Notes: generated by a model not told the origin, from the sequence alone. Counted from the whole stretch's first letter, positions 1-63,799 are shown. The stretch is 63,799 bases of DNA, filler included, from Lenisia limosa (GCA_001655205.1; 13 parts of 13 records of this genome joined end to end with filler, not necessarily neighbours in it); one strand, 5' to 3'. A program made the numbers and translations.

Positions 1-57
1 AGAAGAAGAAGAAGAAGAAGAAGAAGAAGAAGAAGAAGAAGAAGAAGAAGAAGAAGA
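1..57. repeat. (GAA)n microsatellite, intronic (TTC)n on the minus-strand gene
   Basis: About 19 perfect GAA units running off the window start; lies downstream of a minus-strand donor at 79. Confidence 0.95.
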
Positions 58-79
58 CGATGACAAGAGAAAGCCCTAC

Positions 80-3000
80 AGCTTGGAGGCTGTCTCTAAG
101 TGCGTCAAGGTCACGAGAAGCTGTCAACAACGTTTCCGCCACGTCTCTATCCATGACCACCTGAAACAGATTATTGTCACGTCCTATTTCCTACTAAACA
201 AAGTTTCGACAATCCGAACATCAAATAACCGTGGGTCTTAGTTGCAAATAATACTCAAAAGTTTTTTTGCAGTAAAGTCTCTATTGAAGAAGTACCCCTA
301 CCCTCAAAGATATGATATCAATACGAGAGAAATGCCCCCCCCTCCCACATCATTACTAGACACACGGCTCTGCAGGTCGGAAATAGTGGTCTGGGCCTCG
401 GCAATGTCGGCGCGTGCCTGTTGCAGATCTTGCGATAAGTTCTGGGTGGGGGTGAAACATAAAACAAATCGTATAAAACAAAAACTGTTATGGTATCTTA
501 TCATTTCCAAGACACTGTAAGGCTCCCATACCTCGATTTGCTGGTGCGCCTCAGATTCCTTGTCCATGGCTGATTTGATGGAGGCCTTGAGATCGTCTGT
601 TGATGAGACCATGTATGCTTCAAAATCGAATGACAGAAAAAAGACCCCCCACCTTCAAGTACCCTGACACGGCGCTCTGCTACCGAGAGGTCCGAAGTGG
701 TGCGCTGGATGATGTCCTGGTTCTCAGCTCTTTCGTTCTGGGGGAGAGGGGAGGGTGATATGATAACTTAGGACCAGCATTTACATTAGTTACATTAGTA
801 GCCACCTGGAGGGTGTGGATGAGGTCGTCACGTGAATTTTTCAGACTCTGGATGGTGGTGGTGGCCTCGGAGTTGGCGCGCATGGCTGCTTGCTATATAT
901 GGTAAGTTGTTCATTGATATAGTAGACATTATAATAGAAAATAGAGCCCCCCCCCACTTCAAGGTTACTGACTTGGGCTTGCATGTCAGCATGGATCTTA
1001 GCAATCTCGTTTGTGGCCTATAAGCTGACTCCTTCTCATACAACAGTATCATAACATTATTGAGCCCAAGCCGCTACCGACATGTCCTTGCCCCCCCCCC
1101 CCCCCNNNNNNNNNNNNNNNNNNNNNNNNNNNNNNNNNNNNNNNNNNNNNNNNNNNNNNNNNNNNNNNNNNNNNNNNNNNNNNNNNNNNNNNNNNNNNNN
1201 NNNNNNNNNNNNNNNNNNNNNNNNNNNNTCCGACGACTCCTGCAGACTTACCAGCGCGGCCGCCTGAGGAGTGAAAAGATGTCAACTTACAAACCTGTTC
1301 GGATTTGAGTTGCTCCAATTCGGCTCTCTGGTCTTCCTTCAGAGTCCTCAGGTCAGCCTCGAACTGAGCCGCTGCGGCCGTCAGGTCCGATTCTGTGGAC
1401 AAATCAGAGATATGGCGAAGAAGAGCAATATTATACTCATCCAGCACATTAACGTAAGCTCCCGATAAACAACTCACGTAAAGCTATGACGTTCGCTTCG
1501 CATTCGCCCTGTGCCAGTTCCAAGGTCACCGTATTGTCCAAGGACATCCGCTCAATTTGCCGTTCATGGTCGCTCTGGGGGGGGGNNNNNNNNNNNNNNN
1601 NNNNNNNNNNNNNNNNNNNNNNNNNNNNNNNNNNNNNNNNNNNNNNNNNNNNNNNNNNNNNNNNNNNNNNNNNNNNNNNNNCTCGAGGATATATGATCCT
1701 CCCATCCTGGCACCTGAAGGTCATGGGTCTTCTGTTCGAAGTCTTTTTCAGCCTTCTAATATCGTAAATAACAATTGACTGGGTTATGGAAGCGAACTAA
1801 GAACAAAACACTATAACTGATTTCAGTTGGACGATGAAAGGAGGTATTAATTACAAGGGGAAAGAGTGGTCTGCTCACCTTCAAAGTTTTTTTGCCCTCG
1901 TCAACAGCCTTGGCCAAAATAGCGTCGTAGTCAGCACGCAAGTCTCTGGTGGCCCTATGAAGTGAGTCATTCCTGCTGCAACTGTCGTGTCAAAACCCTG
2001 TTGATATGCAGGGAACTTGAGTGGCCAAATAGGCTCACCGCGCGTGGCTCTCATGGATGTCGTGGAGGGCGGCCTGGTGGCTGGATTCGGCTGCAGCCAG
2101 CCGTCCGGAGTAGGACTCTTCGGTGGCGGCAACAGTCTGCGGGGGGGGGGGGGNNNNNNNNNNNNNNNNNNNNNNNNNNNNNNNNNNNNNNNNNNNNNNN
2201 NNNNNNNNNNNNNNNNNNNNNNNNNNNNNNNNNNNNNNNNNNNNNNNNNNGAAACAACAAAACAACAAAACAAATAAACAAAGCCCAGTCGCTTCTGCAA
2301 CACCGCATCCCATCACTCCAGCGTACGGGATAAGAGGCCAAACCTATGCCTCAACTGTTGATGCGACAAAGCGCAGCACCGCCCACCTTCCTAGCCTCGG
2401 ACGCGAGGGATGCCAGGCCGTCACGCTCAGTGCGCAGTGACGCCACAACGTGTTCCAGGGCCTGACTGCGGGACTCGCTTTCCTGGGGGGGGGGGGTGAC
2501 GTCACCAAAAGTTCACCGCCCATAGCATTAAGCAACACATCAATAAATAAACCTGGGGGTGGCTCACGGCGAGTGAAGTGACCAGACCAGTAGCCTTCTC
2601 ATCGGCCTCATGACAACGCGCAACTAAAGTGGCGTGGTGGCGCGCTTNNNNNNNNNNNNNNNNNNNNNNNNNNNNNNNNNNNNNNNNNNNNNNNNNNNNN
2701 NNNNNNNNNNNNNNNNNNNNNNNNNNNNNNNNNNNNNNNNNNNNNNNNNNNNNNNNNNNNNNNNNNNNNACACCAGGACGGGTATCAGTGAATTTGCTCG
2801 AGTTATGGCCAAGTAGCAGAGCATACCTCCTGAGTTCCTTGATATGCGCTTCCGAGGCCTTCAGGCCCAGCGTCGAGTCTTCCTGGGGGGTTAGCCCATT
2901 CACAGGCAAGCAAGCAAGGCGGTGCAATGAGGACGCAGAAATAGCAGCTTACTTGGCTGCTAGAACGCAGGGACGCCACCTCCTTCTCATATGCTTCCAC

Positions 3001-3290
3001 AACCCTGGCTTGTGTGGACAGCGCTGAGAGAGCCTGAGGGGGGAGGGGTTACAATCTTGGCTCAATCGATAAAGGAAACAAATGATACAAAGCACGGGCC
3101 ACCTCATCACGCTCCTTTTTGAGGTGTCGAACGGAGTGATGCGAAGGCTCGGTCGGCTACACCGTTACGTCTTGCAAACATATCAATGTCTCAAATACCC
3201 TGTTATGTGCACTCGAAGGTATATTATATGAGTACTTATTCTCACCAAATCCTGAGGTGTAATGTAGGCGTCAAGGCTCTGAGCGGTTCC
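80..3290 (-). CDS. Multi-exon long coiled-coil protein, hypothetical, partial
   Basis: GT-AG flanked exons give heptad-like peptides: VVMDRDVAETLLTASRDLDALRDSLQA, NLSQDLQQARADIAEAQTTISDLQSR, DLTAAAAQFEADLRTLKEDQRAELEQLKSE, VEAYEKEVASLRSSSQ. No family motif recognised. Confidence 0.7.
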
Positions 3291-3332
3291 CTGAAAAGTA
3301 AGATATCCCCCATAGACCCCCCGTAAGATATC

Positions 3333-3432
3333 NNNNNNNNNNNNNNNNNNNNNNNNNNNNNNNNNNNNNNNNNNNNTTAATTAATTAANNNNNNNNNNNN
3401 NNNNNNNNNNNNNNNNNNNNNNNNNNNNNNNN
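3333..3432. other. Artificial scaffold linker (44N-TTAATTAATTAA-44N), first of 12
   Basis: Identical six-frame-stop spacer at 3377, 6764, 10507, 12427, 15143, 27021, 29634, 34999, 50271, 58625, 59872 and 62527, each embedded in Ns. Confidence 0.98.
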
Positions 3433-3577
3433 TTGGTTGGGTCTTCCATACTGTCCGAAAAAGACTGGTAAAACCATCGATATTTATCAGGATTTATAGA
3501 GACATTCAGTTTTTTTTTGTTTTTCGACCGTAAGGAAGCTCAACTTGTGGTAGTAGCTCAGATTGATAACTTAGAAT

Positions 3578-3677
3578 TAGGGCTTCCCTACGGTCTGAAA
3601 AAGACCGTTTAAATATCGATATTTATCGAGGATTTATCGAGATATTCGGTCTATTTTGGGACCCTAGGGAAGTACTA
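3578..3677. mobile_element. MITE family A (hAT-like), subfamily TAGGGCTTCCCTACGG
   Basis: Imperfect TIRs; 8-bp TSD cttagaat/tttagaat. A sister copy lies at ~3438-3543. Confidence 0.8.
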
Positions 3678-3778
3678 TTTAGAATATTCATATTCATCAG
3701 TTTTGTCTGATGATAAGGCATTTCATGCCCAAATGTCCCTACCTAGCCTGTTAAAACGCCCCAAATAACCCCCTTTAG

Positions 3779-6020
3779 AAGGCTGAAGAACAGGCAAGAA
3801 AAGACAAGAAGCAAAAAGTCAAGGTACGATGTGTCCCATGAGTTAGGGCTTCACTTAGGTTCGAAAAAAACCAGGAAAATATCGATAGTTTTCGAGGATT
3901 TATCGAGAAATTCAGCCTTTTTTCGAACCAAAGTGAATCCCTAATTATAGTAGAATAAATTAGATTTCCTATAATCAGAAAAGAGCCGCTATATGCACTG
4001 TCTGTTTTGACGAAGTTGATTGTTTTTCCTTTTTGAAATAATATTTATCAATTATTCCCTTATGAGAACAAACTACATATTATTATACACAAAGTAATTT
4101 TATTTATTTTGAAAGAAATAACTAATACCTTTTTCCTTGTGAGGATATGATTGGTTTGTCATTTATTTCTTTTTTAGGATATGATTAGCGCTGCACGGCC
4201 ACAGAAGCCGACTCATGTCTCAAAATGGTACAAAGTAGGCCTGAAATACCGCAGTAACGGAATGTGTAAGGATATCGATTTATCTAGGTTAAATAGAATT
4301 TAATTAATTCAAATTCAGAAAAAGCAATATAATGAAGGGGTGTTTTTTCCCTTTCCCAGGTCCTCTTTGTTGAATAAATGAGGGAAACAAATAAATACAG
4401 AGGGATGCCATTAACAAATTTTCCTACTTCGCGCCTGTCCATTGCTGGTCTATTATTTCAAGCCTAAATGCTATGACGCACCTCAAACGCATTTAGGATG
4501 TTGTTGAAGAGAAGAAGCGAGAAAAACGTCACAAAGAAGGCATTTATAGTGATGAAGATGAAGGCGTGGTGGAAGTTGAGGAACCCCTTCCACCAATAGC
4601 GCCACAAAAAGCCAAGAAAGTTGGGGGGGGGGGGGGNNNNNNNNNNNNNNNNNNNNNNNNNNNNNNNNNNNNNNNNNNNNNNNNNNNNNNTTAAGATAAG
4701 TACTATCACTATAATTGATATATTATGGTAAAGCGTATACCAAAGGCTTCCCTTCGATCCAAAAAAGACCGGTAATATATGGAAATGTAATGAGGATTTA
4801 TCTAGAAATTCAGTCTTTTTTGGGACCGAAGAGAAGCCCAAGGTAGACCATTATTAACGAGGTTCTATCCAGATATTTTATGACATTCTTACCCAGGATG
4901 ACTCTGTCTAGAAATTTCCTCTCATGCCCATGTAGCAAGTTGACAAGCAGCACAAAAATGAGATGACAGGCCTCTGTCTTCCCGCTCTGTCCATTCAGAT
5001 CCGCGACCCCGCGTTCCACTACCAGCTACCGAGAAGCGTTGGTGGCGATAAAACGCTGTGGATTGTCTTTTAGCAACATTCCTTAACTTCTCAAATATGT
5101 TTCTCTTTAATGTTTTATACAGCAGATAATATCAAATTAACCTCCAACTATATCAGATGTGAGAGATGTAACAAATGATAATATCTTTAGCAACAGAAAA
5201 TGGGGCTAGTTGCTCGAAAAAAGAATGCGACCGACCAAATGTGGCTCATGTATAATAGGTGAGAAACGGCCAAATTGGGGGTTGAACCCGTGATTCAGTT
5301 CCGGTTCTGGAATTGAACCGAAACTCAATTTTCAAAATCTGAGAAACCTGAACCAAGAACCGGGAGTGAACGTTTAGTCATGAATAATACATAATGGTGT
5401 GGGTTATGTATAATAGGTGAGGGGGGAAGAACGCCTGCTTTGAAAATCGGAGGGTCTTGCAGACACATCTTCGATCACTTATCAAAAATATGTCGAAGTA
5501 CTATGAGGGGGATATGTACAGCAGATTCTTTCTAATTCAAGCTTATTCATGTAGTTTCATGTCTGATACCTGGTATGATAATATACTGAGAATATTAATG
5601 ACACCTCTATTTACCTTCATTTTCCTCGTTTTCACCCCATATTGACTGTTTCAGTGCCCTATCAAGGAAGCAAAAAGCCGAAGAGCTGCTGAAGGTGAGA
5701 ACCCTCTTGCCTAAATATTATTGATTTTTTGTCTGATTTAACAATGAGAATCATAACCCTGAGCTATGTACGATGTTAACTGGAGTGATGTGGTGTTTTA
5801 GAAGCGACTGGCCTNNNNNNNNNNNNNNNNNNNNNNNNNNNNNNNNNNNNNNNNNNNNNNNNNNNNNNNNNNNNNNNNNNNNNNNNNNNNNNNNNNNNNN
5901 NNNNNCTCTTTTTTTTTGTTTCAACAATTTTCCAATTTTACTCCCCCAGGCAAACCCCCCACCGACAGTTCTAGGAGACGCATCATCATATGTGGTGGGA
6001 GGATTTGGCCCAAGTGTCCC
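3779..6020 (+). CDS. Multi-exon charged/low-complexity hypothetical protein, partial
   Basis: Exons with AG/GT boundaries: KAEEQARKDKKQKVK, DMISAARPQKPTHVSKWYK, DVVEEKKREKRHKEGIYSDEDEGVVEVEEPLPPIAPQKAKK, CPIKEAKSRRAAE. Frames are partly ambiguous. Confidence 0.5.
3844..3943. mobile_element. MITE family A
   Basis: TAGGGCTTCACTTAGGTTCGAAAA...TTTTCGAACCAAAGTGAATCCCTA terminal inverted repeats; intronic. Confidence 0.85.
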
Positions 6021-6091
6021 ATGATGTTACTCTGTGATTTTCATTTTCGTTCTTGCAAATTTTTTTTGTAGTGTGTGTATATGTTTGTGCT

Positions 6092-6260
6092 ATTTTCAGA
6101 CCAATTTGTTGTTGCCTGATTTACAGACCGATTTGTTGTGGCCTGATTTTCAGACCGATTTGTAGTGGCCTGATTTTCAGACCAATTTGCTGTTGCCTGA
6201 TTTTCAGACCAATTTGCTGTTGCCTGATTTACAGACCGATTTGTTGTTGCCTGATTTTCA
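6092..6260. repeat. 27-bp tandem repeat, about 6 copies
   Basis: Unit TTTTCAGACCAATTTGYTGTTGCCTGA, head-to-tail with no spacers. Open on both strands (minus reads NQATTNRSE/NQATANWSE). Confidence 0.95.
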
Positions 6261-6948
6261 TATTTGAGCACAGTCTCTGTCAGTTGCTTACTCTATCTAA
6301 ATCCATGCATGCCTTGCCTCCCCATTAATACTTCTTCACTTCGGTGATAGTTTTCGAGGATTTATCGAGAAATTTGGTCTTTTTTCGAACCGAAGTGAAG
6401 CCTTACCCTTTCAGCTTTGAACTACCGCCTTAATTTTCGATTTAGCCCTCATCAATTCCCGCCCCCCAATTGCCGGATGCCGCAATGTTGGACAAAATCA
6501 CTGAGAGGTACAACACTTTTATTAAGTAAGCTTTTGGCTTTTTATTTTTGTTATTGTTACCCCCACCCCCCTCGCGCGCCCTTATCTTTCTTTGCTTTGT
6601 TTTTTTCAAGATTTGTCGGTTTGAAAGTCTGAATTCCGAACTATATGTTCTCAGCATCATTCTATAAGGTCGTTTTTCACAACTTTATCCTTTTTGAGTA
6701 ATGTTCGATGAGAGTTGATNNNNNNNNNNNNNNNNNNNNNNNNNNNNNNNNNNNNNNNNNNNNTTAATTAATTAANNNNNNNNNNNNNNNNNNNNNNNNN
6801 NNNNNNNNNNNNNNNNNNNTAAGAGATATTGGATTATAGTTTAATATTAATTCACCCAATCATTTGCCTTACATATAGCTACAACATAATATATTAATAT
6901 ATGATATGAATATGATATAACATATAATAAAGTCCCTACTTGCATAAC

Positions 6949-9900
6949 CGAGGAGATGAAGGGCATGGCCTTCTTAAGATGGGGCTTGACAACGTCGAGG
7001 GACTAAATGGTGAGGGTAGTGAGAAAAATTGGAAATTTTGAAAAAAAAAAAAAAAANNNNNNNNNNNNNNNNNNNNNNNNNNNNNNNNNNNNNNNNNNNN
7101 NNNNNNNNNNNNNNNNNNNNNNNNNNNNNNNNNNNNNNNNNNNNNNNNNNNNNNNNNNNNNNNNNNNNNNNNNNNNNNNNNNNNNNNNNNNNNNNNNNNN
7201 NNNNNNNNNNNNNNNNNNNNNNNNNNNNNNNNGTTCGCCTCAAAGACTATTAATTATTTGGACGTTGTGATTTGAGGGGCGGTTTTGTGTTTGATTATTA
7301 GTAAATCCACAAAGCTCTTGAAAAGGTGTAAACACTAAATTATCCCCTTTTTACCTTAATATTGACGAAGACTTCCTTGGAGTCGGGGAATGTTCCAGCT
7401 TCCTACAGTATTAGAGTCCTTCATTTAGAACTTTAGTCCTTCATTTGGCCAAGAAATGAACGAAACAGTTCCCCCCACCCCCCCTCCATGATATATGACC
7501 AACTTGTCCCCACCTTGTTGTAGCAGTTCTGGAGGACCTCGAGACAAGCAGCTTGCCAGGCAGGGAATCTGCGTAGTGAATGGGGGNNNNNNNNNNNNNN
7601 NNNNNNNNNNNNNNNNNNNNNNNNNNNNNNNNNNNNNNNNNNNNNNNNNNNNNNNNNNNNNNNNNNNNNNNNNNNNNNNNNNNNNNNNNNNNNNNNNNNN
7701 NNNNNNNNNNNNNNNNNNNNNNNNNNNNNNNNNNNNNNNNGAGGTGTTGAGAAATAATAATGTGTATGTACATGTGGCGCATTTATTCCAGTCAGGAATA
7801 AAACTAAATTAAGCCTTTTCTGGTCATATTTTTTCTTTCCCACGTGGTGGCAACATTGATGGTGCACTTGGTCATCTTGAGGACCTCAGCGGCGGCGCCC
7901 TTCTAAAAGCGGTAACTGCCATAAGAGGAAGGTTGGCTGGTAACTACCATAAGAGTAAGGTGATAGAAATAAGGCTCAGATTCCCAGCAAAGGTCTTCAG
8001 TGGAGTTAGCAAGCACTATGCCTGCCCTCCTTCTCAGAAGTATCTTATTGAATCATCATCGTCTCGTTCCCCCCCCCCCCTTNNNNNNNNNNNNNNNNNN
8101 NNNNNNNNNNNNNNNNNNNNNNNNNNNNNNNNNNNNNNNNNNNNNNNNNNNNNNNNNNNNNNNNNNNGTTGTTAGCCTTCTTCAGACCAGTGGCAGCAAG
8201 AGACTTCACGTGCTCAATGTAGTTGTAGGACTGGGGGGTGAAACGAAGGATATTGATGAAACAAAAAACAAAAAACAACTTGGATTTGTGAAACACATGA
8301 GGGTTGAAAGCAACAAAAAGAAAGCCCAGGCTTCCACAGAGGAGCGTCATATTCCGCCAATACCCCTTTAGTCAAAACACCCCTTTTTCAGTCAAAATAC
8401 CCCCGGGTACCTGGAGAAGGGTGTTGTCGACCTCGCCAGCTTCGGGCCATCTGGGGGGGTTATATGGAATGCAGGATACTGGGGTTCTGGAGAGAGAGAG
8501 AGAAAGAGAGAGGTAATGCTTGGTGTTACAAAACTGCCAAAATGACTGTGATAAGCCCTCAACCTAGCCTTCTTGATGCTGTTGCCCTTTCCAATGAGCT
8601 TCCAGCAATGGTCGGCAAAGTGGGGACAGATCGGAGAGATCAGGAGAAGTTGAACCTCAATGAAGCGCATCAGAAGGTCCTGGGGGGGGGGGTAAAATTA
8701 GACAATTTATCCAACAAAAGCCCAAAANNNNNNNNNNNNNNNNNNNNNNNNNNNNNNNNNNNNNNNNNNNNNNNNNNNNNNNNNNNNNNNNNNNNNNNNN
8801 NNTAATAACATACGCGGGTCGAGAACAACAAAACACAAACAAAGCCCGTATAAATGGGGTCTAGGGGGGATGGCAAGAGATGAAATATAACAAACAATAC
8901 CCTCTCCTCTCCCCACCTTGTTCATAGTCTCAGAGGCGGAGCGGTAGAAGTCACGAGCACTCTGAAGGTCGAAGAATCCAATCTGCATCGTTAAAAGAGT
9001 CCCCCTGTTGTCTTCGCCCCCTCTGAATACACAGGGACCGGGATAAGTCTTGACCGATTTCTATATACAGTATACGATCTCCCAAGGAAAATCGGTCAAA
9101 ACTTATCCCGGTCAGTGTACCTCAATACCCCCCTCCCCCCCTTGACCTTAAGCGCCTCGCGGAAAAGCATGCGTTCATAGGCAGCGTCACAGCTAGGGAT
9201 GATCTTGGGGGAGTAAAACGAAGGAATTTTTAATGAAGAATATTGGCGTAAAGGTAGTAATGATCTGGGGGGAGTGAAATGGAAATCAATGAAGATTGGT
9301 AGGGTGAACAACATCAAACATAATTCCCCCTGAAAATAACTCGGGTTTGCTCGTACCTTGTTGATGAGGCTGACAAAGACATGGTCTTGCCAGGTGGAGG
9401 GAGGACCAGTACTACAGGGGGGTTAATGAAGCGAAACCCCCGAATCAACTCTGTTGCTTAATAATTGAGGAGCACCTAATGGTTAACGAAAAGACTGACC
9501 CCCCATCATATGGTATTTTATATCTTATATGATAACATATACACTGACTGGATAAGTCTTGACCAATTTGCTACGTGGTTTCAAAGGAAAATCGGTGAAG
9601 ACTAATCCCGGTCTCTGTAAACCCCCCACCGCATGCCCTCGGAAGAAAGGACCTCATTGATCCAGGTCAGGAAGGTGGTGAGTCTGAGAATACCCATGTT
9701 GGCGGTGTCGTCCACAAAGTTGGCGTCGTCAATACCGTCACCTGGGGGGTGCGGGGTAAATTTCGAAGAAGAATATTTGGGTAAAGGTGATAATCACGAA
9801 CCAAAAATCCAAAACACCAAACAAAACTAAGCAATAACAAACCCGGGGGACAAAAGTTTAAACAATGTGAAATGCCTATATTCCACCAGGACAACTTTCA

Positions 9901-10462
9901 AAACTTTGAAAACCCAATCTCCAGTGTTCCCGTTTTCACTCGTGGCCTAATAATACCATTATTCTTCACCATTAGTTTACCCCACCAGAGTCAGCAAGGG
10001 CGAAGCGCATGGCGTCAGCGGAGTACTTCTTCATAGCGTCCTCCAGGGTTAGGAAGTTGCCGGTAGACTTGGACATCTGGGGGAAGAAATTAACGGGGAC
10101 ATTTATGTACCAAGAAAGCCAGAATCCCTCTCTCCTTATAACACCATTATACTTGCAATTGCCTTCGTTTACTCCCTCCTGACCTTTTCGTTGTTCATCA
10201 TCAGATGACCGTTGATACGGATACCTTGAGGGCACATATCCTGGGAGGTGAGACCATCACGTCTATAAGGGATATTGGATCATGGTATCTGGCCGCACAC
10301 CATCATGTTTAGAAGAGATGTTGGATCCTCTCTTTCCTTTATTAGATATCTTTATTTATTTGATACACACATTGCCACATTCAATTCATTCATCATAGCC
10401 CCACCTCTTCGAAGATGGCGGAGTGGTTGTAAAGGAAGAAGGTGAGATGGTTGTTGACAAGG
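6949..10462 (-). CDS. LARS1: Cytosolic leucyl-tRNA synthetase, C-terminal half, partial
   Basis: Exons encode [48 protein letters not shown] (KMSKS region), [65 protein letters not shown] and KKAMPF, in the order known for eukaryotic cytosolic LeuRS. Confidence 0.96.
8231..8331 (-). repeat. Family E intron 3'-end element (LARS intron)
   Basis: Sense strand reads gcctgggctttctttttgttgctttcaaccctcatgtgt...ttgtttcatcaatatccttcgtttcacc...cag, ending at the acceptor. Confidence 0.75.
9030..9117. mobile_element. MITE family C (Tc1/mariner-like)
   Basis: Palindromic GACCGGGATAAGTCTTGACCGATTT...AAATCGGTCAAAACTTATCCCGGTC, flanked by TA; inside a LARS intron. Confidence 0.8.
9542..9617. mobile_element. 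MITE family C
   Basis: Second copy, in another LARS intron, with the same TIR core and TA flanks. Confidence 0.75.
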
Positions 10463-10799
10463 NNNNNNNNNNNNNNNNNNNNNNNNNNNNNNNNNNNNNN
10501 NNNNNNTTAATTAATTAANNNNNNNNNNNNNNNNNNNNNNNNNNNNNNNNNNNNNNNNNNNNCTGTGACTATTCTAAACCATACTGATGCTGAGCAAAAA
10601 AGTAGTAATGGTACAAAAAAAGGGGGTTGGCTGGGCAAAAACAGACAAAACAAACCCACACACAGCAAATATTGAAATCAAAACAACAACACAAAAAACA
10701 AAACAAAGGGGCACAAGTCAAAGGTTACTTGTTTGTAAAAAAAATTAATAAGCTTAGAGGAATAATAGCACTAGGGCTTTGAAAAAGCTCCCCTAGTTA

Positions 10800-12382
10800 A
10801 TCTTTGAACATAGACATTGTAACAGACTTGGAGCATCAGGCGGCCGCGTCTGGGATAAGGAAGGGAAATCTGCAGACAGAAATGAAGCTTTTAGAAAAAC
10901 AAACAAAGCCNNNNNNNNNNNNNNNNNNNNNNNNNNNNNNNNNNNNNNNNNNNNNNNNNNNNNNNNNNNNNNNNAAATATTCAACCCAATTTCCATGCAA
11001 ACTTTCTGGCAGGGTCGCAAATTCGAATGATTTTATTCTCAAGTGACATTCCTAAGTTGTTAATAAGGAATCATGCTTTAAGGAAAGAAAAAGATTATCT
11101 TTATGATGTCCTCGTGTAATTAAGAATCAAATGAAAGAACTCCATCGCTGATACCCACCATGGCCTCTCATTTTAGCAAGCCAAGCCTCCTCGGGAAGTC
11201 TCATAGTTACAAAAGCATAGCCTTTCGAGTCTCCCTAATATATAAGTCATAACACAATTATCACAATGAGTGGTAACCATGTTTAGCTTCCTCCTTTGTT
11301 GATTAGGGCGTCATTTTGGTCCGAAAAAGATCGGGAAAATATCGATAGCTTTCGACAAGTTATCGAAAAATTTGGTCTTTTTTCGAAAGTGAAACCTTAG
11401 TTTTGATCAAAACTATGATGCAAATTGAATCCTCCCTCCTCACATTGGCTTCTTTGATCAGGTTCACGAGTCGGACATTTCCGAACTTTGTCATCACATC
11501 CTTTACCTTCTCTAGCAGGAGAGTAAAAATTAAAATCCCAAAACAGCTCGTTTGGATGCATAATTATTCACACACAAAATATTTAAAGACCAACTAAATG
11601 CTCTTAAATCTATCTCAACATCTCACGATAAGTGATTCCTGATTTCAAAAGAGTTCTTGAATCGCCTATAACCACATCATCATAGTACATCATTGTCAAA
11701 AACTAAATCAACAAACCTTCGGTCATGGTTTTCGGTAAATTGAATACAGCTATTCTGTTGGTTTGCTCGGGTGGACAGGGCTATTGGGTAACAAAACAGG
11801 ATATGAAAGGGCTTGAGAGAACAACAATAAACAGCACGGGGTATTCACTCGAGTGATGAGGCAAAAAAACATACCATATGATATAAACAATCGTTTGTCA
11901 ACAATGGTGAGTCTCAAGAAATAACAATGAAAACAAGCCCAACTCACAGGGACAGGGGGAGGGGTGCGAGACCTGTCGTAGGCTTGAGGGAGTCCTGCAT
12001 AACCAGACACGGCCGGAGACGGGTCAATAGGGGCTGAATAGTAACAGCAATATTAAAAATACATACATATATACTCCATAAATTATACTGTCTTGTATAT
12101 TGTAGTATATCATATACAAATGAAATGTGCTATGCTGTATTAATCTTGAAGAAAATAGTAGAGTATTATATCATATATAATTATTCAGAAGAGCCCCTCA
12201 CGTCGAGTGTAGCGTTCGCGTCCACGCATGGCACTCTCACGTAGTTCACGATCCCGAATTTCGCGCTGGCGTACATCGCGTTCCCTCATTTCGCGGTCTC
12301 TGATCTCGCGATCAGCATGGAATTCGGGGCGGTCGAAAGGAGGTTCATCATAGCGTCTAGGCGGTCCGGCATGGGGATGGGG
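10800..12382 (-). CDS. RRM RNA-binding protein with an RE/RD-rich region, partial
   Basis: Exon RDREMRERDVRQREIRDRELRES, then an in-phase spliced RRM: QKVKDVMTKFGNVRLVNLIKEAN..GDSKGYAFVTMRLPEEAWLAKMRGHGMSLENKIIRI (RNP1-like KGYAFVTM). Confidence 0.75.
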
Positions 12383-12519
12383 NNNNNNNNNNNNNNNNNN
12401 NNNNNNNNNNNNNNNNNNNNNNNNNNTTAATTAATTAANNNNNNNNNNNNNNNNNNNNNNNNNNNNNNNNNNNNNNNNNNNNAATTTCTCTTAACTGAAC
12501 GCCAGAATACCGTCCTAAA

Positions 12520-15090
12520 CGTATACTGTGACGAGTATAAATGCAACAGTGCTGCTCAGCCAATCACACAATGTAAGCCCTTCATCATTCTTAGTTTTCT
12601 GTCTATTTTCATGATTTTTCGTTTTGCATTGTGAATTCCCATTTTACCGCCTCCTCTCTTTAGGTTTTGCAAGCTGTTCAGTATCCTCACAGTGTTCTAC
12701 AAACTATTGGTGCGACCTCTCTCAGGTTTGCACCGGCATCTCTGTTCACAAACTTGGATGCGGATCAAAAAAAAATCCGCGATACACTCCCGACACACTG
12801 TTTAACATTGAGTACTTTTGTTCTCACACTAAACCTGATAAAAATAATACCGTGCAGTAGTATAATGAAGCCTTTGTTGAACATCGATACATTTATATTT
12901 ACCTTTTCTTTTCTTGTTCTCCTGTTGCTTCTTGCTGTTCTTGAAATTGTGCATTGAATGATATGGTTTAGGTTGAGGCGAGATGGTCTGACGATTTCGA
13001 AGTGAAGGGGGTCTGTCTTCCTCAAGCGGAAGAGACTGAGGCATGTGTTTTCGGTACGGGGNNNNNNNNNNNNNNNNNNNNNNNNNNNNNNNNNNNNNNN
13101 NNNNNNNNNNNNNNNNNNNNNNNNNNNNNNNNNNNNNNNNNNNNNNNNNNNNNNNNNNNNNNNNNNNNNNNNNNNNNNNNNNNNNNNNNNNNNNNNNNNN
13201 NNNNNNNNNNNNNNNNNNNNNNNNNNNNNNNNNNNNNNNNNNNNNNNNNNNNNNNNNNNNNNNNNNNNNNNNTTGTGGCGCAGACGCCATCCTTGCGCAA
13301 TGCTGCATCAACGGAACTATTGTGGTAGCGGAGGGCAATTGGGGAACCTGCAACTGCTCCATCCAATGCATGGATCCTGATAACGGTCAGCTGTGAAGCG
13401 GGAATGATGTGGCGTCAAATCATTTGTTTTTATCACAGCAAGCATATTCTTTAGTGTATTACACTCTGGTGTTTCTATTACCGTAAGCCTGTTGAAGGTC
13501 TTCAGCTGGATACTAACACCTTTTCATCATTTTGAGTTGTTGGGGATACTAAAAGAAACAGTATCCTGTTTTGCATCTGATTTGTATTTGATGATCGATT
13601 CCCCAATTTCTATCACCCTTTTTTCCTCCACCTGACACCGCAGGTTGTCGGACCAGTTTAGGACCGCTGGACGAATGCGGGGTCTGCGGCGGCGACAACT
13701 CCACGTGGAAGGGGGATATAGGGAGAAGATTGCATACAATGGTAATTTAATTAACACTGATACCTGCAGGTGCCTGAGTGGTTGTGATAATAAGCCCAAC
13801 AGTGTACTAGTCAATGACCTTTGTGACAACTGTGGCGGAAGGTGAAGAACTTTCATTTTGGTGACCTCTCCTTAAATGACCCTAAATCTAAAGGCCTATG
13901 ATATAAACTATGGCATGTATAAACTATTGCTGTGGTATAGTGAAAGCAATGATTTATGCATGTTTTACATCTTAGATGCAACTCATCCATCTACGACACA
14001 TGTGTGAGCGGTACCTGCGCGTGCAGGGCTGGCTACTACGGAGTCAACTGCGCATCACAATGTCCCCCTTGTTTCGAGGGGGTATGCAACCGCAGCATTG
14101 ACGCAACTGAACAGTATGGGGATGGACTGTGAACAGTCTCTCTGTAAGATCGTTTTTCATTCTAATGATATGTTGAGTGTAGTATTTGATAGGATATTGT
14201 AATTATAATACTACATTCAAAAATTAACCCCTTCTCACTTAACAGGTGCATCTGTACCCATGGCTACTGGGGGGGGCTCTGTGACAAAAAATGTTCGTCC
14301 TTTGGTGGAGTCGTATGTGCAGGCCATGGCACGTGTAATGTGGTGGGTTGGTCACTGCCCTTGTAGACTCCCAAAACTTGGTATTCAATTATAGATATAA
14401 TACATTTAATCAAGCAGAAGATAAAAGCAAACTCATTTCTCTCTTTCAATGGTCCCTTTTTTTTTGTTCAGAACTCCACCAATGAAATACGTGTGTACAA
14501 GGAAGCTTATCAATACAGTTAACAGGGCAGTGCGACTGTTACAGAGGGTGGATGGATGAAACCTGTGCAACTGTTGGGGGGGGGGGGGNNNNNNNNNNNN
14601 NNNNNNNNNNNNNNNNNNNNNNNNNNNNNNNNNNNNNNNNNNNNNNNNNNNNNNNNNNNNNNNNNNNNNNNNNNNNNNNNNNNNNNNNNNNNNNNNNNNN
14701 NNNNNNTAGACGCTCGGCAAAAAGTTTATTTACCCCCCCTCCCCCGCCCACCCTAGGAGTTTCCAGTTTGATCAATTGATTGGTTCATTAATACCTTTAT
14801 TCTGTTCCTTTTTTCACCCTCCCAGAGGGACTGCGAGGCACTCGAGGGGTGCAGTCAATGCGTGACAGTTTCGTGCCAATCGGAGTGCATTGAGGCTCCG
14901 GAGTGTGGCTACTGCTTCCAACTGCAGAGTGGCGGAGGGTTGGGGGGTAATATGGACTACAATACTTGGAACAACTCAACCCTTTATCTACAATGACCTC
15001 AATAAGTCCTGATACATGTAAGGACTTACTGCGGCCAGCGTATCTGTCAAGAGTACTCTTGTCCTGTGCTATCAAAGACTGCCAAGAGTA
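12520..15090 (+). CDS. Cys-rich extracellular/surface protein with EGF/laminin-EGF-like repeats and a DECGVCGGDNSTC-type motif, partial
   Basis: Exons give LDECGVCGGDNST, CDNKPNSVLVNDLCDNCGG, CACRAGYYGVNCASQCPPCFEGVC, CICTHGYWGGSCDKKC..CAGHGTC and GQCDCYRGWMDETC. Confidence 0.8.
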
Positions 15091-15198
15091 CTCTTGTCNN
15101 NNNNNNNNNNNNNNNNNNNNNNNNNNNNNNNNNNNNNNNNNNTTAATTAATTAANNNNNNNNNNNNNNNNNNNNNNNNNNNNNNNNNNNNNNNNNNNN

Positions 15199-18100
15199 CC
15201 CACCACCAAGTTTCCTGAGGTCAGCAATGGCATGGTCCAGAGTGACATCGCGTGCCGGCTGAATGATACTCGGTACTCGAATTCGGTTCCGTTTCAACTG
15301 GAGAACTGAGCCTCGTATGTCGGGCTTCACTTCGATTTGAAAAAGCCCAAAAAATACTTTTTTCGAACCGAAGTGAAGCCCTACTCATATGTTAACCCAT
15401 ATCCACTGTTATGATCGACTTTCGAAATGATAAACCAAGATAAGCGTGAATTATGTTAGTCCAGACGTGTAAAAATGCCCCAAAAGTGATTTTATGCCGT
15501 GCCCTTCCTCCGACTTCACTTTGGTCCAAAAAAAAACTGAATTTCTCGATAATTCCTCGATAAATACCAATCTGACAGGCTCACCTCTTCAGTAGCGCAG
15601 GGAATCCAGGGGAACTTGCCGTCACATCCCGAGTAGGAAGACGATCCTGGGATGTCTACGTTCTCCGGATTGAGGGGCGTAGCGTTTCGCACTGAAAAAA
15701 TGAGAAATGATGAATTGTCTCCAATATCCTATGTACTATTTTGAAATTAAATCCCCTTCAATGTCCTAATATGTACTATTTTGTATCCTAAGGTTCTATT
15801 TGGGCTTCACTTCGGTTCGAAAAAAGACTGATGTCTCTATATATTCTCGAAAACTATCAATATTTTACCTGGTTTTTTGGAACCGAAGTACTTGTGATTG
15901 CTTTTCAACCGCTCACAGTACTGAGGCCCTCCACTGTTGATTCGCATTTGTTTGAAGCGGTCGGAGATGAATCGAGCGGCTTTGGCGCATTTGTCTTTCG
16001 AAGAACAGAACACCAGTACTCCGCCACCCTTGCACACCACTTCGTCAACAAGCACTAAGGAATGAAAAGAATCTGGGGCTGCCAACATCCGAAGTGTTCA
16101 TGATCTCCAGCGGTCCGCCGCACTTCAAGCACTTGACAACCATTTTCGTTCAGAATTCGGGAACCTTCCTAAAGAGGTAAGTCATCCAAAAACAAACTCA
16201 AAAACGGTATTAGTTGACTTTGACGTCGACTTAGGCCAACCAATAAGTTGACTGACAGGGGTACCGGACGAGAAGTTGACACGTAACAAAGCGCATCCAG
16301 CCACGAGGCTATTTCCTGCTTGTCAGAAAGAGAATTACAATAATAAAATCGGCAATCAAAGGTGGAATATATTTATTTTATCCCTAGATTTTGAGCATTC
16401 TTTATCTCAAAAAACCCCATTTTATTACAATAGCTTTTTTGAATTATCTCCCCCCATTGCTAACTTCGATATTTGGCAGTGTAGCGGACATGCCAATGAC
16501 TTGAATAAACTGGGGTTCCAACTCAGGGACTTTGTTGGTCAAGCACGATGGTGGACGGATTACTAAAAACTATGTAAAGATGGCAAGCCCATAACATATG
16601 ATAAAGTCTTCTCAATCGAGAGACACACCGAGGTTGAAAACAACGAAAAAAACAATGCTAAATGATATGCAAAGCCCACCTCCACCCTCCCCGGCAAGAC
16701 GTTGAAAGAACAAGATTTTGGAAAGTAACAGTTCGAGGAGATAACCTCGATCTTTGTCACCTGAAACCATCAGTTGCCTCAACATTCGTTTAAACCACAA
16801 ATTATACTTTATTGAACTTCTTCGTTCAAAAATATACGTGTATAGCTGTTCAACAAACACATCATTACCGACACATCATTACCGTATTTAGCTGTTCAAC
16901 AAACCAATCATATGCAACTCATCGACGACGACAAGGCCGATTTGGCTGATACTGCCATCCATGATAGACCGAAACATCAGACTGAAGTGTCAAATTCCGG
17001 GATTATACATATTTTGATACCATGAATAACCACACAGAGCACTTTAGTTAGCACATTCTTACATTTGTTGCATTGATAGATGTTCATTTAATTCCCAACC
17101 TGTTAGCCTTTTCAATTGTACACACCGCGACCATGCTTCCTTCACTTGGAAGACTCCCCTGAACAGTAAAATAGCACTCCGACCGGTACCAACTCCTTTT
17201 ACGCCACAAAACGCTTTAACGGTTACGTCATGTTCGCTGTTTTGCAGTAAATCCTGGAGCCATTCCACCTGTATAGTTGTCAGAAAAAGAACAGTTATGC
17301 ATATGAATCTGAAAAACTCGAAACAATGGGATTTTTTGTTTTTGATAGCTAGGAGGAAAGAACAACAACCCCATTTTCCTATTTACGAATCACAGCCCAT
17401 GTTGGATTTTTTTAGACAAACTAATACTTTCAAGCAGAAGATGAAGTAATGTGAGCATTTTTCGACTATTTCAATGTTGCTGGTGATGATTCAATATTAT
17501 TGTAAAACTAATCTTAAAAGGGGCAGCAAAAAACCAGGATGAAGACAAATAAATGGGAAGAACATCTAATAACTCAAGAGGCATATTATACAGTGAAGTG
17601 TATTGAAAGAAAGCCCTAATCAAATGTCCTTCGTTTTGCTACCATACCTTCTCCTCAACAAGGGACACAAAAGGTACAATAAAGAGGACATGCTGCTTCC
17701 GTGCAGTCAATGTGAGGATCGTGAGAATTTCTGCCACTTGACTGTGAAAGACAATTGTTTCTTGACTTACCCAGTGTTTTTCCTCCTGAAGTGGGAGCAC
17801 CATAAACCAAGGATTTCAAAGACCCATTGTCTTGTGGCGATTTACTTTGAATCGGTTGCATTACTCCCGGGAGTCCTGTGAGCGTGAAATAGACTGATGA
17901 AATGAGAATATAATGCCAAGGAAACACTCAATTATAGAAGTGGTGGTGGTTACATTGACTCTTAAAAAAAGCAGGCAGATGTTTTGAAATATACATATAA
18001 TATCATCTACTACATCCAATAATTGGACAATGAGCTCAAATTCACAAGGCTCCTTGATGTTCCAAAAAGGCAAATTGCTTGATAAATCTTCGAAAAGAAC

Positions 18101-18263
18101 AGTAATACACTAGTCTTTTTCTCACTATTAACAACCCAAGCATACTTAGACAATGTGCTTGCCATTCGTAAAGTTTGAAAACGCCTTTTTCGATGTATGC
18201 CTCGACAACATGATTGGGGAGTCCAAAAGTCGAAATGTGAAATGGGGAAACTGGTTTGGCGGA
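15199..18263 (-). CDS. HELQ: HELQ/POLQ-type (Hel308-like) SF2 DNA helicase core, 3' end truncated by the scaffold edge
   Basis: Spliced motifs in order: FGLPNHVVEAYIEKGVFKLYEWQAHCL, LVYGAPTSGGKTLVAEIL, VLFIVPFVSLVEEK, VAVCTIEKAN, LVVVDELHMI, DRGYLLELLLSKI, QVIGMSATLPN, RPVPL, VLVFCSSKDKC. PTSGGKT favours HELQ over POLQ, but POLQ cannot be excluded. Confidence 0.85.
15320..15383. mobile_element. MITE family A, internally deleted copy
   Basis: Both TIRs joined by a short core; TSD ctcgtatg/ctcatatg. Confidence 0.8.
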
Positions 18264-18399
18264 CTAAAAGTGTCAGCAACAAGTGGAAAAGAACTTCGTG
18301 TATTTTCTTATAGCCCATTTTTATGAGCTCTTGTGAAGCTTATCAGCAACTCTTTGTAACCACAAAATTCTTCAATTTAATGTGAATCCAATAAAGGCT

Positions 18400-20990
18400 A
18401 TTTTCCAATTCAAGGCCAGACTTTTCTCGCTCGGTACCCTTCTCCTACAAAACAAAAGAAGTAGCATACCAATTCTTCGGGCTGTGACACAGCAGGTTTG
18501 GGACTTTGTTGACTTGAAGCTACCTGGTTTGGCTGGCTACCATTGTACTGAGCAAAGTGGGAGCCTTCGGGGTGAGGAAATGGAAATCTTCGAAAGAAGC
18601 ACATTTTGGGACAATAAGACCAAGAAAGTATGAAGATAGTGGAGTGTTTCTTGCAACTCACCTGGGGTTTTTTTTACAATTAATTCAGGAAGAACAATAC
18701 TAATACTACACAACTCACCTGGTTCTGAGCTGGGCTGTGGGGAGCTCAGAAAAGAATTTGTTGAAGCAATAGACGGCGTGTTGGCCTGTAATGTAAGGAG
18801 AAAACCAGGGCTGGGAATGAAAATGCCTATTATCACTATCAAACAGTTAGGAACCAATGAGAGGTGGGNNNNNNNNNNNNNNNNNNNNNNNNNNNNNNNN
18901 NNNNNNNNNNNNNNNNNNNNNNNNNNNNNNNNNNNNNNNNNNNNNNNNNNNNNNNNNNNNNNNNNNNNNNNNNCCATGGGAGGAGTACGTCTTTGTAGCA
19001 GCCTAAAAATGAGACGTTCTCGGGAACAAAGAAAAAATATTTATTAAAAAGCAACTCCATTCTCAGATAACATTTTATACCCTTGGAGCCCTATTTTGCC
19101 GACTAACCGTTTTCTGTGGGCCCTCATTGAACATGGCCAAAGCTTTGGCAACGTCATCATCATTCGGCACTTCGGAAGCTGCGGAATGTTATTGGCGGTT
19201 TCGCTTTGCTACAAAAAGGACACATTTCGATACACAAAAATCTTGAAATTTTATTGGTCTTTTTTGAACGTTATGAAGCCCTAGTTAAAACATACAAATG
19301 TCATTTAAACATACAGTGACTGGGATAAGTCTTGACCGATTGCTAGATGAATTCTCTCAAGGAAAATGAGTCAAGACTTATCCTGGTCACTGGAAAACAC
19401 AAGACTCTTCAAATACCAGTGCCCAATATACATCTCAAGATAAGAGGCGACTGGTTTGTTAGATGTCTATTTGGAGGTTCCATGGGTTTCATGGGCGAAG
19501 GCTCCATTGGAGGTTGCCCCTAATCTCAATAAAAACGTTTTAAATCAATAAATGAAGTAAACTTTGATGTTTGCAAAGAATTTTAGCAATGTTTAGTGTT
19601 GATTGAATATCAAAATGGAATTATGTGTCTTTGGAAGCCTCATTCCCCCATACTTGCATTGGGGATACGATGCCTCGAGACGGATCACTCCTGACCACTT
19701 GGGGCTAAACTTTTTGAGAACAAGAATTCAAATGTATCAATTAGGGGCTCAAAGGTGATCCCAATCAGGGAAGTGTTACTGTTTTTGAGAAAAAGGAAAT
19801 CATGCAAAATAAAATAGAGATGAAAAATGAAAAGAAGTTGAAATAAAATACAAATCAATACAGTGAGATACGACAATGGTATTGATACCCCATTCTGGTC
19901 AAATGTGCATCAATCCTGGATCTAATTATGCTATTGTGTAGCAGACGACATTGAAAAAGAAAAAACCAAAAGCTCGATGATATAATAGGCCTATTAAGAT
20001 ATTGGATCCCCAAATTATGATATTTAGAGAGCACTAGGGCTTCATTTCGGTTCGAAAAAGACCTATAAAATCTCGAGAGTTTTCGAGGATTTATCGAGAA
20101 ATTCAGAACCGAAGTGAAGCCCTTGGAAGTACATTGTCTCAATCGATGCACTTCCAATGTGAGGAATGTGTTTGACGTTTTGTTTTTAACAATCGTTGTC
20201 TTATGATAACTTTATCCTTTCAAAAATCCCGCAAACCTGGAAAACAGGAGCTTGGCCTTGGGTCTTAAAGGGGGTTGCCTGAGGAGATCAAATGAACAAT
20301 GCATTAGCATTTGAAAGGAGAGCAAAATACCGTTAACCTGGCACCACCTACAAACCTGTGTTATAGCGTTTTGAGGAGGCTGGGTGATAGGCATGCCATA
20401 GCCCTGTAAATGATTTCGTGCTGGCATATTGTAAGGTTGACTCAGATCTGTAATGTTATTGATACTAAAGCCCTTACTCTGGTTACTTTGTGATGGTTGT
20501 GACACATAGGGATGGAAGTTATTGACTTGGGGAGGAGACACCGTTGATGACACTCTAGGAAGCTATAGTGGTTATCAACGTCATCTTACAAACAAACAGC
20601 ATACCTTATTCAACATCCCGGACCTTTTCAATTGGCTATTGGTTTGCATGTGAATAGGAGGGTGTGAGGGCTGTGAGCCATCTTGGCTGGTTACAGCCTT
20701 GCACTTCAGCATTCTTACTTCCAACGCTGGGTTTGTTGACCCTGACCAGGCTTCAAGTGATTGACGCTGACACGGGTTCCGTCATGCTGTCAACAAGCCC
20801 TTACTGAAGCCTTGACTGAAGATATTGTCGAAGTGGGAGTGGGGGAAGGGGGGAGACACAGGACAACAGACAACAGACGTGCTGATTTGTGTTTGTCTGC
20901 GTGGTATAGTCTGGGTATAGTTGGTGGTTGTTTGAGTCAAGGTCAAGATTGAGTCAAGATTGAGTTGTGTTGGGTGTTGCAGCATTGCAG
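18400..20990 (-). CDS. Low-complexity Ser/Pro/Gln-rich exons, probably the N-terminal extension of the helicase
   Basis: Same-strand exons such as SEVPNDDDVAKALAMFNEGPQKT and PYVSQPSQSNQSKGFSINNITDLSQPYNMPARNH. Linkage to HELQ is inferred from position only. Confidence 0.4.
19314..19392. mobile_element. MITE family C
   Basis: TA CAGTGACTGGGATAAGTCTTGACC...GTCAAGACTTATCCTGGTCACTG. Confidence 0.85.
20035..20124. mobile_element. MITE family A
   Basis: TAGGGCTTCATTTCGGTTCGAAAA...GAACCGAAGTGAAGCCCTT. Confidence 0.8.
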
Positions 20991-21194
20991 TTGTCAAACA
21001 AAGGACAAGTACCAAAAATATATCCATCCAAGGATATAAAAATGAAACAAAGAAACCTTGAGAAACCAATTTAGAGCCCTTACATTGTATCAGTGTGTTT
21101 AATTTTATAATAGATAGCACAAAGAAGCACAAAAGCGTTATTATTTTTTTTAGTGAAGTTATGTTTTGACTATTCTGTTGATTAGAACTCAGTA

Positions 21195-24100
21195 ATGTCA
21201 CAGCTACACCTTAATAGTAACGTTGCTAATCGCAATAAGGTGAGATATTCCCTTTCTTTGCGAATAACTGTCTCTTCAGATTGTTGTTTCTAACTCACCC
21301 ATTCTCCCTGACCGCACCTTCTCTGATGAATTCAACTCCCCACTCCATTCAGTCAGAGCCGTTCGTGCCCAGAAGTACACCCCCTCCCATCCTTCTGAAG
21401 GTAAGATCAAACGATATGATAACGGGCAATAACAGTTACACGCTGATTATGGGAGCGGGTGGGAATAAACTTTTCCCTTTTTACATTTGATTTAGCGGTC
21501 AACACGGTATACAACTGGGCGTCAGGGCAACCCTCCAAGGTTTTCGTGTCCACACCTCTTGTGACCAAAGAACAGTCCAAGGCCCCCGTTTATCTTGACG
21601 CTGAGAACGTTGACCAGGAATGGGTATGACGAGTTCTTTGGGTGGTATTCGCTGATAATATCCAGGGTGTTCCCAGAGAAACACAAACGGAATCATTGAA
21701 CGCGTCTCACCGCCAAGTGGAAAGAGGACAGAAGATACAGCAGTTCCAGAAGGTAGACAGTGACTTGGTCTGGTTCTGATAACACTATTTAGACCGTCCG
21801 TGATCGAGTAAACGATCAAGCACAAATCAAAAAGATGCAGCAAGAAGCGAAAAATCAATATTTTGTAGGCTAAGCAGCAGTCTTCTCTTTTTATTAATAT
21901 GGAGTATTGAGAAATGAAGCATGAGAATCGGCATATATTATATCATCGTTCTGCACCTTCAATGGGTGTCTAGATTGCTCACAGGATAGGAGGAGAAATC
22001 TCGAAAAGTGATCCAACAAGCTCTGGCTCTCCATACGGCAGCCGGAGGCTCTGGTGGAGACTTGGCGCAAATGGCAGCTAACACCTGTGAAGAGGTTGGC
22101 TCACTGCGGTGATAAAATCGCATGATGTCATAGTAGTTAGAAATGAGAAACTAAACATGGTGATATCGTTGGCAACTCATCAACACAGGCAATTAGCCAA
22201 GCCAAGAGTGTTCGACTTGGTCTCCTTAGTCACTCAAATCAAACGGCTGGTGAAATGTCTGTCGGGTGGATATTGTAGTAGCACCTCGATACCAAAAAAC
22301 AATCGTTTAAAAAAAAAAAAATTTTTTTTTAATCATATAAGAAATGAATATCTTATATGATCTTCAAAGAAGGCTGAAACATTTTCATGTTGAAATAACG
22401 CTAAAAAGCCTTGTCCCTTTCAAGGTTATCATTATCAGGAGATGTTATTCCAGTTGAGGAAGAAGCCCAGGCGTCTATTGTTATATAACGTTTCTTTTGC
22501 TATTAATCTGAAATAGTTGGGGGAGCTTATTAATCTGAAATAGTTGGGGGAGGCTTTTTATTTTGACAGGGATTTGGCGGAGGTTCTCATGATCTCTATG
22601 ATTCTAGTTTCAATAGAGACTTTGCTGCAAAAAATATCTTATTTACCTTAGGGATGGATCCGAGTCTGCCTCGAATGCGATTTCGAGCGTCCAGTCGCAC
22701 TTTGAGGAGGTCACACTCACTAAAGCTGATGTATGTTGGGCTATCACAGCATGTTGCTGGAAGCGATAGCGTTGCTAGAATAAAGGCAATTATAATCGCA
22801 ATAATTACGTTCTTTGTAAAAAATAAAGTAAATCATATACCTAGTAATAACGAAGATCAAACGTCTTTGAGCGGAATAAATTGTGGTACTCAACTTTATT
22901 TTCACTTTTTTAGGCCCAGCGCTTGTTTGCAGCGCATAGAAAGGTTAGTACTGATAATATCATAGCAATGGTAGTTCTTTTGTTTATGAAGGTGGATTGA
23001 TGATGGTATCATCCCCCTTACCTTTTGGTGATAAGTAATATCAATGCAATTACAATGCATAGGTTGAAATGCAGCTTGAAAGACAAAGGGTTCGTTCTAA
23101 AGAGGAAGCAGCCAGGAACTTAACCCGAGCTACCAAGTTGGGCAGGATTGTATTTATGACGCGCTTTGTTCGTATCTCCCTTTTATCCCATCCCCTAAGG
23201 ACGTGGGCTTCACTTCGGTCCGAAAAAGATCGGTAAACTTTCGATATACAGTGACCACGATAAGTCTTGACCTATTTTCCTTGGGAAATCACATCCCGTC
23301 ACTGGATATCGACAATATATCGAGTAATACAGACATTTTCTGGATCGGAGTGAAGCACTAACAAGGACCCGTAGTCTACAAACTTTCATTGCATTGAGTT
23401 ATGCGAACGTTCTATTGTCTTTCTATTGTCCTTCTCCTACATTGCGGTGGTGTTTTTTCTTTGTATTTTTGGAGGCCAAGCAACAGAATTGGTGACTTAT
23501 TATTAAGCTATATCATGCTATAAATGTCACATACTTCATTCATAGCTACAATTACCCGAGGTGTTATTCTGCAAGGCCATATTTGTTTGTGGTTCAATCG
23601 TATCGTAATCCCCAGGTTGAAGCGCCAAGCCCTTCGCTCCGAGCAGCTGAAGCATGAGAGGGAAGTTGCGGCAGCGGAGAAAGCCAGGCAAATTGAAGAA
23701 AGGAAGCAGAGGGAAGAGACTGAAAGAAGGGAGGCTTTGTTAGCCGGTAAGCTCTCCTGCTATTGTGTGATTTTTGTCTGGGATTGGGTGTGGCAATAGC
23801 TTTTGGTCTGGGTTTTGTTTGCTTCGTTGTTTTTAATCCTGGGGGAGGGGGTATCAATTTGAATATTTTACCCCCCCCCCCCTCTCCCGTTGGTTCGTAA
23901 GTGACATTTAATGTATCGGAGAGTTTTGTTTCTCTATTTTGTTTTCCCAATCAACGGTATTTCACCCCCCCCCCAGCACCTCGAATCGAAGCCGCCCGAC
24001 AAATGGCTCGAGCAGCCGAAAATGAGAGGTGAGGGCCCGAATTTAAAAATCTCTCAGGCTTCACTTCGGTTCGGGAAAATATCGATAGTTTTCGAGGATT

Positions 24101-24881
24101 TATCGAGGAATTTAGTCTTTTTTTGAACCGAAGTGAACCCCTAAACACTGGAAAACAGAGACCCTTTTTTAGAGCCTATTTATCCCAACAGATACCTTGC
24201 CGCTATGAGGCAAAAGTTGCTCAGCCGGGTACAAGGTGCAGACATTCAAGTATGTCGGAGGCTCTTCTATTTTGGCGGACTGTAAAGCTAGCGGATTGTT
24301 GTCACGTGTTCCATTTTTGATACCATGGCTCTCATATGCTGTTTTGCTTTTAACACCAAGGTGCCCTTATTTGTCTGTTGTGGTTGTTTTTATTACCACG
24401 CTTCCTCCATTGTTGTTATTATTTTTAACACCAAGGTGCCCCCCATTTGCCCATGCTCGGACGAACCCTTGATGCATGACCCCCAGGAGGTCGGTAATGG
24501 GCAGTATGATTGTGATTGTCTTGTGATACTATTTGTGGGGCAATATTACATACCCGTAGAGTACGCTGTATGATATTAAACCACCTTAAGCCCCAACAAA
24601 TATATTAAAAGTTCGTTAAGAATACCTATCCAATTGCTTTTAAAGGTGGGGTTAATTCTGACCTTCCCATCAATATTGTAGCAAAGGCTTCTCCCAACCA
24701 AGTAGCAATGCCTCACATACACTCGTACACTCAACGATACCTCCTTAACTTCGATCCCCCCCTCCTCGAAATTTTGAACCCACTGATTAAAATTTAGTGT
24801 GCGCCAAACTGCCCCGTGAAACTCGTACCAGGGGCCTATGTCAAGCTACTAGCTTCCCTAATCAACGAGTATTCCCTTTAG
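21195..24881 (+). CDS. CCDC15: CCDC15-like coiled-coil centriolar protein, apparently complete
   Basis: The N-terminal segment KIQQFQKTVRDRVNDQAQIKKMQQ and the C-terminal RYLAAMRQKLL..VPPICPCSDEPLMHDPQECAPNCPVKLVPGAYVKLLASLIN* resemble the two conserved blocks I recall from human CCDC15 (HFQKQVKYRVNQQ; RYVEALR..LPPLCCCG..HPDTCANNC..AYTRAL). ATG at 21195, TAG at 24879-24881. Confidence 0.7.
23203..23360. mobile_element. MITE family A carrying a nested family C copy (23249-23304)
   Basis: Family A TIRs at both ends with TA-CAGTGACC...GTCACTG inside the A core; intron of the CCDC15-like gene. Confidence 0.8.
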
Positions 24882-25120
24882 CTCTGTTTCTCGTCTATGT
24901 TTCTATTGGTCTATAAGGTTTGTGCAATAATGTATCTCTGGTATTATGTTAAATTCAATATGGAATATGAGCATCCAATGAAACTAAAAATACACCACAT
25001 TCATTACAAAAAAATAAAACTTAGAATACCTATGAAGAAGAACCACCAACCTAAAACTGTGAGGGGGGGAGGCAACTCTAATGGCAAAACATTGGAAAAC
25101 TGCTTGACACCGCTCACAAT

Positions 25121-26860
25121 TTACTCAGTCCTCTGTCTCTTTTCCATGTTGCCAGTAATGGAATCATCTTGCTTACGTGCCAGCGCGCGTAATCTTGTCA
25201 ATCGCTGCTGCTGCTTCTAAAACGGTCAGTGGCAATGATCTGAACGCTAGCTTCACAGCTCCAATTCTCACATCCAAAAGGCCTGCTTTGACTTCATTGA
25301 GACGAGATTGGATGCTCTCAGCGGTCTAAACAATAAAAGGATGGATGGTATTGAAATGAGTTACTGATGTGGACTTAAATATCAACATCAAAACCAAATG
25401 AAGGCCTTGTTATAATAGGTATCAAGACAACTTTAGAGAAGACAGTGTGAAAAGGAAGGAAGCGTATAATTCATAATTTTTCTATGAAAAAGTAATGAGA
25501 AATAATAAGACGTTGTATCAGCATTAAGGTAATACAGCATACCATACCATATGATGATATTGAAAGAAAGGTCAACAGAAATCCAATCATAACATGGTGC
25601 TTATTTGAAAAATCCTATCCAATCTGTGATTTAAAAAAATAAGGTTGTATCTGGCCGTAGCCGTCCACACCATCACACTTATAAGAGTTATTGTAGGACA
25701 CAGTACATGCCCACCATCTGCTGCTTTGTCACCAACGCAAGCCCGGCCTGGGCATCTTCCATGGCCTCAGCCAAAACTTCCATCAGTTTCTCACGTGACT
25801 CAGCCTACAGCAATCAGCGGCCTTTGAGGGCGTCCCTATGGGCCAAAAAAGACAGGATGCAAAACATGAAGCCATGCAATAATGGCAACACCGATAATTA
25901 TTGATGGTTTATCAAGCAATTTTATTATTATTGAGACCATTGGGAGTCTGAACGTGGACTCAGCTTCCCTTTACTCTTTCCTAATTCATTGTTGGATAGA
26001 GCCAGAAAATAGATGCTGTTATTTCTTTATTCAAAGGCGGTAGTATCACGGAAGCTTACTTCGGCTAAGATTGCAGTAAGTCTAGCAGAAAGAATGGAAA
26101 GAGACGAGTCAATTTCATGGAGGGTAACGGCACGACTTGTGTTTCCTAAGTTGTGAGGCTATTATCTACTCCTACAAAAGAGTAACATTCTATGAATATC
26201 AATACCATTAGGGATAGAATTATTAGACGATAGTGATACACTCTGATAGTAATCAGTATTTTGAAGAGAGAAAAAAATAATAATAATAATAATAAAGCAA
26301 ATTCAAAATATGATATATATATCGATATATGTATTATGCTGATATTACGTGTTGAATAGGATCGCATTTTAGATTCAAAATACCTTCAAGAAGATCAGTA
26401 ATACTTTCGGGGAAAACTTCCTCCATTGAGGCTTTCACATTGGATGACGTGTGGTTGAGGTTCTTAACAGTCANNNNNNNNNNNNNNNNNNNNNNNNNNN
26501 NNNNNNNNNNNNNNNNNNNNNNNNNNNNNNNNNNNNNNNNNNNNNNNNNNNNNNNNNNNNNNNNNNNNNNNNNNNNNNNNNNNNNNNNNNNNNNNNNNNN
26601 NNNNNNNNAGCTGCTACTTACTTCATAGCTTGAGGATAATTCAGTAGGAACATTGGGAAGGAAGGCTGAAGATGATGTGGGAGTGGAAGAAGGAATTTGG
26701 AGGGGAATCGGGTCAGCCTCGGTGTCAACTTCATTTGAGTGTCTCTGTGAAAATCAGACCCGAATCTGTTTTACTGTAACATGGTAGAGTACAAACCTGA
26801 TAGGCGGCGATCTCTTGATCTATGTCATTTGCAGGTGATGGAGGGCGAAGACTGGAGGAT
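25121..26860 (-). CDS. Multi-exon coiled-coil hypothetical protein, 5' partial
   Basis: Exons NDIDQEIAAYQ, LHEIDSSLSILSARLTAILAE, AESREKLMEVLAEAMEDAQAGLALVTKQQM, AESIQSRLNEVKAGLLD and KQQQRLTRLRALARKQ..RTE*. Confidence 0.6.
25633..25673 (-). repeat. Family B short intronic repeat
   Basis: Sense strand reads TGGTGTGGACGGCTACGGCCAGATACAACCTTATTTTTTT; homologues at 39367, 45761, 52480, 28981 and 47958. Confidence 0.75.
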
Positions 26861-27076
26861 TATACCACCATAAGGGCACGTATGTACATATGTAGAGCAT
26901 ACATTTTTTCTGTAGGGAAAAAAACAAGGGGGGGGGGGGATCCAAAATCCATTTCTCCCATCTTACTCCGGGGTGANNNNNNNNNNNNNNNNNNNNNNNN
27001 NNNNNNNNNNNNNNNNNNNNTTAATTAATTAANNNNNNNNNNNNNNNNNNNNNNNNNNNNNNNNNNNNNNNNNNNN

Positions 27077-29589
27077 ACACACACGAATCAAGGCCTTGGG
27101 AGAGCCATTCCTGCCCAATTGCTAGGTACTTCTTCGCAGTCTCAACAACACTGTAGGGGTGAACTGGGAAGGGAGGACAAAAATAATAACGCAAAGAATC
27201 CTCGTGTGTTGTCAGGCAACAGAGTTGATTCGGGGTTTTTTTTTTCATAACTGTTACAATTGTACTCCCCCTCCCCCCACCTTGCCCTTGATTCGTCCAA
27301 AATGTCCTCGGGACGAGCGTTCATTAGCACCAGCAAGTCGTCTGCAGGGTTATTGAGCAGTCATACTCCCATCGTGGAAGGCCCTTTTGAACACCCCACC
27401 CACCCTGCGCGGTCTTTGGTAGAACCTCGGTCCGAACACTGAACAAACGGGCTGATGGCGGTACAGTGTAGATCTGGCAGATCCTCCTAGTAAAGTCCAA
27501 AAGCGTCTTGCTGCCTTCCATGGGGTGAGCAGGCGGTCCTGTGCGTAAGAGAATGCATGAATAAATACATGGAGGTCCTTAGCATAGAAGAATGGCATCG
27601 GGCACGAGGAACTCAACTTTAATCCTNNNNNNNNNNNNNNNNNNNNNNNNNNNNNNNNNNNNNNNNNNNNNNNNNNNNNNNNNNNNNNNNNNNNNNNNNN
27701 NNNNNNNNNNNNNNNNNNNNNNNNNNNNNNNNNNNNNNNNNNNNNNNNNNNNNNNNNNNNNNNNNNNNNNNNNNNNNNNTCCGTAATCTGCGGAATGTGA
27801 AGACAGCACTGGGCTATTCCCTCCTCGAATTACACTTGTTACCCCTCTATTTCATTTTTTCTCCCTCTCCCTTCCTTTAACTTATCGCTCTCACTATACT
27901 CCCCACTATCTATGTTTACCTCCCCCAGAATACTTATGCCAGGGAATAATCCCAAACATGCCAGGACTACTAGGTCATTCTCGATTGTCGAAATATGTCG
28001 AGAATCAAAAGAATAGTGCTATGCTTTGTGTTGATATGAGAACTGTTTGAAGAGAAGAAAGTAGAATAGTGAAGAAAAGAAGAAAATAAAAAGCAAAAGA
28101 AAGTAGTACCCGCAAACATCGTCTATATCCTGGACCTGATGGGGCTCGGAAGGGACCTTAGGGTAGACATGCACAAGGTTGGCGAGGGCGATGAGGCGTG
28201 ATGTCACCCCCGTCACGGTGTGCAGGAGACTGCTCTCGTCCACGGAGGTGATAGAAAAGTCCGGGTACTGGGGGGAGGGGGGTGAGGGAATTGAAGGGAA
28301 ATGGAATATTGACAAAACAAAACCCATGATCGAATCTCTTGTATATCCACAATGTAAAAACCAATGCCTTGTTGTAAATACTCCAAGTGAGGGTATTATG
28401 GTGAAAGGTTGTCTTCTTACCTTGTAACAGATATTTGAAAGAACGTTCAACGCATCAATCATGACGGAAAGGTTTCCTTCTGAGCGGGTTGCCTAATATG
28501 GTAACTATAAATAGCAGGTTGCCTGATATAGTAACTCGAGAGCAAGAGGGAAAAAAGAACAATGCTAATCAATTAACCCACAATTGAAAGAAGGGCGGAC
28601 ATCGCTCGAGTGCTCTGTTGCTCCACAGCCGTTCGTGTCTGAAGCAATTAGTAGCAAAATCATGGTCTGCAGCAAGGTTTCCAAAGAGACAAAGCAACCA
28701 TTGACACCAAAAAACAGAGAAAAGAGGAGGAAAACAATGGACGCTCTTTTCAATGTGAAGACAGGACCAATCCATCACAAACAAAAGATCATGCAATAAA
28801 AAGTGTATCGTTAATCAAAAAAAAGTACTTGTTAACTTTTCAGTCCCGCCAACCTCAGAAACTACAAGCTCAATTAGACCGAAAACTCTGCGTTGCAGCA
28901 TTGTCCAGTTTGTTTGGGCGGAAGCCGTCATAGCTACGGGACGTCATTCAAAATATGACCCATACAATATGATATAGAGTAATGAGAAATAAACAATAAG
29001 GTTTTATCAGGCCGTCCGATACATACTGGCACTCCCCCTAAGGTATCATTCTAATCCTTTGGGAAATGCCCTTGTCACCCAACACTCTTCCTTCAAATGC
29101 ATGCGTTCCCTACACGGAGCCTTATAAACCCCCACACAAGAAGCCAAGGTGGAGTCAACATCCGGCCCGAGGTTGAACCACGGTGACGGAAGTAAGGCCC
29201 ATAATCCGGCTTGGTTCAGGACAATGTGCGGCTTACTAGGGGAGTAAAATTGGAAAATTTATGCAACAAAAAAAAAATCAACTCAGTTTAGCAACACACG
29301 ATCCTCCTACTCACACCACCCCTTCCCAGGTACGCCCCCTCCTACCAGGTACACGAGAATACTGCGGGATAGAGGTTCAGCATGAAGAACTGCACCAGGG
29401 GATACTCTCTGATCCCGGTCACATTTGCACAAGGCAGAAGCAAAGTTCAGATTACGGGGTTGAAAGAAATCAGCGATCCGATCATAGACCCTCCCACATA
29501 TTGCATATTCTGAACGCCTTGTTCGGCCGGCTTGGTCTTGAGCTCTGTTGGAAGAGGGAAGACAATCCGTCTAACACCAGAACGGCCGC
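27077..29589 (-). CDS. Multi-exon hypothetical protein, partial at both ends
   Basis: Splice-flanked open segments: RRIVFPLPTELKTKPAEQGVQNMQY, SVDESSLLHTVTGVTSRLIALANLVHVYPK, DDLLVLMNARPEDILDESRAR, VVETAKKYLAIGQEWLSQG. No family recognised. Confidence 0.5.
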
Positions 29590-29868
29590 NNNNNNNNNNN
29601 NNNNNNNNNNNNNNNNNNNNNNNNNNNNNNNNNTTAATTAATTAANNNNNNNNNNNNNNNNNNNNNNNNNNNNNNNNNNNNNNNNNNNNGTACGCTGTAC
29701 GAGAGTGCATGATGTGATGGCAAGGTCATTATAGAGCCCTCCCCCAAAAATCCATTTTTATACGGATTTGAAACCAAAAGAAATTAAAAATGGTTCAAAA
29801 TCTTCGAAATACGGTATTGCACATGGGTCCAAATCATTAAGACAACCATCCAGGTTAGCTTGGCCCAC

Positions 29869-32800
29869 TTTGAACTTATTGAGAGCGCCGAGACGATTGG
29901 GCTGGGACATTTGACCGTGGAGGGGGATGGCGCTGAAGCCAAGGTTCCGGAGCTGGGGGAGGGGGGAGGGGTAAAACGAAGGAAATTTCAAAGAAGAATA
30001 TTGGCGTAAAGGTGGGGGTAAAACGAAGGAGATTTCGTAAACTAAGAAAATTTCGATGATGAATGGTAAACTGGAGCTGCCGGAACAGAGCATTAACTTT
30101 TGTTTATGGTACCAGAGTATTATTTGTGTAAGCCCAGAATATATTAAAAATTTTCTTTGCTCTCAATATGCAGTCGGACGCCCGCCTACGAGGAACGCCA
30201 CTCTCTGCGTCGACGCGCAAGTCATTGTGAAGACAATGGCTGTGTTTCCACGATACTCGTTCAGGAGGTACACCAGATAAATATCCTGGCGTGAACATTA
30301 AACAAAGGAAATAACATATATACATTTATATATACTAGTACTATTATATGATATATCATACTATTATGCACAAGAAGGGTTCCTAAGAAGAAAAAAAAGT
30401 CAAAGCTGCCTGTTACCTTGTACTTGGCAGGAATGAACACGTAGTTTTGAATGAGAGTCTTCACAACCTAAAAAGGTTATTCACTGGTAGAGCTTCACTT
30501 TCGGTTCCAACAGGCATGAAAAATATCAATTTATCAAGAATTTATCGATAATTCAGTCTTATCTAGAAATGGCAAGCGTATTTCCCGGGTTGAAAGCGCC
30601 TCATTAATTAGGTTGCTGTATCGAGAACTACCATCTGTCCCAAGTGATTACTGCACACAGACTCTTACCCCTTCCCACTTGGAACTTGGACGAGACCTCC
30701 ACTTTGACAGGGTTGCTTAGCGCCGCACGCTGGAGCTTGTCAACCTGGGGGAGGGTGTAAATTGAAATATTATGAAACAAAAAACGACCAAAATCAACTT
30801 TGTCAGCTCAAAACATGTGACACAACGAGGTTGAAAAACAAAACCCAGGTCAGAGTAAAAGTATATAGACATCTTCACCCAAATTCCTTCCATTTGTTAA
30901 CCATTGTAAATAATATCATATGTTAACATGAAAGTCCCACCTTAGAAGTCATGGTCGCGGAGTAGAGGTAGGTGGTGCGCTGTCTCGGCATTTGCTGGGT
31001 GGTCATCGGAGAGGAATTGTTTTTTTGTGATAACAAAAAAAAAGCAACTCTTTGTTAGCAGGCAGGAGGCTCTTTTATAGTAATACAGGCCATGTCTTAA
31101 CAGCCCCTCGAACCTTCAGGAGCTCATTAACCTCCTCCTCAAACTCCTTATTCAGCAGGCGATCAGCTTCATCAAGAACCTGGGTGGGTAAATAAGATCA
31201 GGCGATCAACTTCATCAAGAACCTGAGTGGGTAAATAAGATCACAATTAGCGTAAATGAGTAACCAAGTCAATTCTACCAGGGAAGGAAGAGATGATATG
31301 CAATATAATCTACATGTATGTATGTGCAACAATATTTATTACAGAAGAGCCCTCCCCCCCTCACGAGATATTTGAAGGTTCTCAGGCTGAATCCCTTAGT
31401 GTTTCGCACGTGATCAACCAAACGACCTGTTTTGGGTCATTGCTTAATGAGGAATAGAGTGTCGGGACCTCAATAACCAACATAAAACAAACTAGACGGA
31501 GTAGCCCAGGACTATTATTAAATCCTATCACTGGTCTCTTGCACCCATCCCTACCAGGAGTAGCGATGACGACATGCGGGCGCTTGGCTAGGCCGACAGC
31601 TTGACTGACCTGGTCTGGCGAGGTCAATGAATAGAATATGAAGCAAAATGAGAAAAGTTACGGGTATTCATAAACAACTAGAGCTTCACTTCGGTTCGAA
31701 AAAGACCGGTAAAATATCGATGGTTTTCGAGGATTTATCGAGAAATTCTGTCTTTTTCGAACCGAAGTGAAGCCCTACAAACAACAGAAAAACGGAGATC
31801 GGGTGGACGGCTTCAGCCAGATACTCCTTTATTATTTCGCAATTCAACACATTAAATGACCATATTAATTACATTCTCCACACATATAATCCACACTCAC
31901 TCTGTAAGATTAATTGCCAACTATTCGCCCACTCTTTACAGTCATTCGGTTTTGATAAACCCCCTCACCTACACCACCGACAATGCAGCTACATTTGACT
32001 CCGATGGTTGACCCCAACGCATCAAACGTTTCCATAATCTGGAACGCCAATTCCCTGGTCGATTAGGTATCATGAAAAAAGACTAACTCCATGTCAAGTT
32101 GTGGATGACAAACCCAAGATGAACAGCATGAGTTTCAAAACTCTATACCGTCCCCCACACCTCCAAAAGTAAAAGTAAAGGTCGTAATAGTTACATGATA
32201 TATGATATATTATATGATCTTGATACATTATGTGGCAAAATGAAAAAAATAACAAGTTTTTGAGTGTATGTTGTAGAGCTGAGCCATTATTCCCGAAATC
32301 CCTTAAAAATTTATATGGTGCTTGAACATCCTTACTCCAACGCTCACCTAGTGGGAGCTAAGACAAGGGCAAACAGTCCTTGAGGCTCTTTCAGGAGGCT
32401 AAAACGTGAATACACTGATCCTAGGTGTCTTTTGGAGGAGTTTTTAAACATAGATCTTTTATACTTGACAACAATGCAAAAAAAAAAGAATATGTTGAAA
32501 TCTCTTCTGATTCCCACATGCCTTTCTATGAGAGCCAAATTGAATATGTTATTGTGAAATCCCCACCCAATCGTCTAACTTCCCCCACAAACCTGTTGAT
32601 GATCGGAATAGCAAACGCACCGGTTTTACCACTACCAGTCTCAGCAAGACCAATTACGTCACGGCCTAATGGGTTAGTGTGAGTTTGATGAGGAGAAGAT
32701 TGCCTCAATGTCATTCTGAGCAAAAGCTGATGATCGTCAATAAAATATCATCTCAATCACAACTGAAATATCACTCACAAAACATGAATATATTACAGCC

Positions 32801-33053
32801 ATATTTAATTGTTGAATGAACATGCTAATGATATTTCATGAACAAAGAAGATCAATCACGAGTGATCACCTGCCATGGCTTCAGGAAGGGATTCCCTCTG
32901 GATAGGAGTTGCCTTTTTCCATCCACAAGCGTCAATAGCCTCAAGAAGGGGAGCCTCGAGCTTAAGCTCGCTGAAAAGAACATCCTTTTCCTCAACTTCG
33001 GGCGGTGCAAGACCGGCATTCTGCTGTTCAATATCACTGTCACTGTCTGACAT
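29869..33053 (-). CDS. DDX47: DEAD-box RNA helicase DDX47/Rrp3, 3' end truncated
   Basis: [14 protein letters not shown] (Q motif), [119 protein letters not shown]. Confidence 0.95.
30745..30849 (-). repeat. Family E intron 3'-end element (DDX47 intron)
   Basis: cctgggttttgtttttcaacctcgttgtg...gacaaagttgattttgg...ttgtttcataatatttcaatttacaccctccccc-ag, ending at the acceptor of the VDKLQRA exon. Confidence 0.75.
31156..31241 (-). repeat. 43-bp tandem duplication spanning a splice acceptor and the DEAD motif
   Basis: Copies at 31156-31198 and 31199-31241 differ at 2 positions. Confidence 0.95.
31679..31777. mobile_element. MITE family A, near-consensus copy
   Basis: TAGAGCTTCACTTCGGTTCGAAAAAGAC...GTCTTTTTCGAACCGAAGTGAAGCCCTA; TSD taaacaac/caaacaac. 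Confidence 0.9.
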
Positions 33054-33267
33054 TATTAAGACTCAAAAAGAGCTGAAATTTGCATCTTTTTTGTGAAAAG
33101 GCGAGGGGGGCGCCCGTCGGTCGACCGGAACTTCGTAAGTCATTATTTGCTTTTTAAAAATCGCCCTCTTAACATTACAGGGACGTATTTGTATCTATAT
33201 TTTGAGCTAGAATAAGAACATACCCATATTTGCGTGAATCATCTGCATCTAAGTCGGATTCTTCACA

Positions 33268-34954
33268 ATGGTAAGTACAGCCGTTGCCAGGCTCTTTCTT
33301 ACTGCGTTATTGACTGATTTTAGAGCGAAACAGGCATTCATCCCGACCGTGTAAGCTGGGTTTCTCTTGTTGTGAAGATGGCGTCTTCCTCATATTATCA
33401 CTGTTACAATCATACCCTCCTATTGTCGCCTAATTTGGAAGAACCTGATAAAAGTGTGCGTTTAGTCCAAAGGGTTGTGTCATCTTGGGGAGGGAGGGGG
33501 GTCCAAGATAAGTACAGGAAAGAGTCACAAATGTCGCATCTACTCTCCCCTGCCTTATAAGAATGACCTGCTGCAGCAGCGTCAGATTGCTGAGGGTCCC
33601 GTGGGTCGCCCCGAAGACATGCAGCGTGACAGGCCTGGCCTCCCTGTTTCTCGAAGTGGGGGGGGGGTTCTTCTTCATTCCTTTTCATACTTTCGCAGAA
33701 CGGATGTGTTAAGGATGGCTAACTCGTGGGCAATCCCCAAAGTAATTCGCTGCATATATTAAGGACTAAGGAAGCCAATTCCCTCCATCTCCACCCCACC
33801 TCGCATTATTTCCCACAAGTACTTTTACACCAATAATCTTCACTGACATTTCCTTCCTTTTACGTACGCTGGAGTGATGGGATGCCGTGCTGCAGAAGCG
33901 NNNNNNNNNNNNNNNNNNNNNNNNNNNNNNNNNNNNNNNNNNNNNNNNNNNNNNNNNNNNNNNNNNNNNNNNNNNNNNNNNNNNNNNNNGGATTTTTTTG
34001 TGTCATAAATTTTACCCCTCCCCCTTTATATTCCCCTGCTATCAGGAGCTGACTGCCGTTTAGAGAAGCAACGTATGGGTCCCATGCCTACGCCTTGCAA
34101 GATCTACAAGGTGGACAGGGTGCCATGATTCCCATGAGTTGATTTTTGCCTTCTTTTATCTCATACCTTTTCCCTTTTTTATATTCTTCATCGAAATTTA
34201 TTTCGTTTTAAGAATCAGTCTTTTGTTTACTCTTTAGGGCAAGATTAAGTCGATCCAGAACTACGGAGCCTTTGTCGAAATGAAGGGATTCGCGAACGAA
34301 GGTTGGTACCCCCCCCCCNNNNNNNNNNNNNNNNNNNNNNNNNNNNNNNNNNNNNNNNNTATTATATATCGATATATCGCTGATACACACAACAGCAGCA
34401 AAATCGATATGTCGCTGAAACACACAGCAGCAGCAAAACAAGATCAAACTCGAATGAATGTGTAATATACCTCTCCTGTTTTCCTTTCACCCTCTTCTTT
34501 TTGGATTGCAGCTACATAGTAGTTTGAATCATTTGGGGATTAGCCTCGCCTTACAGATTTTCCACCGTCAACGTTTTTATTTTTTTTGATGCTGTGAGAA
34601 ACGACATGGGCATTTCTGGTGCTTTAAATCGTTTTGCTCACAGGTTTTTGTGTAATAAGTGTCCCTTTTCACCACCACCCACCCAGGACTGGTGCACGTT
34701 TCCGAAATGAGTCAGTACCGAATTGATAAACCGGAGGATGTGGTGTCGGTCGGAGATAAGGTGGGAGGAGTATTTTCATGCGCATTTATGCTCTTCTTTC
34801 GATTCATTTGGGGGAGGTATTATGTTCATAGTGTCCATATCATATACTATTATTATAAATGTGCGTTAGTATAGTTTACTTTAAATCCATGTATAAGCAC
34901 AGTCTACTTACTATCCAGGTTTATGTCAAGGTCATGGCTGTGACGGTATGGGGT
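33268..34954 (+). CDS. S1 RNA-binding domain protein (ZCCHC17/pNO40-like or Prp22-type S1), 3' truncated
   Basis: PMPTPCKIYK|GKIKSIQNYGAFVEMKGFANEG|LVHVSEMSQYRIDKPEDVVSVGDK|VYVKVMAV forms a complete S1 fold across phase-compatible exons. The N-terminus MSETGIHPDR starts from an ATG-only first coding exon. Confidence 0.8.
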
Positions 34955-35079
34955 NNNNNNNNNNNNNNNNNNNNNNNNNNNNNNNNNNNNNNNNNNNNTT
35001 AATTAATTAANNNNNNNNNNNNNNNNNNNNNNNNNNNNNNNNNNNNNNNNNNNNAACACTTGAAATTCAAATTGTCTGA

Positions 35080-37720
35080 TATACCTTGAACCTACTTCTG
35101 TCTGTAGTTCGGAATAAAGGCTACCGGGTTCCCATCAAGCTTTAGGACTTCCAATGTGGTGAACCTATTCCGTTAACATCAAGAGCTAGGGTTTCCCTAT
35201 GGTCGAAAAAGACCGTTTTAATATCGATATTTATTGAGGATTTATCGAGATACTCAGTCTTTTGAGCTTATAAGTTGTGCTCCAACCTTCCAAGTCCGTC
35301 AAGTGTCTGGATACGGCAGTCCTCGACACTCAGGAGTTTGATAGCTGGCATCATGGGCAAGTTCTTGAGGGAGGTGAAGTCATTACGTCCAACGTAGGCT
35401 TCCTGTCATGGTAAGTTTGATTCACACCGTGCATTAACAAAAGTGATATTATATTGATACAAATTGCATCCCTCCCCTCGTACCCGACAACACTGCCAGT
35501 AACATCCCGAAATATCTGAAAGGAAGTTGTTGGAAATATTGATCTTCACAGCAGCCTTCAGATTCTGAAGTGTAAAGCATCCTGCAAGAGATTGCCATGT
35601 TAGTGATCATAATTCAGGAAGTCAACACTTTCCAGTCACCTTCAGGACTCTCATTGAGTTGTGCTTTTGGTACTTATCGCCAAGATCTTGATAGGAAAAA
35701 TTCACATTCTGGAGTATTAATCGGCCTTGCTCAGCAACAAAACCTATTGTAAATTGAACAGAAAAACCAAGAAGGCTCCAAATATATCATATGATATGTA
35801 CTTGCGAAAAAGTAAGCGAGTACCAAATTCTAAATTGCACGCTTGCTTAGAATTCACCATCACATACCACAGACTCATGTAGCTGTTCAGACTGGGTGAT
35901 AAGCCTCTCATTTGTAGCTGTTGTTGTGACTCGGGTCTTAGGAACACTTCCATCCTGGGTGGAATGATATTTGCTCTCAAGAGAACACAGCAAGTTGCGA
36001 GAGGACAAACCTCGTTTTCGATCCTCCTCTCTGCACCTTCAACTGCTCGGAGGTCTTTCTAAGTGCATTAAAACAGAACCGCCTGTATATAATTTGATAT
36101 GCATTAGAAAGATAAGTATCATTTTCTCTTATTCGTCAGAAATGATTTCAACCATGGGTTGAGTCACAACCGAGGCTTCACTTCCCGTATCAGGATTTTT
36201 ATATTAACATCGGGGAGGAGTACATGCATACTGCGACAAGGGGCAAATATGAGTCAAGAGGAGCACGATGGAACGACGGGTGATCTCCGGGAGGGCCTGA
36301 GGTATCAGATATTTCTTTATGTTACATATTCAGTTTGGCTGGATCTGACAAGCTATTTTGTGATTCATTTGTCTGGGTCTAATAACAATAGTAGTAAAGT
36401 AGGTGTATAAGTCCACCCACGCACCCATTCGGACACGGGGAGCGGTAAGGGGTACTTTTGTCGGTTTTCCTTCGAGAGCAGGAACTTCGTGCCATCTGAA
36501 AGGGGGTTGAGGGATGGAGGGGAGGTATAAAGGGGGTTGAGGGATGGAGGGGAGGTATAAAACGCATAAAAACGAAATTGATAGTGATTTTTTTGTTAGA
36601 GGAAGCGTACCTCATAAACTCCTTGTTAAAGGCCGAACATTTCTAAATTATCAGCACAACGTTCAAAGCTAATAGCCTCCCTTCATAATTCAGACCCTCC
36701 TCACATAATCGGGCATTCTATGATCTTCTTCAAGCTCATCTTCTTCCCTGTCCTAACACGGTAATAAGGATGGTGAAAAATGTTAGTAGAAAAGTGATAA
36801 TTACGAAATACGACTTCCCTCCAAACTTCCACTGCCACTTCATTAACAGGTGGAGGCTTAGCAAAGTGGCTTTGAACAGCTGAAAAGTGAGTGGAGTGCA
36901 ATCGCTGATATAAATAAAAATGTTGCTTGATATCAATTAATCTTCTTTGAAAATATATAAAAACTCCTTATAGTGAAACAGGCCTATACAATCAATATGA
37001 TATTTGTTTTCGAGCAAAAGTAGAAACATCAGAGCATGAGTGCCAAAAGAGATAAATTTAAGTTGGTTTTCGGTACTAGAGAGAAAACCCTCTTCACCTT
37101 GCTGTCCAAATTGCTGGCCTTGATATCGCTGGCCTCCTGAAGAATAAATAACCACTAAAAAGGTGTTGACCACAGCAGTCCAATAAGAGCAAAATAAACT
37201 CATACACCACGCAATTCGAACCTTGGAAGAGGGTGGAGGGAGGCTCGTTCTGCCAATCATCGTCAACATCCACTGGCATGATCTCATCCTCCCCATCATC
37301 TCCCATCATCATCGGACTGTGGGTGTCATAAGAAGCTGTCCTTGTTTTGTTGTTCATTTCTACTCCACTCACTCCATTACAAACTCTAACGGCTCATTTT
37401 GAGCATCCGCATCCATGGCTTCCATCCCATCTGGGGGATTAGGAAAATCGTTGTACATTTCAACACCCAAATCGAAAAAGATGACACACCTCAATTTATT
37501 TGTCTCACTACACTTCTTTTTTTGTATTATTTTTTTTATCTCAAATCCACATTTAGAAGGGCATAAAAGATGGCAAATATGGATACTAATTAGAAATACT
37601 GCGAGAAATTCAGTCTAATCTGGGACAACCCCTCCCCCCACCAGGCCTCTCAAGTGACATGGTCGCCTCAGTTCGCCTTAGGATGCGGCCTTCCTCCATC
37701 AGATGCGCATGCACCTGAGG
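35080..37720 (-). CDS. Leucine-rich repeat protein (SDS22-like LRRs with LRR cap) with an acidic N-terminus
   Basis: DLGDKYQK, LKAAVKINISNNFLSDISG, EAYVGRNDFTSLKNLPMMPAIKLLSVEDCRIQTLDGL, LKLDGNPVAFIPNYRQK (GNP..YR cap). Start uncertain. Confidence 0.75.
36499..36558. repeat. 30-bp perfect tandem duplication of a C-rich pre-acceptor tract
   Basis: AAAGGGGGTTGAGGGATGGAGGGGAGGTAT x2, immediately upstream of a minus-strand acceptor. Confidence 0.9.
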
Positions 37721-38371
37721 GTCTGCCGTTCACTGCAGAAAGATCAGATGCTTGGTGTTATGATATACATTTTTCATTTGACATGTTATGATCAAAGCAG
37801 AAGGCAGGATTAAAAGAAATGGACACTACTAATACGGTTATTTCTGTACCTCACCCACACATAGCAAAACAGTGGATATTTATTCATCACAATGAAAGGA
37901 AGGGATCCAATTGGGCCCAGTAAATGGATTGAATAGAACAAGGGCATAAATGGTATTTATCTCAGTCACCAGCTACCCTACCTCAACAGCAAATTCAGAC
38001 TTCAATCAATCAACTTCTTCTATCCTTCTATCAGCCTGCTATATTCCGTTGTAGAGCCCGCTTGGATCGAAAGGCCTGATGTCGTCAAGGGCTTCGGAAA
38101 GTATGTCGGTTTGTTGGGTGCCAGCTCTGTCACTTTTTCTTCTTTGATGTTATCAGTGTCGTGTTTTTTGTTTATTATACGAGTTAGAAGAGGAAGAGGG
38201 CAAAGCACAAATAAGAACATTTAGGATTGTGAAATAATAAAATATCATGGGGGCTCCTCAAAGATGAACCCTATTTATAGCCCTTTTTTAGCCCTTGTTG
38301 ATACCCAGTTGATACCACAGTATACGGTAAATAAAGCAAATCTCTAACAGAAGAGACGCCTTTCTGTCGAG

Positions 38372-41300
38372 ATGGTGAGGTCAAAGAAGCTGAAGAAGTC
38401 ATCCAAGGAGATCAAAGACTTTGTGGTTGGCTATAATTAGTCAAAATAATATAATAATATTAGAAACGCAAAGCCAAAGTCGGTAAGAAGGTCAAGCAGC
38501 AGGGAAATGTCACGAACACTAACTTCAAATCAAAAGGTTTGCTCCTGCCCGCTTTCAGAAATATGTTTCAGATTTCTAAAATGAGGCAAATATGTATCCA
38601 GGCACAGTGTCACAGCTTTCACTCCTCAGTTCTCTATCTTGAGCAGCAGGATCTTGGTCTTGACAAGGGGCCTCAGGTGAACTCCAAAAACCAGAATATA
38701 AAGGAACTTACATCATTGTCAAAGCATCACCAAGGAATGGTGAGAAAAGGTGAGCGGGCTGGGGTGATAATCAATGTTTTGGGATAATTGAGAGTCAATG
38801 AGCTATCCATGCTGACCTGCCCCCCAGAGGCCTATATTGGACTGAAAGACCTGATAGACTGCTGTCCCCGAATGCTAAAATCCAGTCTCAGCGAGTTGAT
38901 GGGACTTGCATCTTCGGGTGTGTGGGTGCTTCAACTTCTATTTCAATGTACACATTGTTAACTTCAAACAGGCTTGATAGATGGAGATAAAATGGTGAGA
39001 GAATCATCAAGGAGTCTTGCTGCTGCCATTATTACACAGGTTGGGGGGTATGCATATGATATATCCATTTCAGGTTGGGGGGTCCATATATCAATTAGTG
39101 TATGTGTTGGGAGTGTTTGTTTTGAGTTTGGCGGCATTTGATCAGAGAACGCGGCATGTGTGCTGTATGAGTTACTTGTTTGCTGTTACTGGTTTCGATT
39201 TAGACCGTTGTTTCTTATGGCTTTATGGACACAGGTGGAACCAGAGCTGATGAAGCCTTTTGCTCCGATTCTCATTGCCTACACTAAGAACTGCATGACT
39301 CATTTGGAGGTATGTTCATTTTCTAGTTTAACATTCGAAATAGCTCCAATATCTCTTATAAGTTTGATGGTGTGGACGGCTTCGACCAGATACAAACTTA
39401 TTTTTTTTATTTCTCATTGCTATAAATAATGGAAGATGTTCTTATTTCAAAAATCACGCCTGCAGGAAAAGATGCGGCGAGATGGATTGGCGTGTCTCGG
39501 CGTCTGGGTCGATATTCTGCCCGAAGCAGTGTCGAAGTCATCTTCCACAATATTACCTGCCCTTCTGAGTCTGATGTCCACTCAGGTTCGCAGGAATAAG
39601 GCTTAGATCATTCGCGATGCTCGATACCCCTACATAATTACTCACCTTCTAGAAACGAACAGCTCAATCAGGCTCAGGCGGAACCGTCACTTCCAGGATA
39701 ATGGACTCTAACCCATCAGTGGGCTTCCTTGTCGTCATTTTGTTTTTATCATATTCTTCTCAAACTAGCTATACTATTATGGGAAATAGAAACGGTTGTA
39801 TTCTTGTTAAAGTTGTACATCATCACACGTATAAGGGATATTCTATTTTCTAAAGCAATTCAGGGTCAAATGAACTCAGTAGCAATGAGGGCGGAAGCTA
39901 TGGTTCTCTTACATAAGTTCGTCAAACTTTGTTTTGTAGCCGAAGGAAAAAAGAGTGACTTCCCCACCCAGATCGAATACGACTGTGTATGTGGAGTACG
40001 TGTAGATTTTGTTGGAAAGTACTGTATCACCAAGATTTATCCCACAAAACATATGTACACCTAGTGCTTCACTTCGGTTTGAAATAAGACTGGATTTCTT
40101 GATAAATACTCGAAAACTGTCGATATTTTATCGGTCTTTTTCAAACCGAAGTGAAGCCCTTTGTACACCTGAGTGCAAGGACACCATCTGGGCTGACAGT
40201 CTATTTCACTCCCTTTTCATTATTGAAGGTATATAGTTATTAACTCTTTTTTTAGCTATTTTACAACCACCACCTTGTAGTAATTCTGTTATAACCATCA
40301 CCTTGTAGGTACAATGGACCGATGACCGATTATACGCTCTTGCCCAGCCGAAAATCCAAATAGTGGAGCTCTTTCCTGAGCACGAGCCGACCCCCTCGTT
40401 GACAGAAATGTTTCCGGCAGACGGCGGAGAGTGTCGAACGGCCAAATCCTTCAGCGAGGTCAGCATGGCTATGGGAGGCAACACCACAGCAGCAGAGCTT
40501 CTTGATGGACTGTACAAAGTGGTCATCGACAGCTGGCTGGAGTGTCAGCCTTCGGATCCGTCAAGCCCTGAAAGCTATCATTGCATGGGTGGGCGGCTTG
40601 TTCATGATTATGTAATGGAGGCATAAACGTAGTTGGTTTATAGTCCCTTTCACCTCAACCTTCAAATCTCTATTTTGATCCATCATCTCTATCTTTGACC
40701 TATTACCTCTCAGCTGCATCCCTCCGAGTTTTGGAGCATTTGGTGTCTGTGGTCTCACGTACCCCTGAACGTAAGCGCTACTTTTGGACTGGTATTGCCA
40801 TTGTTTTTATGTACGGCTTCGGTCTGATACAACCTTTACTCAGTTCAACCAAGAAAGAATATGATTTCATACCATATCATAAGACTGTAATGTAGAAATC
40901 TTTTGATTTCCATATCTCTATGAAGTCCAGTTCTGCCCTCCGGACCCTCATTGCTCATTTCTTCAGAATGGACATCCAAGAAGGAGCAGTGGCGCTATCT
41001 AACCGCTCACGTCCTGCCCTATTTCCCCTTCAAAATCGCCCCACATTTCTCAGGCAGTACGCTGGCATCTTTTCACACGGCTTTATATTCTGAGTGTGAA
41101 CAGTCGTCAGAAACATATAGTTGCAGAAAATGTGTTTTTCCTTACCCCCTTCTAGGTGACATGGTGGTGAAAGGAGTGCACTCTATCAATATTTCAGTTG
41201 CGTCTGTAGGCTGGGCTATCACTTCGTCTTGGTGATATTGCTGCGTGTTGGTGCGAGTTAACCTTCAGATGTACGAGAAATTCCGCGCAGCCGATTTGCC

Positions 41301-42996
41301 AATGCCGACGTCTTTGACCAAATCAGTCTTCTTTTATATGGAGGACCTTTTCAAGGTGTGTAAATATCAAGGATTTAAGTCTTGACCAAAATGATGGTGT
41401 TTGTGTTTTGCTGTCTAGCTTGTTTTCAGGCTATTATTTAGCACTTTTAAAACGATCCTTGTTTGGTTCTTTTTATCCTATACTCTTTTATATCGCTGTT
41501 GTTTAGTACTGATTATTTAGAACAAGGAAGTGTACCGTGGCCTTCCGCTGCTACCCATTTACGAAGGATTCACCAGGTCTTCTCTTCCCGACAGCATTAC
41601 TCAGGTGGCTTGCTTATTTCTTCTCTATTTGCTATTTGTAAGATTACTGCTATTTCTATCATTTCGTAAGATTTCTGCTATTTGTATCATTTCGTAAGAT
41701 TATCATTTCGTAAGATTACTGCTATTTGTATCATTTCATAAGACTACTGCTATTTGTATCATTTCCTATTTACATATTGAAAAGATTCTGCTGATGTCAC
41801 AATTGCACTGTTGTTTTAGAATTCGCAATATTACCATAGTGCATTGCGAACGGTACTAGTATGATACTTTGAGAGGTCCTGAATTCGAGTGTTTATGTTC
41901 AACAGGCTTTCATGGGGTGGGCAGCACGTCTCAGCCCGGGTAGTATGCCTCATAGGTAAGGATCCATTGACTGCCTTTTCTTGATTTGATTTCCTTTTTA
42001 GCATCAATAGTCTATTGTATTCACAAAACAGAACCGCCTTGGACGTCATGAGCAGACTAGTCCTCTCTAAGTCAACGTAAGCTTTGGTTCCTTAGAAGTA
42101 TTTGATAATAATGATGTAATTAATATGTTTTCTTCACTCTAATTTTCATAAAGCAGCATATTATGCGCCTTGATTGGATTTGCGTCGGAACACCATTCTC
42201 CACTCCCCTGACTCCCCAGTTTGTCAGAAGACACCCAGTTCCAAATGGTGGTTGAGCTGGCAAAGTCATTGTGGAAGGCCGACTCCACTGCCGATACCGT
42301 GGTGCCAACCCTCTTCAAACTGGTGTCACAAACGGAGCGAAGTGAGAGGGGTCTTGCATAACTTTTTCTGGGGTGCTGTCTTACTGAAAAGGCTCGCCCC
42401 TCCTGTCCAAAATCGACCCGTTGCTGGTGCCTCTCTTCTTCAAGTCGTTCGGCACCCCCCCGAAGGAGGTTTTTGGTCCTTTTAAGAAGATCTCAAAAGA
42501 ACTACAGGTATGCTGGGTACCCAGAGGGGTAGAAGTGGGGCTATTCAAACCCATGAGTGCTTCATTGTTCCTTTTCTGATTGTTTAGTACGATTTGGTTT
42601 TGACCGTCAACAGCCTACCTTGTGTCTCTCAACAGGTACATGGGTTCTACTTTTCTGGGGGATCATTTTGATCGAAGCCTCTTTTTAGTTGAGAAGTGTA
42701 CACGTATGATATGTTTTTTTTGGAGCTATTAACAAAGGATAAACAACGCAACAAAAAGTAGTCGTACTGAATAAGAAACATGAGATATCCGATGCAGGAC
42801 CTACGAAAACACTGATGCATTTTTCACCATTTTAGTTGGCAAACTCGTTACGAAGGTGCACTGAATTACCGAACGTCCCCCCTTGTAAGCCCACATCGTC
42901 TTCATCGCAATTGCAACTTAGATTCTATGATTGTGGGATTTTACCGCTACAGACGTCAAGGTGATGATGAACACTGCTGCTGACAAATCAAAATGA
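38372..42996 (+). CDS. TEX10: TEX10/Ipi1 (Rix1 complex, pre-60S processing)
   Basis: MVRSKKLKKSSKEIKDF..KRKAKVGKKVKQQGNVTNTNFKSK, NIKELTSLSKHHQGMVRKEAYIGLKDL, IDGDKMVRE, MKPFAPILIAYTKNCMTHLE..RRDGLACL, and a late VFGPFKKISKELQ match the Ipi1/TEX10 pattern. 3' end approximate. Confidence 0.85.
39367..39420 (+). repeat. Family B short intronic repeat (TEX10 intron)
   Basis: ATGGTGTGGACGGCTTCGACCAGATACAAACTTATTTTTTTTATTTCTCATTGC. Confidence 0.75.
40062..40161. mobile_element. MITE family A
   Basis: Perfect 8-bp TSD TGTACACC at 40054-40061 and 40162-40169. Confidence 0.92.
41638..41765. repeat. 28-bp tandem repeat, about 4.5 copies, intronic
   Basis: Unit TAAGATTACTGCTATTTGTATCATTTCG, with one truncated unit. 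Confidence 0.9.
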
Positions 42997-43241
42997 ACAT
43001 AGGCTTGCCCCCCTCCACCCTCGGATAGCCAGGTCTGATTTCGTTTCTGTTCAGGTATTTGTTGATGATGCATTCTAAGGTATTTCTTTGACCAAACTCA
43101 GTTTTCATGATGGATATAAGGAATTTGGATTCTAGAAGAGTACTAAAGTTTCAAGCTTCCAACCTATCCCCAAGTTGGAGTGGTAAACGAAGGAAAATTG
43201 GTCAAAAAGTTAGAGAAATAAATAAAAAAAAAAAAGGATTA

Positions 43242-44952
43242 TCATTTTGGGAGTGCCTCAGCAAGGTCGGTCAGTTCAACAGGCCGTGTGACATGCATTA
43301 TCTGCACGGGCTTGACCGACACTGTTTCCTCTTGATTGCCTTCTTTGATGGGAATAATGTTCGCAATTGGAGTGACGGTGCAGCCTGACACACTTGCAAG
43401 GTTCACGGATGGACCTGTGTACACTTCAGTGAGTTTGAATCAAATAAGTTTCAAACCCTTGATTATTAATAATAGCCTCTTGTTCTAATGATGCGTGAAT
43501 GATGCAAATTTGAATCCCCGTATCCCTCATAATCTTACCAGTAGGGAAGTTGATCAGCCAGCCTGATGCACAGTGTGTCAAGGCCATATAGCGGGCAATC
43601 TTAAGAATGTCAAACGTCAAGCCAGACTACTCAACGGCCCAGATACAATAAGCAGTCCATCCATTGTATTAAAAACAATCAATCAGCATTCACACAAGTC
43701 AGGTTCAGCATAAGCCGAAGCATAAGCTTTTCAGAAGGGTCAAAGCCACCTGGGAAACATTGTTTTGGAGCGTCGCCGTGCCTTCCTTGTAATATGCTAC
43801 ATGCTTCAATTCGAGAAGAGCAGAGGGACACTTCTGGGAAAGTGACAGGGAAACTTATCGCAAAGTAAGAAATAAAAGTAAAACGTAACATTCTGAGAGC
43901 TGATGTCCCTATGTAATCGAGAAATTGCAAAACCATTCTGACAACCCACCATATCAGCTTTGTTGAACACAGCGATATCTGCTCTGAAATTGGAGGTGAC
44001 TTCAGATGGGATGTATGTTATTCCTTTGCTGGTCGAGGGTGTCTCCAGAAGACCAGTGCTCTTCGTAGTTGATGTCTCATCGTCATCGTTCGCGTCCTTG
44101 TTTTGTGGCGGTGCTGGGGCTTCAACAACGGCCCCGTCCCAGTAAACCTGGGGGTTACAACCACCATGCGCACTGTCCCAGATATCGGAGCATGATAGTT
44201 AAGGCTTCACTTCGGTTCGAAAAATACCTGTAAAATATCGATAGTTTTGGGAGATTTATCGAGAAATTCAGTCTTTTTTCGAACCGAAGAGGCCCTAATG
44301 ATAGTCCACATTCCATCAACCAGCATACTCTGATGGGGAACTCACTTTCAACATAGAACCCTGCCGCCTGTAAGCACCATTCTAAAAGTCGCTGGTGGGT
44401 CCCTTCCGAGCCCCAACAGCTGAAAAATCAGAGATGGGATGGGGGGAAGGATGTCTAATGTGTTCGTCAGAGAGGAGACTCCTTGAAAAGTCTATGATAA
44501 AATGTATGATATACAATATAATAAACTATCTTCCATCATCTGATTCAGTGCCTTATTCACTTCCACCCTAGAGCTTCACTTCCGTTCGAAAAAGACCTTA
44601 ACATATCGATAGTTTTCGAGGATTTATCAAGAAATTCAGTCATTTTTTTGAACCTAGCTATATCTCATCAATCCTACCCCCACCTGCAGCACTTGGTCAC
44701 ACGCTGGCAAAGAGTTTCACCAAACTTGAGGAAATAGTCGTCGATGGTAAGACCGTTGCGAGGGGGAACGGAGATGGAGGGCAGATACTTCTGTAGCGTT
44801 CGGAGGGGGGTATGCTCTGTCATTGATCTAACAAAATCACCGAAGAATAACGATAGGGCCCAACAAAGTCGATCATGCGAGTGGTATGAGAAATTGCAAA
44901 ATCCAAGCTTGTTCAATTTGAAGTTAGTATTTTCTGGGAGATTTTCAAGAAT
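43242..44952 (-). CDS. GxxExxY-like (PDDEXK_3-type) PD-(D/E)XK nuclease with spliceosomal introns
   Basis: Spliced product: ..FGETLCQRVTKCCS|CWGSEGTHQRLLEWCLQAAGFYVESEFP..VYWDG..NFRADIAVFNKADM|KCPSALLELKHVAYYKEGTATLQNNVSQ|IARYMALTHCASGWLINFPT|VYTG..LPK*. It retains RAD, ELK, QxxxY and GWLINF in the family order and spacing. The junction near 44150-44310 is ambiguous. Confidence 0.7.
44200..44297. mobile_element. MITE family A in an intron of the nuclease gene
   Basis: Perfect 8-bp TSD ATGATAGT at 44192-44199 and 44298-44305. A second, right-truncated copy lies at 44569-44660. Confidence 0.92.
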
Positions 44953-45143
44953 CTACTTTAGAGGGTGATTTGNNNNNNNNNNTCTCTTCCCACCACAAAA
45001 TTGTGCTCGCAGCCAATGTTCCACTCTTCCAGGGAGGGTCTCAGACCTGTAATATGAGGCAAAGTAGATAATTGAGAAAGAGTAAAATGGCACATCAAAT
45101 CCATTAAAGCGAATCGGTGCTAACGGTCCATGAAACAGGCAAC

Positions 45144-45226
45144 TAGGGCTTCCCTACGGTCCGAAAAACCGTCAAAATATCGATAGTTCTCGAGAATTTA
45201 TCGGAAAATTCAGTAGGGAAGTCCAA
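45144..45226. mobile_element. MITE family A, CCCTACGG subfamily
   Basis: Perfect 8-bp TSD CAGGCAAC at 45136-45143 and 45227-45234. Confidence 0.88.
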
Positions 45227-45446
45227 CAGGCAACAAAATAACACAGGTATTCAATACAAAGAAGAACGGCAAAAACGGTACATGGCAGAGGACCAATGGG
45301 AAAAGAGACTTGATCAAATCGAGAATCTCACTCGCATTTCGTGACTTTTGATCTGCCCCCTCATGTAGTAAATATATCATATCATATAGTAGTACTATAT
45401 CATATGATATTATGATATGATATGATATTATATGATATGTACGTAC

Positions 45447-45576
45447 CGGGCATTTGGAGTACTTCTGAAGCAGTGGGGCGGGTGAAGGGGTTGGGGTCAA
45501 GACAGGCACTGATTGCATCCACAAGATGGGGGTCAAGGGACAGGCTTTTATATTGTGATAGCCTTGATGGTAAGGG
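45447..45576 (-). CDS. Exon resembling protein-kinase subdomains X-XI
   Basis: PLPSRLSQYKSLSLDPHLVDAISACLDPNPFTRPTASEVLQMP, followed by donor gtacgt at 45446. It resembles the DLIxxCLxxDPxxRPTAxEVL consensus. No catalytic kinase motifs were found upstream. Confidence 0.45.
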
Positions 45577-45760
45577 CTTTGATATTGAGAAATAAGACAG
45601 TTAAAATATTTAAGGGTTTGGCTGGGACACTTTGGTCAATTTGAAGTTAGTATTTTCTGGGAGATTTTCAAGAATCTACTTTAGAGGGTGATTTGAAAAG
45701 ACCACTTGGTAGAGGAGAAATCACTCATACATTCGCAATCCCATTGAAGGTATTATATAT

Positions 45761-45813
45761 TGCAATGAGAAATAAAAAATAAGGTTGTATCTGACCGAAG
45801 CCGTCCACACCAT
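45761..45813 (-). repeat. Family B short repeat
   Basis: Reverse complement reads ATGGTGTGGACGGCTTCGGTCAGATACAACCTTATTTTTTATTTCTCATTGCA. Confidence 0.75.
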
Positions 45814-47979
45814 ACAAGAAGTATTAATTCACCCAATCTTACAATAGCCTCCGGATGGTCTTATAATGTCTCTATCGATAATTTGGAAATGCAGGGGCGT
45901 CTGGGGAGGGGAGGGGGGTTTGAAAATGCATGAAACCTAAGGCTAAATAATGAGAAACTCATCAATATCCATTTTGTACCACAGTGAAAGTGAAAGACGC
46001 TTTTATAATGATCTGCAGCAAAATCAACTGGCAGAGGTAATATTAACATAACAATAGGATCAAAAGGAGCGAAATGCTTGTAAATACAGTCATAGCTAAA
46101 AGGAAGGTTAACAGCGTCCAAATAGCACAAGCGGTAGTATTGAGTTTCAGGTTGTGATTTACACTTAAATAACAAGAATTGGGTTTGTACATGATAGGGA
46201 GTTATGAAAGCGGTATCGTCATGGTGCTATTCAGAGGTGGTAACAGTGAAAGAAATAAGAAAATGACCAATTCTTTACCCCCCCCCCCCACAGCTGTTCA
46301 TCATGACCTCACCATGACAAGAGATTCCTTATCCTGATCCACAAGAGGACAAGGAATTTTATTGATCTGTCCCAACACCCACCAAACCTATGATGGTGGT
46401 GAACCGAAGAAGAGCAGAGAAGATTGTTGTCTTGGTCTTGTGGATCAGAGCAAGAAGAGAACAAAAAATTGCCAAAAGATGCATTATCATCAATCTTCAT
46501 ACAGACATCATACTAATGGATGGAAGGGTGGGCCCTCGAACTCGTTCACCAAAATGACAAGAAAGGAGACAAGATGAAATCACTTTATAGCGTTTCTTTA
46601 GTATTACTAGAGACCACTATCTCAGCTAAAAATGGGCCAAAAAACCCAACAACCAGCACGCTGCCGCAGAGTGTTATTATTTTGGTGAAACGGCAGCCTT
46701 GTTTTCCAGTTCTTTGCAATTCCTTGTTTTTTTATTATTTGGAGATTCTGATGATTCGGTTTGTGATTTGTACCTTTAGCCTAATATTCTTCATCGAAAT
46801 TCCCTTTGTTTTACCCCCCCCCCNNNNNNNNNNNNNNNNNNNNNNNNNNNNNNNNNNNNNNNNNNNNNNNNNNNNNNNNNNNNNNNNNNNNNNNNNNNNN
46901 NNNNNNNNNNNNNNNNNNNNNNNNNTCCACTCTGGGATACTATGTTGCTCTCGCTACTACGTAGGGAGGGGTGATATCAGGCAATTCATTATCAAAACCT
47001 TTCATTTCAACCTTCAACTGGTTGACAGAAATAATCTCTTTTCAAGAATTTTGTGGCCTGGGAAGGCTTTATACATGTACCTGCTTCTGATTCCTCCGCA
47101 AGTTAGGTACATGTATATCATCACCATGTAGTACCCAAAAACACCTGTCGGTGGTTGCCAATTATTAAATGGATAATGTAATTAAAACAAGAGAAATAAA
47201 CTTCCGTATTTTTGGCTGGGCACAAGTATATTCTCCAGTATTTTATTGAGAAATATACTGTTCAAACCTTTAGCTTTATTTCAAAATAATATTTTTTATA
47301 TGATTTTCTACAAAAGATGGCATATTATTACGCCAAATAATTGCTTAGAAACAAAAATATAGCCTGCAAATCTCTCTTGTTTTTTTTTTAAAAAAATGGG
47401 GGGGGGGGGTNNNNNNNNNNNNNNNNNNNNNNNNNNNNNNNNNNNNNNNNNNNNNNNNNNNNNNNNTTTGGCCTCTGAAACCTTACCATGTTTTGAGCGG
47501 AATTTGAGAGCAGAAATTACTGAACACGTCTTAATGTCACATAACTATTATTATTGGGAATTTTATACGATTAAATGTTGGAAGAAATAAAGTAGGTTCT
47601 AAAATTTAAATCCCGATGCAATTTTTGGCGTCCTTTTAATAATTTTATCTTCATCACACGCTACGATATTTCTTTCCCATTATTAACCTTTATAATTAAC
47701 ACCACAAATTTGATCAAACCACCGTCTGACAATTTCCACTACATAAAATCCGGATTTTGGAGCTAATTTTCGTTCTCGTCAATAGCAAACGCTTGCTAAG
47801 TCCTTGCGGTAAAGTAATTCGACAATACGTTTGATTTTTTTTAATGCTTTGATAAGCAAATGTGAAATAAAGATGTCTTAGTCTTCTCATAACGTAAATG
47901 AGCCCTAACCATCCTATTGTGGCTTTTTGTGGTGAAGTGTATTTCGGTCTGATATTGTGGTGTGGACAGCTTCGGCCAG

Positions 47980-50200
47980 TTCATTACTCATCCTGCGATC
48001 TGCAGTCGGATGGGGCAGGGTATTCCTGCCTCTTTACGGCCTGGTCTCTCCCAGCTTATTCTTTCCTAAAATGAAAAATTGTAATGGCTTGTCCAAAAAC
48101 GAATACTACATGGTATAAAACAGACATGAATAACAAAGATTAGACCTTCATCATAAACATAAACCTTAAAAATGAGGCAAACAGAAATATAAGGACTCGG
48201 CCTACCGTGATGTAGACACAGTGAGACCGGTGATGCCGTTGCATCCAAGCATTTCACCCGTCGTGGTGGACCACGCACACGCTCTGATGGGTTATTCTAT
48301 AACCAGCACGCTCTGACGGATTCTATACCCGTCCTTTGTGCTCATTATCCATAACATTATTGACCCACTCACTTCACAGCGCTCCAGCCAACAGGGTTGC
48401 CATTACAGAGGCCGACACCGCTGAAAACCTTTGGTCAGAAACAACAGGGCACTTGGTGATACCCACTCTATCGGATGAGACACTAGGGCCACAGATGCTA
48501 GCGTTGTGTCTGGTTCGGACCTACACCGCTGTAAGCTGATGTCCAAAAGGGGAGAAAATGATCACGCCCCCCCANNNNNNNNNNNNNNNNNNNNNNNNNN
48601 NNNNNNNNNNNNNNNNNNNNNNNNNNNNNNNNNNNNNNNNNNNNNNNNNNNNNNNNNNNNNNNNNNNNNNNNNNNNNNNNNNNNNNNNNNNNNNNNNNNN
48701 NNNNNNNNNNNNNNNNNGTCATTCGCAGTGTAGTCCGTAAAGCCTTGAGTGTGAATGCTGGTGTCTTTTTCTTTCCTTTTTTTCAAGGAGTTTTATGTGG
48801 GCGGAAATGATGGAGATTTAAGTGGCAAACCATCAGGAACGTCAAAGGTGCTCCATGAACTGCCGCTGTTTGTTGAGCACTTCATCTGCGGGGTGGCGTA
48901 AGTCGAGATGAAGCTTAGTAGCAGAATTTTGAGAACAAAAAATGCATACAACAATAGTATTCAGACCCATCCCCCACTCTGATAGGAGTGCCGGCGGGAA
49001 CATGACTGTATTTCAGCTGGCCTGAGGGGTTGGTGGGAGAAGGAATCCCCATGTTCTGAACATGTTAAGACTTCTATTTCTCCATTTCGTCACAAAATCT
49101 GCCTGAGAGCAACTCAAGTCTATGTGTTATATTGTTGCAGTGAGGGATATCAGCCCGCACACTGCAAGCGTGAAAGTTGAAGAAGCGGCCTGAGTCTCGG
49201 GGTCATAGTAGCGCTGAGCGGTCAGTACATTCCAGGGGGGGGGGGGGANNNNNNNNNNNNNNNNNNNNNNNNNNNNNNNNNNNNNNNNNNNNNNNNNNNN
49301 NNNNAAAAGGCAACTGGGCCATGACAAATATTCATAGAACCAAAGCATGGGATTTATACGGGAAAATGGAGCCTGTTTGATAAAACCTGTCCATAAAACC
49401 TGTCCATAATGCTGTGTCAAATGGACAGTCAACCACCCACAGCAGAAGAGGAAGACCCTTTGGTGCTCATGAATATGCCGAAGCCGTCCTCATCACAGTA
49501 CACTGAGCAATGAGAGGCGAACCATGATTCCTTCGTATCACCCACCTTCGCCGATGTCTCTGATTTCATACACTCCCGCACCATTAGTTTCAACAGCAGC
49601 CGAGCATGACGGTGCTATGCCTACACCGTTATTACGATGCTATGTCTACACCATTATTACAGTGCTTTGTCTACACCATTATTACGATGCTATGTCTACA
49701 CCGCTATTGTAGCCAACTTGAACATAACACCCCCCACTTGAGCATGATAATGTGGCGTTCCAGCCTGACGAACCACACGTCATTGTGTCGACTGAAGGGA
49801 AGGGCTTCTGGGGGTCCAGACATACCGAGGTACAAGTACCACCTTGGAATCGGTAAATAAAATACCATGACTGAAAATACATAATACAATTGAAAACAAA
49901 TACCGAGGTACAAGTACCACCTGGTCAAAGTAAGACATTTCTATGCATCAGAACTAAGGCTTCACTTCGGTTCGAAAAAGATCGGTCAAATATCGATAGT
50001 TTTCGAGGATTTATCGAGAAATTCAGACTTTTTTTCGAACCGAAGTGAAGCCCATATCAGAAACCTCACCAGTCTGCATTGAGAATTCTTCGGGACACGA
50101 GACGATCGCCAAAGATGTCGATACCGGCGGGGGGATACAAGGCTATATCGTCAGGATGGTGTAAGCAAACAATTATATGGATACGATCATGATGTCTAAT
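47980..50200 (-). CDS. Multi-exon Cys/Ser/Gly-rich extracellular-type protein with an Asp-box-like motif, 5' partial
   Basis: Exons VYCDEDGFGIFMSTKG, NVLTAQRYYDPETQAASSTFTLA, MKCSTNSGSSWSTFDVPDG (SxxxGxxW), GVGLCNGNPVGWSA and ACAWSTTTGEMLGCNGITG. Confidence 0.5.
49608..49709. repeat. 25-bp tandem repeat, about 4 copies
   Basis: Unit CTACACCRTTATTACGATGCTATGT. Confidence 0.9.
49955..50055. mobile_element. MITE family A
   Basis: Near-perfect TIRs; TSD atcagaac/atcagaaa. Confidence 0.88.
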
Positions 50201-50479
50201 TGATATGCTCTTGGTAGCAATAGAGCNNNNNNNNNNNNNNNNNNNNNNNNNNNNNNNNNNNNNNNNNNNNTTAATTAATTAANNNNNNNNNNNNNNNNNN
50301 NNNNNNNNNNNNNNNNNNNNNNNNNNTTCTGAATTAATGACACGGTTTCTGAATTAATGACACGGTTTTGGTGCAGCAGCATATACTATAATATCATATA
50401 GCTATATTATACACATATCATATACTCGTATAGCAATGTATAATATCAATGTGATTATATTCAATATGTATTGATGAGT

Positions 50480-53125
50480 TAGACGAATGAAATAAGACCG
50501 GTATACAGCGAATTGAACGGAGTGAAAGAGAGAACGTCAGTAGATAGGCCTGAAATGTGCTTATGAGCACCGGAGTAGTAGGCAGTGTCATCTGCATCAC
50601 AGTTAGTTTGGAATAATGCAAGAAAAAGAAATGGTCAAAATGTATAGCCTGAGTATAAATAGTCAACACCATGATGCAAACAAAACTTTCGTTTCTCAAA
50701 AATGGCTAGGCTTTACTAACATACTTGCGTAAAGAACTCGATTCTCTTGAACGGAGAAAAAGCCCTAATTGATTGAACATAATTGTGCAGAAATAATTTT
50801 GCTAAAAAAAGAAACAAGAAATAAGAAAGGGAGGCGCTCGAAGCCATCCAAAACATCAAGCTTATCCGATATGCTGATCACAATATTAATATTATTATAT
50901 ATCATATATATATAGGTATAACGTCATTAGAAGCTCATCTCAAGCACACCTTCACATTGAAGTAAACACCAGGCACGCGGGTCACCCCTCCACTGCATGA
51001 CTAAACAGTGTCAACAGTTGAAGCTTCAAGCAAAGGGTCGCATACAGAAAAATATTTTGATCTCTGAATAAAATATCATCAAAATTCCCAGATCTGCGGC
51101 CTGTAAATTATACTATGAAAGGTATTCAGAAAGCTCTTCAGCTCCCAGACAGAGTATACATATCCATAACATATTATACATGATCCTCGAATAAGCCATT
51201 TAAAATATTGTAAAATGATTGCTTATGATTATTTGAATAAAAAATGCCTTGGCCTACTTTCATTCCTGCACCACAGTAATCCATTGTGTAGATTGTTGTG
51301 ACATATCCAGCGAAAAATAGAGCACCATCATCTAAAGCGTGTCATATTTTAAAGTTCATTTAGTTGCATCATATTTATTTCTAATCATCCTTCAAAATCC
51401 TTGATCTTATCTTCATTTCCTCAGAATAAAAGCGATGAAAATATTGAATCATACAATAATCAAGTAGGAAATATATTTTATGTAACCTACCTTGAGCAAA
51501 ATACACGTGATAAGACCCGGCTTTGAAGACACTGGATATTCCTGTGGGCAAAACCAACATCTAAAGATTAGTGTGATCTTAGAGGGGTGGAAAGAAGCTC
51601 AAATTATAATTAAGAAAAGGAAAGAAGTATAAAACACCCCTTTGTTCTCTATGAAAAAAGAAATTAGAAAAAAAACTGAAACAAAGAGTAAACATCAGCT
51701 TACATCATGCTCTCCAAGAAAGTCCAAATATGAGACATGCTGATTCACAGTACCCGGGGCAGCCTGAATAGCAGTGCCGTAACCTGAGAACTTAGATAGC
51801 TTCTGTTACCCAACTAGAATAAATGCTAAAATGAGTATAAAAACAAAAATAAGATTTAAATAGAACTATTTCAACATCAATAGATCACATCAGCAATTCT
51901 TCAAACCCACCAGAAGGCTGAACAATTGTTACGGGTACGTTAAAGGTCTGGAAAGAGCCCTGGTAATAGGCTCGAAGCTTTCCGTCTAGTAGAGTGAATC
52001 AAACTCCCCAAAATATAACCATTCCATTGGTTCCATAAAGGGTACTGATGAAAAGGGAGATCTTCCACTCAGTCGCCCTCAATTACACATTCTCCTTTCT
52101 ATACAATCTACACACACGGAGAAAAATGAAAATATTTTTTACTACTGTGAGCTTCAGAAAGACTATTGCGATACATACAATGCAGTCAATATATAAATAA
52201 ATTATTGCTACCTCTACCATTACAACTAATATTTTCATAATGACAACATTTGCTATTGTTTTACGGAACAAAACTGATTAAAAGATTGTAACTATGCAGA
52301 AGAAATATAGAACGCGATGTTGAAGGAAAGAACGCTTACAAATGACCATATATTGTTTATCATAATAGCACTGCAGTGATGTGTACACAGCAGGGTAGTC
52401 AGTCGTATCTAAAACACAGTCAAACCCTCAATATCTTTGAGGAAATCACAGATATTTGATTTGAGAGACATTGAGTGAGTATACCTGACCGAAGCCGTCC
52501 GCATCATTACGCTTATAAGAGATATTGGGAAAATAATTTCAAATTGGAAGAAAAAAGGACAAACTAAAAAGTAATTCTCTCCACAGACACCAAGATCTTC
52601 CCCACTCACTATAGAATTGGGTACTAAAATAGAACTCTTTCGAAGTGAAATATCCTTTAGTTTGTGGGTAGACCAAGTTGCTTTCACCTGGTCGGTCAAA
52701 AACACATCTTATTTTTACATCTTAGTGCTAATAGCTCAGATCAGAACTGCACTAAATACAATACTCTGGTTTGTAAGAGGGCCTTCACTTTGCAACCAAC
52801 ATCAGAAGACATGTATAGACTGGGTGCTATGGAACAGGAGTTTAACAGTTATCACCCGCCCAAAAGAACCAAAACTCTAAAATTTTAATAGCTTTCAATA
52901 ATACGATTATATGACTGATATCTTCACAATTCCATCATTTACAACACACACACTATTAAGTTCTAAATTAGCCGAAGGTATACATAAAACTACCCGCACA
53001 ATGATCATCATCTACCCTTGCCTACAATCTTCTGCTGTGGCTATGCCGATTATAACTGCCGTAATGGTAACAAGCCAAAAGAAGAATACTTTGCTGCCCT
53101 CTCGGGACCATTTACGGTGAATCAT
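50480..53125 (-). CDS. Multi-exon secreted hypothetical protein
   Basis: ATG at 53125 gives MIHRKWSREGSKVFFFWLVTITAVIIGIATAED (signal-peptide-like). Later exons: GKLRAYYQGSFQTFNVPVTIVQPSGYGTAIQAAPG, MLVLPTGISSVFKAGSYHVYFAQDDGALFFAGYVTT. 3' end uncertain. Confidence 0.6.
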
Positions 53126-53413
53126 ACTTGATCGTCCGAAAAATGTAGGGTAAAACGTGGAGGGGAACTAAGTAAAGCGCTAACTGCCTTAACTAACTAT
53201 GCCTAAAATAATTAAAATGATTCAAGGACAGATTGAACGGAGAAGAGATGTTTTTTGGGAGTGATTAGAGAATCTGGCTCGGAGAGTCGGGTCATTTAGG
53301 GATTTTATCTCCGCTTGACGTGTTCTAAGGCGCCATCTATCTTATAATGTGTTGATATCGTTACGATCGCAAGACGAGCGAAATTCTACGACCTTCATAG
53401 TTTCCCCGTTGCA

Positions 53414-56400
53414 ATGAGGGTTTTATCGACGCTGCAACTGGGGGCTTCATGCTTATTATGGGCTTGCTTAGTACTACAGGTGCACGCAATCAGACTGCCT
53501 TCAATAGCCGACTTCCAAACTGGTAAGAGGGGAAGATGTGATCATCAAGCTGATATCATTCAACATTATATTATGAAGTTTGCATCTTCTCTTTGGTTCT
53601 TCCAATGCAAATTTTTTTCAAATGTACATGTCATATGTCATATTCAATTTTGTAATTGAAAGGAGTGCTAAATCTGACCTAAATCATTGCGCCACTCTTC
53701 ATATCACAACGCTTAAGGGGAAATCTATACCTCTGCCTTATCGCCCTTATCCGTCTATTACCTCTCTGAAGCCCAACCACGCCTCACCACCCTAGACACC
53801 CATATGTATGCCACGGACTACGACGAATACCGCTCCCCTCCTTATGACGCGTTTGGATCACCCCCTGTTGGGCTTGACTTATGGTGGGGGGTCTAATTAG
53901 AATGTAGTTCAAGTTTTATTTTATTATTTTTACTTGAGGTATATCACTGCTTGGCCACGTATGCGTTTTTGAATTAATATATGACATGATATAAATATTC
54001 TTTAACTATTGATGACACCCCTCCCCCCAGGTTCTTCAAAGAGAACTTGAACAAATCACGTGCCATTGATGACATACTGCTTGTGGACTTCTATCACAAT
54101 AGTTGCCAACGAAGTATTATTTTTTACAAAGGTTAGCTTGATCTGGCTTTTGAATGAATGGGTATTTCTATTGACGAAACAATATTGGTTTCTGCAAAAC
54201 AAGCATCAGAGATATTCAAATAGAATACCTCTTCTTTTGCCAAAAAATGAAAAGGAGGATAGAAAAGGCGGGGGGGAAAGCTGCAATATGCTAAAACAAG
54301 GAAAGAAATTGACGAATATCTTTATCACTCTTATCATCCAACGAATAACAACCTAGACACATTGACAGGTCATATTTGTACCGTCAATGACGGTTGCCAT
54401 GACTTCAACTTCTCTTCTGAACTTGATACTATGTATTACCTTGAGCCTGACTACAACTCTGACTTTTATGTCTACGGCAAAACCGGTGTGCTGAACTCCA
54501 ACATTTTAATGCTGTGTCGTAACCTTTGACCATTTGTGGTGTGTATAATTGTATCACATTCTGAACGCATAAGCTTTCTGTATTGCAATCATTATTTGTT
54601 AAGTGTTCACTTTGGCACCCAAATAAGGCAATTATTCTAAAGGATTATTGACAAATCATTTGGTCTTTAGGTATCCAAGTTATTTTTTAAAATACATTTA
54701 CATTGAATTTGTTCGTTCTTTTGGCAGTTTTTGGTGACATTTTCCTCACCATCCACTTTTTCTGACCACATAGCCGAAGGCCAGTATGTCAAAGCGTCCA
54801 CAGACCCGGGAAAAACGACATACTACACCTATGTAAGTTGCATCCAAAAGTTGTTTTAGTTAATGATTATCTTGCTCTAAATAAAGTAGACTGGATATTC
54901 AATATCGATTCTAAAAGTTGTAAATATGATGATACAGAGTATTTTTCGATTTTTTAAGAATTTTCAATATAGATCATCCCTCATTTATTTGTGAACACGA
55001 CACTGTGGCTCTGTAAATTCTATTTCACGCTGTTTCCGAGCAACTTAATACCAATTCAGGGACTTTCTTCTCCAATTGTATCATTTATTGGACCTTTTGC
55101 CTTCCTGAGTAGGGGGCGCGACACACAGCTATCTCAAGAAAATTTTGAAAGATTGTATATTATTATCACGTCTATATGTCGAGCTGTTTTGTACAGGATA
55201 CGTTTTTTTGTAAACAGCTTTACTCTGGACCGTAATGTTGGTAAATTTTAAAAAATAGAAAAATCCATTCTTCTTATTCAAATTCAATAGTTACTTTGGT
55301 GCTTGATTTAATATAATATACTTTATGATATATAGTACACGTATAGCTAGTGGCCGTGATAAGCCTTGACCGATTTGCTCAATGACTTCCCAATCAGTCT
55401 TATCCTGGTCACTGTATAATATAATATAAATACATATAAGCCCCCCCCCCCCGTTTNNNNNNNNNNNNNNNNNNNNNNNNNNNNNNNNNNNNNNNNNNNN
55501 NNNNNNNNNNNNNNNNNNNNNNNNNNNNNNNNNNNNNNNNNNNNNTGGTTCAAGGGTTGTAACAATATGATTGTCTTATTCTAATAGGATAATAGCAGTT
55601 TACTTGTCTGATTTTATCCATCGTTCCTAAATATATTTCATTAATTGAAGTTGCCTTCTTTTGTTTTACTTTCCCTGTCTTTAACCAGGGTATTTTCCCT
55701 CATTTCTACTTGGAATAAGAACATCCCCCTTGATATTATGGGATTGTGTTTTCATTATTGGGTGATTTTATGAACAATTCTCTCACATTATGTTGTTTCA
55801 TGGAGCATGTATCAAGCTGTTTAAATAAATCCAGTAAACATGTCACCATTTGGACATTTTCCGCGATTCCCAGACGATTCTGTTACTTCTTAGGGAGGTG
55901 TGGCCAGTAGCGTGACAACAATTAAATATGCCACACTGGTTGTTGGCTCCTTTGACTTTGTCCAAATCCAACGGGTTCTCGATTCCCACCTTGCCCTTGC
56001 AAGTAGGTGTCTCTGTATTGTTGACGAAAACGAAGAAATTGACTTCTTTATTTCTGCGTTTGTTGCTTTTTCTTTAACATGTTTTCACTTTGATTTCTCC
56101 AAATAACTTTCCAAATTAAGAGACAACCAGTGACAGATTCAAGTCCCTTTATAAACACCCCCACTTATTTATTAACCATAAACTCAGCTTCTTGGTTGAC
56201 ACTTAAGCTGTTTAGGGAAACTCTTTCCTTTATTTAAATTTATTTAACTCGGACTTTTTTTATTTAACTCTTGAGGTGATGGCAAGTTGTGGGTAGCAGG
56301 ACGGCGACCCTATGACAACGACGTCATTTATTCTTCGGACGTTTGTGGGGACAATCTTAAGCTCTGAATATCTTAACCTCTCCATTTTGAAGCTTTCTCT

Positions 56401-58456
56401 ATTTTTCTCTTCTTTTTTAATGACGATGAAGCAATGATGTTATTTCTTTCAAGCCCACATTCCAGGTGTTTGTTGAGAACCACCTGACCGACCTTGAAGT
56501 TGGGGAGAAGATTATCATGATGAGCTCGCTCGTTAACGGCAAAAGAGGCCTTCTTTACACAGGTGAGCTGCAAATTTTGATTCTCATCATTAGTTGTTGT
56601 ATACACGAGATTTCCATTGGTTGATTTGCTTGAGTTTATCGGGGGGTTCAGTCTGCTCTCAAAGAAACCTAAGATTTTTTGGTTCATCTATCTCCAAAAA
56701 GGAAAACTATAATGATTTAGACCAAAATCGGTTTTTGGCTTTTGAGAAAGAAACCTCTATCTATGAGAAGATATTTGTTGTCTCGAGAAGTTGCTGCGAA
56801 TTCTCAGTGAGCAAAAATTCTGGTGATTTGTCACTGTGGTTTTTGTATTGTCGAAATAATCTATTTTCTTTATTAAAATTGCTTTACTGATATTGGGCAT
56901 CCTGCCTGTGCAAAACTGATGATATCCATATGTCCTAAACGGATAGTAATAGTATTACTTGGGAACTATTTTGAATTGGTGGTTCAATGCGGCCTTAAAT
57001 GATATTTTATGTGATAATTTGTTTCTGAAAGGGTGATGAAAGCAAAAAATTTCATGTTCACAAACCCTCTGACAGTTTTGACGTGCTTACCAATTTTCAG
57101 TCCCTCAACTCTACCGCCCACGATATTGACGATGTGGCTCATCCCATTCGGTCTATGTCAGACAACTACAGACAGGAACACACTATTGTTATTGTTGACG
57201 GTGGGCTGATTTTTGGAAGATATGTGATGTGTACAACCTCGCCCCATCAATAATAAACCCTTTTAAACCAGCAACATAGAACGTGCATTGTTTTGTGCTT
57301 TAGTGCCATTATATTTCTATCTTTTCTCTCATTTTTAATAATTCTCAATATGACCCCTTTTTCTCATTTTGGTGTGATGTATTATCATTGTACAGTAGGC
57401 ACCAAAAACTAAACAATGAGCGTATTGTGAAGTAGATTACGCTCAGAATTTTTAATCAACACTCAATCACCATCTGTCTCTTTAAGGAGGTTTTATTATT
57501 CACTGTCCACGTTCAGCCAATTGGAATGTTTGGATTGTCAACAATGAGGAAGTCACCCCCTTCTTCCAGACGGTCACAACAAAGTTTATGAAGGTTGGTC
57601 TTGATGTCAACATTTCGAGTTGAAAGGTTTGTTTTTCGGACCATGAAGAAATAAAAGTCTAAAAATAGTCAACGTAAGCAAATTAGTAATTTTAACTTCG
57701 TAATTATACTTTCTATGATTATGGTTAAACTTTCCAGATCGGAGTGACCACTTCTTCTCATCGAATTTTCTCAACAGCGTCAGCTATCCACACCCTTAGT
57801 AGGCGCTGAAACGTGGCACCTTCATAATGCTGATTATATTGCTTTTGAACAATTACAATCAAATAGTTTTGTAATTGAGTAAAAAAAAGGTCTAGGGTGA
57901 TGGATGGCAAAATGAAAGCTGATTTGGCACCTCGGTTAAAATAGAATATAGTACATGTAATTATGCTTATATCGCTGTGCGCAGACCAATATTTCAACAT
58001 AGATTAACAATACTAACACAAATGGATTTGTGTTTTTCTTCTACTTGCTTCCCCATATAATTGCAGCAGATCCTGACAAGACCGTTTCCACCACCACGGG
58101 TTCATTCAGATCGAAGCTATTCGAGGTTAACAGAGCTGAAAAGGTTGGTTAGATTCACGTAGATTAATATTGTTTGCTATGTTGTAGCTTCATAAACTGA
58201 TAGTACATGAATAAAATGTCAAGTTTATATGTTAATAACAGCTGTATCAACTTAATGTAGTATGTATGACCCAAAAAAAAGCCTCTTTATTTTGCCTTAT
58301 TTAAATGCGTTCTTTATGTTCTTCTGTTCCCATTCTTAACGTTTAAGGTCCGAAATAGTTTTGGCTTTCTTCTCCCAATGTCTTCCCCCGACTATGTTAA
58401 TCAGAAACAAGCTGTTGTCCATATGACCGGAACCTACTATTCCACTGGAACCTACT
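53414..58456 (+). CDS. Large multi-exon secreted hypothetical protein (beta-rich), 3' truncated
   Basis: MRVLSTLQLGASCLLWACLVLQVHAIRLP (signal-peptide-like), then GT-AG exons such as GHICTVNDGCHDFNFSSELDTMYYLEPDYNSDFYVYGKT, GDGKLWVAGRRPYDNDVIYSSD and ANWNVWIVNNEEVTPFFQTVTTKFMK. It may be more than one gene. Confidence 0.55.
55347..55414. mobile_element. MITE family C, degenerate
   Basis: TAGTGGCCGTGATAAGCCTTGACCGATTT...GTCTTATCCTGGTCACTG TA. Confidence 0.65.
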
Positions 58457-59147
58457 GTAAGTCCACTTGCTGTGTCGCTTTTCATAAGCTGTACCTTTTA
58501 TGTGTTAGTGGTAATTGGTAATTTACAAAATGAATAACTTTTTTGCATTAGTTGTACATATCCCCGTCCACAAAAACCGGNNNNNNNNNNNNNNNNNNNN
58601 NNNNNNNNNNNNNNNNNNNNNNNNTTAATTAATTAANNNNNNNNNNNNNNNNNNNNNNNNNNNNNNNNNNNNNNNNNNNNTAGAAGAGAAACAAAAAAAA
58701 AATTGGGTGCAATAAAAATAGTTTTAAATGCAGAAGTGTGCTTAACAACGGTTTTATTTCAGAAAAAGGTTGAGTGGAAACAAAACAATAAGAAACAAGG
58801 TTTACCCTTATTTCGAAAAACAATTCACGGACTATCCAAGTCACCCTGTTTTGATTTAAACTTTTAGAGCCTCTATCGTCAAATTTTTGAGCAAAAGGTT
58901 GAGACTTATTGGAAAACGTGAATAATGTTTGTTAGAAATAAATCATAATGGTTTTGGAGAGAAAATTATAAATTCATTTGATTGAGGGTAACAGAAACCA
59001 AACGGCGGTCTTTATATTGAGAAACCAGATTATTTCGAGAGAAGNNNNNNNNNNNNNNNNNNNNNNNNNNNNNNNNNNNNNNNNNNNNNNNNNNNNNNNN
59101 NNNNNNNNNNNNNNNNNNNNNNNNNNNNNNNNNNNNNNNNNNNNNNN

Positions 59148-59562
59148 NGGCAGAATCGAGTGTACCGGAGTTGAAAGTTACCGTGTGATTCGCAGGAATG
59201 TGGAAGGCTGAATTGTGACAAATGTTGACCCATTTGATCATACGACCGACTTTCGAGTCGAAATAATCATATATATGGACAAAAGTGGGACATCAAAAGG
59301 GGGTTAAAGATTCTCCGTGGATTGTTGCATTTCCATGTATTAATATGTATCCTTCTGATTGCTTTATATTATCTTTCTATCAAAAACTCCCACTATTCCA
59401 AAGAAGCCCCCCCCCCAGAAGAACACACCCGAATAAGTCCCGGTCATATCCGGGGCCACGGTGGTGAGAGCGGCGTAGTTGTCATCAAGACGATATCCAA
59501 GCTCGTTCATCAACCCTGCTGTGGCACACTTGTTGTCTACCGTGGTGCTGGGAGGGTAAATA
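59148..59562 (-). CDS. Exons of an extracellular-type hypothetical protein, fragment
   Basis: STTVDNKCATAGLMNELGYRLDDNYAALTTVAPDMTGTYS and AFHIPANHTVTFNSGTLDS, with splice signals. Confidence 0.5.
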
Positions 59563-59604
59563 GTGGTGCTGGGAGGGTAAATAGTGGTGCTGGGAGGGTA
59601 AATA
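59542..59604 (-). repeat. 21-bp perfect triple repeat covering a splice acceptor
   Basis: Sense unit TATTTACCCTCCCAG|CACCAC x3. Confidence 0.95.
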
Positions 59605-59707
59605 GGACAATTTATGAAACAAAAATGATTGGCCACATAATCAACTCTGTTGACTAACAATACACAAAGGTTGATAAAAACAACAATAACAAAACAAAAG
59701 CCCAGGC
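59590..59707 (-). repeat. Family E intron 3'-end element
   Basis: gcctgggcttttgttttg...tcaacctttgtgt...gtcaacagagttgatta...tttgtttcataaattgtcctatttaccctcccag. Confidence 0.75.
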
Positions 59708-60055
59708 TAGTTAGCGGCGGCGGCGGCGGCGGTGGGGGGAGGAGGTGTTAGCTCAAAAGTACACTTTACACTATCCATATCCCCTGCTCTATCTCCACAG
59801 CCACCCCTATCACTCCACACCTCCTACNNNNNNNNNNNNNNNNNNNNNNNNNNNNNNNNNNNNNNNNNNNNTTAATTAATTAANNNNNNNNNNNNNNNNN
59901 NNNNNNNNNNNNNNNNNNNNNNNNNNNGGCTTAAAAGAGCTTCACATTCGGTTCCGAAACACCTGTAAAATATCGATATTTATCGAGGATTTATCGAGAA
60001 TTATGTCTCTTTTGGAACCGAAAGCAAAGCTCTACTAATACCTCAATCATACCAC

Positions 60056-61530
60056 AGTTTTGATAAGTACATCAATGGCCTTCAGAGCTTCCACCCGCAC
60101 TGCCGCTTGGCTGTGGTGGTCAACTGCAGCTGCGAGGCAAGCTGGGAGAAGTAAGAATGGAAAAATTATTATTTCTTTGTTCCCCTAGATTTCGATTTCT
60201 AATGTTATTCTATTTCTCTTCAAAAAAACGGAGCGGGAACTGAAAGTGAAGCTTTAATGAATCTCCACTCACCGTCAAGTAAAGTATCAAGGCCAAGAGA
60301 AGGGAAGAGTTTCAACTGAGAGGTGAAAAAACAAAAAAAAAAAAAAAAANNNNNNNNNNNNNNNNNNNNNNNNNNNNNNNNNNNNNNNNNNNNNNNNNNN
60401 NNNNNNNNNNNNNNNNNNNNNNNNNNNNNNNNNNNNCACAAATCGCCGCTTACAAGAGAAGGGATAATTTTCAGGGCAGCAATACGAACGTCAAATGATT
60501 TGTGGGTGAGGTTGGGGGTCAGAACCTTGATGGCTTTTTCCGTGAACTTTCCAATCTACAATGTTACGGATTTATCACATTTGGTGTATTATTGTAATTA
60601 ATTTAACATTTAATATGATTACATCTCTCTAAAGCTCCTGGTTTATTGAGAATTTGGTGTACAATTTCAGTGAATATTTCGTACCCCCCCTCCCCACACA
60701 AACATATTAACACTCCATGAATATCCCCTCCCCCATACCATGACGTTGTTGTTATGGGCACTTTCAAGCATCACATCAACAAGCTTGCTGAAGGACGCAA
60801 GTACTTCAACTTTCACCTCAGAGACCCTCTCAGAAAATCTGAGGGGGGGAGGGGTGAATATGCAAAAGATAAAAAACAAAAATACTGCTTTAATAGTCAA
60901 TTAAAGCAGTATTTTTGTTTTTTATCTTTGACTCTGTTGGCCAAACATGCACCAGGATTGAAAACAACAAAACAAAAAAAGTCAAAAACGGGTGGGGGCT
61001 GGAGTAAATCTGCAAAGTATTATATGAATAAACATTCGAAAAAGGCACCAGAATTGTAAACAACAAATAAAAAAATACAAGGTACGGGGAGGGGGCGGGG
61101 GAGTAAACTGTAAAATAGAAACAATTGAAAATTTACTCTGATCCTGGGGATAAGATACAAATAAACGTGACCCCCCATTAATTTTACATTTAAATCCATT
61201 ATTTAACTTTATCCCCCCCCTTTACCTTGAAAGAAGGGCGGGGAAGTAGGTGTCAACCAGAGTCTCCAAATCCCTCGAGAACACCCTTAATTGTGAATAA
61301 GTGGTTGGGGAGTAAAATTGAAAAATTTATGCAACAAAATCAACTCTGTTGGCTGACGACAACACACGAGGTTTGTTAATAAAACAACAAACAAAGCCCA
61401 GGCCGCATCACAGGGAGGGGGGGGTAAACTGTAAATGTGTTTGGGTGTGTGTACGATTGGAAAATTTAGAAACAAAACAAAAAGCCAACATCAACGGTGG
61501 GATAATACTCTTCTTCACTTCGTCCACCTG
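60056..61530 (-). CDS. CAND1: CAND1/TIP120-like HEAT-repeat protein, internal fragment
   Basis: RFSERVSEVKVEVLASFSKLV resembles CAND1 RFKEREENVKADVF. It is followed by KAIKVLTPNLTHKSFDVRIAALKIIPSL and AAAVDHHSQAAVRVEALKAIDVLI in the expected order. Confidence 0.65.
61307..61403 (-). repeat. Family E intron 3'-end element (CAND1-like intron)
   Basis: gcctgggctttgtttgttg...aacctcgtgtgttg...gccaacagagttgattttgttgcataaatttttcaattttactcccc; the acceptor lies about 20 nt further on. Confidence 0.75.
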
Positions 61531-61941
61531 ATAATTTCCTCATGGCAGAAAACAAAAACGAGATAACCAAAATCTAGACAAAAAACCGGATGACAAAAAC
61601 ACTAAAACAGAAACAAGCCCGAATCGTGACCGTAATTTTATCCCCCCCCCCCCCNNNNNNNNNNNNNNNNNNNNNNNNNNNNNNNNNNNNNNNNNNNNNN
61701 NNNNNNNNNNNNNNNNNNNNNNNNNNNNNNNNNNNNNNNNNNNNNNNNNNNNNNNNNNNNNNNNNNNNNNNNNNNNNNNNNNNNNNNNNNNNNNNNNNNN
61801 NNNNNNNNNNNNNNNNNNNNNNNNNNNNNNNNNNNNNNNNNNNNNNNNNNNNNNNNNNNNNNNNNNNNNNNNNNNCAAATCAACTGAAAAATAGTGTAAA
61901 ATGGAGTTAGGGCGGTCATCCAATATAAATAAGTTTTTTGG

Positions 61942-62049
61942 CCTGACCTCCATGACCCCAAAGCGTGATTTTAGGCCAAGACCCCATGAAAAAAAAAAAG
62001 CGTGATTAAAAGCGTGATTTTAGGCCTCAGACCCCATGACCCCATGAAG
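61942..62049. repeat. Imperfect ~31-bp tandem/satellite-like repeat next to a gap
   Basis: AAAGCGTGATTTTAGGCC..AGACCCCATGA repeated 2-3 times with CCCCATGA subrepeats, running into Ns. Confidence 0.7.
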
Positions 62050-62863
62050 ANNNNNNNNNNNNNNNNNNNNNNNNNNNNNNNNNNNNNNNNNNNNNNNNNN
62101 NNNNNNNNNNNNNNNNNNNNNNNNNNNNNNNNNNNNNNNNNNNNNNNNNNNNNNNNNNNNNNNNNNNNNNNNNNNNNNNNNNNNNNNNNNNNNNNNNNNN
62201 NNNNNNNNNNNNNNNNNNNNNNNNNNNNNNNNNNNNNNNNNNNNNNNNNNNNNNNNNNNNNNNNNNNNNNNNNNNNNNNNNNNNNNNNNNNNNNNNNNNN
62301 NNNNNTCGTCCAACACAGAGGAAAATCAACAATTTCACGAATTTCTGTAAGTTAACAAGTTTATTGGAGAAAAATATTTTCTTGTGCCCAGTTGAAAATA
62401 CTGAACTTAATATTACTAGCTTTTTTGGAAAAAAAAGTCAAAATAATAAATATACTATATATATCTTACCCACTGACCCCCNNNNNNNNNNNNNNNNNNN
62501 NNNNNNNNNNNNNNNNNNNNNNNNNTTAATTAATTAANNNNNNNNNNNNNNNNNNNNNNNNNNNNNNNNNNNNNNNNNNNNATTCTCAAACTGGATTGAG
62601 ACTGTTAGTGGAGCTATTATAGTTAAGTAGTATGTCTCAATATACTATATTGTATCATATAGATGAGACATACATTATAGTATATAATATGTATGCATAG
62701 GATATTGGGGGGCACACGACCAATATGACTTTTCCAAATCAAGTTGGAATTTCTTTTTGAGGGAATACGACGTATCAAAGCACAAGATAAATAGCGATAT
62801 TCTGTTACTAGTTGAAATTCTCATTCTGACAAAAATGAAGTTTACAAATATCTCACACTTTAG

Positions 62864-63477
62864 CGCATCCTCTCTGAACCTCCCAACGTTGAAACTCTCC
62901 AAGGTCTGTCTGGTGCTTTTTTTTTTTATTGTGATAGTCCATCGAATGGTAAATAACTTAAAAGAATCATCTTCGCANNNNNNNNNNNNNNNNNNNNNNN
63001 NNNNNNNNNNNNNNNNNNNNNNNNNNNNNNNNNNNNNNNNNNNNNNNNNNNNNNNNNNNNNNNNNNNNNNNNNNNNNNNNNNNNNNNNNNNNNNNNNNNN
63101 NNNNNNNNNNNNNNNNNNNNNNNNNNNNNNNNNNNNNNNNNNNNNNNNNNNNNNNNNNGCGTTCATTACATTTCGTTCTCCGCCCACAGTGACTACATCC
63201 AAACATCGGAATTCCTTCAAGCCATCCATCCTGGTTATGTCGTATGTGGGATCAGTCAGGCTGCAGTTGCCTATGACCAGATTTAGAGTAGAATGAGTAA
63301 TCGCCTAGCATGATATCAATCCTACTTTGAACTGTAATAAAGTGTCCTATTTACCCCCCTCCCCTCTAGGTGCTTGTCCATGGAGAAAGGACCGAAATGC
63401 AGAGGTTGAAGCATGGCTTGGAGTACAAGTTCCGACATCGCCACACCTGTGTCGTATCGCCGGCCAATGGCGTTCTG
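62864..63477 (+). CDS. CPSF3: CPSF73/Ysh1 pre-mRNA 3'-end endonuclease (beta-CASP), internal fragment
   Basis: RILSEPPNVETLQ, then VHYISFSAHSDYIQTSEFLQAIHPGYV|VLVHGERTEMQRLK, matching CPSF73 YISFSAHTDYQQTSEFI..VILVHGEQNEMARLK. Confidence 0.9.
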
Positions 63478-63799
63478 GTTGGGACTTTCTCTTGCGGCTT
63501 TTTTCTGATTGCTTCCAATGCGTCGTCATAGTATACGCCTTGCCCTACGTTCCATGTGTTTTCCATTGTATTAGTCATATCATTGTATGAATTCATTACT
63601 ATGCTCTTTTTGGCTTTAATGACAATACCTAGACAATTTCCTTTAACCCCTAAGTTGTCAGCGAACAGAGTTGTTTGGGCCTTTTTTATTGTTTTGTTTC
63701 ATAAATTTTTCAATTTTCGCACAGCCTTCTTCATCCCCCCCCCCTCATTGGTTGTTCGTGTTTGTTATTGCTTGTTTTTGTTTTGTGTATATTCGGTTC

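What the first reader, a model, noticed from the sequence alone, without database searches (positions are those of the whole stretch)
43242..44952. Spliced eukaryotic gene for a GxxExxY-like PD-(D/E)XK nuclease
Seen: phase-compatible GT-AG exons (e.g. 43750-43833 and 43539-43599) reconstruct EGTHQRLLEWCLQAAGFYVESE..VYWDG..FRADIAV..LLELK..SQIARYM..GWLINF. Known: the GxxExxY (PDDEXK_3) family has the pattern ESVYQ..L..E L..G..VE.E..VYY.G..RADLIV..IVELK..AQLL.YL..GLLINF, is mainly prokaryotic and also occurs in large DNA viruses; its function is largely unknown. The putative catalytic D, ExK and QxxxY are intact, while the eponymous motif is divergent (WGSEGTHQ) and a ~45-aa low-complexity insert precedes RAD. 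Inference: a horizontally acquired nuclease has been domesticated (at least 5 introns, two with host MITEs), possibly for defence or DNA repair.
Basis: partly seen in the sequence, partly recalled or inferred. Interest (0 to 1): 0.75.

Follow-up and report, generated by a model that had tools for sequence, protein, structure and literature searches.

The report
Spliced PD-(D/E)XK nuclease gene, breviate
This is a real, expressed, intron-bearing gene of the anaerobic protist Lenisia limosa. It encodes a very divergent member of the small GxxExxY (PDDEXK_3) nuclease family, which is otherwise typical of bacteria and giant viruses. It was probably acquired by horizontal transfer, but the donor and the function remain unknown.

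Summary
A minus-strand gene has six coding exons (44823-43242, 747 nt, 248 aa) and one 5'UTR exon (45843-46058). A 973-nt contig from a polyA RNA library matches it at every junction. All six introns are GT-AG. The protein is identical to EukProt EP01086_Lenisia_limosa_P017272, from a breviate.

It passes Pfam's PDDEXK_3 threshold (29.3 bits against a cut-off of 22) but not NCBIfam TIGR04256 (27.5 against 35). A family profile built without it matches both halves of the domain in order (38.8 bits). The halves are separated by a disordered insert of about 42 aa.

E52, D134, E151-x-K153, Q171-x3-Y175 and G184-x-LINF are retained. The name-giving motif is WxxExxH instead of GxxExxY. A model built with the family alignment (pLDDT 79) matches PD-(D/E)XK nucleases almost exclusively.

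Three introns carry copies of a high-copy host MITE, so this is not contamination. Horizontal origin is plausible, but the donor is unresolved: the branch is very long and AU tests reject neither a bacterial nor a viral sister. Function is untested. PF13366 was already reported in microalgae (PMC9756366). Verdict: a new member of a known kind, of modest interest.

The parts
45843..46058 (-). 5'UTR exon. Its 5' end is only as far as the RNA contig reaches. The donor GT follows 45843.
   Evidence: The 216 nt of RNA contig X1 record 1 that lie beyond 44827 (table 7) map uniquely to 45843-45872 and onward. The exon carries an in-frame TAG upstream of the ATG.
44828..45842 (-). Intron 0, in the 5'UTR: 1015 nt, GT..AG. 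It holds a 10-N gap (44973-44982), a MITE copy (45157-45214), a kinase-like open frame (45403-45600) and a duplicated 64-mer.
44684..44827 (-). Exon 1. The start codon ATG is at 44823-44821. It encodes residues 1-46 and two bases of codon 47 (the N-terminal extension and the first family helix).
   Evidence: RNA contig block 44684-44827; identical to P0001
44420..44683 (-). Intron 1 (264 nt, GT..AG) with a MITE copy at about 44558-44647.
44329..44419 (-). Exon 2, residues 47-77. It holds WGSEGTH in place of GxxExxY, with E52 at 44406-44404, then helix alpha-1 and strand beta-1.
44148..44328 (-). Intron 2 (181 nt, GT..AG) with a MITE copy at 44203-44289 that has terminal inverted repeats.
43950..44147 (-). 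Exon 3, residues 78-143. It holds VYWDG, a disordered acidic and Ser/Thr-rich insert (about residues 86-127, 43998-44123), and FRADIAV with the catalytic D134 (43979-43977).
43834..43949 (-). Intron 3 (116 nt, GT..AG)
43750..43833 (-). Exon 4, residues 144-171. It holds LLELK with E151 (43812-43810) and K153 (43806-43804); Q171 is the last codon (43752-43750).
43600..43749 (-). Intron 4 (150 nt, GT..AG)
43539..43599 (-). Exon 5, residues 172-191 and one base. It holds IARYM (Y175 at 43590-43588) and GWLINFP.
   Evidence: This exon alone hits PDDEXK_3 (E=0.071) and TIGR04256 (E=0.11); RNA block.
43415..43538 (-). Intron 5 (124 nt, GT..AG)
43242..43414 (-). Exon 6, residues 192-248 and the stop codon TGA (43244-43242). 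It holds the last strand of the domain and a C-terminal tail of about 50 aa with no recognised domain. The RNA contig runs on to 43236.

Best explanation
This is a genuine nuclear gene of the breviate Lenisia limosa. It is transcribed, polyadenylated and spliced at six GT-AG introns. It encodes a 248-aa protein whose core (about residues 36-200) is a highly divergent PDDEXK_3 ('GxxExxY') domain with the alpha-beta-beta-beta-alpha-beta restriction-endonuclease-like fold.

Shown: the gene model, its expression, family membership at Pfam level, and retention of the active-site residues E52, D134, E151 and K153 together with the family's QxxxY and G-x-LINF motifs.

Inferred: the protein is still a divalent-metal-dependent phosphodiesterase acting on nucleic acid, as in other PD-(D/E)XK enzymes. 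In those enzymes the helix-1 Glu and the D...ExK acidic residues bind Mg2+, and the Lys activates or positions the water. The 42-aa acidic and Ser/Thr-rich loop at the tip of the beta1-beta2 hairpin, and the N- and C-terminal tails, are lineage-specific additions.

Inferred: the gene entered the breviate lineage by horizontal transfer from a bacterium or a large DNA virus, both of which lack spliceosomal introns. It then acquired all its introns, three of which were later hit by a host MITE. Substrate and cellular role are unknown, as they are for the whole family.
For: Gene model and expression: a polyA RNA contig lies on all seven exon blocks with no mismatches. All introns are GT..AG, and CDS GC is 51% against 35-43% in the introns. 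The model is identical to the EukProt Lenisia limosa transcript ORF P0001.

Host residence: MITE copies sit in introns 0, 1 and 2 and elsewhere in the piece, and 1614 DNA contigs pile on them.

Family: PF13366 scores 29.3 bits, above the cut-off of 22, E=1.2e-6. The next Pfam hits belong to the same nuclease superfamily (HSDR_N_2, PDDEXK_9). A 19-row bacterial and viral profile built without Lenisia gives 38.8 bits in two colinear pieces, 51-85 and 122-191. BLASTP against a giant-virus member gives two colinear HSPs with E=3e-4 and 4e-3.

Active site: Lenisia keeps 10 of 13 columns that are at least 90% conserved in the family, 16 of 36 moderately conserved columns and 7 of 68 variable ones. 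E52, D134, E151, K153, Q171, Y175 and L186-F189 are invariant across 36 rows.

Fold: AlphaFold2 with the family alignment gives pLDDT 78.8 and pTM 0.70 with the expected secondary structure. The best solved-structure matches are nearly all PD-(D/E)XK nucleases: 3ijm and the BpuSI N-terminal domain at Z 8.7, Hjc at 8.4, and also Cas4, the HsdR N-terminus and tRNA endonuclease. The nearest ESM Atlas models are PF13366 clusters with TM 0.60-0.61 and rmsd about 2 A. Language-model neighbours are HSDR_N and BpuSI_N.

Horizontal origin: the family is described as prokaryotic and viral with multiple transfers (PMC3424549). No relative of similar length was found among 5.8 billion clusters.
Against: The score is modest and fails the stricter NCBIfam cut-off (27.5 against 35). 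Two of the three name-giving residues are changed (G to W, Y to H), and the preceding LGxG is lost. Together with the 42-aa insert and a very long branch (4.8 substitutions per site), this could mean relaxed constraint or a changed, even non-catalytic, role.

The AlphaFold model depends on an alignment of family members, so its fold is not independent evidence. The single-sequence model was useless (pLDDT 33). VIA Z scores of 7-9 are in the range the tool calls middling.

No orthologue was available, so selection could not be measured. The word-indexed searches cannot exclude divergent eukaryotic homologues, and PF13366 does occur in other eukaryotes (PMC9756366). The donor is unresolved. No biochemical data exist for any family member that I could find.
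Confidence: 0.65

Rival explanations
1. The gene is a transcribed relic of a transferred nuclease. It is drifting or has been re-used as a non-catalytic protein, for example a nucleic-acid binder or scaffold.
For: The branch is very long and the amino-acid composition is odd. The LGxG...Y part of the N-terminal motif is lost. There is a 42-aa disordered insert and unassigned tails. The protein scores below the NCBIfam cut-off and is a singleton with no detectable orthologue.
Against: The frame is intact across six exons, and the polyA transcript is spliced. Conservation is concentrated on the catalytic and core positions (10 of 13 against 7 of 68), which drift would not preserve.
Confidence: 0.2
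2. The gene is an old, vertically inherited eukaryotic gene that has been lost or has diverged beyond recognition in most lineages. On this reading it is not a horizontal acquisition.
For: Intron density is high (five introns in a 747-nt CDS), and divergence from every sampled prokaryotic and viral clade is extreme. PF13366 domains occur in several microalgae (PMC9756366). My searches for eukaryotic homologues were word-indexed and limited by length.
Against: The family was surveyed as prokaryotic and viral with many transfers (PMC3424549). No second eukaryotic protein appeared in the searches, although the collection holds at least this EukProt entry. The Lenisia sequence falls inside the bacterial and viral diversity rather than outside it.
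Confidence: 0.12
3. The sequence is bacterial or viral contamination, or a recent unprocessed insertion of giant-virus DNA, mistaken for a host gene.
For: The culture is a mixed community, and the RNA library is labelled metatranscriptomic. The family is common in giant viruses and gut or rumen bacteria.
Against: Six spliceosomal GT-AG introns are removed in a polyA RNA contig. High-copy host MITEs lie inside the introns and on both sides of the gene. The composition matches the flanks. No DNA- or BLAST-level similarity to phage or plasmid records was found.
Confidence: 0.02

Closest known systems
Bacterial GxxExxY proteins (Pfam PF13366 PDDEXK_3 / NCBIfam TIGR04256), e.g. Prevotella nigrescens WP_004367629.1 and rumen/gut metagenome relatives
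   Same: They share the domain order and the conserved E...D...ExK...QxxxY...GxLINF residues. The Prevotella-type subgroup also shares the local motifs 'PIYWD' / 'VYWDG' and 'YMxLTH...GxLINF'. It gives the best pairwise scores (up to 20 bits) and is the sister group in the ML tree, with 91/99 support, not starred.
   Different: The bacterial proteins are 115-145 aa single-domain proteins without introns. They sit as solitary ORFs between housekeeping genes. The Lenisia protein is 248 aa with N- and C-terminal tails and a 42-aa loop insert, has WxxExxH instead of GxxExxY, and shows at most about 30% identity. The apparent affinity is biased, because these rows were fished out with a motif shared with Lenisia.
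Giant-virus GxxExxY proteins (Yellowstone lake phycodnavirus 3 protein P0013; GVMAG-S-1035261-36; CpV-BQ1 BQ1_072 in PMC12085832)
   Same: They belong to the same family (Pfam E about 1e-30 for the viral proteins). They share 'LINFP', with a Pro after the Phe. The AT-rich giant-virus group also has a longer D-to-ExK spacer, as Lenisia does. The nearest ESM Atlas structure clusters are mostly Nucleocytoviricota.
   Different: The viral-subfamily profile scores Lenisia at only 17.6 bits. The ML tree does not place Lenisia with them, although the AU test does not reject that placement (p 0.41 and 0.44). The viral genes have no introns, tails or insert.
Solved PD-(D/E)XK nucleases with the minimal core: archaeal Hjc resolvase (1gef, 2wcw), BpuSI N-terminal nuclease domain (3s1s), Spirosoma restriction-endonuclease-like protein 3ijm, Cas4 SSO0001 (4ic1)
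   Same: They share the alpha-beta-beta-beta-alpha-beta core with the acidic residues and Lys on strands 2 and 3. VIA gives Z 7.5-8.7, rmsd about 3 A (4.4 A for Cas4 SSO0001) over 89-104 residues. Foldseek probability is 0.96-1.0 for Cas4 and Hjc.
   Different: Sequence identity is only 12-18%, and no sequence-level match to any PDB chain was found. There is no Fe-S cluster as in Cas4. The resemblance is at fold level and does not imply the same substrate.
PF13366 domains reported as expanded in Arctic microalgae (PMC9756366)
   Same: It is a precedent for this prokaryotic and viral nuclease family being present in eukaryotic genomes and transcriptomes, discussed in a horizontal-transfer context.
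   Different: Those are photosynthetic algae with gene-family expansions. Here there is a single divergent copy in a heterotrophic anaerobic breviate (Obazoa), and I could not compare the sequences.

Membership tests
Pfam PF13366 PDDEXK_3 | Whole-protein HMM score at or above Pfam's gathering cut-off (22 bits) | tested here: met
   29.3 bits, E=1.2e-6; best stretch is residues 121-191 against profile positions 51-108 of 117. The EukProt entry also carries a precomputed PF13366 hit.
Pfam PF13366 PDDEXK_3 | Both halves of the domain present and colinear, not only the C-terminal half | tested here: met
   A profile of 19 bacterial and viral members matches residues 51-85 to profile positions 26-60 and residues 122-191 to positions 55-110, 38.8 bits in total. 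BLASTP against L005 gives two colinear HSPs.
Pfam PF13366 PDDEXK_3 | Catalytic PD-(D/E)XK signature: helix-1 Glu, Asp on strand 2, E-x-K on strand 3 | tested here: met
   E52, D134, E151 and K153 are invariant in alignments A1 and A3 and in the 20-row alignment.
Pfam PF13366 PDDEXK_3 | Family-specific C-terminal motifs QxxxY and G-x-L-I-N-F | tested here: met
   Q171, Y175, G184 and L186-I187-N188-F189 are retained.
Pfam PF13366 PDDEXK_3 | Restriction-endonuclease-like alpha-beta-beta-beta-alpha-beta fold | tested here: inconclusive
   The alignment-based AlphaFold2 model (pLDDT 78.8) has this topology, and its structural neighbours are nearly all PD-(D/E)XK nucleases. However, the model leans on the family alignment, and the single-sequence model failed.
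NCBIfam TIGR04256 'GxxExxY protein' | Score at or above the curated cut-off (35 bits) | tested here: not met
   27.5 bits, E=3.1e-6.
NCBIfam TIGR04256 'GxxExxY protein' | N-terminal G-x-x-E-x-x-Y motif | tested here: not met
   Lenisia has W49-G-S-E52-G-T-H55: only the Glu is kept. The preceding conserved L and G are C46 and S47.
NCBIfam TIGR04256 'GxxExxY protein' | Small single-domain protein of about 115-145 aa | tested here: not met
   248 aa, with an N-terminal tail of about 35 aa, a loop insert of about 42 aa and a C-terminal tail of about 50 aa. Family members seen here are 116-144 aa.
Horizontally acquired eukaryotic gene | Bona fide host gene: spliceosomal introns, polyA transcript, host repeats, host-like composition | tested here: met
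Horizontally acquired eukaryotic gene | Nests with support inside a donor clade | tested here: inconclusive
   The ML tree places it with Prevotella-type bacteria at 91/99, not starred, on a 4.8 substitutions-per-site branch. The AU test does not reject a sister position to either giant-virus clade (p 0.41 and 0.44).
Horizontally acquired eukaryotic gene | Absent from related eukaryotes | tested here: inconclusive
   No other protein of 82-434 aa was found by word-indexed searches.

The most novel reading that the evidence does not exclude
An intronless bacterial or viral GxxExxY nuclease gene was captured by the breviate lineage, gained six spliceosomal introns, a disordered acidic loop and two tails, and is now a working host nuclease, for instance against giant viruses or for handling prey or epibiont DNA. 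That would make it the first member of this uncharacterised family with a tractable eukaryotic role, and a marker for intron gain in breviates after transfer.
Probability: 0.12. Interest if true: 0.6.

Novelty: new member of a known kind. Interest (0 to 1): 0.3.

Why it matters
The GxxExxY / PDDEXK_3 family is large, widespread in bacteria and giant viruses, and has no assigned function. A single expressed copy in a culturable protist is a modest extra handle on the family. If the horizontal origin holds, every intron in the gene must post-date the transfer, so it gives a clean example of intron gain in Breviatea, a lineage close to the root of Obazoa. Three of those introns were later invaded by a MITE. 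It does not change what is known about PD-(D/E)XK nucleases. The protein is already in EukProt with an automatic PF13366 hit, and the family has been noted in other eukaryotes.

Tried and rejected
Searches and checks that led nowhere:
- Pfam and NCBIfam scans of each exon gave only one weak hit, on exon 5.
- Word-indexed homologue searches with the whole protein and with residues 46-195 found only the protein itself.
- tblastn of residues 46-195 against phages and plasmids gave chance-level hits only.
- phmmer against PDB sequences found nothing.
- The search for related loci with the Lenisia domain in viral contigs found nothing. With alignments A1 and A2 in genome contigs it found nothing, then one Verrucomicrobiales MAG contig.
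- Single-sequence AlphaFold2 gave pLDDT 33 and was unusable.
- A look-up of contigs encoding exactly P0001 found none on record.
- Pfam scans of ten neighbouring open frames found no convincing neighbour gene.

Ideas rejected:
- A specific giant-virus (phycodnavirus) origin suggested by the shared 'LINFP'. The viral-subfamily profile scores only 17.6 bits, and the tree does not favour that placement.
- The upstream exon extending the ORF. It carries an in-frame TAG.
- The MITEs being 'introner' elements that make up the introns. They fill only about a third to a half of introns 1 and 2.

Family members were fished from public contigs with degenerate motif patterns that I chose. This biases the sample, so the sample is not a survey of the family.

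Full report
**What is there.** The finding lies on the minus strand. Reading the sequence gave six coding exons. A contig from a polyA-selected RNA-Seq run of the same study confirmed them. This 973-nt contig (run X1, record 1) lies with no mismatches on 43236-43412, 43537-43599, 43750-43833, 43950-44145, 44327-44419 and 44684-44827. The 2-nt offsets at two junctions are alignment ambiguity.

The contig carries 216 more bases at its 5' end, and these map uniquely to 45843 and upward. So there is a seventh, upstream exon (45843-46058) and a 1015-nt intron. That exon has an in-frame TAG shortly before the splice site, so it is 5'UTR and the ATG at 44823 is the start. All six introns are GT..AG and 116-1015 nt long. 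The CDS is 747 nt with GC 51%, against 35-43% in the introns.

**Which organism and which protein.** I searched the exons by reference. The exhaustive search with exon 3 alone returned one protein, P0001, 248 aa and 100% identical over residues 78-143. P0001 is EukProt EP01086_Lenisia_limosa_P017272, a Trinity transcript ORF. Lenisia limosa is an anaerobic breviate protist (literature).

A local script joined the exons only to test equality with P0001. It printed 'True' and composition figures. All later work used P0001 by reference.

**Family membership.** Exon 5 alone points to PDDEXK_3 (E=0.071, profile positions 90-108 of 117) and to TIGR04256. The whole protein scores 29.3 bits on PF13366 (E=1.2e-6, cut-off 22). 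The next hits, HSDR_N_2 and PDDEXK_9, belong to the same nuclease superfamily. On TIGR04256 it scores 27.5 bits, below the cut-off of 35.

To test the N-terminal half, I collected natural family members:
- Giant-virus-like proteins from IMG/VR, obtained with motif patterns and confirmed by Pfam at E about 1e-30.
- 120 relatives from the large protein collection, including a Yellowstone lake phycodnavirus 3 protein.
- Eight bacterial plasmid or chromid genes; six are annotated 'GxxExxY protein' and two records carry no annotation at the match.
- 79 rumen/gut metagenome genes of the Prevotella type.

A profile of 19 bacterial and viral members, built without Lenisia, matches P0001 in two colinear pieces. 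Residues 51-85 match profile positions 26-60, and residues 122-191 match positions 55-110, for 38.8 bits in total. BLASTP against a giant-virus member also gives two colinear HSPs. The domain is therefore complete. It is interrupted by an insert of about 42 aa, rich in acidic residues and Ser/Thr, at the tip of the first hairpin.

**Conserved residues.** Across 36 aligned sequences, E52, D134, E151, K153, Q171, Y175 and L186-I-N-F189 are invariant. Against 19 other members, Lenisia keeps 10 of the 13 columns that are at least 90% conserved. It keeps 16 of 36 moderately conserved columns and 7 of 68 variable ones. The three losses all lie in the N-terminal motif: LG..GxxExxY has become CS.WxxExxH. 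This pattern fits purifying selection on the active site in an otherwise fast-evolving protein. No orthologue was available for a direct test of selection.

**Fold.** Single-sequence AlphaFold2 failed (pLDDT 33). With the 36-row alignment, the model of residues 36-200 has pLDDT 78.8 and pTM 0.70. Its order of elements is helix, helix, three strands, insert, two strands, helix, two strands. The insert falls below pLDDT 50.
- Foldseek against the PDB gave only weak E-values (best 7e-3). Nearly every hit is a PD-(D/E)XK nuclease: Cas4 SSO0001, the AddAB nuclease domain, Hjc, tRNA-splicing endonuclease, cap-snatching endonuclease and MGME1.
- VIA-align against 48,161 representative chains gave Z 8.7 for 3ijm and the BpuSI N-terminal domain and Z 8.4 for Hjc. 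The top 50 are almost all from the same superfamily.
- The nearest ESM Atlas models are PF13366 clusters, with TM 0.60-0.61 and rmsd about 2 A.
- Language-model neighbours are HSDR_N and BpuSI_N clusters.

The caveat is that the model inherits the family's fold through its alignment. It shows compatibility with the fold, not independent proof.

**Host residence.** A MITE of about 90 nt with terminal inverted repeats of about 22 nt occurs at six places in the 15-kb piece. Three copies are inside introns 0, 1 and 2 of this gene. In the DNA run, 1614 contigs pile on the two copies in introns 1 and 2, while the flanks have single-copy depth. Together with the splicing, this excludes bacterial or viral contamination.

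**Origin.** The 2012 survey of the superfamily lists PDDEXK_3 as 'Prokaryota & Viruses', of unknown function and with multiple transfers (PMC3424549). Word-indexed searches found no other protein of comparable length. Horizontal acquisition followed by intron gain is therefore the most economical reading.

The donor is not resolved.
- Pairwise and profile scores are best for the Prevotella-type bacterial subgroup: up to 20 bits pairwise and 30.7 bits for its profile, against 17.6 bits for the phycodnavirus profile.
- The ML tree puts Lenisia with that subgroup at 91/99, not starred.
- The Lenisia branch is 4.8 substitutions per site, and its composition deviates from the rest.
- The AU test rejects neither a phycodnavirus sister (p 0.41) nor a second giant-virus clade as sister (p 0.44).
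- The Prevotella-type rows were found with a motif shared with Lenisia, which biases the result in their favour.

PF13366 has also been reported as expanded in Arctic microalgae (PMC9756366), so the family's presence in a eukaryote is not new.

**Mechanism.** By analogy with characterised PD-(D/E)XK enzymes (established knowledge of the superfamily), E52, D134 and E151 would bind the metal ion or ions, and K153 would position the attacking water. Since these residues are kept, I rate an active metal-dependent nuclease at about 55-60%. A relic or non-catalytic derivative is at about 20%. Substrate and role are unknown for the whole family. In the bacterial records fetched here, the gene sits as a solitary small ORF between housekeeping genes (fabD|fabG, radA|FAD-dependent protein, ade|guanylyltransferase). 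That placement suggests a mobile free-standing nuclease gene, but this was not tested.

**Verdict.** The identification as a GxxExxY-like PD-(D/E)XK protein is supported at Pfam level. It fails the stricter NCBIfam definition and the name-giving motif. Horizontal transfer is plausible but unproven, and the defence or repair role is speculation. It is a new, very divergent, intron-bearing member of a known family, of modest interest.

Noticed in passing
window 45403-45600 (-): An open frame ending ...VDAISACLDPNPFTRPTASEVLQMPG resembles the last subdomain of a protein kinase (Pfam Pkinase E=0.076, profile positions 226-261 of 263). It lies inside the 5'UTR intron of the nuclease gene, on the same strand. 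It could be a pseudogene fragment, the last exon of another gene, or a mis-scaffolded piece.
   Followed up: partly
window 44909-44972 and 45632-45695; N gap 44973-44982: A 64-nt stretch is duplicated at 98% identity, 723 nt apart, and the first copy abuts a 10-N scaffold gap. This looks like a gap-closing artefact. If so, the 5'UTR intron is about 290 nt rather than 1015 nt, and the kinase-like fragment may not belong there.
   Followed up: no
window 35176-35265, 40072-40158, 44203-44289, 44558-44647, 45157-45214, 49945-50052: A high-copy MITE of about 90 nt has terminal inverted repeats GGCTTCACTTCGGTTCGAAAAA... Six copies lie in 15 kb, and more than a thousand DNA contigs of run X2 match it. 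The copies fill only part of introns 1 and 2, so they are insertions into introns rather than the introns themselves.
   Followed up: partly
L042 238-666, L045 262-636, L047 262-636 (bacterial plasmid/chromid records): Bacterial GxxExxY genes sit as solitary small ORFs wedged between unrelated housekeeping genes: fabD|fabG in Sphingomonas, radA|FAD-dependent protein in Bacteroides, and adenine deaminase|mannose-1-P guanylyltransferase in Bernardetia. This is the pattern of a free-standing mobile nuclease gene.
   Followed up: no
L001-L022 and L027-L040 (IMG/VR contigs): Two distinct giant-virus-like PDDEXK_3 subfamilies turned up. One has 'GPGYSESVYH...GFLINFPDK' and includes a Yellowstone lake phycodnavirus 3 protein and a GVMAG contig. 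The other is AT-rich with 'GNHYRENIYQ...GLLINFYE' and a longer Asp-to-ExK spacer. In about ten contigs the ORF runs roughly 70 codons further upstream, to an earlier in-frame ATG (MYMTTSFLSPAK...).
   Followed up: partly
window 46827-46924, 47411-47465, 48575-48716, 49249-49310: N gaps in the piece are flanked by homopolymer G or C runs. This is typical of a draft short-read scaffold, and gene content upstream of 46100 cannot be read reliably.
   Followed up: no
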